Below, in pieces: positions 1 through 64,000 of a stretch of DNA of 64,000 nt (the first letter of the stretch is position 1; each line of letters opens with the position of its first letter). The notes under the pieces are model-generated. The model had not been told where the DNA came from, ran no database searches, and saw nothing but the letters and a program-made list of their open reading frames with translations. The position numbers and the translations under genes are program-made. The DNA is from Diadema antillarum (lineage: Eukaryota). The DNA is taken from positions 992,001 to 1,056,000 of the forward strand of contig NW_027271040.1 in NCBI RefSeq assembly GCF_040938485.1. Direction: 5' to 3'.

Positions 1-1517
1 GAGAGAGAATCAAATTGCTTGTGATGAAGCCACTGTAAGAAGAGATCATTTCCATTGCAAAAACACCAGTTGAGAAGTAGTAACTTAGCAGTAGTAGCAG
101 TACTAGAAGTACTAGATTATTGAAGTAGTTGCATACGATCTGTAAAAGTGGTAGAGTTAGAACTATCACTATTAGTAGAAGTGGCAAAAGTATTTGTAGT
201 AGTTGTAGTAGAATTAGTCATCATAGTTTTAGCGAAAAAATTAGTAAGCATAATGATGGTCAACTAAATACCTGCCAGTCCAATCTCTTTGAAGCTGTGG
301 AAATGTGGAACTGGTATCACCTCTTCCATATGAATCAAATAACATATATTTTGACCAATCATATCAGAGGGAAACCAATTCATGATCCGTTTCTCCGTTT
401 TGTCGTCGGTCTCTGTGACACAAACAGACTTCCTTTAAGTTGGCAATCGGAATGCAACTCTGTGGGTCGCTCACAGGGAGTCGGCATTCCGGATCTGTGA
501 TAGTTGTCCTATTTACAGGTGTAATGGCAGGGGAGATCGTGGAAGTATTACGTACTTCCACTTTGTACAGCTAGTCTTGTTGGTCTGCACTGCATGCTCC
601 CCAATGGCGTGGATATGTCTTAGGTTTTTGGGGTTGTTGTTTTGGTCTTAAGTGATGCCGTTGTGTATCTCTCTGTACCTCTGCAGCTTCTGACCAAGTT
701 ATGACAAGTGCATTGTTATTTAAGCTCTGTTGCAACAGGAACACAATTTTTAATTTGTTTTAAGACATTAAGAGATTTGCATGTATTGCTTGATGCATTG
801 AAGGAGATTTCCTGTGTCCTTATCATTGATCCTGTCATATCAGCCTTCAGTTTCGTTCTTTTTATTTTGCTGAATTCTGCATGTAGGCCCCATGTGTACT
901 GGTATTGCTTGTGTTAGGATCATCAATAGTGTTGCCATAGCAACTGTAGCCATGACATCTGCAAGCTTTTGCATGATCAGAGGAGATAAACGGGTTAGAG
1001 GAGTTAGGTCCACCAAGACTAGCCAGTAAAGGGGGGAAAGATTGATCCTGCTGAGACAAGGTCATACCACCAGCAACGATCGATGACTGTTGTGGTGTTT
1101 CTCTTAACGGGACGAGCCGAGCTGAGTCACAGGCCAGACTCAAGTTCATCTGATCACCAGTGCTGCGTGGTATTGACTGACTACTACTGGCTTCCACCAA
1201 ATCAGATGCACGTGTGTGTGTGTGTGTGGCATCCCGTTAGCTCTGGAGCACCAAGCTCTCACAAGGAGGGACGAGATTGTGAGTTTTAGTCGGCTGTCTG
1301 GGTTTATCGTCTTGGCTCTCGTGTTTCTCAGGGTCTCATGATTTGGACCTCGTGTCATAGATGTGACTCTTTTTGCCAGAAACGGCCAGATATACCTATA
1401 CCTGTGGATGTTCTCTCCTCTCCCATTTTTTTCCCCTTTGATTCTGTTTTGTTGGGATTGAAATGCAGATGTCATTTTGAGTTCCCATAGTGTTTCTAGT
1501 GTTTTGATGTTTACCAG

Positions 1518-1632
1518 AGTTGGAATGGGAAGAGGAACAGCGCACATCTGCAAATCTGATCTTGGCAAGTGAGCTGTTTGCTGATGTCCTAGCCATGAAT
1601 GTCTTGCAGTCACGTATGCTTTCCTGTCGCAG
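1518..1632 (+). CDS. BCAR3: BCAR3/SH2D3C-like adaptor, first exon visible in window (internal coding exon; gene continues upstream)
   Basis: Acceptor tttaccag|AG and donor CGCAG|gtaact. Open frame (x)LEWEEEQRTSANLILASELFADVLAMNVLQSRMLSCR, phase 1 in and phase 2 out, joins in frame to the next two exons. Confidence 0.7.
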
Positions 1633-1755
1633 GTAACTTGGTAGACATCGATTATTAGTTTGTGTGCAGCAATTTGTATAGCATTTGGTCCTCAACACCT
1701 ACAGTAACTCATTTTCTCTCTCTCTTTCCTCTCTTCCATGCACTTTTGTCTGCAG

Positions 1756-1783
1756 CTCAATACCAGAAGACCAACTCAGTAGG
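1756..1783 (+). CDS. BCAR3: BCAR3/SH2D3C-like, 28-nt micro-exon
   Basis: ttttgtctgcag|CTCAATACCAGAAGACCAACTCAGTAGG|gtgagt. Phase 2 in and phase 0 out, encodes (S)SIPEDQLSR and exactly reconciles the phases of the flanking exons. Confidence 0.7.
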
Positions 1784-2587
1784 GTGAGTTTCTAATCAGT
1801 CCTTTTCTACGGTGTCTTTGTTATGCTCCAGTGACCATTATCTGGGGAATTTCCTTTATATGACTTTAAACCACTGATATTTTGGTTCAGCTGTCCAGAG
1901 TAATTCAAGAGTCTTTAGGAGATGACTAATCTCTCTTTTGTGATCCCTTCTGTAACATGTTTTTTTTTAATAATATGCAACATATTTCAGAAAACAAGCA
2001 TACATTGAGAGATAATTCACTAAAATGTGAGATTTTTATTTCATCTTTGAAGTACTTCTGTGATATAGCAGCTCTCATTTCTTTACACCATCTTTGCACT
2101 GGTTGTGGTTGTCATTGCAGAGTAGCCAAGTCTCGCTGAAAAAAACAAAAAGGAAGAAAAGGAGTATATTTCCACATCCTGACAAAGGAATAGTAAAGTT
2201 TCCGGACTTTGGAAGTAGTTCTGCCAAATGAGATGCATGTACATAAAATAACTGTGATTTTGACGTGTGAGTAATGTCAGCCCAGGCAATGTACTTGGGA
2301 TATAACTGCTTTACCCACATTTTCTTAAGGACTATAGAGAAGTGAAGTGATTATGTCAGTCTTTTGTTATAGTTTGGGTTGGAACTAAGTGTCAACATAA
2401 ACACTTTGGCCAGGTGACATAGTGTAGAACTAGTTTCCATGGTGATAATTGGCTAAAGCACCACACTTTGATACTCTGTGAGTACTTTATACATTTATCA
2501 CATGCATTTATTAGGAAATACTGAACTCATTCTGCTTCGCGTCTTTCCATTCTTTCTCATTCATACGTTCTTGCTGGTTTTCCTCAG

Positions 2588-4066
2588 ACCCCGCCCTCAC
2601 CCATCCGATCCAAGATGAGTCTGCAGGACCTGTCCCCGGAAGACCTCCGCAAGCAGCTGGAAGAGGAGTTCAAGCTCCCGAGCCATGACATCCGGAGCCA
2701 CGCCTGGTTCCATGGCGGCATCAGCCGTGACAAGGCGGAGAAGCTGATCTGCGAGAACGGGGACTTCCTTGTGAGGGACTCCATCTCGAAGCCAGGGAAC
2801 TTTGTGCTCACTGTTCGGTGGAAGGACGCCCCCATGCACTTTGTGATCAACAAGGTGGTCCACAAGGCCCACTCACCCTATGCAAGTGTTCAGTACCAGT
2901 TTGAGAAAGAGTGCTTTGACACTATACCATCACTCATTAAATTTTATGTAGGGAGTGGTAAGCCTGTGTCGTTGGCATCGGGAGCCGTGAGCCAACGACC
3001 CATCAACAGGACTCAACCCCTCAGTTACACGGACAGCCGGTATGCTGCAACGAACAAACTGCCGGCATCATACATCTATGGTACATTGCAAAAGAAAGTT
3101 GTGACCCCGCGCAGGGGGTCCATGAATGGGAGCGACCCCCTGCGGCAGAGGTCGGGGAGCAACCCCGCCTCGCTGCATATCGTTAATGGTGGTGGGGAGA
3201 AGCAGAGTGTGAATCGTGCTGACAGCCAGCCTTTGCTTGGACGGACTTCGCCCACGCACAGGCCAGGCCCCACTCACACGATGCGAGACCATGTGATCCA
3301 CGTCAGGACGGGCAGCGAGCCCATCTTGAGTCCCAGCAGAGATTACGCTCCCATCGAGAGCGATTATGCGGAGACCCGCCCGTGTCTGAACACCTCTGCC
3401 TCTGATGAAGAGGGGACTATGCCAGGGGTGAGCAATGACACCTCTCCCGGCACACCTTCAACAGGGAAAGTGCCAGGTGTTGTGGACGGACTGGAACCCA
3501 GTGTGCCAACAGAAGAGTCTCCTGTGACAGACTCCCGGGTAAGGGATATGCCACCATCAGGGACGCTTGCACCTTTGCAGACGAACACCCTTATGAAGCC
3601 ACCCATCAGAGAACACATCTACAGCGAGATTGATGCTCTTGATGACGTGGAGGAGAGACCCACTCCGGTCCGCTTCACCATGCTCCATGACGAGGACTCC
3701 AAACCCATCCCGGCTGAAATCATCCAACCCCCAGTCTCGACAGACACGGTGGACGGAGAGAGCCTGGATGTCAAGCCCCGCAAAAAAGTGGTATCCGGGA
3801 CGCGATTCTCCGTGCTGGACAGCGACTATTCCCGCGTGGCCCAGCGTGTGTCTCCAAACCACCTTGAGAAGATCCCGGACACGCTGCAAACAATCCTGCC
3901 AGTCAGGGAGACGGAGTCGGTGTTCCAGCCCCAGGATTTTACCAGTTCACTGCTGGAAGCGGAAAGCAAACCCCTGGACAAGACCTGTATGGACACTGTC
4001 AGGCGCATGCTCCTTGAGCTGAATCCACTTGCACTGGCGAGGCATCTCACTCTGGTTGACACACAG
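2588..4066 (+). CDS. BCAR3: BCAR3/SH2D3C-like, large exon: SH2 domain, Ser/Pro-rich linker, start of Cdc25-like (RasGEF-fold) domain
   Basis: ORF 2615-4096 with WFHGGISRDKAEKLICENGDFLVRDS (SH2) and LARHLTLVD. Acceptor ttcctcag|ACC, donor ACACAG|gtaaat; 1479 nt, phase 0/0. Confidence 0.95.
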
Positions 4067-7000
4067 GTAAATGAACCATCTATCCTTGCTAAATGACAAT
4101 GGTAAGATATTCCATCACTTCCCTTTGGCCTCTTCTCTGTTCACAATAGATCAGGATGCAAATACAGAAGTATGAGAAAAATTGCTGATAGCTTTCTAAA
4201 TGGTGCAGAGTATAGCGTGTTTATTAAGAAGTTTGTACTGGATTATAAAATTCAGTACAAATCAGCGGATTTATTGAGATTGTCTGGGGTCCAACCAAGT
4301 TGACCCTTGTGAGCAATTTTACTGTTGTGGTGGCTCTTCTTCTTGATCTTCTTCTTTGTGTAATACCAATAAAGAGATGTATTTCCTGTATATGTGTGCC
4401 AGAGTCTAGAGTTACCACAAGTAGGCCCTGGGCAACCCTGTTTGGCAAACACGCTGAATAGACACACCTGCTTCTAGTTATCCCTGACAAGGGTACAAAC
4501 CACGGAACAGGAATTCAACAGAGCATTCTTGTATGAAAACAGGGAAGTCATTTCTCAGTAGACAAGTCATAGGATCTTGGGACTTTACTGAGTGAATACT
4601 GTATGGAAATCTCCAGTGGATGGAATTTAATTATATACAGATAATAAAAGAACCTACATAATTCATTGACAAATAATAAGGAGCACACTTGACCAATGCT
4701 TTGATCTTCAATTTATGCTATAAACTCATGTCCTTGTGTACGTTGCAAATGTGTATGAGTCCTGACGGGTCTTGCATAGACTAAGAGATACAAAAAGTTT
4801 TAGCTTTAATGTCTGTTTTCATGTCTTGATTTGTGCAAGAATGAATTTAATATCATGTTTGGTGTAAATGACTATCTCCTCCTTCCCACATTTTGAGTGG
4901 TATTAACCCATCTCCTTTAGGAACTTGTTGGTTCCTGTACAAAGTCTCTGAGAACTTCAAGTTTGTGGGGATTAGGTCAAAGACGTTTCATGCTTCCTTC
5001 ACCTTGTATGGTGGGACATAAAGATGCACCGGATATATTTACACTCTATTAACACAGAGTTTTATATCTGGCAAAAGCTTCAGATACAAAGTAGTGATAA
5101 TACTTACCTGTAGTAATAATGATAAGTTAAGTTCATGTGTGGCTAGAAACCCACTAAATGAATATAAAAAGTAACATTTATGATGTGTGTCTGTGTGTGT
5201 ATATGTGCCAGCGGATGTGTGAGACATTGCGTGTTTAATAATCAAATTAATGAACATGTGTACACAGGACTTTGTGTTGTTGTTGAGCTGTGAAGTAGAC
5301 ACCATGTTTGCCCGAGAGCTCTTAAATACATTTGCATTGTACCAGGCTAAACATTACTGCTGCAGCAGACTTGGCAAACAGCCTTAGTGAAACGTAAGGT
5401 GGCACCTTCCTTACCATCTATGGTGTTTGTAAATAGCCCCATTGTGAAGGAAATGTTTGAACAAGGATGAACCCTTTTGGTTGTGCGCATCAGCGCAAGA
5501 GTCAGACAATGTAGAAGCCCCATTTAGAGCATACATTTTTTGTAACTGCAGGCCCAATGAGACTGCGCCAGTTTGTAAACATCCATTCGCTCAAATTGGG
5601 ATCAGAAATTATTTGTAATCAGAGACCTGATTCTTTGTGAATTCCTATGTTCCTAACACAAGCAGATGCTCGTCTTTTGTTTGTTTGTTTTTTTCTTCTG
5701 CTTCTTCTCCTTTTTTGGGCTGCTACATTTCTCTGCAGCAAATGTGTAAAATGACATTTTCTGTGGGGGAAGCAATGCAGGAGAGCTTGTGAAAGTGACC
5801 TCATGATCAAAGTTCTATGACCCAGGCAGTCAGTTTGAAGTGCTATAGGTGTTTGATAGTCTACTACCAGCCATTACAAAAGTCTTGTGACATTTTGTAA
5901 TTCATCCTGATACATTGTATTTTGCCAATTTATTGTGGAATGTTAAGTTGTAAATTTTCAAAAAGTGAAATGATTACTTTTGGAGTATAAAACCTCTGCC
6001 TCACTTGACTCTAACCGACTCTGCAAGATTCAAAGTTTGTGGAATGAATGAATATGAGAATGATTAAAAACACTCTTGATACCAGTGATTGCTTTTGGGC
6101 CTTCAAAGATCCCTACATAGATTCATCAAAGTAACGTGTGTCATGATTTTGGATACATATTACATCTATAGACTGCATATACATAGACTGTTTGATCTTT
6201 GTGATATGAGTGTTCATGTGTGTGTACAATGTATTTCAACTGATAGAATGACCTTATAAAGCTTTTGAAGATTTGTTACAAGTCCCATTCTGCAGATATC
6301 TGGTAACCTTCTGTATAATCTGAGATTCTGTGTGATCAGTTGGTGGAAATTCCAAAATTTCATGCTCTCTGTTCAATGCATGAAAAAAAAAATAATTTCA
6401 CAAATTCTCGATCAGGAGGAAGAACAGGGAGTGGTACTTGAAAAAAATCCAAAGTTTAATTCTTCTATATTGCAAATTATTCATATCATGAACTAAATGT
6501 CTGTATTTAAATGTAAACCAAATAATTTTTGTCACACCAGTAAATATGAAGGTTGGTTATTTAAAACTCTAATTTTTTTGTAACAATTACAAGAAGCTCC
6601 AAATTTTGTGTCGTGATACAATATATTATCTTTCCCCAAGTTATAAAGGTTTTCTATGTCAAGAATGCAACTTCTCTAGCTGTTGAAAATTGTGAATTCA
6701 AAATTGAGTTACATGCAACTCTTATTAGGAGCATGTCCATACATGTGTACATGAAGAGGAAGGACATGTTTGCTGTTATATGAAAACGATTATAAGAAAA
6801 AAAAAAACACACCACATACTATACAAATGGCTGCTAATCATGAAAACTTCAGAACTGATTGTACAGGCTGCATAATATTTATTGTGAAGATGGTGTGACT
6901 TGATAGTCCCACGTATAGGCCTAGATGCTTGCAGGAACCGGAATGCTGGAAAATTCATTTTCCTGTAACCAGTGTACAACAATTACCCTTTTCTCGGCAG

Positions 7001-7101
7001 GTGTGTAGGATAGGTCATGGCAGTAACAACAACCAAATGCCTGGTTTGGAGCTTCTCTGCTTGCCGCACGGAACGAGATTCCGACAGGACATCCTGGAAC
7101 G
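7001..7101 (+). CDS. BCAR3: BCAR3/SH2D3C-like exon, GEF-like domain
   Basis: ttctcggcag|GTG...GAACG|gtcagt. VCRIGHGSNNNQMPGLELLCLPHGTRFRQDILER matches the NSP motif GLELxxLPHGxxxRxDxxER. Confidence 0.93.
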
Positions 7102-7405
7102 GTCAGTGAATGGATTCAACTCTTATAGACTTAATATTAAGTTCATATCTCTGAGAGAACAGCCAAGACTTCCTTGCAAAACCAATATCAGAAAGAGGAA
7201 GTAAAAAACAAGGAACAAAACATGGGCTCCTTGTAGTTTTAAATCATACCTTCTGTCTGCATACTGTGTGATGTTTGTTTTATTTGTTTGTTTTCACTCA
7301 TATTCACTGTATTGCAGTTATTAACTTTTTGTATCAAGGCTTTCTGGGTTGAGAATAGGAGTGGCCAGGTTCTTTTTAAAATAAACTGGATAAATAAGAA
7401 AATGA

Positions 7406-7790
7406 ATAAAAGCAGTAATAGCAATCTGTTTGCAATGATAAAGGCCTTGTAATGGTCAAAATTTCACTGGTAAGTTTTCCCATGGTCGGTGTATTGTATA
7501 TCAAGTCAATTAATAGATTCTCCCCTATTAAAAGTAAATAGATAAAAGCAGTAATTGCAGTCAATTTGCAATGATGAAGGCCTTGTGATGGTCAGAATTT
7601 TCACTGGAAGTTTTCCCATGGTCTGTGTATTGTATCAAGTCAATTATTAGATTCTCCCCTAAGTAGGTAGATAAAGGCAGTAATAACAGTCAATTTGTAA
7701 TGATGAAGGCCTTGTAATGATTGGAATTTTCACTGGAAGTTTTCCCATGGTTTGTGTATTGTTATCAAGTCAACTCTTGGATTCTCCCCT
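7406..7790 (+). repeat. Tandem triplication of a ~130-bp unit (intron)
   Basis: Unit starts ATAAA(A/G)GCAGTAAT at 7406, 7542 and 7671. Confidence 0.85.
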
Positions 7791-8640
7791 CTCTTAATAG
7801 CACTATAGGTATCACTTTGTATGCAGTGTTCTACAGCCAAGGCATCTATGTGTTAAAATCCATGGGCTGTCCTCGACAAATTCTCCTCCCTTTTTTATGC
7901 CCATGAAAATTTTATGGGGTCTCGGTGTTAAAGTGGCCTTGCCCCAGAAAAAATGGTATTGGTAATAATGTGAATAGATGAAGATCATCAAGCGTCAAGA
8001 GCTAGTCTTACTTTCAGCCTGCTGGCTGATTCTGTGCCTTCTACATCATCAGTTTAGAGACATGTAGAAGGGCCACAATAGGGTAGTGCAATTATCCATA
8101 TACTCTTGATCAAAGATTGTGACCATGCCCAAGTCCTACACATTAAAAAAAAAAATACATATATATATATGATGCTTCAGAAGTAACATACTGTTTTAAT
8201 GTCTCTGAACATATACTCAGTATCATTTGGATGCAGCAAATACAACAGTATATCATGCGAAACACTCAGTGAAAGTTTGAGGACAAGCGCTTGAAGATTT
8301 TTGAACTTTTGAAAGTTTTAGACAATTCCATGTGCCACCTTTTCTAGATGGGAGCTCTAAAACAATATTTGTGCTGTCACTGTACAATAATGATCACGCT
8401 GTTAGAATAAAAATATCAAAATCTCTGCAGATGTATGTTGGACAATGAACAAGCTTTGCAATCTTTCTTCTCCAGAAGTCATGGAGAATAATGTTTGCCT
8501 TATTAGGTTTCAGAAGAAAACATCAAGAAAATGTGTAATTTGCATGAAATTTGAAAATGTTTAGACTTTTCTAAAATGTTTTTACATTCTTCTCTTTTGA
8601 GTATTAATTATCTTTCTATATCTATCTAGAGTCAAAAGGG

Positions 8641-8679
8641 GCCTGAGCTTTCGATCCTAGCAGAATCTTCATCAGAGGC
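8641..8679 (-). ncRNA. Minimal type I hammerhead ribozyme motif of Penelope-like-element type
   Basis: Minus strand reads GCCU-CUGAUGA-A-GAUUCU-GCU-AGGAUC-GAA-AGCU-C^AGGC. It has an intact core, 4-bp helix I, 6-bp helix II and palindromic helix III (AGCU). Confidence 0.75.
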
Positions 8680-8998
8680 AAAATGACAAGCAAGATGGGA
8701 AAGCAATCTATCTATCTATCTACTCTATTTTTTTTGGGGGGGGGGGGTGGAGAGGGGAACTCCTCTTTAAAGTATGAAACAAACAAAGCAATCTACTAGA
8801 AAATGCAGCTAGCTTATCTTGATTCTTCAGGGGGTCAGCACTGTTTTTATGTTGTGGTCATCATTTCTCAAACATTACACTTTGGTGATTTATTGGGTCA
8901 ATGCTCGAGGGTGGAGCTTTTTTAGGGTGATGTTAAAACAATCATTGACTTCCTGGGCATTGCCTCCACAGAGAGGCAGGCTGGAGAGCAGTTATAGT

Positions 8999-9386
8999 TA
9001 AAGGGATGGTACAAGTATTGGTGGAAATGAAAATTGGGCTTTAACTTTTTCGCGAGATACCAAGAAAACGCTTATGAAATAGTACAGAGCATGCCATTTT
9101 AAGAGGAATTCAAAGTTTATTTGATGAAAATTGGGTTTAGAATAGCTGAAACATTGAAAAACCAAGTAAAACAAAATGATTGTAATAAAATGTGGGTCCC
9201 ACACTTTATTAGGATCACTCTGTTTTGGATATGTCCGCCGTCTCAAAATCAATTTTCATCAAATAAACGTTGAAATCCTCATGGAATTACATGCTTTTTC
9301 ATATTTCATAAGAGGTTTCTCACTATCTCACCAAAAAAAATAAAAACCTGAAGTTAAGTCTCAACCAAAACTATATGATCCCTTTA
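8999..9386 (+). mobile_element. T2/Kolobok-type MITE family A, copy 1
   Basis: TAAAGGGAT...ATCCCTTTA ends with a large internal palindrome; near-identical inverted copy at 14074-14465. Confidence 0.8.
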
Positions 9387-11249
9387 CAGACCAGGTAGCA
9401 TGGGGCTGGCCTGATGGAATTGATCTTCTTTTGCTACCCACTCCACACCATTACCCTCAAACTTCACTGATGTGTTCTACTGATATTACTGCATTTGCTC
9501 AATCTAGACATTTCATTCCCTTGAAGTTCACTGTAGGGAATTTTTGTTTACATGAATTTTCAGGTCTTAATGGCCAATGTTAGTAAATCAAGAGAATGTG
9601 GAAACTTTTTGGACTTCAGTAAACAAGGTAGCAACAGCGCTTCAAGTCTTTCTTTAGCCCCTGTGGGTTTATGCTACCAACTTCCCCATAGCTGTCTCAC
9701 ATGCAATGATATAGGTGATCTGTACACTACACATGCCCTTGCTGATGTGCATTGTTTGTATAATATTATCAGATCTTTGCCTGTTTTTGTTTCCTGGATG
9801 TGATTCATTATGATGCATGGCGCAAATGCTGAAACGATAACGCTGAAATTGATTTATGACCTTGTTTAGTAGGAAGTAGAATAATATGGTCCATTATGTG
9901 CAGTTTTAGTGTTCACATGCCGTGTCACGATACAGCCGCCTGAACATCCATTGTGAAGAAATAATTATTCCTTTCCTCATGATGATAACCTGTGACCTTC
10001 ATGAAACCTGGCATAGATTCTGTTGAAATGCTGACTTCTTCATGAACCTTCCAGTCCAGCCAAATCTATCCAAGTTGTGAAGGAAAAAGGAGCGATGTTA
10101 TGTCCTCATAAGTGGATTTGTCATGCACATAGCACATGTACATGTACACCTGTATGTACTGCATGATTCATCACAATGCAATGCATTACATACTTCCAAG
10201 ATTACCAGGCTCCCTGTAATAACAGCGTTGAAATCTTTAAAAAAAAAAATTATACTTGTGGGTTTTTTGTTGCGAACTTTTTTTCCGCCAAAACCCACCC
10301 AACCATTGCGATGGTGAGAATCGTGTGGATTTACATGTCTTGTTTTAATAAATCATTCATTTTTGTTCAGAAGGGAATTTTCTATGCTCTTCCTCTACAG
10401 TTTTACAAAGTGACTTTTATTGTGAGCTGGAAGCATTTCGTTTAGATAAAAAAGAACAGAAAATAAGATAACTCCAAAGTATTGTTAATTGAAGTATTCA
10501 GTAAAACGCCACTCTCGCTTCTTTGTGGCTTCTAAAGAATTCAATTTCTTTTATTGTTCTATGTGTACGTCAGCCAATTACATCCTGTTACCTGAGACTT
10601 ACATGGTGATTATGATGGAAAATAAAGTTGGTTAGGTATCAAAGTAGTGCATATTGATTTCTCAAAGCCCTTGCTGATAATCAGCAATAAAAGTAATTGA
10701 TGGAAGAAGTCTTGTTTTCTCTGCACAACTGAGAGTTAATGTGAATAAGTCTAAAATGTGGTGGGTCATCCGTCTATCAGCAGAACTCAAAGTTACTGAA
10801 GATGGTATGTGATATGTTTTTCGAAGAAGTATTATTGCATGCATATAGAACAAATGCATATATATTGGTGTGATTTATCTTTCTTTTTGGATTATTATCA
10901 TTTTTATTTGTCGCTATAGCTGTTTGATAATCAGTTTCAGAAAATATGTGTATATTTCATTTGTCGCCAGTCGGTGATCTTTTACCAAGCCCAACATTTT
11001 AGTTGCCTTCTTCTAGACTTCTGTGATATGAAAGGAGTTTAGTGTGCAATGATTTTTGGGGATGGTGTTACCAGCCTTCTATTTCTTTTGTGTCTGAGCA
11101 GGCCTGTAGGTTATAATGTAAATCCTTTCCCAAAGTGATGGCCATATCACAAATCTGTTCTATGATTTCTTTGATGTGGAGGAATCCTGGAGAATTTGAG
11201 ATGTTGCCAAGGCACAGACATTGGAGATCACAGAAATGATCATTCCTTT

Positions 11250-11452
11250 GCCATCATGGCATGTTGAATAAATCCCTTTTTTATCAGCATTTTATTTTTT
11301 ATTCAATGTTATTTCCACATCTGATAAAAAGCTCGTAGGAAGAATATACAGACTTCGCCATCATGGCATGTTGAACAAATCCATTTTTGATCATCATTTT
11401 ATCTCAGTTTCATTTCATTTCCACATCTGATAAAAAGCCATAAAGAATATAT
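11250..11452 (+). repeat. Tandem duplication, 107-bp period (intron)
   Basis: GCCATCATGGCATGTTGAA at 11250 and 11357; TTTCCACATCTGATAAAAAGC occurs in both copies. Confidence 0.8.
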
Positions 11453-11761
11453 AATTTATACAAACCATGCCTAGAACAAAGGAACAATACAGGAAAAAGA
11501 TACTATAACATTTTGACAGAACACAACATGAAAACAAATATTTTTGATACTATGTGGGAGGATCAGCATTGACCATTGGTCTTTCTGTGGCCAATCACAA
11601 GATTTACAACTAAATATGCTTACATGTACATTAATGCAATACTAAAAACTATAAAAGAAACCAGAAAGAATGTGTAAGTCTGTGTGGTGAGGTACATATA
11701 CATTGAATGCAACTAAGTTTTTTTTTTTTCTCTCTCTCTGTTTATTTTGTATGTGCTACAG

Positions 11762-11930
11762 ACATAACTGCCTAAAGATGTTCTGCATGGCAACCCTTTT
11801 GACCTGTGATGACCTGGAGGTCAGAGTTCACGTGCTGCATCAGTGGCTCCAGCTCGCGGAGACGTTGCGGGGTTCCCTAGGCAACCTCTTCAGCTTCGCC
11901 ACCATCATGGACGCCCTTGCTTCAAAGCAG
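11762..11930 (+). CDS. BCAR3: BCAR3/SH2D3C-like exon, GEF-like domain
   Basis: gtgctacag|A CAT...AAG CAG|gtattt. HNCLKMFCMATLLTCDDLEVRVHVLHQWLQLAETLRGSLGNLFSFATIMDALASKQ; phase 2/0. Confidence 0.93.
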
Positions 11931-12322
11931 GTATTTTCTCCCTCTCTCCTACAACGTGTAGTACCTTTCTCCTCTAATTTAAACCCTTTTCCAGTCCTCA
12001 CTATTGTTTATTCTTGATTGTCAAACATCAGGCTTTGTATTTAAAAGTAAGCTGCACAAAAGTGCAGATTTTTCATCCATTTGATTTTTTTTTTAATTAG
12101 GCAACTTAGTTCAGGAATTTCAGTTCAATATTTGAAATGTGCAATAGGAGTTTGATAATTATATGATAATCGCAGGGATGTTGATCAATATACATGCTTG
12201 TGTGAATTGTTGTGAGATATTGTCATGCGCTGTAAATCTGTATGTCCATTCTCTTTAGTTATAGTTATCAAATCCATGAATTTTGTGTTAGTTTATCTTA
12301 TGACTGTTCATGTCATCATGCG

Positions 12323-12559
12323 TACTTTATAAGCTTTCTGTACAATTTTTGTGAGGGTTTAATATTCGCAAATTTCGCAAATTACCTTTGGACAGTGAAT
12401 TTAGCAACATGCGAAAATGTCGCCATGCACTTGGGAAATAGTGTGCTCTAATATCATGATAACCTCGGTGTCAATTCGTGAAAATAACATCTTGCGAAAA
12501 TGTCTGTATCCTCCTCATTCACGAATATATCTGTAAAATAAATAACAGCTTATACAGTA
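12323..12559. mobile_element. TA-flanked DNA-transposon MITE (TACTGTA-type ends)
   Basis: Imperfect TIR TACTTTATAAGCT / AGCTTATACAGTA and internal TTCGCAAA/GCGAAAA repeats. A related diverged element lies at 32384-32595. Confidence 0.45.
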
Positions 12560-12609
12560 TTTGATGCATTCATCCAATGTGACCTTTTTTTTGCATGTTT
12601 TGTTTCCAG

Positions 12610-13155
12610 ATTGTCTACCTGCGCAACACCTGGGACCTCCTACGCTCTCGCTTCACAAACACCGCGGTCAACTACGACACCAAGCTGCGGTCTCTGCTCA
12701 AGTCGCTGAACGCCGGTGAGAACGTGGTGCCCCTCACGAAGACCAGCCTCCCCCACATACTGCCCATCATTCTACTCCTGGAGCGGGACTGGTCCTCGGC
12801 CCTGGACCGGGACTGGTCCCAGACGCCCACCAAGGAGGTCCTGGACTCGATTCCCAGCGGGGAACCCTGGGAAGAATCAGCTGCTTCCTACGGACTGGAC
12901 ATTTTGATTGGCCACTTACAGAACGCCCACATGCTTGCCCAGCAGACCAACTTGTACCGCATCAACGCCCACTCCAAGCTGGCCAAGCATCCACCAGAAG
13001 AGGGTGCCCTGGATATCTTCAGGGCTGAGCTGCACTTGCGGCTGCTGTGGGGGAGCCGTGCCACCACCGAGAACGCCACGGAGCGCTACACCCTGTTAGA
13101 ACAGGTCCTGAGCATCATGGCTCAGAAACTGGAGTTCAGTCAAAACAGTGTGTGA
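12610..13155 (+). CDS. BCAR3: BCAR3/SH2D3C-like terminal exon (CAS-binding C-terminus)
   Basis: tgtttccag|ATT...TGA. Contains IVYLRNTW, LPHILPIILLLER and LRLLWGSRATTENATERY...KLE, typical of NSP-family C-termini. Confidence 0.95.
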   Translation: MVYLRNTWDLLRSRFTNTAVNYDTKLRSLLKSLNAGENVVPLTKTSLPHILPIILLLERDWSSALDRDWSQTPTKEVLDSIPSGEPWEESAASYGLDILIGHLQNAHMLAQQTNLYRINAHSKLAKHPPEEGALDIFRAELHLRLLWGSRATTENATERYTLLEQVLSIMAQKLEFSQNSV

Positions 13156-14073
13156 TGTTGCCACTTGGAGTTCCAGGAACAGCTATGTCGATATACAAAG
13201 CATGCAAATTTGGCTGTGCTGTGTGATTCATCGAGGTGTTCATATGTTTCTTTACAACACACTTTTTAGGATTTTTTCAGCCGTTTCAAATTTTGTAGCA
13301 CTCTGACAGTGATGTCAAAAATCTTTCTTCATACGGTGTCGAGAATGTTTTAGTATAAGTTTGTATTCTTGCAGATGGGTCTCTTTCATGTTGATGGTTG
13401 GTCTGCCCAAAAATTCAGAGGTGGGTCAAAGGTTCTTTTGGAACAGCTTGCGACTCTGATGATCGTTTGAACGATCTGCCCAGTCTGCATGTATAGGATT
13501 CCACAGAGTGTCTTAGGCATGTTGATGGATTAGCAATAAGTTGGAAAAGATTTTTCTCTTACTTTCCAAGCGTGTTTGTTGGTTCTGGGCTGAACTAATC
13601 TCAAAATGCCAAGTGACAAAACCTTTGGCCGCATTGTACTGGTACTTTTCTTCACTTCAATAGTTACTATGCGGTATATTTTGTTCTGATTTCAAGCATA
13701 TTTCTCTGTGTAAATGTATGTACAAAGAAATGACAAAGTATTCAGCTAAGAGTGGTCGAAATAAAGCATCCTATGCATGTAATATAGTGTACAAAGAAAA
13801 GAAATAAATTGGTTTAAAAAAAGTCTTATGCCTAGGAAAGTACCATTGCATGCACTTGCTCATTTGCTATCACAGCTACAGCTTACAGTTCTTAAAGCTC
13901 TGCCCTATCCAAAGAGAAGGAAGAAGTAAGAGTTACATTACTCACTTTGCACTTAAAGCCATACACATTTCTCCAATGTTCTCGTTGTAGTGGAATTTTA
14001 TTTATTTTTTTTTAATTTTATTTTGTGTGTGTGTGTGTGTGTGTGCATTTTTTTTCCTTCGTAGGGTAAATTT

Positions 14074-14465
14074 TAAAGGGATCGTATAGTTTTGGTTGAG
14101 ACCTTATTTGAGGTTTCTAACATTTTTTGGTGAGATAATGAGAAACCTCTTATGACATATACTGAAAGAGCATGTAATTCTCTGAGGAATTCCAACGTTT
14201 ATTTGATGAAAATTGGTTTTGAAATGGCTGAGATATCCAAAAAAGAGCAATTCTAATAAAGTGTGGGACCCACACTTTATTACGATCGCTTTGTTTTACT
14301 TTGTTTTTGGATGTTTCAGCCATTCCAAACCCGATTTTCATCAAATAAACTTTGAATTCCTCTTAAAATGGTATGCTCTGCACTATTTTATAAGTGTTTT
14401 CTTGGTATCTCGCAAAAAGTTAAAAGCCCAATTCTCATCTCCACCAATACTGTACCATCCCTTTA
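14074..14465 (-). mobile_element. T2/Kolobok-type MITE family A, copy 2
   Basis: Reverse complement of 8999-9386, with central perfect palindrome TAATAAAGTGTGGG-A-CCCACACTTTATTA at 14254-14282. Confidence 0.8.
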
Positions 14466-16257
14466 TTAATGTGAGCTGATTAATTTCCAGCACCTCACAT
14501 TCAGCGTAATAGTGAAGTTTGTAGTTGCTGCATCCAGTCAATTTGCATTACTGCTTCCCTGTGGGGAAAAAACAAACAAACAAATATCATGAGATGTTCA
14601 TCTAGTGTGTTTTAATTCTCTGTGTCGAGTTGAATGAAAAGTGCATCCAAGCATCGTGTGTCCAGCAGAAGGGCATAAGTGCATATTTCGATGCAAAATG
14701 GACTTTGGTAGATGAGTAGGTCAATCAAATTTTCAAAGCACTGGGTTCTGTTGCGTAATGTTATCATAAGAACTGTCAGCACTACAGGGACATTATACTC
14801 ATCTGTTCAGTGTCAGTAGTGTAGAGGGTTGGTTTGTTTGCAAGTGGACATTGAAGCACTTGTTATTGCTGTACTCTGTAGGGGACTTTGAGTGTTTGTT
14901 GTAGTGTGACTACCCAGTTCAAAACCCATTAAAAGTTGCAGATTAGGATTCTCCGTATGTATGCTATTTGGGTTGTCCGACTCAAATTTCCTTATCTTTA
15001 ACCCTTTCCATGCCACTGAGTTATTTGTACACAAATTTCATGCACAAAGCTATGGATAGGAAGTTAGTGTGGCACACAGAGGGTAAAATCCTAATTTCTC
15101 CCTTTTTAAATAAAAATAAACTTTTTGAATAGGTTAGGATGGTCCAATTCTCACAAGTTATGTTTATATCATTTCAAAGTGTAGAGCTTATTCTTTTTAA
15201 CTTTGCGGACAAGTGGAAATTCATCTCGGCCTACTTTTTGTGTGTTTTGAGCTGGGCAGTCACAACTTTGTGACTGGTGCATGGCAACTAAAATCATGCC
15301 AGCAGTGGTTTTGAGAAGTTTGTATTTTGTGAATCCAGTAATCTAGAAACTGTAGGTTACTTCACAAGTGAGCTCCTGTTCATTTAGCTTGCTTGTATTT
15401 CTTTTTTTTTTGTATGGAGCTTCAGCGTTATATTTGCTGTAATTAGAACACAGAATTCATTTATCTTGCCAAAGGTTTTTGCCCTCCTTGTTTAATATTT
15501 TGCTTTTCCTGTTTCTCTGAGGTATAGATGGTGCTGCTTTTTGTTTTCATAAAGAATTTGACTTGATATAACCATAACAGTTTTGTATTCAAAATTTAGA
15601 TGTTGATTGATTATGACAGAAAATTGCATTTCCTTTGTATCTAGGTTTGCTGCAAAATGTAAAATTCCAGTTTGAGCGTGTTCAACTTGATGTGACCACA
15701 TAATTTAATTCAAAGTTGCTGCGGTATTGGGGTTCGATTTTTACTTTATATCGTTTTTAGGTGTTAGACAAGCTTTAACTGTTGTGTTTTATCCGTGTAT
15801 GCTTAATCCTATTTCTGGTGGTGGACTGTGAGTTGTGTAAAGCGTGTCCATGCACCAATAGTGTAGGATGATGTTGCCTTGTTAAGGTTTTGTAAAAAAT
15901 GATTATGTGATGACCCATGATTGCGAGTTTTCGGCAATCATTAAATTGATATTTCTCTGATGCACTTTGAATGCTATTTTCCAAGTGTTTCTTACCCCGC
16001 TGTGTTCAGAGACCTTGTTGCTCCTGTATAATGTATATTGGCATTTCAGAGTGTGGGAGGATTGGGGTTATGTCTGACTACATCGCCCTTGTATGTCAGA
16101 AGTACACTATGCTGATGTTACTGCTACATCTGTTAATCTCTACTATGTTTTGTATGTGAAGTGGGCCATGTCCATCTCGTACTGTGGTGTCTTTTTTTCC
16201 CACTGATAAGCAAAGATCACTGAGAATTTACTACAAGTGAATAGGGCTTGCATAATT

Positions 16258-16683
16258 GTTACCCTCACTGAGGAAGGAGGTTATGTTTTTGTTTGTGTTG
16301 GTTTGTCTGTTTGCAAAATAACTCAAAAAGTTGTGAATTAATTTGAATGAAACTTACAGGAAAAGTCAAAATGACACAAGGAACAGAGAATTTAATTTTG
16401 GTAGTGATCCAGGAATTTTTATGGATTTTTGAAGGATTTTTTGATCTTTTGACAGATGGGATCAATAAACTTGGTAGTTCAAGCTTCACATAATTGAGGC
16501 TTGCATATATGCACTGCAAAGTGTGTGCTCTGCTCGGGCAAGGCCCCATGTTGCTGGAAGCTGATGACGTAAAGCCAAATGATTCCATATTGGGAAATTG
16601 GGCGATTTTCAATAGGAAGCATGTATAGTCAGTGGAAATGAGCTGCTTGGCGAAGGTCTGCGCTATACAAATGCTTTTGTTGT
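16258..16683 (+). mobile_element. Helentron-associated (HINE/DINE-like) element J, copy 1
   Basis: GGAGGTTATG 5' end, GTTT/GTCT microsatellite, 3' CTTGGCGAAGGT subterminal repeat and T-rich end. Homologous to 26942-27372. Confidence 0.65.
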
Positions 16684-18385
16684 TTAATCAATATGTTTGG
16701 TATCAGTGGGGATTCTGTGAGGAGTGGGACTTTCACATTGTACATCCTGCTTTCTATAGAGTGTTGCAACCTGATGTAAAAATTGACAAGTGCTGAGGGG
16801 AGAATCATGAGAATGCCAGTAGGCATGATCTCCCCCCAAGAAGTCCTACAAGTGTGAAAGGGGCCACTTTGACAGAAGAGGGAATATGGGCTACCTGATT
16901 AGATAGTGTTGACCCTACCCAGCAGAACCAAGCAGCAAACTTAGCAGTATGAATGGGGCTACTTTGTCAGTAAAGAGTGTGGTCAGAGCAGAATACCTGA
17001 TCAACTTGAGTCAACCTTACCTAAGGAACCAAGGAAACATTTGGAAGTCCCAAGTAGAAAAGGTGCTACAGTTGTTGATGAGAGCGAGGTCATCTGTTTA
17101 TATAACCAATAAACAAAGCTTGGGAGTAAGACTCATTTTCATGTTTGATGTACTGAGCCAATATACATAACTAGCCAACCTACTATGGATATATGGTAGC
17201 TAAGTATCTTTCCATATTTCTTTGTTTTTGTTGATTTTTTTAAATCCTGCAACATCTTATACTTTTGGTGTTTGTGACTTGTTGATGATAATGACATTTT
17301 TTATTACTAACTGAAATGTGGTTGGTTTCTTTATGAATGCAAACCACCAATACAACGTGTGATGCACTCATATTGCCATTAATGAGTGATGTGCGACAAG
17401 CAGTTCGTGTAAACTGTAGAATAGCTATTCTCTCTAGACAGAACTATACTCACAGCAATTTCATGTTCATCATTCACTTACCCTTTTTCTGTTCTGTAAT
17501 AAATTCTTATGATGTTCATGTAAGCCATTGACCATGGAAAAGTTCAAGTGAAAAATGTATCAATGTTCTCATCACTTTTACAGTGAATACCATTTAATTG
17601 CTAAAGATAATGATTTTTCATTTTCTTTCAATACAACCATATCTGTATTGATCCTTCTTAAGATCCATGGTACCAATGTATTCAATGCTTTTGTTTTTTG
17701 TTTTTATCAATTGATTATAGGTATCATTTTTTCCCTATTTTCTCTTAGTATTACCTTGTTCATAGGATTAAGGCCATTTTAGACTTTAGTTATTCATTCA
17801 TGTAGAGCAAAATGTAAAGAGTTTCTGAGGACATGGATTGTGGCAGTGCCATTTAAAATGGTTTCATTTAAGGGTTGTCATTGCTGTTTCTGGCTTGTAT
17901 TTCAGCCGTACTAAACTCCACTGTCCAGTTCTGTGGGCTGAGATGTTGTCAGGGTATGAACATAACGAAGCATTTCAAATATGTAGGTATATTCAGGGCA
18001 ACAGTGCTCTTTGCTTTTAATATGACACTGGATGTGTGCCAAAAAGATTAAAAAAAGACCTTTCATTAGGCAAGATCATCCCCAATAAGAGAAGATGGCG
18101 CTCTCAAGATTCTTAGAATTACTGACAGATTCCACAATGATAACACTGATTACCTTTTTTTTTTTCGTTGTCTCATACACCTCGTATAAAGACCCAGTCT
18201 TTGACCAGAGTTAATAATAATTTCTCCTCGTGGCATAGATTTATGGATCCTGCCAGTCTGTTCGTGTGAGATATTTTGAAGAAGACTTTATTTTACTGTT
18301 TGCTTTATTTGTTTTGGTCTATCTTTGTTGTTTTGTTTAAATTAAACACAGAATATGTATAGCTTGGCCAAAAATGAAAAAAAGT

Positions 18386-18563
18386 NNNNNNNNNNNNNNN
18401 NNNNNNNNNNNNNNNNNNNNNNNNNNNNNNNNNNNNNNNNNNNNNNNNNNNNNNNNNNNNNNNNNNNNNNNNNNNNNNNNNNNNNNNNNNNNNNNNNNNN
18501 NNNNNNNNNNNNNNNNNNNNNNNNNNNNNNNNNNNNNNNNNNNNNNNNNNNNNNNNNNNNNNN
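18386..18563. other. Assembly gap (178 N)
   Basis: Run of N. Confidence 1.
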
Positions 18564-18851
18564 AACTGTATGACATACCATGTGATGCAACATCAGTTTG
18601 ATTTGCAGAATTTAAGTGAGATCATCACTTGAGAAGCAGTAAGGTCATATCGTTTATAACAACCTGCTTCTCAACTGATGACATTGTATGAATTCAGAAG
18701 TACTGTAATACACAGTTTACCCATTACGATTGAATGTCTGTGATTGCACTGTGTTACACGATTTACCTTCGGTGTTTTTCTTGTAGATGGCAGGCAAAAA
18801 TGAAAAAGGAATGTATTAATTCTGGGGTAGAAGTCTTTTTCATCTGTAGAC

Positions 18852-19053
18852 TTAAAGAGGAAAGCCAGTCCATATATAAGTTAGTCTGATAAAAAAGAGT
18901 AAAATCTTACTAGTTCAATGGTAAAAATTTGACTGAAATCGGATGAAAAATAAGGAAGTTATGACAATCTGAAGTTTTGCTAATTTCTGCAAAACAGTTT
19001 TTGTACAGTGGATATGAATAAGCAAATGAGTGAGCTAACCATGTCATACCCTT
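18852..19053 (+). mobile_element. T2/Kolobok-type MITE family C, 3'-truncated copy
   Basis: TTAAAGAGG start; highly similar to the first ~200 bp of 37772-38399. Confidence 0.65.
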
Positions 19054-19722
19054 GAAGTACACAACCACACCTTCTACCTTCTGGTGTTTTTACACAAGCT
19101 GTGTATTGTTCTGTACAAAATGTACCGTCTCGTAGGAGATTGGCTAATGGGCCTTGTGAATGTTGTAAATTAGTTTGTTTGTTTGTTTGGATTTATTTAA
19201 TGTGCTCACTATTGTAGGAGGTACTGAAATGCTCATGAGCAAGGTACTGTGGGATGGACTGCTTCAAGTCCCTACTAGCTACTAGATTGATGCAACATGA
19301 TGCGGTTAATATTTTTATCTTTTCCTTCTTTTTTGTCTGTGGCATTTAAGAAGAGAAGAAAGACTGTGATCGTTTTGCTTTAGTTTGAAATGTGCAATAA
19401 GAGTATAAAGGCTGCCGCACCTGTTACTTTGCTAGGGACTTTGAGCTGTCAAGTAACAATGATCTCACCCGGGCACGAGTGGGGTAAAAATTGTTACGAG
19501 CATTCTGAGGTGCCAAGCTGAAGGCAGCTTCAATCTCTGCCTTAATAAATCACCCGTTGAGCGCTTGCATGTACTGTGGGTTGGTTGCACCTCACATTCA
19601 TGGTGTTACATAATGAAGTTCTTGTGACTGTATTTTTCATCATACTAATAATTATATCTATATATCTATATATATATGAATCTATTATATATATTATGCC
19701 ACCATGATTTTATTTATTTTCC

Positions 19723-19728
19723 AATAAA
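19723..19728 (+). terminator. Candidate distal polyadenylation signal of the BCAR3-like gene
   Basis: AATAAA followed ~30 nt later by a GT/T-rich tract. A proximal AATAAA also occurs at ~13803. Confidence 0.3.
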
Positions 19729-20834
19729 AGGGAAAGCGACTCCAAACTTGAAATGTGTTGATTTGTTCTTTTGTGTTGTTGTGGAGGCATATGCATATCT
19801 CATAAGTGTGTGTAAAGCTGTAATTTGAGGTGAGTGTAACCAGTTGGAGAGTACTCCAGAGTTTACTCAGGGAGGTGTCTATGTGAAATGTGTGTTATAG
19901 CAAAATCAGTTCTCCCTCAACGGGGCAGCAAGACTAGACGTTAACAACATACACTGTACTATCCTGCATACATACAACACTTATACAACACACACACACA
20001 CACACTTTACTAGTTCCACTCCTCCAGACCTATAGGTGATATGCGACTTCTGTTTGTACAAATGATGATACACAAAAGGCTCTGAATGTAAATTAGGTCT
20101 TTCCATTTCATTCCATTCATGGTCTTTGATGCATGTGATATTGACTGTACATACATTATATAGATAATGACTGGCGGGGGAGGGAACATACCGAAATACC
20201 ATCATCTGTTATGGGTTGATATTATAGTCAAAGTAACGTCAACGCACTCGATCGCTCGCGCAGAGACAAATTCACTGTGCGCGGGTCCTTCAAATCACAC
20301 ATTCGTACGCATTACAATAATTGGTCATCTGCTTTTTCACATTGTAAGGAATAGGCAAATTTATCTTATTGTGTGAAAAATATGATCGTTCAACCATTTG
20401 GTATCGTTTGTCATTTGTTACGTGAAAATGTTTTCCCATGGTAGAACATTACAAAAATGTTCTGCCCATGGGCAAACATAACCAATGTGCCTCCATCACA
20501 TGACTGTGTTTAGCCAATCACTAACTGGTATTTGACTTACCCATTTAATATATGTAATATTTTTTCAATCATGTTTAACAAAACATACAGCTGCATGGGG
20601 TTTGTAACAATGCTTGCAGGCCACACACACAAGAACAACCAAATGTATTGATACAGTATTCAAAAGGAAATTTCAATACACAATTTTTTGCTTTTATTGG
20701 CATTTAAAAGTCAAAATGTAGATCATTTCGTTCTGATCCATGCAGAATATTCAGCAATAATGCTCCAAAGTGTAACAATCCATACTACAGTATTATATCA
20801 CGGTATGATTTATAATATTCTGTAACATCATATA

Positions 20835-21240
20835 CACAGGGTGTCCCCCTCAAAAAAAGATACTCTTAAAATCGCCCAAAGATGAAAATTCTTATTGAAT
20901 TTTAGAAAGATAATTATAGATACGGATAGTTGAAAGTCTCTCCTACCTCACGACACCAAAAAGCCAGGAAATATTTTATACTTGAGTGAGCACTGCCCAC
21001 TAGTATGAAGAACATGCAAATAAGGTTGCTGAGGAATTGGCTATCTACATTGTTATGGATGATGGTCCCAAAAGACATCATTTTGAGCCAGCTTTTGCCT
21101 AAGTTTTGGACAAGGTGCGGAGTATAGAATTGATATTGCATAGATGGCGCCATTTTTAAAGACGTTTTTGACCTTTTCGGATTTTTCATTTTTATAGTAA
21201 ATAGCTGTCCTTTGTAAGATACAGTCATGTAGATATACTA
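20835..21240 (+). mobile_element. Possible truncated mariner-like remnant
   Basis: CAGGGTGTCCC left-end motif and internal AGATGGCGCC. No right TIR or ORF seen. Confidence 0.3.
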
Positions 21241-22517
21241 GCAAACAAAGAATAAGAAAAAGTTAACCATACTCGATGCAGCATTAGCGGGCTTTCCATC
21301 CAATGTTCAATATTGACCTATGTTCTGTTTTGTTTTGTGCTTTTTCCTGGGGGGTGTGAAAAAATAATTGCTGGGAGGATGAGCGTGAGATGGGTCGCTG
21401 GGGAGTGAGACTTGCACCATGGGTGTGACACTTGGTAAGTCTGAAGCACACCGTCATGCAATCTACAATACCTGAATAGGCGCAGATGTCTGGAATCAAA
21501 CTGTCAAACGTTACAGAGATTACCTAATCCCTATTGTGTCACCAAGGCCTTCCTGTTAGGAGTGAGGCACATCGCTACATCTGAATGGGCTGGCTAACTT
21601 AACTACTAAATAGGTCAGGTTAGGATGGATTTACTGAAAGTTGAAGAGAAGGCTTTAATAGCAATTCAAACTATTAAAGTGCTGGGCACACAAGGGGTTA
21701 AAGACAATATGGGCCAATAAAGGCTTTGTGCTTCCAGCTTTCATCTATATTGTATCACACAACAATCTGCACTCAAAACATGCAAAAAACACAACATTAA
21801 AAACAAACGTACCCAGTTCAGGGTAAAATTGTAGCTCAACAATGCCTCACTGTAGGTCTGAATGTACTTTGAATAAGTTAATACATCCAAATATACACAC
21901 ATGTATTTACTCTTTGAATCATTCAGGTTGAGCAGTATACGGAAGAGCCTATAGCACATCATGGCATCATAAAATCAATCACACATAATATATTTTTCAG
22001 TAATCTAGTGACATCTCATTGAGCTATGGCTATCATTTTCTTCAGCTTTTATTTTTTTGAATGATTTACGATAAATGCATAGTTCATGATGCAATACACC
22101 GTTTAAAACTCCCATGCATGTACATACATGTACACATAATGAGTGCAAATTTCAAATACAATGTACTCTGTCCTAAAATGTTAGCAAATGACAAACGCAA
22201 TTTAAAAAACAAACAAACAAACAAAAACAAATAGACAAACATTCCAACTTGTTCAAACGTTTACGCTGTAGGGAACAACAAGTTTCACACAAACGGATCC
22301 TTAAATATACGGTGTATTTAACTTCGATACTACACACAAGGGAGTTGCTTTTAACATATTAAAGTTAACATTTTTTTTTTTTTAAATCGAACATTTATTG
22401 TTGACCCTAACACAACAAACTTTGTTTTTCAAAGGACAAAATTCAAATCACTATTCAAATTTGATTCACTTCCTCCTTCAACTCATCCTCCTGCATGTTT
22501 CTTGAAATGCAAGTCTA

Positions 22518-22704
22518 CAGTGCACTCCCGTTATAATGAACACAGCTATAACAAAATTCCGGTTACAACAAAGTAAAAATTATTAGGCCGCAACGTTATC
22601 GCCTCTATGTTTTTTATAGTTTATCTGTTTGGTTATAACAAAATTTTGATATAATGAAAGACAACTGCCGGTCCCGAGGACTTTGTTATAACAGGAGTCC
22701 ACTG
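22518..22704 (+). mobile_element. Tc1/pogo-type MITE family D, copy 1
   Basis: TA|CAGTGCACTCCCGTTATAA...TTATAACAGGAGTCCACTG|TA. Homologous to 39150-39335. Confidence 0.75.
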
Positions 22705-23167
22705 TATCAGTGTGAATCAAATACTGAATACAGCTGGATTGTCGCTCTTAAGTCTGCATGTGGTTACAACTCACTGTAATTGAAATAAAAGAAAACCTGC
22801 AGTGGGACGGCAACTTCATTAGATGAAGATGTGAAATATTTCGGGGGATGGATCTTAACAATAATAATCCCACAAAAGAATGGATGAGCTTTCAAAATGT
22901 TATAATATGCATACCAAATACACATACATGGTGATCTTCTCACATCTCTCCAATAAACACCAACAGTTTGGTTCAGAGCCACAATCAACTCAAAGAAGGC
23001 AGCATCAGTACACGTGTATATAAACATACAATGTATGACCCTAATATAATATCTTTGCCATTATAGAGGCATATTATTATTTTTTTCTATTTTTTGCTTT
23101 TGTACGTGTACATCGGTACATCACCTCTAGCTTGGTAAAAAGTCATGTCCAAGGTCTACCCGAGGTA

Positions 23168-23306
23168 CAGTAAACCTCGCATGAGTCGAAGCTCTCGGGA
23201 CTGACAAAAATGCGTCGACTTAAGTGAAATTCGACTCTCGCGAGAGTCGATTTTTTTTTCGACTCACAGACAGTTATGTACATGTATTATAGTACATTTG
23301 CATGCA

Positions 23307-23337
<31 letters not shown>

Positions 23338-24087
23338 GTGTGTTGCATTCAAATTTGTCTGTTCTTGAAGATAATGTTCTTATTTTGTTCAAAATTGAAC
23401 ATGGAATTTGTATCAATACTAGTAGTTAAACGTAGTTCTGAGAATGTCTGCGCCCGGCAATGTGCATGTGCTATGTCTGTGGTGCAACATAGGTAGCCAT
23501 CACTGTCAACCTACCCTGAGACAAACACTCTCCCAGGCCCATCCCACCTCCATTGAACAAAACTATACAGCCAGCCGGGCAGCCGGGCACGCACAAACAA
23601 GCTCCGCCCACTTGGCCTGTCACTAAAATATTAAAGCAGCGATTGGTTGACCAAGGAGTTCTGGCTTGACATGGATAAAGTATGGATGTGCTGTGTGTAT
23701 GGATAAAGTATGGATCGATGTTCTGTGTGTATACATATTTACATGTGTATGTATTCGACATGCGTGCAGAGCGGTACGGTGAGTGTGCATGCTTACCTGC
23801 AGCAGGCCAGGGACGGGGCTCTGCGACATGCCGATTTTTTTGTTCTCCTCTAAATGTAATGAGAATGCCAGACAAATCTTCTTCGGCTCAAGTGATGTAA
23901 ACTACGTGTATTTTGTACAAAAGGGACTGAATGTTTTACTTCGACACAGCCGAAATTCGACTCTCGTACTTCGGCTTATCCAAATATTTCTTAGAGAAAA
24001 TACATAGGGAAAAATCGGGACTTTTTATTTTGCTTCGAGTTAAGTGATTTTCGACTCACTCGACGTCGACTTATCCGAGGTTTACTG
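23168..24087. mobile_element. Tigger/pogo-like non-autonomous element (920 bp)
   Basis: TA|CAGTAAACCTCG...CGAGGTTTACTG|TA, with subterminal TTCGACTC repeats and internal (TG)n. Confidence 0.75.
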
Positions 24088-25369
24088 TATTTCTTTATTG
24101 TCTGTGCACTTCAGACTTCACACATACAGTACCAGGCGCCACTACTCTTTCTTCACTCTTAATCAGGTCAGGACCATTCCTGCATCATTTTGGATCCACA
24201 AAATTATAATGCTTCCTCCGTTTGCCTGCCAAATCTATTTGATACACTTGATTACAACATCTTGGTACATACCCATGAGGTATAGGAGATGAAGGGGATG
24301 CATGTGTAGCTTCTATTAACCCGTTCCATACCAAATTCTAAAATCTCCATTGATGTAATGCACAGGCAACCAGGTTCCAGTATGGAATGGGTTTAAATCC
24401 TGCACCATCAAACATTCCTTCCCCCTCCCCTTCACATCTTGTTGTTTTCCAGGATGTGGTTAAGATAATCTCTCTACAATTCTCTGTTTTCATGGGTAGT
24501 TTACCAACACGGGCAATGTACACAATGTACAAAGATTAAATCTTTGAGTACTTCAAAAACTAAATATTTTTTGCCTTCCCCACTTGCCATTTACGATATA
24601 CATCATGTTCAGTATCATGTATTATTGCTGCAAATAAGAATAAATTTCATGAGCAATGACAATCACCATGCTTGTATGATTTACCGGTATTCTAAACTCA
24701 ACTTGCATGGGAGAAAAAGTACAGGGACACTCTGAGCACCAACTGTGCCTCTTCAGGTGATATATTAAAGATCAATAACACAGAGGGCATATTGAGACCA
24801 TCTCTGATGGCGTTGGAACAGATAGGGAAAATACTGCAAGCATAAACCTCATACTACCATCAATACACCTATGACCTCTAGGAGACCTACACCACAGGCA
24901 AACTAGTACATGTACATAGCCTTGTCAAAGCTTGTTCATACACGAGCTCGGACAAAAAATATTTTCAGATGCTTCTTCGTGACGTGAGACGAGGATGAGA
25001 CCTCACTGTGTACACCTTGCTGCACGAAGAGTCGGTCTGTGAACAAGTCTCTAGAGCTGGCAGAAGACTGAGCAGCGGGTTCAGCTTCAGATTTGGAGAG
25101 CTGTCCAGACTTTCTGATTTTGTTTGGTTGTTTGTACACACAGCCACAAGCATGAACTTAAAAATAGATTCAAGTTCCACTGGTATTATCACTGCACAAC
25201 CTGGCAAGGATAACTTAATGACAATTTTTGATTGCAAGAGCCACCTTCCCTGAACATCACAAATCTATGTCATATACATAAAGATATATATCTATAGATA
25301 ATATTTTTATAATATTCTCAAATCTTTGAGAAAGAGTCCATCACACAAGCGAACTCTGCTGAGCCTGTG

Positions 25370-25518
25370 CTATACATTGAAACTTTCACCGCATCCACAT
25401 GTGCCCTTGATATTTGGATTGTTGAAGACAAATTCGCTGGCCAGCTTCGACTCCTGAAAGTCCATTTCCGTTCCAAGCAGCGTCAGCTGTGCCTTGGAGT
25501 CAATGAAGATTTTGACAC
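25370..25518 (-). CDS. ISCA1: Iron-sulfur cluster assembly 1 homolog, exon 3
   Basis: ctgtcag|GT GTC AAA...GTA TAG. VKIFIDSKAQLTLLGTEMDFQESKLASEFVFNNPNIKGTCGCGESFNV* carries the A-type carrier CGCGESF motif. Confidence 0.96.
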
Positions 25519-25580
25519 CTGACAGATGCAAACACATAAAAATGAATTGGTCTGCTATAAGTTACATTCAAAAAATGATC

Positions 25581-35334: not shown

Positions 35335-35574
35335 GCGAGGCAAGAGCAAGCTGCTATCGAGCAACAAGAGTGGCTGCAACTCCAAGCAGCCCAGGTAGCT
35401 CAGGCTCAGGAGCAGGCCGGCCCTGCAGCGGCCGCCGGGGGCCACTTTCCACCATTCACAGCGTCGGAGGGTATTGCCCATCCAGTTGGCATTTCCTACT
35501 ACCAGCAGCCTGGGGACAGGGCGGGGCAGCTGCCCACCGAGTCGGCCAGCAACCAGCCTCTGCCCCCACCCTGA
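35335..35574 (+). CDS. DR1: Protein Dr1 / NC2-beta, coding exon 3
   Basis: attattcttag|GCG...TGA. ARQEQAAIEQQEWLQLQAAQ followed by a low-complexity tail; total CDS 633 nt = 210 aa. Missed by the ATG-based ORF track. Confidence 0.92.
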   Translation, partial: ARQEQAAIEQQEWLQLQAAQVAQAQEQAGPAAAAGGHFPPFTASEGIAHPVGISYYQQPGDRAGQLPTESASNQPLPPP

Positions 35575-37425
35575 GGAGCAAATAAGGAGGCTTCTACCGG
35601 GTTTAAGCAGAGTCAAATGAACTATTCTTCATGAGCCACTGAGAGCCAAGGACTACCGGAATGCTTTTCCAAGGTTCTAGCAATGCAGTGTCAATTCCAC
35701 AATTCTCTTGCAGAGAGTGAAAGAAATTTTCTTGGCCATGATGTTAGCGACGCTCTGAAGTCAAAAGAACACTTATCTTAATGAGTCACAGGACTGTAAT
35801 GCTATGAAAGCCAGAGGAGCTTTGTGAATTTGTCCTGAAGTGGATAGTCTTAGCTTTATTGTAACGAAACACTTTGCCATATGGGAGAAGATCCTGTCCT
35901 ATTGGCTTTAACTCGAGGAATCAAGTTGCCATGGACTAGGAAGAAGAAATCTTTGGAGAGTGTTCTACTCTACTTTTCAGTTTCCTCCTTTTTCTTCATC
36001 TTCTTTCCGTTTTTACTCCTCCTTTTCTTTCCTGTTTTGTTTTTCTCCGTTGCCTTGTTCTTCGTGTTATTTGTATTCTTTGTCCTTTCTTTTGGTTTGA
36101 GAATGGTTCTTGAATATCTTTACAAAAATGTCTTATTCTCAATTGGAAATATTCTTTGATAACATTGACATCAACAGTAAAGCCCATAGAAACACTTGTC
36201 AGATCAGCCATCCGAGTATTGATTGATCTGGCACAAATAACTTCTCCATGTTAACAGGAACCAAGTTGAGGCTTTAATGTCCTTGTAGAATGGTATGGGC
36301 TGCACCCTGTGGAATTGCAGATAATGATTAAGAGAGAGAGAAAAGTCATAGCACAGTTTAACTGCCTTTTTGTCTGCAAACCAACAAAACTTGTGCTGAA
36401 GACACCATGACCACTCAACCATTTGTCTAGTAATGTTGCATGCAGTTTATGAGGGTATTGTAAATGCATTGGATCTTAATGTTATTATTGGGTTATTTCA
36501 GGTTTTATGGTAGTGCTAGTGTTAGTGCTATCTCAGCATTAGCACAGTATCAAAACCGAACTTGAAATTAGTCAATGTTGACAGATTGGCCTTAAAATCA
36601 TTACATGTTTCCATAGCTGGTGTTAAAAGTTTCAACATTTTAAATGTTAGCAATTTACATGCTTTCTCCTCATTGGCTTAACACTAGCCCCTAGGGATGA
36701 TCATGTTTGTCATCTCAAGTTCGGTGCTGGTATTTCTGGCATTATGTGCAAGACCCACATTCCTGTGAGTCACATCCATGGTGAACGTATGTTGTACATG
36801 CAGATGTTTTCGATAGTCTAGGTGAGTGCAGTGGTCGCCCGCGGAATATATAAGACAAACACTCTAGAAACGGCTACATAAATCTAAGCCTGGGAGCAAA
36901 AAAGAGATTGTTGTATTTTGGAGAAGGGATGGACTTTGTGCCATTTTAATTAATCTTCCTCATTATGCTTAGCAGTCATGACTATATCTTTATGCCTCCG
37001 CCCTAAGGGTGCCAGAGGCATTATTTAATATTTTATTTGAACCATGCACCATCTCTTGAAACACCTTGTTCTCATTGCACAATTCCAGCACATTTATGGA
37101 CTTCGTGGTGGTGTGAAGATAACACTAAGTGTTTAACACTAGGTGTTGGGGATTGGTGATTGTTATCGGTATCCATTGCATTAATCTGTGTCATCTGACC
37201 TTTGGCGTTGGAGCTTGATTTAAAGCAGCTGTTTGGGAGAAAGTGTTAACACTAGCAGCTGCACCGAACTTGAAATCACGCCTAGTAATCATTTGTGTGT
37301 TGGTGATTACTGACAGAAATACTGGTTAACATGAATTCATCAAAAAAGTAACCCCCTTATCTGTTGCTTGCATCTTGTGAAACTCATTTTGAAGCTGAAG
37401 AACTATGTATTTTGACATGGTGTGT

Positions 37426-37431
37426 AATAAA
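37426..37431 (+). terminator. Candidate polyadenylation signal of DR1
   Basis: AATAAA ~1.85 kb after the stop codon, at the end of a UTR-like TG/T-rich stretch. Confidence 0.4.
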
Positions 37432-37771
37432 TGTGATAGGCATTTAAGACAGAATTGATTTAAAGTCTTCCTTTTTCATGAAAGATGCACAAGTCTCACA
37501 ACATCAAACACAATGGCCTGAACTGAAGAAGATGGTTTAAATTTAGACCATGGTTTACGGAAAATAAAAAATTTCTTCTGCATAAATATGATTGACAGAT
37601 TGCGGAGGCCAACAAACGTCCAGTAAGAAACGCGCGCTGATATGTGCGTGTTAAATATATGGCTGTTTCGTGCTTATTTCAGTCCATGATCGAAATTTAA
37701 GCCACGACTTGAATTTGAAACCAACTACAGTGTACTTGAATTTGGGCCATATGTCTGCAGGTAAAGCCTTG

Positions 37772-38399
37772 TAAAGAGGAAATTCAGTCCAAATATAAGT
37801 TAGTCTGATAAAAAAGAGTAAAATTTTGCAAGTTAAGCGGTAAGAAATTTGACTGAAATTGGATGAAAAATAAGGAAGTTATGAAATGTCTAAGTTTTGA
37901 TAATTTCTCCAAAACAGTTCTTGTACAGTGGATATGAAAATGTAAATGGGTGAGCTAACCATGTCATACCCTTACAATTTTCCATTGATCGTGTACAAAA
38001 AAAAAATGACGAAAATTCAATGTTTCTGTCATTGAAGTCTGAAACATGATGTTATTCCTGGTTAAATAACTTCAGAATAGTGATCAGTAAGATATATGAG
38101 GATTTGAGCCTCAGTATAATTGCGTTTGAATTAAAAACAGGAAATTTCAAAAATTTTATGTACAAACTATATGTTAAGTTGTGAGGGAATGACATGCTCA
38201 CTTTTCCATTTGCATATTCATATTGACTGCTCAAGAACTGTTACCCCCCCCCCCCCCCCCCCCGAAATAGCAAAACTTTGAAATGTCATATCTATTTTCC
38301 ATCCGATTTCAATCAAATTTATACCGTTGAACACGTAATATTTTACATGTACTCTTTCTTATCGGACTGACTTATATTTGGACTGGATTTCCCCTTTAA
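37772..38399 (+). mobile_element. T2/Kolobok-type MITE family C, full-length copy
   Basis: TAAAGAGGAAATTCAGTCCAAATATAAG ... CTTATATTTGGACTGGATTTCCCCTTTAA long imperfect TIRs; internal C20 run. Confidence 0.7.
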
Positions 38400-39149
38400 A
38401 AGAATGTACGTTGTGATGTAGATAGGAAGTGTTCTGTGTTAACCTGACTGCATGCAGGCGTGCTTGCTTTGCTAGTGTTGGAGGGAAATGGGATTCATAT
38501 CCATGATACATGTATGATACATGTACCTTGTGAATGCCTTTCTGCCTTGAAACCAACAATTTCTGTATGTTGTAGGTACCTACTAAAGAGTCATGTTCTG
38601 GAAAATATATAATGTAAATGGTGCAGGTGAATTCATAGTGTCCCTACCTAGCAGAAGACAGAATTCTCCATTCTGTGTGTGCTGTATGTGTGTGTTCACA
38701 TGCATTCTTACATAGGGAAATCTTGTGTTGTGTGAGGAACAAGAAAATCACAATGGGTGGCTTTACTCCCATAATTCTTATGGGGTACAGAACATCAACT
38801 TATGTTGTGCACAGAACTATGATATGATATGGACTGCCCTTAAGTAGGGGATACAACATTCATTGCCTGAACTAGAATTGCATTGCCCAAGTGAAAGATT
38901 GAGCACAATAAGATTCTAGTAAGGCCAATTAATATATCCCCTGAAAGTAGCCAGTCCGTATCATTATCATTAGGGCCTACTCGCAACCAAATCAGACATC
39001 TAGAGCCCACTTGAAAATTTTGATATTTGATATACATACTAATATTTAAATAACATCTTAAATTCAAATTTCAGAGAGAGAAAGTGAGACATTAGGGCAA
39101 CTTCTTATCTCTAGATGCATGTCTACAGATAACCATCTCTTGCTTAGTA

Positions 39150-39335
39150 CAGTGCAGTCCCATTATAAGGAACATGGTTAGAACAAAATTCCGGTTACAA
39201 CGAAGTAAAAATTCAGGCCGCAACATTATCCACTCTATGTATTTTTACTGTTTATTTGTTTGGTTATAACAAAATTTTGATAAAACCAAAGAGAACAGCC
39301 GGTCCCTAGAACTTCATTATAAGGGGAGTCCACTG
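39150..39335 (+). mobile_element. Tc1/pogo-type MITE family D, copy 2
   Basis: TA|CAGTGCAGTCCCATTATAA...TTATAAGGGGAGTCCACTG|TA. Related partial copies at ~43880-43960, ~44760-44905 and ~48151-48360. Confidence 0.75.
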
Positions 39336-41138
39336 TATGCAAATGTTTGATATGCGAACGCCACATATTTTGCACAAACTCTTTTGTTACTGGTGCGCAA
39401 TAACATGTTCACAGCTTTTTTCAAACTTATTGCCCACTATTCTTTTTTTTTCAGCTGTGAATGATAAATGAAATATTTCTGAAAAATTCTAATGACATCC
39501 AAATATGCAGCAAGACATGAACGCCCAGTGTTGATATACCCTGTAATTGTTTTATTATTACAATGTGCACTGCACTTGTATGAACAGCTGGCAGCAACAC
39601 TTTGGCTCGTTTGAAGTACATGTAGTTTGTATTTCCATTACATATGTACATCACAGACATAAATAGTCTTACCTACATTTAACCAATATACATTTAACCA
39701 GTCATATGGCTACCAATATACAGTATTTCTATTCGTATCAGAGCATGGACTGCAACATTGTGAGCTGCAATCTATTCAAGACAATACAAAACTTACATGA
39801 CCCCGCAGAAGCTTTAATCTTTCACTTATTCAAAAGGAACCATGGCAATGTTTCAAGTTTGACAGTCATTAGCCAGTACATTTTAAAAAGTGCCAACCTT
39901 ATTCCACACTCTGCTTGTTTAACCCATATGCTATATCATGCTTCACACAGTCGTAACAAAATTGTGCACGTCACATTATGTACTATCAATGACGACGAGA
40001 TGAAGACATAGTGCGAAAAAGTTCTACTTCTTCTTTTTCCTGTACTGTGCAGGACCTCCTGAGAGTATACATGTACTCACGACTAAAAATGAATGCAGCT
40101 ACAACAAATACATTAAAAATGTACAATGTAGTTGCAACCAGACAGCTGTATAAATGTCGACAACATAATTCAATGGTGCATAAAACAGTTGCTCTATGAT
40201 TCACAAATTGCTCCTCTGACCTCTCGGCAAATACCACGATTACAATCTAGCGATAATGTTATAGTGATTACATACCATCATACGAATGTTTTACCATAAA
40301 GGGATGACCTGTAAAAGCAATGAATTGTATTTAGGCCTACAGTATCTGTACCAGATAACAGACCTTATCAAAGAAAGACCTAACACAAATGTAGAATACA
40401 AGCTTGACGGTTGGGATTTCTGAGTAGCAGCATGGCAACAACAAACACATAATCCAACTTGTGCAGAAGCCAAATCTCCCATAGGTCAATGCACTCTCTC
40501 CAGCCCGGATGTGTACTACTGCAAAATAGAGCGTTCCTGTAATGTATTACAATTCATGGCTTTTTCTTTTCATACGCCTGAATAAAAAAACCATTTCATT
40601 CACCTGCTCATTCCAATGCAAGTTTCTAATGCAGGAATGCACTTAGTTGTTTCTAGTGAAAGCAAGCCTTTGGCAAGCTGTGTGGTTGTTTAGAACAACT
40701 TTTGTAAAATTTGAATACAAAGTACAAAACAGTGTATTGAGCCTATTTGGCAGTATGTTAGAGCAATAATGAAATAATGTACCCTGTGCAGTTTGTGAGA
40801 AGTGTAAGGGTTTGTGTACTTTGGGCAAAGTGAGGAAGTTTTAGGGACATAATACAAGAATGGTACATGGCCCATCACAGTATTAATGAATAAAATGATA
40901 CACTGTGTACTGGTAAATTGTTGTACTGTAAAAAAAAAAAAAGGAAAATAAAGTTTAGGGTCAGAGAATCCCTCAGAAATAATATTACACATTATTGCAT
41001 TTGAATGAGACAAGAGTCGAGGGGGTGCAAGAATGTAGCACTGAGTTGTTTCACACGTTAATGACAGATGAACTACAGCAATATGTCACAACGGGCATGG
41101 CTGACACATAATGTGCAAAAGACAATGTACATTGTACA

Positions 41139-41292
41139 CAGTAGCAGATCCAGAGGGGGTGCACCGTGTGCGTGCCACCTCTTTATTTTTTGTGAAAACA
41201 AAAGAAATTGAAAAAAAAAATGGGGGTGCATGCGCCCCCCTTTAATTTTGTAAAGACGCCTCCCCTTTACGGAATTCCTGGATCCGCCCCTG
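41139..41292 (-). mobile_element. Short GC-rich MITE family H, copy 1
   Basis: CAGTAGCAGATCCAG...CTGGATCCGCCCCTG. Inverted relative to 42716-42879; no intact TSD. Confidence 0.65.
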
Positions 41293-41623
41293 GTGCATGT
41301 ATAACATAAAGCATATCAAATCTTGCTCTGGCAGTGAAACTTTCTTGGGCAACATTAGAACCATTCCACATTATTTGTACGCGAGCATTTAGAGAGATGT
41401 ATTAAATAATGGTATATATACCTGTACCACATTTCTTACAAGCACAAATCTTTTGGTGCACAAATCAGCCAAAATATGTAAGTGCCATAACCTAATGTCT
41501 AGCAAAAAATATGGGGCCACAAAAATAAAGAATAGTACATACCGTATGTGATATGAGAAAAAAAAATAGAACGGGTGTACAATCTCATAATATCCTAATG
41601 GCATAGGCAAGCATAAGATATTG

Positions 41624-41851
41624 GTAAAGAGTTCCCTAAACACATCCAAAAGTTGTATTTACCAGTGACAGTTTCGACGACAGGCTGTCGTCTTTTTCAA
41701 ACGATGGCTAATTGGCAACTGATGATATGGCCATCGTTTGAGAAAGATGACAGCCCGTCGTCGAAACTGTCACAGGTAAATACAACTTTTGGATGTGTTT
41801 AGAGAACTCTTCACTTGTATTTATCAACCATCCTTATGAACTTATTTTGCA
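41624..41851. mobile_element. Penelope-like inverted-repeat insertion with two hammerhead-like cores and a 15-bp TSD
   Basis: 82-bp inverted arms at 41627-41708 and 41730-41811. TSD AAGCATAAGATATTG at 41609-41623 and 41852-41866. Each arm reads UUGA(G/A)AA-A-[helix II]-GAAACUGUC. Confidence 0.7.
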
Positions 41852-42715
41852 AAGCATAAGATATTGTTCACATCAAAACTCACTAAAGCAGCACTACCGA
41901 TGACTGTATGTGTGATTGGATCAATTTTACATTGCCACAAAGGAAGCACTAAAGCGACCATGGACAAGCTGCTATGGGACAGATGTCTGTATGTCACAAA
42001 AGATTAAGCAATGGGGGCAGATAGAGTTCCTTATTCATGAACACCATTGCTGCCAGAGGGCTCGAACTAATGACCTTGTGATTTAAAATCCTTGGTCTTA
42101 TACTCTCACACACTGATCGAGCCACAACAGACTGAATATCAAAATTATACAAGTTCAATTCTTACTAGTCAATCAAGTTTGTCTGCAGGTGATTGACTCT
42201 GTACACCTTGGTGAATGAGGAAAACAGGGAAAGTAACCCTGGATGCAGACTGAAAGTTTCATAATCTACAACTGATATGTCATTTTACCATTTATGGGTA
42301 TACTTTCATACATTTTCATATCATTCATATATTTACATATAAATATCAAAAATACCCTGAAAATCCACCACTAGGAAAGTATTGAGCTAAAAAAGAAGAG
42401 ACTACCCTGAAAAATTGGAAACCATCAGGTAATAGACTTCCACCATCCAAACTGGAAGCAAATACCTGAAACATAAGCTATATTCAAAATGAAGTTATAC
42501 AGTTACCATGCACATTTAAAAAAAATCATTATTATCATTATTATCTTTTGTACACAGCCTGCTGTGTATTCTTCACTCCGTTTAACACTACAGTCTGTTC
42601 AAAGAGAATGCATTTGCCTTGGTTATACATTGTAGTCATGTCCCTTTCTGTAGTGTTGTCCTTTAATAGCAAAGAACCATCCCTAGCACACTCATAGCAA
42701 AGGCATATATGAAGG

Positions 42716-42879
42716 CAGGGGGGGATCCAGGAATTCTGTAAAGGGGGGGCGTGACTAATATTTCTGGTGCCACTTCCGGGTTTCATTTCATTGTTTTTCT
42801 TTTTATTTCTTTTGTTTTTTACGAAAATAAAGGGGGGGGGGGCGTGCGCCGGCTGCGCCCCCCTCTGGATCCGCCACTG
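42716..42879 (+). mobile_element. Short GC-rich MITE family H, copy 2, 6-bp TSD
   Basis: TGAAGG|CAGGGGGGGATCCAG...CTGGATCCGCCACTG|TGAAGG. Confidence 0.75.
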
Positions 42880-43568
42880 TGAAGGTACAGAGAAACAGCT
42901 GAAATTTGCAAATTGATTGAGAATGGATGATCATTCTTTTGCCCAATAGTGCATAAAATTAATCTCCTGTACAATGGTGTTTTTGGTACTTTAATGATAA
43001 GTGTACCATACTTAGAAAATGCCTGGCAGCTGCACAGACCAGGATTATGATGTAGCAGAGGCATTTTCACATAAATAATTACACTATGCCCCATGTCATG
43101 ACTACAAACAAGTTTGGTGGAAGATGCCAAGCACACCTGCAGTGATCCTTTAACAAGAAATTGCAATTTCTTTTGCATGTAATCAACATGTATGTTGTGC
43201 ATGGGACCGCCATCCAATGTTAAGTCCCTTTCATGTTCAAATCGACCACTTGACAGAGTCAATATCAAAGTTGAAAATTGTGGAATTCCAGTTAGTCACT
43301 ATGCATATAAAATTACTGCACAAATCTGTCATTGATCTATACTTGTGATATCCATTACTTCATTCCTGTTTCCATTTCTTTCGCAACAGTGACTATTCCT
43401 TGAAACTCCTATCATTTAGATCAAAGAAACACTTGCAAATTGAAAATTCAACCACCTTCAATATTTCTATGAAGGATGTTCGTGGACCTTCCCGTATTGT
43501 TGCTTTCACTTTATCAACCAGACTAAATTTGAACATGGAGTGGAGTTCCCCTTTCAGGGTGTGGCATA

Positions 43569-43824
43569 TCACTCTTTTTCCTGAACAGGAGCAGACGTGG
43601 CACCTTCTCCTTTCCCGGAACCAGTCCCACCTCCAGCAGAGTCCCCTCCTGTCTTCTTCACCACCCACACCTCGTTCGTTCTGTTGAACAACTTAAAGGG
43701 GCTGTCGTAGCCAGCGAAGTAGAAGATGTCATCGCGAAGCTGGTGTCCGTCTCGCTCCAGGACGGGAATAAACTTTTTCATCTCCTCAAGATAATTTTCT
43801 TCACTGGCGTTGCCACCAAACGTT
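43569..43824 (-). CDS. SOUL/HEBP2-like heme-binding protein (cytosolic type), last exon
   Basis: cctgcaaag|A ACG (AAG acceptor). TFGG...YFAGYDSPFKLFNRTNEVW is the SOUL C-terminal motif, followed by a Gly-rich tail. Confidence 0.92.
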
Positions 43825-45040
43825 CTTTGCAGGATGAAATAAGAAATGCATATGTTTAAGCTGGAGCACAGCTTTAATACAGTGAAACCTTGTTGCATAA
43901 TGAAGTCAGCTATCACAACAAACTCTTACAACCAGGAGCTTTTGCAGGTCCCTCCTAATACTTCTTCTTTTCTGTGACGTGATTGAGAGCTAAAACCTAA
44001 AAAGAGAAGTTACTGACCAGTCTGTATACACCAAATATTTTGTGACTTATTATCTTACACAAATTTTGTAAGTCAGGTGCTATTTGCAAATTAAAAAACA
44101 CACAAAAAAAACATGAATTCTGATCCCAGTATGAATGCGGCATACAAGCATACATTTCTCCATTCAGTCCTGTGCAAATTAAACCACTTGCATAAAGTCC
44201 AGAGTCGCAAAAATTAGACTTGCTAAAATATATACACATGTAGCATATTTCGTATTTGTCATGGTTTTTAGGTCCTTGTTTCAAAAAGGTTCTACTATAT
44301 AATGTAGTCTCCATCTGGCAAATTACAGCAACATCATTCTCATGTTTCCCATAGGGAAAAAATACTGCCTCTTCCATAAAACATAAAAAAAAAAAGAGTA
44401 TTCACATAATCAAGCAGCTCAGGACCAGTGGCTATTGATCAACATCTATACTTATACAGCTCCATTGGAATAAGTATTGTTTGCTGATGGATGCTGCTAT
44501 CAGTACTGCAAAGTCTTCTTTCTCTACTGACGAAAATAAGAAATGAGTGCAGTCCATATTCCATGCTTCAATACAGTGGTAGCTGTGCAAAAACAACATT
44601 CTGTTAGTCACTTCTTTGTACCAACAAATGGGTTAGAGGGCTATATTCACTATAAAAAGAGAATCTTTTAAGATGGGAACTAACCATAATATCAAAGTAT
44701 CTAAAAGTTTTTCCTCTTTTCTCTCCTCTATTTCTCGTTTTGACTACACCTATTTCACAGTACAGTGCTCTTCTGTTTATAATGAAATTCTTTTACAAAG
44801 AAACAAAGAAGTAAGGTATCAGATCCCCAACTTATCACCTATATACACTCGTATCTCCAGTACATTTTACTGTTCAGCTATTATATAACGAAATTTTGAT
44901 ATATCAAAAGACTAGAAACGTCGCTATGGCAACTGGTATGCCTCCGCCATAATGTATGATTCTCCTAATAGGTCTACAGTACATTTATATGACTTTGGGA
45001 AGAGCCGATCCCTACAGATGAGACGGCTCCCGAGACTCAC

Positions 45041-45221
45041 TTTACAAAGACTGTCATGGCTGGAAGTCTCTTGATGAAGACGTCAGACTCTGTGGGGTTG
45101 GGAGGGTTCTCACTAAACTCTCGCTGCATGTAGAAGGACATGGTGTACTTGGTCTCACAGGCTGGCCCTTGACCAGGGATGATCTCCCTGGCGACCGGAG
45201 CAGTCATCTCGATCTTTTGCT
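45041..45221 (-). CDS. SOUL/HEBP2-like (cytosolic type), coding exon 3
   Basis: ctgcctcag|AG CAA...GTA AA|gtgagt. KIEMTAPV...YTMSFYM...PPNPTESDVFI; phase 1/2. Confidence 0.93.
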
Positions 45222-45298
45222 CTGAGGCAGATGTTCACACACAATTGAATGTAAATCATCACACTGAATGCATTTGAAATTGGGACGTCTATATGTTT

Positions 45299-45956
45299 TT
45301 ACAGGAAAAGTCCACCTTCACTCACATGTGGATTTTGTGAATGCAGCAATACAGTAGAACGCAAGAGTGAAAGTTAGAGGAAATTAGACAATTCATTCAA
45401 TCGTTATGCATTTTTCTAATTTCCCTGCTGCCATCGCTGAATGAGAAGACAACTACAGTCTGTCACATGCATAGAAAGTTGACAGGAAATACATGTATAA
45501 AGAGAACTCTACAATCTTTTTATTCAAGCACACATTCCCTCCACTTGTTACTGATGTTTTGTAAGGGCAAGAATATTTCCCCTGCCTTCTGAAAGAGGCT
45601 AGTCAAGTGCTCATTTACTCTGCAAGAAAAGTGAAAATTGAATTTTCTTTGTATTTTCTTTATATTTCAAAAGAGAAATTGAGCAAAGGTAAAGGGATGT
45701 TTTCTTTGCTCAATTTTTCACCTAGATGAATTGTATAAATTTCTGGTCAGTTTCACTTTGCATTCTTTAGTTTACACATCAACTATATGTGACATTACAA
45801 AGTGTAGTAGTCTTCTCATTCAATGATGGCAGCACCAAAACTCTATTCATCATTTTCGAATGGATTGTCCAATTTTCCTCAAACTTGCTGATGTCTTCTA
45901 CTATATTGCTGCATTCACTCAGTCCTCATGTACATGAAGGTGAACTTGTCCTTTAC
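45299..45956 (+). mobile_element. Older, diverged family B-related MITE (SOUL intron)
   Basis: Ends resemble family B (AGTCCACCTTCA...GAATGCAGCAATA / TATTGCTGCATTC...TGAAGGTGAACTTGTCCTTTA) with a different interior. Confidence 0.5.
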
Positions 45957-47047
45957 ATCTGTAACAGTTGTACTTTTGTCTGGATAAGAGGCATGTATTC
46001 ATCAGTTTGTTTCGTTTGACTTTAATACAATGTAGCTTGAAAATCCATACCTTCAATTGAGTCCTGTTATCACCCTGTTATCATGATATAGGTAATGAAA
46101 TCAACTTTCCCAGACAAGTTTATCTACACTGTACCTGATTAAAATATTTTGTACAATATTCTGCTTCACCTAGGCTATTGTTCAAATTTCACTTTGTTGA
46201 CATTGTTGTTAAATTTACCCTACGGTGGTTAAAGATGGCTTGGCTTTGCATGTATTCCTTTGGTTAGACTATTTCAGCAGCCCTTAATTAGGGTCAGGAT
46301 TATAGTCTAGTTCCATATCTAGTGCCCTGAAAGCAATGTACCTCAAGGACTTAGATCAAAGTACCTGTATTTTCATCTTCCTAAATCAAAATGAAACATA
46401 TTTAATTATATAATTTTCTCGAAATCATGAACAAAACAATTATACAAATTGCCAAACTTTGCCATAACAAAGGCATAATAAATTGATACAAAACAAAAAT
46501 TTCAATTCAATTTCAATTCAATTCAATTTTATTTCCATTTCCATTGAATAAACAGAAAAAAATATATACAATACATTTACAAAACAAATTTATAACAATT
46601 TTAAAGAAAACGTACAAGTGGTCACGAGTAACAACAGAATTTCGTTTCTAAGGTATATACCTAATACAAAGATTAGAATGGAAATGGAGGGACCCACTTA
46701 AAAAGCAAAGCTTGTAGGGTATGGGACCCTCAAAAAATACGTACACAAAGTCAAAGAAACCAATGTCAACTGACATGAAAAATTTTGTCAACTGACATGA
46801 AAAAAAAAAATGAATTTTTTGAAACAATCAACTAGCCAAAATCAATATAAGTACTTACCATTTTTTTTTTCAATTAAAAATTTTGATAAGAAGTATTCAT
46901 CCTGTCATGAACTACTCATCATGCTGTTTGTTTAAATTTTCAGTAACCATCCTTGAATACTTATAACTGGTTGGGTTCACAATAATAATAGAATAATTTT
47001 AAGCAATTGAGGGGTGCTTTAATCTTGTGAGACGGTAGCATCCTTAC

Positions 47048-47204
47048 CTGCATCATTAGCTCCTTGGATGTACCTGAAAAGCTTGAAGAACATCTCGCGT
47101 CGAGTTTCTCGAAGTTTCTTCATCGCCGTCTCATCTGCATCAATGAGGTCTTTGGAGGTCGACACCCAAACAGAGGGAAGGTACTCTCGTTCCTCATAGC
47201 CATC
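47048..47204 (-). CDS. SOUL/HEBP2-like (cytosolic type), coding exon 2
   Basis: ccttgtag|GAT...GCA G|gtaagg. DGYEEREYLPSVWVST...FFKLFRYIQGAND; phase 0/1. Confidence 0.93.

Positions 47205-64000: not shown

What the first reader, a model, noticed from the sequence alone, without database searches (positions are those of the whole stretch)
8629..8706. Intact minimal hammerhead ribozyme (Penelope type) antisense in the BCAR3-like intron
Seen on the minus strand at 8679-8641: helix I GCCU/AGGC, core CUGAUGA, one extra A, helix II GAUUCU-GCU-AGGAUC, GAA, palindromic helix III AGCU, and cleavage triplet CUC. Known: Penelope-like elements and related retrozymes carry such minimal type I hammerheads whose palindromic helix III forms in dimers, and an extra A between A9 and G10.1 is tolerated in a natural viroid hammerhead. 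The ~78-bp insert sits between TCTA microsatellite tracts (possible ATCTATCTA duplication). Inference: it is a pLTR/retrozyme fragment of a family that targets (TAGA)n and still has a catalytically complete core.
Basis: partly seen in the sequence, partly recalled or inferred. Interest (0 to 1): 0.8.

Follow-up and report, generated by a model that had tools for sequence, protein, structure and literature searches.

The report
Truncated Penelope retrotransposon stub with hammerhead motif
The 80-bp insert is the dead, cut-short tail end of an abundant Penelope-like retrotransposon, and such tails normally carry this small hammerhead-ribozyme motif, so the motif is real but ordinary.

Summary
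It has a complete hammerhead core, a 4-bp helix I, one unpaired A, a 6-bp helix II, a palindromic AGCU helix III and C17 at 8645.

It is not a chance match. A descriptor scan found none in 200 random 64-kb sequences. The genome holds 307 exact and 1,338 near-exact (3 mismatches or fewer) copies of the 35-mer, against 0 for the reversed control.

The insert (8629-8708) is the last 80 nt of a 4.08-kb Penelope-like element (PLE). That element has a 908-aa ORF with reverse transcriptase and a GIY-YIG-like endonuclease part. It shows tandem units, head-to-head inverted copies, graded 5' truncation and two classes of 3' end ("tail-less" and "tailed").

The window copy is the shortest copy sampled, is tail-less, and lies antisense in an intron of a BCAR3-like gene. 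The genome is probably the sea urchin Diadema antillarum.

All features match the published PLE "min-HHR" (Cervera & de la Peña 2014). Targeting of (TAGA)n is not supported, and the copy is not a retrozyme. A lone copy cannot form the dimer needed for cleavage.

The scan has already noted PLE-type hammerheads elsewhere in this genome and in this window. The kind is already known; interest is low.

The parts
8629..8708 (-). 80-bp, 5'-truncated, tail-less 3' end of a Penelope-like retroelement. It spans positions -63 to +16 relative to the hammerhead cut site of the family unit.
   Evidence: all genomic copies match exactly this span at 94-100% identity; aligned to a 4,076-bp tandem unit, it is the shortest of the 30 copies sampled and belongs to the +16..+22 class of 3' ends.
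8641..8679 (-). Minimal type-I hammerhead motif (min-HHR), 39 nt. Layout: helix I 5' strand 8679-8676; core C3-A9 8675-8669; unpaired A 8668; helix II with loop 8667-8653; G12-A14 8652-8650; palindromic helix III AGCT 8649-8646; C17 8645; helix I 3' strand 8644-8641.
   Evidence: The features match the published PLE min-HHR description.
8629..8640 (-). The 12 nt (CCCTTTTGACTC) between helix I and the insert's 3' end. In the family this is where the proximal class of 3' termini falls, so it is the inferred first start site of reverse transcription.
   Evidence: 15 copies end at +16..+22 from the cut. PMC11167929 links the two classes of 3' end to two RT start sites.
8619..8628 (.). Candidate target-site duplication TATCTATCTA, left copy, inside a TCTA microsatellite.
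   Evidence: read directly. It is ambiguous because the target is itself a repeat.
8709..8718 (.). Candidate target-site duplication TATCTATCTA, right copy.
2615..4096 (+). Upstream exon-like ORF of the host gene, with an SH2 domain (context only).
   Evidence: Pfam SH2, E 1.8e-16.
11703..12017 (+). Downstream exon-like ORF of the host gene, with part of a RasGEF domain (context only). The insert lies between these two ORFs and antisense to them.
   Evidence: Pfam RasGEF, E 8.8e-7.

Best explanation
The insert is a dead-on-arrival retrotransposition product of a high-copy, canonical Penelope-like element (PLE) with a C-terminal endonuclease.

**Inferred mechanism.** The element's RT/GIY-YIG protein nicked an AT-rich TCTA tract. 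It began reverse transcription at the proximal internal start site of the element's RNA, 16 nt downstream of the hammerhead cut site. It stopped or switched template after only 80 nt. Because the hammerhead lies right next to the 3' terminus of the family unit, even this tiny copy carries the whole motif.

**Role of the motif in the parent element.** Units are tandem, 4.08 kb apart, each with one hammerhead. The published proposal is that pairs of motifs form a double hammerhead through the palindromic helix III, or fold with help from the element's protein, and process multimeric transcripts.

**At this locus.** The motif is a passenger. It is single, antisense to the host gene, and very probably inactive.

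**What is shown and what is inferred.** Shown here: the motif, its family membership, the element's architecture, and the distributions of truncation points and 3' ends. Inferred from the literature: the RT start sites, the cleavage chemistry and the need for a dimer.
For: **Family size and truncation**
- The 80-mer gives 1,870 first-look candidates, and the 40 scored are 94-100% identical.
- Only 41 candidates hold the element's 5' region.
- Coverage falls steadily upstream of the motif. Copy lengths upstream of the cut run from 64 nt to more than 1,500 nt, and the window copy is the shortest.

**The element's protein**
- One copy in L046 has an intact 908-aa ORF on the same strand as the motif. 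Pfam RVT_1 scores E 1.4e-9. GIY-YIG scores 21.4 bits against a cut-off of 22.6.
- The motifs LPKIHK, FDVSSLYTNIP, RYIDDIF and a CX4CxxC linker are visible in L031.
- 1,801 homologues have E<=1e-10. Many carry precomputed RVT_1 and GIY-YIG domains, and they come from echinoderms, amphioxus and a newt.

**Arrangement of copies**
- L046 holds three motifs at 4,076 and 4,070 bp spacing. Further direct pairs about 4.1 kb apart appear.
- Inverted head-to-head pairs occur.
- There are two classes of 3' end, at +16..+22 (15 copies) and +62..+87 (27 copies), plus copies that read through into the next unit.
- These are the pLTR, inverted-copy and tail signatures of PLEs (PMC8557442; PMC11167929).

**The motif itself**
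- It matches every listed trait of PLE min-HHRs (PMC4209133).
- Other min-HHR families in this genome keep the same architecture with different helices. Examples are GCUC/GAGC against GACU/AGUC, GGACAG/CUGUCC and GCGUCC/GGACGC. Helix III changes from AGCU to ACGU or AAUU, and helix I from GCCU/AGGC to ACUC/GAGU.
Against: - No Rfam hammerhead model matches, even at E<=10. This is expected for motifs without a helix III stem-loop, but it remains a failed formal test.
- GIY-YIG falls just under Pfam's cut-off.
- Within the family, some subfamilies carry a mismatch in helix II (GTTTCT, L051). The sister family has a mismatch in helix I (GACT/AGGC, L048/L049). Pairing is therefore not strictly kept.
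- The roughly 100 nt around the motif are conserved between families as a block. Conservation of the core could partly reflect another role, such as RT binding or initiation.
- The 80-nt context prefers a different fold, and cofolding of two copies gives a plain duplex rather than the double hammerhead.
- No cleavage or expression data exist for this organism.
Confidence: 0.9

Rival explanations
1. The solo motif is a working ribozyme at this locus. An antisense transcript through the intron would cleave itself, or pair in trans with transcripts of other family copies, and so affect the BCAR3-like gene or yield a processed RNA.
For: All catalytic-core positions are intact and helices I and II can form. 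The insert is identical in the 98.4%-identical duplicate locus. Many other copies could supply a partner in trans.
Against: - Helix III is only a 4-nt palindrome and needs a second copy, and there is no second family copy in the 64-kb window.
- Published min-HHRs show no monomer activity and only weak dimer activity in vitro. In Anolis the motif needs the element's protein.
- The motif is antisense to the only gene seen here.
- The copy differs from the commonest family sequence at about 4 of 80 positions, like any decaying copy.
Confidence: 0.04
2. It is a piece of a non-autonomous "non-LTR retrozyme": a short tandem repeat carrying hammerheads that spreads through circular RNA.
For: Animal retrozymes are reported to derive from PLE pLTRs (bioRxiv 10.64898/2026.07.22.740005). 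Two exact motifs lie 55 nt apart, and another two 314 nt apart, in direct orientation elsewhere in the genome.
Against: The window holds a single copy with no tandem array. Its sequence is collinear with the 3' end of an ORF-bearing 4.08-kb unit. The graded 5' truncation fits abortive reverse transcription, not unit-length repeats.
Confidence: 0.03
3. The 80-mer is a terminal inverted repeat of a DNA transposon or MITE, and the hammerhead look is incidental.
For: Several loci hold two copies in inverted orientation, 0.14-1 kb apart. This was my first impression.
Against: - The inverted pairs are head-to-head, with variable inner ends and conserved outer 3' ends.
- Copies also occur in direct 4.1-kb tandems around an RT/endonuclease ORF.
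- Most copies are solo, with graded 5' truncation.
- Inverted 5'-truncated copies are a known PLE arrangement.
Confidence: 0.01
4. It is a chance match, or a box C/D snoRNA-like sequence.
For: There are weak Rfam hits: SNORD74 at 13 bits, E 6.5, over 8611-8686 minus strand, driven by the TGATGA box.
Against: The score is far below the gathering score of 41 bits. The descriptor gave no hits in 200 random windows. The exact motif occurs 307 times, against 0 for the reversed control.
Confidence: 0.005

Closest known systems
Minimal hammerhead ribozymes (min-HHR) of metazoan Penelope-like elements (Cervera & de la Peña 2014, PMC4209133)
   Same: - Type I topology with the CUGANGA...GAA core.
- Short helix I (4-5 bp) and long helix II (6-8 bp).
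- An unpaired nucleotide between A9 and G10.1, and a G10.1-C11.1 pair.
- No loop 3, with palindromic 15.x-16.x positions.
- Hundreds to thousands of copies per genome, mostly solo copies, plus opposed pairs 100-700 bp apart.
- Location in the repeat that flanks the PLE ORF.
   Different: Nothing structural. In this family the cut site lies only 16-22 nt from the proximal 3' terminus of the inserted unit. I found no open paper naming echinoderm examples. No activity data exist here.
Poseidon PLE of Anolis carolinensis (PAc; Frangieh et al. 2024, PMC11167929)
   Same: RT plus a C-terminal GIY-YIG endonuclease, tandem units forming pLTRs, two internal RT start sites seen as tail-less and tailed genomic 3' ends, AT-rich targets, and a hammerhead near the RT start region.
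   Different: - In PAc the hammerhead overlaps the ORF start, and RT starts about 85-92 nt downstream of the cut.
- Here the ORF starts 523 nt after the cut, and the two end classes lie at +16..22 and +62..87. The "tail" is therefore about 45-65 nt, not 30-40.
[quoted passage not shown] That is seen by motif only; no tree was built.
Non-LTR retrozymes of animals (Cervera & de la Peña 2020, PMC7229834; Li et al. 2026 preprint)
   Same: Type I hammerheads that depend on dimer formation, and a sequence relation to PLE pLTRs.
   Different: Retrozymes are short tandem monomers without an ORF that give circular RNAs. This locus holds a single truncated copy of an autonomous element.
Rfam Hammerhead_1 (RF00163) and the other Rfam hammerhead models
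   Same: The same catalytic core and type I order of helices.
   Different: No match, even at E<=10. The motif has no helix III stem-loop and no loop-loop tertiary contacts.
CChMVd viroid hammerhead with an extra A after A9 (De la Peña & Flores 2001, as cited in PMC4209133)
   Same: An extra unpaired nucleotide between A9 and G10.1.
   Different: That is a type III viroid ribozyme with a stable helix III. The likeness concerns one nucleotide only. I did not read that paper itself.

Membership tests
PLE minimal hammerhead (min-HHR) | Catalytic core C3-U4-G5-A6-N7-G8-A9 and G12-A13-A14, with a C3-G8 pair | tested here: met
   CTGATGA at 8675-8669 and GAA at 8652-8650. U7 in this copy and C7 in most copies falls at the one free core position.
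PLE minimal hammerhead (min-HHR) | One unpaired nucleotide between A9 and G10.1 | tested here: met
   A at 8668. Listed as a conserved trait in PMC4209133.
PLE minimal hammerhead (min-HHR) | Helix II of about 6-8 bp, closed by G10.1-C11.1 | tested here: met
   GATTCT/AGGATC gives 6 bp including one G-U, with loop GCT. Other families in the genome keep this helix with different sequences.
PLE minimal hammerhead (min-HHR) | Open, short helix I (4-5 bp) | tested here: met
   GCCT/AGGC gives 4 bp. The sister family L048/L049 has one mismatch.
PLE minimal hammerhead (min-HHR) | Palindromic 15.x-16.x positions with no loop 3, followed by H17 | tested here: met
   AGCT then C at 8649-8645. The sister family has ACGT, and another family has AATT.
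PLE minimal hammerhead (min-HHR) | Lies in the terminal repeat or 3' end of a PLE | tested here: met
   It is collinear with the last 80 nt of a 4,076-bp unit carrying an RT/endonuclease ORF.
PLE minimal hammerhead (min-HHR) | Self-cleavage 3' of C17, as a dimer or with protein help | not testable with these tools
   Fold predictions do not settle it.
Rfam hammerhead families (RF00163, RF00008, RF02275-7) | Score at or above the model's gathering threshold | tested here: not met
   No hammerhead hit at gathering score in the window, and none at E<=10 in 8450-8900.
Penelope-like element, canonical C-terminal endonuclease type | Reverse transcriptase domain | tested here: met
   RVT_1, E 1.4e-9, 38.5 bits against a cut-off of 29.6, in the 908-aa ORF of L046. 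The RYIDD and LPKIHK motifs are visible.
Penelope-like element, canonical C-terminal endonuclease type | GIY-YIG endonuclease C-terminal to the RT | tested here: inconclusive
   PF01541 scores 21.4-22.3 bits against a cut-off of 22.6, at residues 811-842 of 908. Many homologues carry precomputed PF01541.
Penelope-like element, canonical C-terminal endonuclease type | Partial tandems (pLTR), inverted 5'-truncated partners, and an optional tail at the 3' end | tested here: met
   Tandems at 4.07-4.15 kb. Inverted pairs. Two classes of 3' end. Definitions are in PMC8557442.
Neptune/Nematis clades of PLEs | [quoted passage not shown] | tested here: inconclusive
   CSASRCIIC (CX4CxxC) lies upstream of the GIY-YIG motif. 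No phylogeny with reference PLEs was made.
Non-LTR retrozyme | Short (about 170-400 nt) head-to-tail monomers, each with a hammerhead, and no ORF | tested here: not met
   The window holds one copy, and the family unit is 4,076 bp with an ORF.

The most novel reading that the evidence does not exclude
In this family the hammerhead fold abuts the proximal start site of reverse transcription: the cut site is 16-22 nt upstream of the tail-less 3' ends. The roughly 100 nt around it are conserved between families that are otherwise only about 64-70% identical. The motif may therefore serve mainly as the structure that the element's protein recognises to begin reverse transcription, with cleavage a secondary, protein-assisted activity. 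If so, an 80-nt stub like this one would hold the minimal recognition module, and active elements could in principle copy it again in trans.
Probability: 0.1. Interest if true: 0.5.

Novelty: already known. Interest (0 to 1): 0.12.

Why it matters
It matters little in itself. It is one of more than a thousand decaying tail ends of a Penelope-like retrotransposon, carrying a ribozyme motif described for this class of element in 2014.

It has three modest uses:
- It helps annotate a sea-urchin genome with a PLE family that appears undescribed in the papers I could search.
- It shows why solo minimal hammerheads are so numerous: the motif sits at the extreme 3' end, so every truncated copy keeps it.
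- The family gives a clean two-peak distribution of 3' ends. That matches the two RT start sites measured biochemically in a lizard PLE, extending the signature to an echinoderm.

Tried and rejected
- **Rfam.** Scans of the whole window at gathering score and of 8450-8900 at E<=10 gave no hammerhead, only chance snoRNA-like hits.
- **DNA-transposon TIR idea.** Prompted by inverted pairs about 1 kb apart. Dropped after finding the RT/endonuclease ORF, the tandems and the 5' truncation.
- **Solved structures.** Sequence searches with two ORF pieces gave no hits at E<=1.
- **Full-text search.** Pieces of the motif sequence gave no paper. Searches for hammerhead plus sea urchin, echinoderm or Penelope gave nothing specific.
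- **Fold predictions.**
  - The 39-mer folds as helices I and II (-9.4 kcal/mol).
  - The 80-mer prefers another fold (-14.2 kcal/mol).
  - Two 39-mers cofold into a plain duplex (-26.6 kcal/mol) rather than a double hammerhead.
  - So energy models neither support nor exclude activity. One script crashed without output.
- **Per-position constraint among copies.** Not attempted. I did not try to read more letters by other routes.
- **Formal covariation count across families.** Not run. Most other families are known to me only as printed pattern matches without a locus reference, and I did not retype them.

Full report
**What is in the sequence**

The minus strand of 8679-8641 reads as follows:
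- GCCT (helix I, 5' strand)
- CTGATGA (core)
- A (unpaired)
- GATTCT-GCT-AGGATC (helix II and its loop)
- GAA (core)
- AGCT (helix III)
- C (C17, at 8645)
- AGGC (helix I, 3' strand)

This is a complete type I hammerhead core with a 4-bp helix I, one unpaired A after A9 and a 6-bp helix II closed by G-C. Helix III is a 4-nt palindrome without a loop. On its own the 39-mer folds into helices I and II.

A descriptor that requires the core, both helices and a palindromic helix III finds only this site in the window. It finds none in 200 random 64-kb sequences of the same first-order composition. No Rfam hammerhead model matches, even at E<=10. I attribute this to the missing helix III stem-loop, but it stands as a failed formal test.

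**It is a repeat, and which repeat**

The window is contig C152:992001-1056000 of a 1.75-Gb assembly. An 86-nt query gives 1,870 first-look candidates. The 40 scored are 94-100% identical over exactly 8629-8708, so the insert is 80 bp.

The 35-mer from the core to helix I 3' occurs 307 times exactly and 1,338 times with up to 3 mismatches. The reversed control gives 0. Most copies have C at core position 7. The window copy has U, a CpG-to-TpG change at the one core position that is free to vary.

In other copies the homology continues on both sides. Coverage declines steadily upstream of the motif. Lengths upstream of the cut site range from 64 nt, in the window copy, to more than 1,500 nt. 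Only 41 candidates hold the element's 5' region. This is the 5'-truncation profile of a retroelement.

**The parent element**

- L046 (contig C728) holds three motifs in direct orientation, 4,076 and 4,070 bp apart.
- One L046 unit has an intact 908-aa ORF on the same strand.
- Pfam finds RVT_1 at E 1.4e-9, and GIY-YIG at residues 811-842 just below its cut-off.
- In the frameshifted copy L031 the motifs LPKIHKPGNPGRPI, FDVSSLYTNIP and RYIDDIF can be read, and a CX4CxxC motif lies ahead of the GIY-YIG motif.
- The ORF has 1,801 relatives at E<=1e-10, many annotated with RVT_1 plus GIY-YIG.
- The ORF starts 523 nt after the cut site.
- Further direct pairs about 4.1 kb apart, and inverted head-to-head pairs 0.1-1.4 kb apart, occur across the genome.

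The published hallmarks of Penelope-like elements are tandem units forming pseudo-LTRs, inverted 5'-truncated partners, and a hammerhead in the repeat (PMC8557442; PMC4209133). The CX4CxxC linker points to the Neptune/Nematis type, but I built no tree.

**Two classes of 3' end**

I aligned the copies to a tandem unit and read where each one ends relative to the cut site.

| Class | 3' end relative to cut | Copies |
|---|---|---|
| Tail-less | +16 to +22 | 15 (window copy at +16) |
| Tailed | +62 to +87 | 27 |
| Read-through | continues into the next unit's 5' UTR and ORF | 9 |

Frangieh et al. 2024 showed for an Anolis PLE that reverse transcription starts at two internal sites, and that genomic copies with and without a "tail" end there (PMC11167929). 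The pattern here is the same, with a longer tail of about 45-65 nt.

The window copy is therefore best read as a tail-less insertion that was abandoned after 80 nt. TATCTATCTA flanks it on both sides (8619-8628 and 8709-8718). This fits a target-site duplication, but the target is a repeat, so it is ambiguous.

**Target preference**

Among about 38 independent 3' junctions, only this locus and its duplicate lie in a TCTA tract. The flanks of the 12 independent tail-less copies are 70-73% AT, against 61% for the window. This agrees with the AT-rich preference reported for PLE endonucleases. The idea that the family targets (TAGA)n is not supported by this small sample.

**Evidence that the motif is kept as a structure**

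- *Pattern search.* I searched for core, one nucleotide, G...C, GAA and ACGT, without asking for pairing. It gave 293 matches against 41 for the reversed control.
- *Helix II across families.* The matches fall into several families whose helix II differs yet pairs.
  - Examples are GGACAG/CUGUCC, GCGUCC/GGACGC and GCCAAUU/AAUUGGC.
  - Two related families, GCUC(A)GC...GCGAGC and GACU(A)GC...GCAGUC, differ by three two-sided compensatory changes.
- *Sister family.* L048/L049 is about 64-70% identical overall to the window's family. It has ACGT where this family has AGCT, a two-sided change that keeps the palindrome.
- *Another family.* L033:2365-2401 has helix I ACTC/GAGT, helix II GGTGG/CCACC and helix III AATT.
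- *Against strict constraint.*
  - L051 copies have a U-U mismatch in helix II.
  - L048/L049 have a mismatch in helix I.
  - L047/L050 have the motif split by a roughly 250-bp insertion.
  - The whole 100 nt around the motif is conserved between families, so part of the conservation may serve RT initiation.

**Context**

The ORFs at 2615-4096 (SH2, E 1.8e-16) and 11703-12017 (RasGEF, E 8.8e-7) lie on the + strand. The insert is therefore in an intron of a BCAR3-like gene, with the motif antisense to it.

The organism is probably the sea urchin Diadema antillarum. A 99%-identical protein with that name sits on a contig of 768,985 bases, the exact length of contig C728. The window is not human.

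**Function at this locus**

Published min-HHRs show no cleavage as monomers and only weak cleavage as dimers. The Anolis motif cleaves only with the element's protein present, and is not needed for insertion in vitro.

This copy has no partner in the 64-kb window and no known antisense transcript. Energy models do not favour the double-hammerhead fold. I take it to be an inactive passenger, with confidence 0.9 for the overall reading.

**Comparison and novelty**

Every defining trait of the PLE min-HHR is met. So is the known genomic pattern of many solo motifs from truncated PLEs, plus opposed pairs.

The scan has already noted PLE-type hammerheads in this window (41609-41866; I read that stretch) and elsewhere in this genome.

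The kind is already known. The particular family seems undescribed in the papers I could search.

Noticed in passing
L001 (G000:C152:2090972-2094057) versus window 7125-10210: A second copy of this intron stretch lies 1.09 Mb away on the same contig. It is 98.4% identical over 3.09 kb and includes the 80-bp insert. Other loci are also duplicated with their flanks: C100:555552 and C100:3997846 are identical over 3,083 bp in inverted orientation, and L018 and L024 share flanks. These are either retained haplotigs or recent segmental duplications.
   Followed up: partly
G000:C202:3138222-3138311 and G000:C137:596897-597245: Two exact copies of the hammerhead 35-mer lie in direct orientation only 55 nt apart (C202), and two more lie 314 nt apart (C137). 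These could be mini-tandems, perhaps retrozyme-like or the result of template jumps.
   Followed up: no
L047:380-800 and L050:370-790 (minus strand): In an 84%-identical subfamily, the hammerhead is split inside helix II by a roughly 250-bp insertion that is rich in inverted GGGTCAG/CTGACCC repeats and looks like a MITE. The two loci are 98% identical to each other.
   Followed up: partly
L033:2365-2401 (+): An unrelated min-HHR family with the same layout: helix I ACTC/GAGT, unpaired A, helix II GGTGG/CCACC, helix III AATT, U17. The genome also holds at least six further families with ACGT as helix III.
   Followed up: partly
window 41609-41866: An inverted pair of fragments with TTGAGAA...GAA cores (U3-A8 type), an unpaired A and a 6-bp helix II. 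An earlier finding already reports it as a head-to-head PLE fragment.
   Followed up: partly
L031:4187-4316 and 8287-8416: A 130-nt inverted repeat, 85% complementary, brackets the roughly 3.9-kb PLE copy. The PLE may have landed inside a foldback or MITE-like element.
   Followed up: no
L031:3420-3899 (+): A 159-aa ORF beside the PLE copy matches immunoglobulin constant-type domains: C2-set_3 at E 4.5e-6 and C1-set at E 9e-6. This is unexpected enough in a sea urchin to deserve a look.
   Followed up: no
window 31971-32276 (+): An exon-like ORF with a histone-fold CBFD_NFYB_HMF domain (E 2.5e-19). From my own knowledge it resembles DR1/NC2-beta, which lies near BCAR3 in vertebrates, so this may be conserved synteny.
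   Followed up: no
window about 33950-34200: A run of N (595 in the window). It is an assembly gap or masked stretch and was left untouched.
   Followed up: no

What the first reader, a model, noticed from the sequence alone, without database searches (positions are those of the whole stretch)
41609..41866. 228-bp self-complementary retro-insertion carrying two outward-facing U3-A8 variant hammerhead cores
Seen: a 15-bp TSD (AAGCATAAGATATTG), 82-bp inverted arms and a 21-nt spacer. The plus arm reads UUGAGAA-A-GAUGAC-AGCCC-GUCGUC-GAA-ACUGU-C^ (41738-41771). The minus arm reads UUGAAAA-A-GACGACA-GCC-UGUCGUC-GAA-ACUGU-C^ (41700-41667). Known: C3-G8 is a Watson-Crick pair that can covary to U3-A8, GUC is the canonical cleavage triplet, near-palindromic helix III is typical of dimer-acting Penelope hammerheads, and Penelope insertions often have inverted pLTR copies. 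Helix I is weak (2 bp plus bulged pairs). The insert lies ~1.7 kb past the stop of the minus-strand SOUL gene, so it may put a long dsRNA hairpin or a conditional self-cleaver into a 3' UTR. It is a different family from the 8641 ribozyme.
Basis: partly seen in the sequence, partly recalled or inferred. Interest (0 to 1): 0.8.

Follow-up and report, generated by a model that had tools for sequence, protein, structure and literature searches.

The report
Inverted Penelope retrotransposon fragment with hammerhead motifs
This is an ordinary dead fragment of a Penelope-like retrotransposon, two truncated tail ends joined head-to-head, each carrying the small hammerhead-ribozyme motif (in its published U3-A8 form) that such elements normally carry.

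Summary
There is a 15-bp direct repeat (41609-41623 / 41852-41866), 85-nt inverted arms (93% complementary), a 21-nt spacer and an unpaired 37-nt tail. The motif coordinates are exact.

Longer genomic copies of the same repeat carry a reverse transcriptase + GIY-YIG endonuclease ORF, so this is a Penelope-like element (PLE). Other insertions have a constant 3' end and variable 10-14-bp target duplications, and some are 5'-truncated. The motif lies in sense about 37 nt after the ORF stop. The family consensus itself reads UUGAGAA, so U3-A8 is not a decay product.

Other PLE families in this genome carry the same architecture just after the ORF stop, some with CUGANGA and some with UUGANAA. Helix II covaries strongly across families.

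All of this is published:
- Cervera & De la Peña 2014 described PLE minimal hammerheads, the U3-A8 covariant and opposite-strand pairs.
- Craig et al. 2021 and Frangieh et al. 2024 described the inverted truncated copies and the one-sided 30-40-bp tail.

Cleavage activity is untested. Helix I is weak (2 bp, then 3 more past an internal loop). A read-through transcript would fold into a -140 kcal/mol hairpin instead. Whether the SOUL 3' UTR reaches the insert is unknown. Other first-reader notes of this scan, and one follow-up, describe similar inverted PLE/hammerhead pairs on other DNA of this genome.

Low interest: a new member of a known kind.

The parts
41609..41623 (.). Left copy of the target-site duplication (AAGCATAAGATATTG)
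   Evidence: Exact 15-nt direct repeat. Seven other insertions of the family have different TSDs of about 10-14 bp.
41624..41730 (-). Inverted, 5'-truncated copy of the PLE 3' end (about 107 nt; sense strand is the minus strand). It lacks the terminal tail.
   Evidence: 94.4% identical (6 mismatches in 108) to the family 3'-end consensus. In other loci the inverted copy starts within a few nt of the same internal point and also lacks the tail.
41667..41700 (-). Minimal hammerhead motif, U3-A8 type: UUGAAAA A GACGAC AGCCU GUCGUC GAA ACUGU C. The predicted cleavage site is 3' of the C encoded at 41667.
   Evidence: Read. The conserved core positions match the family consensus, and the changes are at N7, one helix II pair (U-G to C-G) and loop 2. 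An HHR-compatible fold of the single arm costs only 0.8 kcal/mol above its MFE.
41729..41851 (+). Direct, 5'-truncated copy of the PLE 3' end (about 122 nt; sense strand is the plus strand), including the tail. It is joined head-to-head to the inverted copy at GGCC (41729-41732).
   Evidence: 97.5% identical (3 mismatches in 122) to the family consensus. Many genomic copies match this 122-nt segment at 93-97%.
41738..41771 (+). Minimal hammerhead motif, U3-A8 type: UUGAGAA A GAUGAC AGCCC GUCGUC GAA ACUGU C. The predicted cleavage site is after 41771.
   Evidence: Identical to the family consensus 34-mer, which has 44 exact genomic copies. It has the same architecture as the motifs of other PLE families.
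41815..41851 (+). PLE 'tail': a 37-nt 3' extension present at one end only (...TATTTATCAACCATCCTTATGAACTTATTTTGCA)
   Evidence: It has no partner in the left arm. It is conserved at the right end of the other tailed insertions examined and absent from every inverted left copy. It matches the published 30-40-bp one-sided tail.
41852..41866 (.). Right copy of the target-site duplication

Best explanation
The 228-bp insert is a dead, non-autonomous remnant of one integration event of an endonuclease-bearing Penelope-like retrotransposon (here called family X; about 186 motif-bearing copies in this 1.75-Gb genome).

Inferred mechanism: the PLE GIY-YIG endonuclease made a staggered cut of about 14-15 bp. 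Both DNA ends then primed reverse transcription on PLE RNA. One cDNA started at the extreme 3' end, giving the right copy with its 37-nt tail. The other started at the internal start site about 35-37 nt upstream, giving the left inverted copy without a tail. Both cDNAs were short (122 and about 107 nt) and were joined head-to-head at a few bases of microhomology.

Because the PLE minimal hammerhead lies in sense in the 3' UTR, about 37 nt after the ORF stop and about 80 nt (cleavage site) before the 3' end, each truncated copy carries one. They therefore face outward on opposite strands. The motif is the family's normal one. It is a type-I 'min-HHR' with the U3-A8 covariant of the C3-G8 core pair, an unpaired A between A9 and G10.1, a 6-bp helix II closed by G10.1-C11.1, a near-palindromic A-CUG-U helix III suited to dimer formation, and a short helix I.

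At this locus the motifs are passengers with no demonstrated function. A transcript crossing the whole insert would form an approximately 90-bp hairpin rather than hammerheads.

Shown here: the anatomy, the family membership, the linked RT/EN ORF, the consensus status of U3-A8, and the cross-family architecture and covariation. Inferred: the two-primer integration route. Not shown: any cleavage.
For: Anatomy.

Family and copy structure: 102 matches; arm layout per locus; longer elements up to about 1.6 kb with 190-270-bp inverted ends.

Retro-insertion signature:
- TSDs of about 10-14 bp that differ in each of 7 other insertions.
- An invariant 3' end ...CTTATTTYGCAA.
- 5'-truncated copies (L017, L025, L028).

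PLE identity:
- L023 carries a 433-aa ORF with RVT_1 and GIY-YIG matches (both just below the Pfam cut-offs).
- It is 40% identical (E = 1e-97) to an intact 843-aa ORF with RVT_1 (39.4 bits, above the cut-off) and a weak GIY-YIG match (19.6 bits, cut-off 22.6) in tandem 2.53-kb units.
- The ORF stop at L023:1472 is followed by the motif in sense.

The family consensus is UUGAGAA...GAAACUGUC.

The same architecture sits just after the ORF stop in other PLE families, with C3-G8 (CUGAAGA, CUGAUGA) or U3-A8 (UUGAGAA) cores.

Genome-wide pattern counts are 3441 against 1457 in the control for the U3-A8 type, and 4915 against 1235 for the C3-G8 type, with many close -/+ pairs.

Across 19 representatives, helix II forms standard pairs in about 90% of cells (91.7% for the seven scored pairs together), there are 47 double-sided changes, and 0 of 500 shuffles reach the observed value.

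A C3-G8 family has the same GAAACUGU helix III.

Literature:
- min-HHRs in pLTRs, the extra nt between positions 9 and 10.1, G10.1-C11.1, the U3-A8 covariant (about 1300 hits in Schistosoma), opposite-strand pairs 100-700 bp apart, and a 2-bp helix I in D. virilis (PMC4209133).
- An inverted 5'-truncated copy and a 30-40-bp tail at one end (PMC8557442).
- Two RT start sites that define the tail, and a PLE protein that cleaves and extends both strands (PMC11167929).
Against: No Rfam hammerhead model matches, even at E <= 10. The same search also misses the canonical minimal hammerhead at window 8637-8683, so this negative carries little weight.

Helix I in the consensus is only 2 contiguous bp (GU/AC), plus GCC/GGU beyond an internal loop. 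That is at the low end of the 2-5 bp seen in most of the other families examined here (a few representatives score 0-1).

Within family X there is almost no variation, so covariation comes only from comparison between families. I picked those representatives from pattern hits, so the C3-G8/U3-A8 column is circular and helix II is partly so.

No long copy of family X with a full ORF was found. The best is 433 aa and 5'-truncated, so the family may be extinct.

The two-primer integration route is inferred from structure and from in vitro work on a lizard PLE, not shown for this element.
Confidence: 0.88

Rival explanations
1. The insert is a foldback or MITE-type DNA transposon, with terminal inverted repeats and a cut-and-paste mechanism. 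The hammerhead-like strings would then be incidental.
For: It has long inverted arms flanked by a direct repeat. Longer copies have 190-270-bp inverted ends.
Against: TSD length varies from about 10 to 15 bp between insertions, unlike the fixed TSD of DNA transposon superfamilies (established knowledge). The ends are asymmetric, with a 37-nt tail on one side only. Some copies have one arm only and random 5' truncation points. The internal sequence encodes RT + GIY-YIG, not a transposase. The inverted ends are simply two copies of the ORF 3' end plus the 3' UTR.
Confidence: 0.02
2. The PLE fragment is real, but the U3-A8 'hammerhead' of family X is a degenerate, catalytically dead descendant of a PLE hammerhead. 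The weak helix I, the odd-length helix III loop and the core change would make it a motif relic, not a ribozyme.
For: Helix I has 2 contiguous bp in the consensus. No full-length family X copy was found. Published min-HHRs cleave poorly in vitro even with canonical cores, and HHR mutants did not affect PLE insertion in vitro.
Against: Within family X the UUGAGAA...GAAACUGUC 34-mer is the consensus and 44 copies are exact. An apparently intact, tandemly arranged PLE family (843-aa ORFs) uses the same UUGAGAA core with a different, fully compensated helix II. Several further U3-A8 families exist. Canonical-core families here also have a 2-bp helix I (L085, L092) or the same ACUGU helix III (L082). 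D. virilis Penelope has a 2-bp helix I.
Confidence: 0.35
3. The insert has been co-opted. As part of the SOUL 3' UTR, or as an independent transcript, its approximately 90-bp hairpin would feed small-RNA or RNA-editing pathways, or act as a conditional self-cleaver regulating SOUL.
For: The RNA hairpin is very stable (-139.7 kcal/mol, z = -23.5). It lies 1.7 kb downstream of the SOUL stop on the gene's transcribed side. Rfam gives weak miRNA-precursor-like hits that only reflect the hairpin shape.
Against: There is no expression data. Three poly(A) hexamers lie 574-902 nt after the stop, before the insert. The arms have diverged about 7% from each other, as expected for neutral decay. Many similar close inverted pairs occur genome-wide, so the structure is explained by the insertion mechanism alone. 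The miRNA hits are far below the gathering scores (28.7 against 56).
Confidence: 0.05

Closest known systems
Minimal hammerhead ribozymes (min-HHRs) of metazoan Penelope-like elements, including the U3-A8 core covariant of Schistosoma Cercyon PLEs (Cervera & De la Peña 2014, PMC4209133)
   Same: It is a type-I motif in the PLE terminal repeat or 3' region. It has the catalytic boxes with U3-A8 in place of C3-G8, an unpaired nucleotide between A9 and G10.1, a G10.1-C11.1 pair, a long (6-bp) helix II, a minimal self-complementary helix III that implies dimer action, and a short helix I. Pairs on opposite strands about 100-700 bp apart, and thousands of mostly solitary copies per genome, are also shared.
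   Different: The host lineage differs: earlier notes of this scan call this genome an echinoderm, which I did not verify. Helix III has a 3-nt CUG loop with a central U-U in the dimer, rather than an even-length palindrome. Helix I has only 2 contiguous bp, as in the D. virilis variant, against the usual 4-5. No cleavage data exist for this family.
Complex PLE insertions with an inverted 5'-truncated copy and a one-sided 30-40-bp tail (Craig et al. 2021, PMC8557442; Frangieh et al. 2024, PMC11167929)
   Same: An inverted 5'-truncated copy abuts a direct copy, forming inverted repeats. A 35-37-nt tail is present at one end only. Copies are 5'-truncated. The element encodes a GIY-YIG EN + RT. 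The tail boundary coincides with a second, internal start point for the inverted copy.
   Different: Here both copies are extremely short (about 107 and 122 nt), so no ORF or pLTR-ORF-pLTR unit remains. In the seven independent insertions examined, the tail-less copy was always the inverted one. I did not find that regularity stated in the passages read.
L1 twin-priming 5' inversions
   Same: Both DNA ends at the target prime reverse transcription, giving an inverted 5' segment within one TSD-flanked insertion.
   Different: In twin priming (from my own knowledge, not checked against a paper here) the inverted segment comes from RNA upstream of the direct segment. Here the two segments cover the same 3'-terminal sequence, and the inverted one starts at a fixed internal site. 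The enzyme is a GIY-YIG PLE, not an APE-type LINE, and there is no poly(A) tail.

Membership tests
Endonuclease-positive Penelope-like element (PLE) insertion | A single ORF with a reverse transcriptase followed by a C-terminal GIY-YIG endonuclease in longer copies of the same repeat | tested here: met
   L023:125-1426(-) encodes 433 aa with RVT_1 (18.2 bits) and GIY-YIG (21.9 bits), both just under the Pfam cut-offs. It is 40% identical (E = 1e-97) across the RT C-terminal half and the EN to an intact 843-aa ORF with RVT_1 at 39.4 bits (above the cut-off) and GIY-YIG at 19.6 bits (cut-off 22.6). The arms are the ORF 3' end plus the 3' UTR.
Endonuclease-positive Penelope-like element (PLE) insertion | Retro-insertion signature: a constant 3' end, variable 5' truncation and TSDs of variable length | tested here: met
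   the 3' end ...CTTATTTYGCAA is present in all tailed copies. TSDs are about 10-14 bp in 7 other insertions and 14-15 bp here. L017, L025 and L028 are truncated.
Endonuclease-positive Penelope-like element (PLE) insertion | An adjacent inverted 5'-truncated copy forming inverted repeats | tested here: met
   The same layout is seen in L015, L018, L019, L021-L023, L030 and in this window. It is described in PMC8557442.
Endonuclease-positive Penelope-like element (PLE) insertion | A 30-40-bp tail extension at one end only | tested here: met
   A 37-nt tail lies at 41815-41851 with no partner on the left. The same tail is at the right end only in the other loci. Literature.
PLE minimal hammerhead ribozyme (min-HHR) | Catalytic boxes C3U4G5A6N7G8A9 (or the U3-A8 covariant), G12A13A14, A15.1...U16.1 and H17, in type-I order | tested here: met
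   UUGAGAA / GAA / A-CUG-U / C on the plus arm and UUGAAAA / GAA / A-CUG-U / C on the minus arm. This is the consensus of the family.
PLE minimal hammerhead ribozyme (min-HHR) | An unpaired nucleotide between A9 and G10.1, and a conserved G10.1-C11.1 pair | tested here: met
   An A lies at 41745, and G41746 pairs with C41762. G-C is invariant in 19 of 19 representatives, and the extra nucleotide is A in 18 of 19.
PLE minimal hammerhead ribozyme (min-HHR) | A long helix II (6-8 bp) supported by compensatory changes | tested here: met
   GAUGAC/GUCGUC gives 6 bp. The left arm has U-G changed to C-G. Across families, helix II forms standard pairs in about 90% of cells (91.7% for all seven scored pairs), with 47 double-sided changes and 0 of 500 shuffles as high. 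Slid controls pair at 20-48%. Caveat: I chose the representatives from pattern hits.
PLE minimal hammerhead ribozyme (min-HHR) | Helix I of about 4-5 bp (2 bp in the D. virilis variant) | tested here: inconclusive
   The consensus has U2.1-A1.1 and G2.2-C1.2, then an internal loop, then GCC/GGU. Most other families here have 2-5 contiguous bp (a few representatives score 0-1). The window's left arm gains one extra pair (A to U at 41664), giving 2 + 4 bp.
PLE minimal hammerhead ribozyme (min-HHR) | A minimal helix III with self-complementary 15.2-16.2 / loop 3, allowing a dimeric active form | tested here: inconclusive
   Two ACUGU strands can pair as A-U, C-G, U·U, G-C, U-A, which is near-palindromic with a central mismatch. 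The same ACUGU occurs in a C3-G8 family (L082), and AGUCU occurs in the closest PLE family (L034). No dimer energy or activity was measured.
PLE minimal hammerhead ribozyme (min-HHR) | Location in the PLE terminal repeat or 3' region, in sense | tested here: met
   It lies about 37 nt after the ORF stop in sense in L023. In family B the ORF stop is the UGA inside the core.
PLE minimal hammerhead ribozyme (min-HHR) | Site-specific self-cleavage 3' of H17 | not testable with these tools
   This needs in vitro transcription of dimeric constructs or mapping of RNA ends in vivo.
Rfam hammerhead families (Hammerhead_1, _3, _II, HH9, HH10) | A covariance-model match | tested here: not met
   There was no hit at E <= 10. 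The canonical min-HHR at window 8637-8683 also gives no hit, so these models do not cover min-HHRs.

The most novel reading that the evidence does not exclude
Two readings are not excluded.

(a) In this genome a large share of PLE lineages, including one with apparently intact tandem copies whose ORF stop codon is the UGA of the ribozyme core, have switched to the U3-A8 core. That would make it a natural system for testing how the C3-G8 tertiary pair tolerates replacement. Family X combines this core with an odd-length helix III and a 2-bp helix I.

(b) In the seven insertions examined, the inverted copy always starts at the internal RT start site and the direct copy at the terminal one. If general, this would assign each of the two in vitro RT start sites of PLEs to one of the two cleaved DNA strands.

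For this particular locus, co-option of the hairpin within a long SOUL 3' UTR is also not excluded.
Probability: 0.12. Interest if true: 0.4.

Novelty: new member of a known kind. Interest (0 to 1): 0.15.

Why it matters
It matters little for this locus, which is a decayed retrotransposon scrap near a SOUL gene.

For the scan, the result is mainly practical. Short inverted repeats with TSDs and outward-facing (C/U)UGAN(G/A)A...GAAA strings in this genome are PLE tail-end pairs. There are thousands of such motifs, and they should not be scored as new ribozymes or retrozymes.

Rfam models do not detect these minimal hammerheads, so a blank from Rfam is not evidence against them.

There is also a modest biological point. 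The genomic copies agree with the recently reported two RT start sites and the one-sided tail of PLEs, and they show the U3-A8 core in several families in this genome.

Tried and rejected
Rfam searches:
- Rfam at gathering threshold on the whole window gave no hits.
- Rfam at E <= 10 on the locus and on five family loci gave only weak miRNA-like hits that reflect the hairpin, and no hammerhead.
- I calibrated this on the canonical motif at 8637-8683. It is also missed, so I discarded the negative as uninformative.

Alternative motif readings:
- The spacer contains a canonical CUGAUGA string (41716-41722). Several family copies read CUGGUGA there, and it has no proper helix II, so I rejected it.
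- I considered an intramolecular helix III (CUG-UCA-CAG). It needs a bulge before U16.1 and leaves no helix I, so I rejected it.

Covariation within family X: the family is too uniform. Variants are single decay changes such as G12 to A or U16.1 to C. I used comparison between families instead.

Older, diverged copies (L061, L062, L066; 78-87% identical in the ORF) keep the 34-mer exactly. Because these loci hold mixed copies, I did not take this as evidence of selection.

Other checks:
- No empty-site allele was found. The only other copy of the flanks (C152, 1.09 Mb away) carries the same insertion.
- MITE/foldback reading: rejected (see rival explanations).
- The 2026 preprint on animal retrozymes has nothing on echinoderms or core covariation.

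Not done: taxon verification by protein search (cost not justified), structure prediction, and complex prediction, none of which bear on the claim.

Full report
**Observation**

One search finds an exact 15-nt direct repeat (41609-41623 and 41852-41866). It also finds a single inverted repeat with 85-nt arms (41624-41708 and 41730-41814, 93% complementary) separated by 21 nt. The right arm is followed by 37 nt (41815-41851) that have no counterpart on the left.

Reading base by base, the two motif strings lie exactly at 41738-41771 (+) and 41700-41667 (-). As RNA, the insert folds into one long hairpin of -139.7 kcal/mol, against -46.9 +/- 4.0 for shuffles (z = -23.5).

**What the repeat is**

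The window is part of a 1.75-Gb genome. The 228-bp insert has more than 100 matches there. The commonest form is the right arm plus tail (about 122 nt, 93-97% identical). It is often accompanied, 0.2-1.5 kb to its left, by an inverted copy that stops short of the tail.

Seven other insertions show the following:
- an invariant right end ...CTTATTTYGCAA;
- target duplications of about 10-14 bp, different at each site;
- in some copies, truncation at arbitrary upstream points.

This is the signature of target-primed reverse transcription, not of a cut-and-paste element.

The longest copy (L023:9-1623) contains a 433-aa ORF with reverse-transcriptase and GIY-YIG matches. The ORF is 40% identical (E = 1e-97) to an intact 843-aa RT + GIY-YIG ORF of another family in the same genome. 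The repeat is therefore a Penelope-like element (PLE).

The sense strand is the one that ends in the tail. The ORF stops at L023:1472, and the 3' UTR (1473-1623) contains the motif in sense, about 37 nt after the stop.

The window's insert thus consists of two 5'-truncated PLE tail ends joined head-to-head at GGCC. The inverted copy is about 107 nt with no tail and is 94.4% identical to the consensus. The direct copy is 122 nt with the tail and is 97.5% identical.

**Is the hammerhead reading real?**

Rfam finds no hammerhead, even at E <= 10. The same search also misses the canonical minimal hammerhead at window 8637-8683 (GCCU CUGAUGA A GAUUC..GGAUC GAAA GC UC^AGGC). The negative therefore says nothing.

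The comparative evidence is positive.

(i) UUGAGAA-A-GAUGAC-AGCCC-GUCGUC-GAA-ACUGU-C is the family consensus. It occurs 186 times within 3 mismatches (44 exact) and never in the reversed control. U3-A8 is therefore not a decay product of this copy.

(ii) Other PLE families in this genome carry a motif of the same architecture just after the ORF stop:
- The closest family (about 50% aa identity) has CUGAAGA A GCCUGC..GCAGGC GAA A GUC U U^AUCAAG.
- Another has CUGAUGA A GCCUAC..GUAGGC GAAAGCUC^AC, which also has only 2 bp of helix I.
- A family with intact ORFs in tandem 2.53-kb units has UUGAGAA A GUCCUC AGGA GAGGAC GAAAGCUU^GCC. This is the same U3-A8 core with a different, fully paired helix II.

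(iii) Genome-wide, a loose pattern for the U3-A8 type gives 3441 matches against 1457 for its reversed control. The C3-G8 type gives 4915 against 1235. The listed matches fall into many families with distinct, internally complementary helix II sequences, and many occur as close -/+ pairs.

(iv) I aligned 19 representatives. Helix II forms standard pairs in about 90% of cells (91.7% for the seven scored pairs taken together), with 47 double-sided changes. None of 500 shuffles reaches this, and slid controls pair at 20-48%. G10.1-C11.1 is invariant. Caveat: I chose the representatives from pattern hits, so the C3-G8/U3-A8 column is true by construction and helix II is partly pre-selected.

(v) The ACUGU helix III also occurs in a canonical-core family (L082). 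Contiguous helix I length in most of the families examined is 2-5 bp (a few representatives score 0-1), so family X, at 2 bp plus 3 bp beyond an internal loop, is at the low end but not alone.

For a single arm, a hammerhead-compatible fold lies 0.8 kcal/mol (left arm) or 8.3 kcal/mol (right arm) above the MFE.

**Comparison with what is known**

Cervera & De la Peña 2014 (PMC4209133) described exactly this class:
- minimal type-I hammerheads in PLE terminal repeats;
- a long helix II and a short helix I (2 bp in D. virilis);
- a self-complementary minimal helix III that implies dimers;
- thousands of mostly solitary copies per genome;
- pairs on opposite strands 100-700 bp apart;
- explicitly, a U3-A8 covariation of the core in Cercyon PLEs, with about 1300 hits in Schistosoma.

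Craig et al. [quoted passage not shown]

Frangieh et al. 2024 (PMC11167929) show that a PLE protein cleaves and extends both DNA strands. They also show that reverse transcription starts at two adjacent sites whose spacing defines the tail, and that hammerhead mutants do not affect insertion in vitro.

Every element of the finding is therefore a member of a known kind. Other first-reader notes of this scan, and one follow-up (s1-229788), describe similar inverted PLE/hammerhead pairs on other DNA of this genome.

**Mechanism, with status**

| Status | Point |
|---|---|
| Shown | Anatomy; PLE membership; motif position and consensus; cross-family conservation of architecture |
| Inferred | One integration event in which both nicked strands primed cDNA synthesis, one from the RNA 3' end (tailed copy) and one from the internal start site (tail-less inverted copy), followed by joining at microhomology |
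| Not shown | Any cleavage |

Published min-HHRs cleave weakly in vitro and only as dimers. At this locus a read-through RNA would form the hairpin rather than two hammerheads.

**Gene context**

The last SOUL exon is at 43569-43916 on the minus strand, so the insert lies 1703 nt beyond the stop. Poly(A) hexamers occur 574, 762 and 902 nt after the stop. This makes a UTR reaching the insert possible but not favoured. No expression data were available.

A 96-99% identical paralogous segment lies 1.09 Mb away on the same contig and carries the same insertion and TSD. The assembly contains no empty site.

**Verdict**

It is, however, an ordinary PLE remnant of an already described type. The scan's earlier notes call the genome an echinoderm; I did not verify the taxon.

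Noticed in passing
L050:187-2718 (G000:C390:4170-8342); also L051-L053, L058: A PLE family forms tandem units of 2528 bp. Its 843-aa RT + GIY-YIG ORF is open across almost the whole unit. Its stop codon is the UGA (U4-G5-A6) inside the U3-A8 hammerhead core UUGAGAA. Several copies have intact 844-856-aa frames, so the family looks recently active.
   Followed up: partly
window 40600-42650 versus G000:C152:2125404-2129268: A 96-99% identical second copy of this region lies 1.09 Mb downstream on the same contig. It includes the same PLE insert and TSD, and it has about 1.8 kb of extra sequence at the equivalent of window position ~41214. This is either a segmental duplication or an assembly duplication. 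Many other family loci also come in near-identical pairs on different contigs (for example L015/L016 and L019/L020), which suggests uncollapsed haplotypes.
   Followed up: partly
window 42716-42880: A repeat of about 165 bp has at least 38 copies at 92-98% identity across the genome. It is SINE-like and was not characterised.
   Followed up: no
window 8637-8683 (minus strand): This is a canonical C3-G8 minimal PLE hammerhead (GCCU CUGAUGA A GAUUC UGCUA GGAUC GAAA GC UC^AGGC). It belongs to a family with many genomic copies. No Rfam 15 model detects it, even at E <= 10.
   Followed up: partly
L023:1621-3122 (G000:C344): Immediately downstream of the long family X copy is a tandem array with a period of roughly 340-410 bp and 82-94% identity between units.
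   Followed up: no
G000:C268:257650-282713 and C663:324896-362099: Copies of the family X motif with G5 changed to C (UUCAGAA, a core-inactivating change) recur at intervals of about 8-20 kb on the same strand. The PLE fragment there seems to be embedded in a larger tandemly duplicated unit.
   Followed up: no
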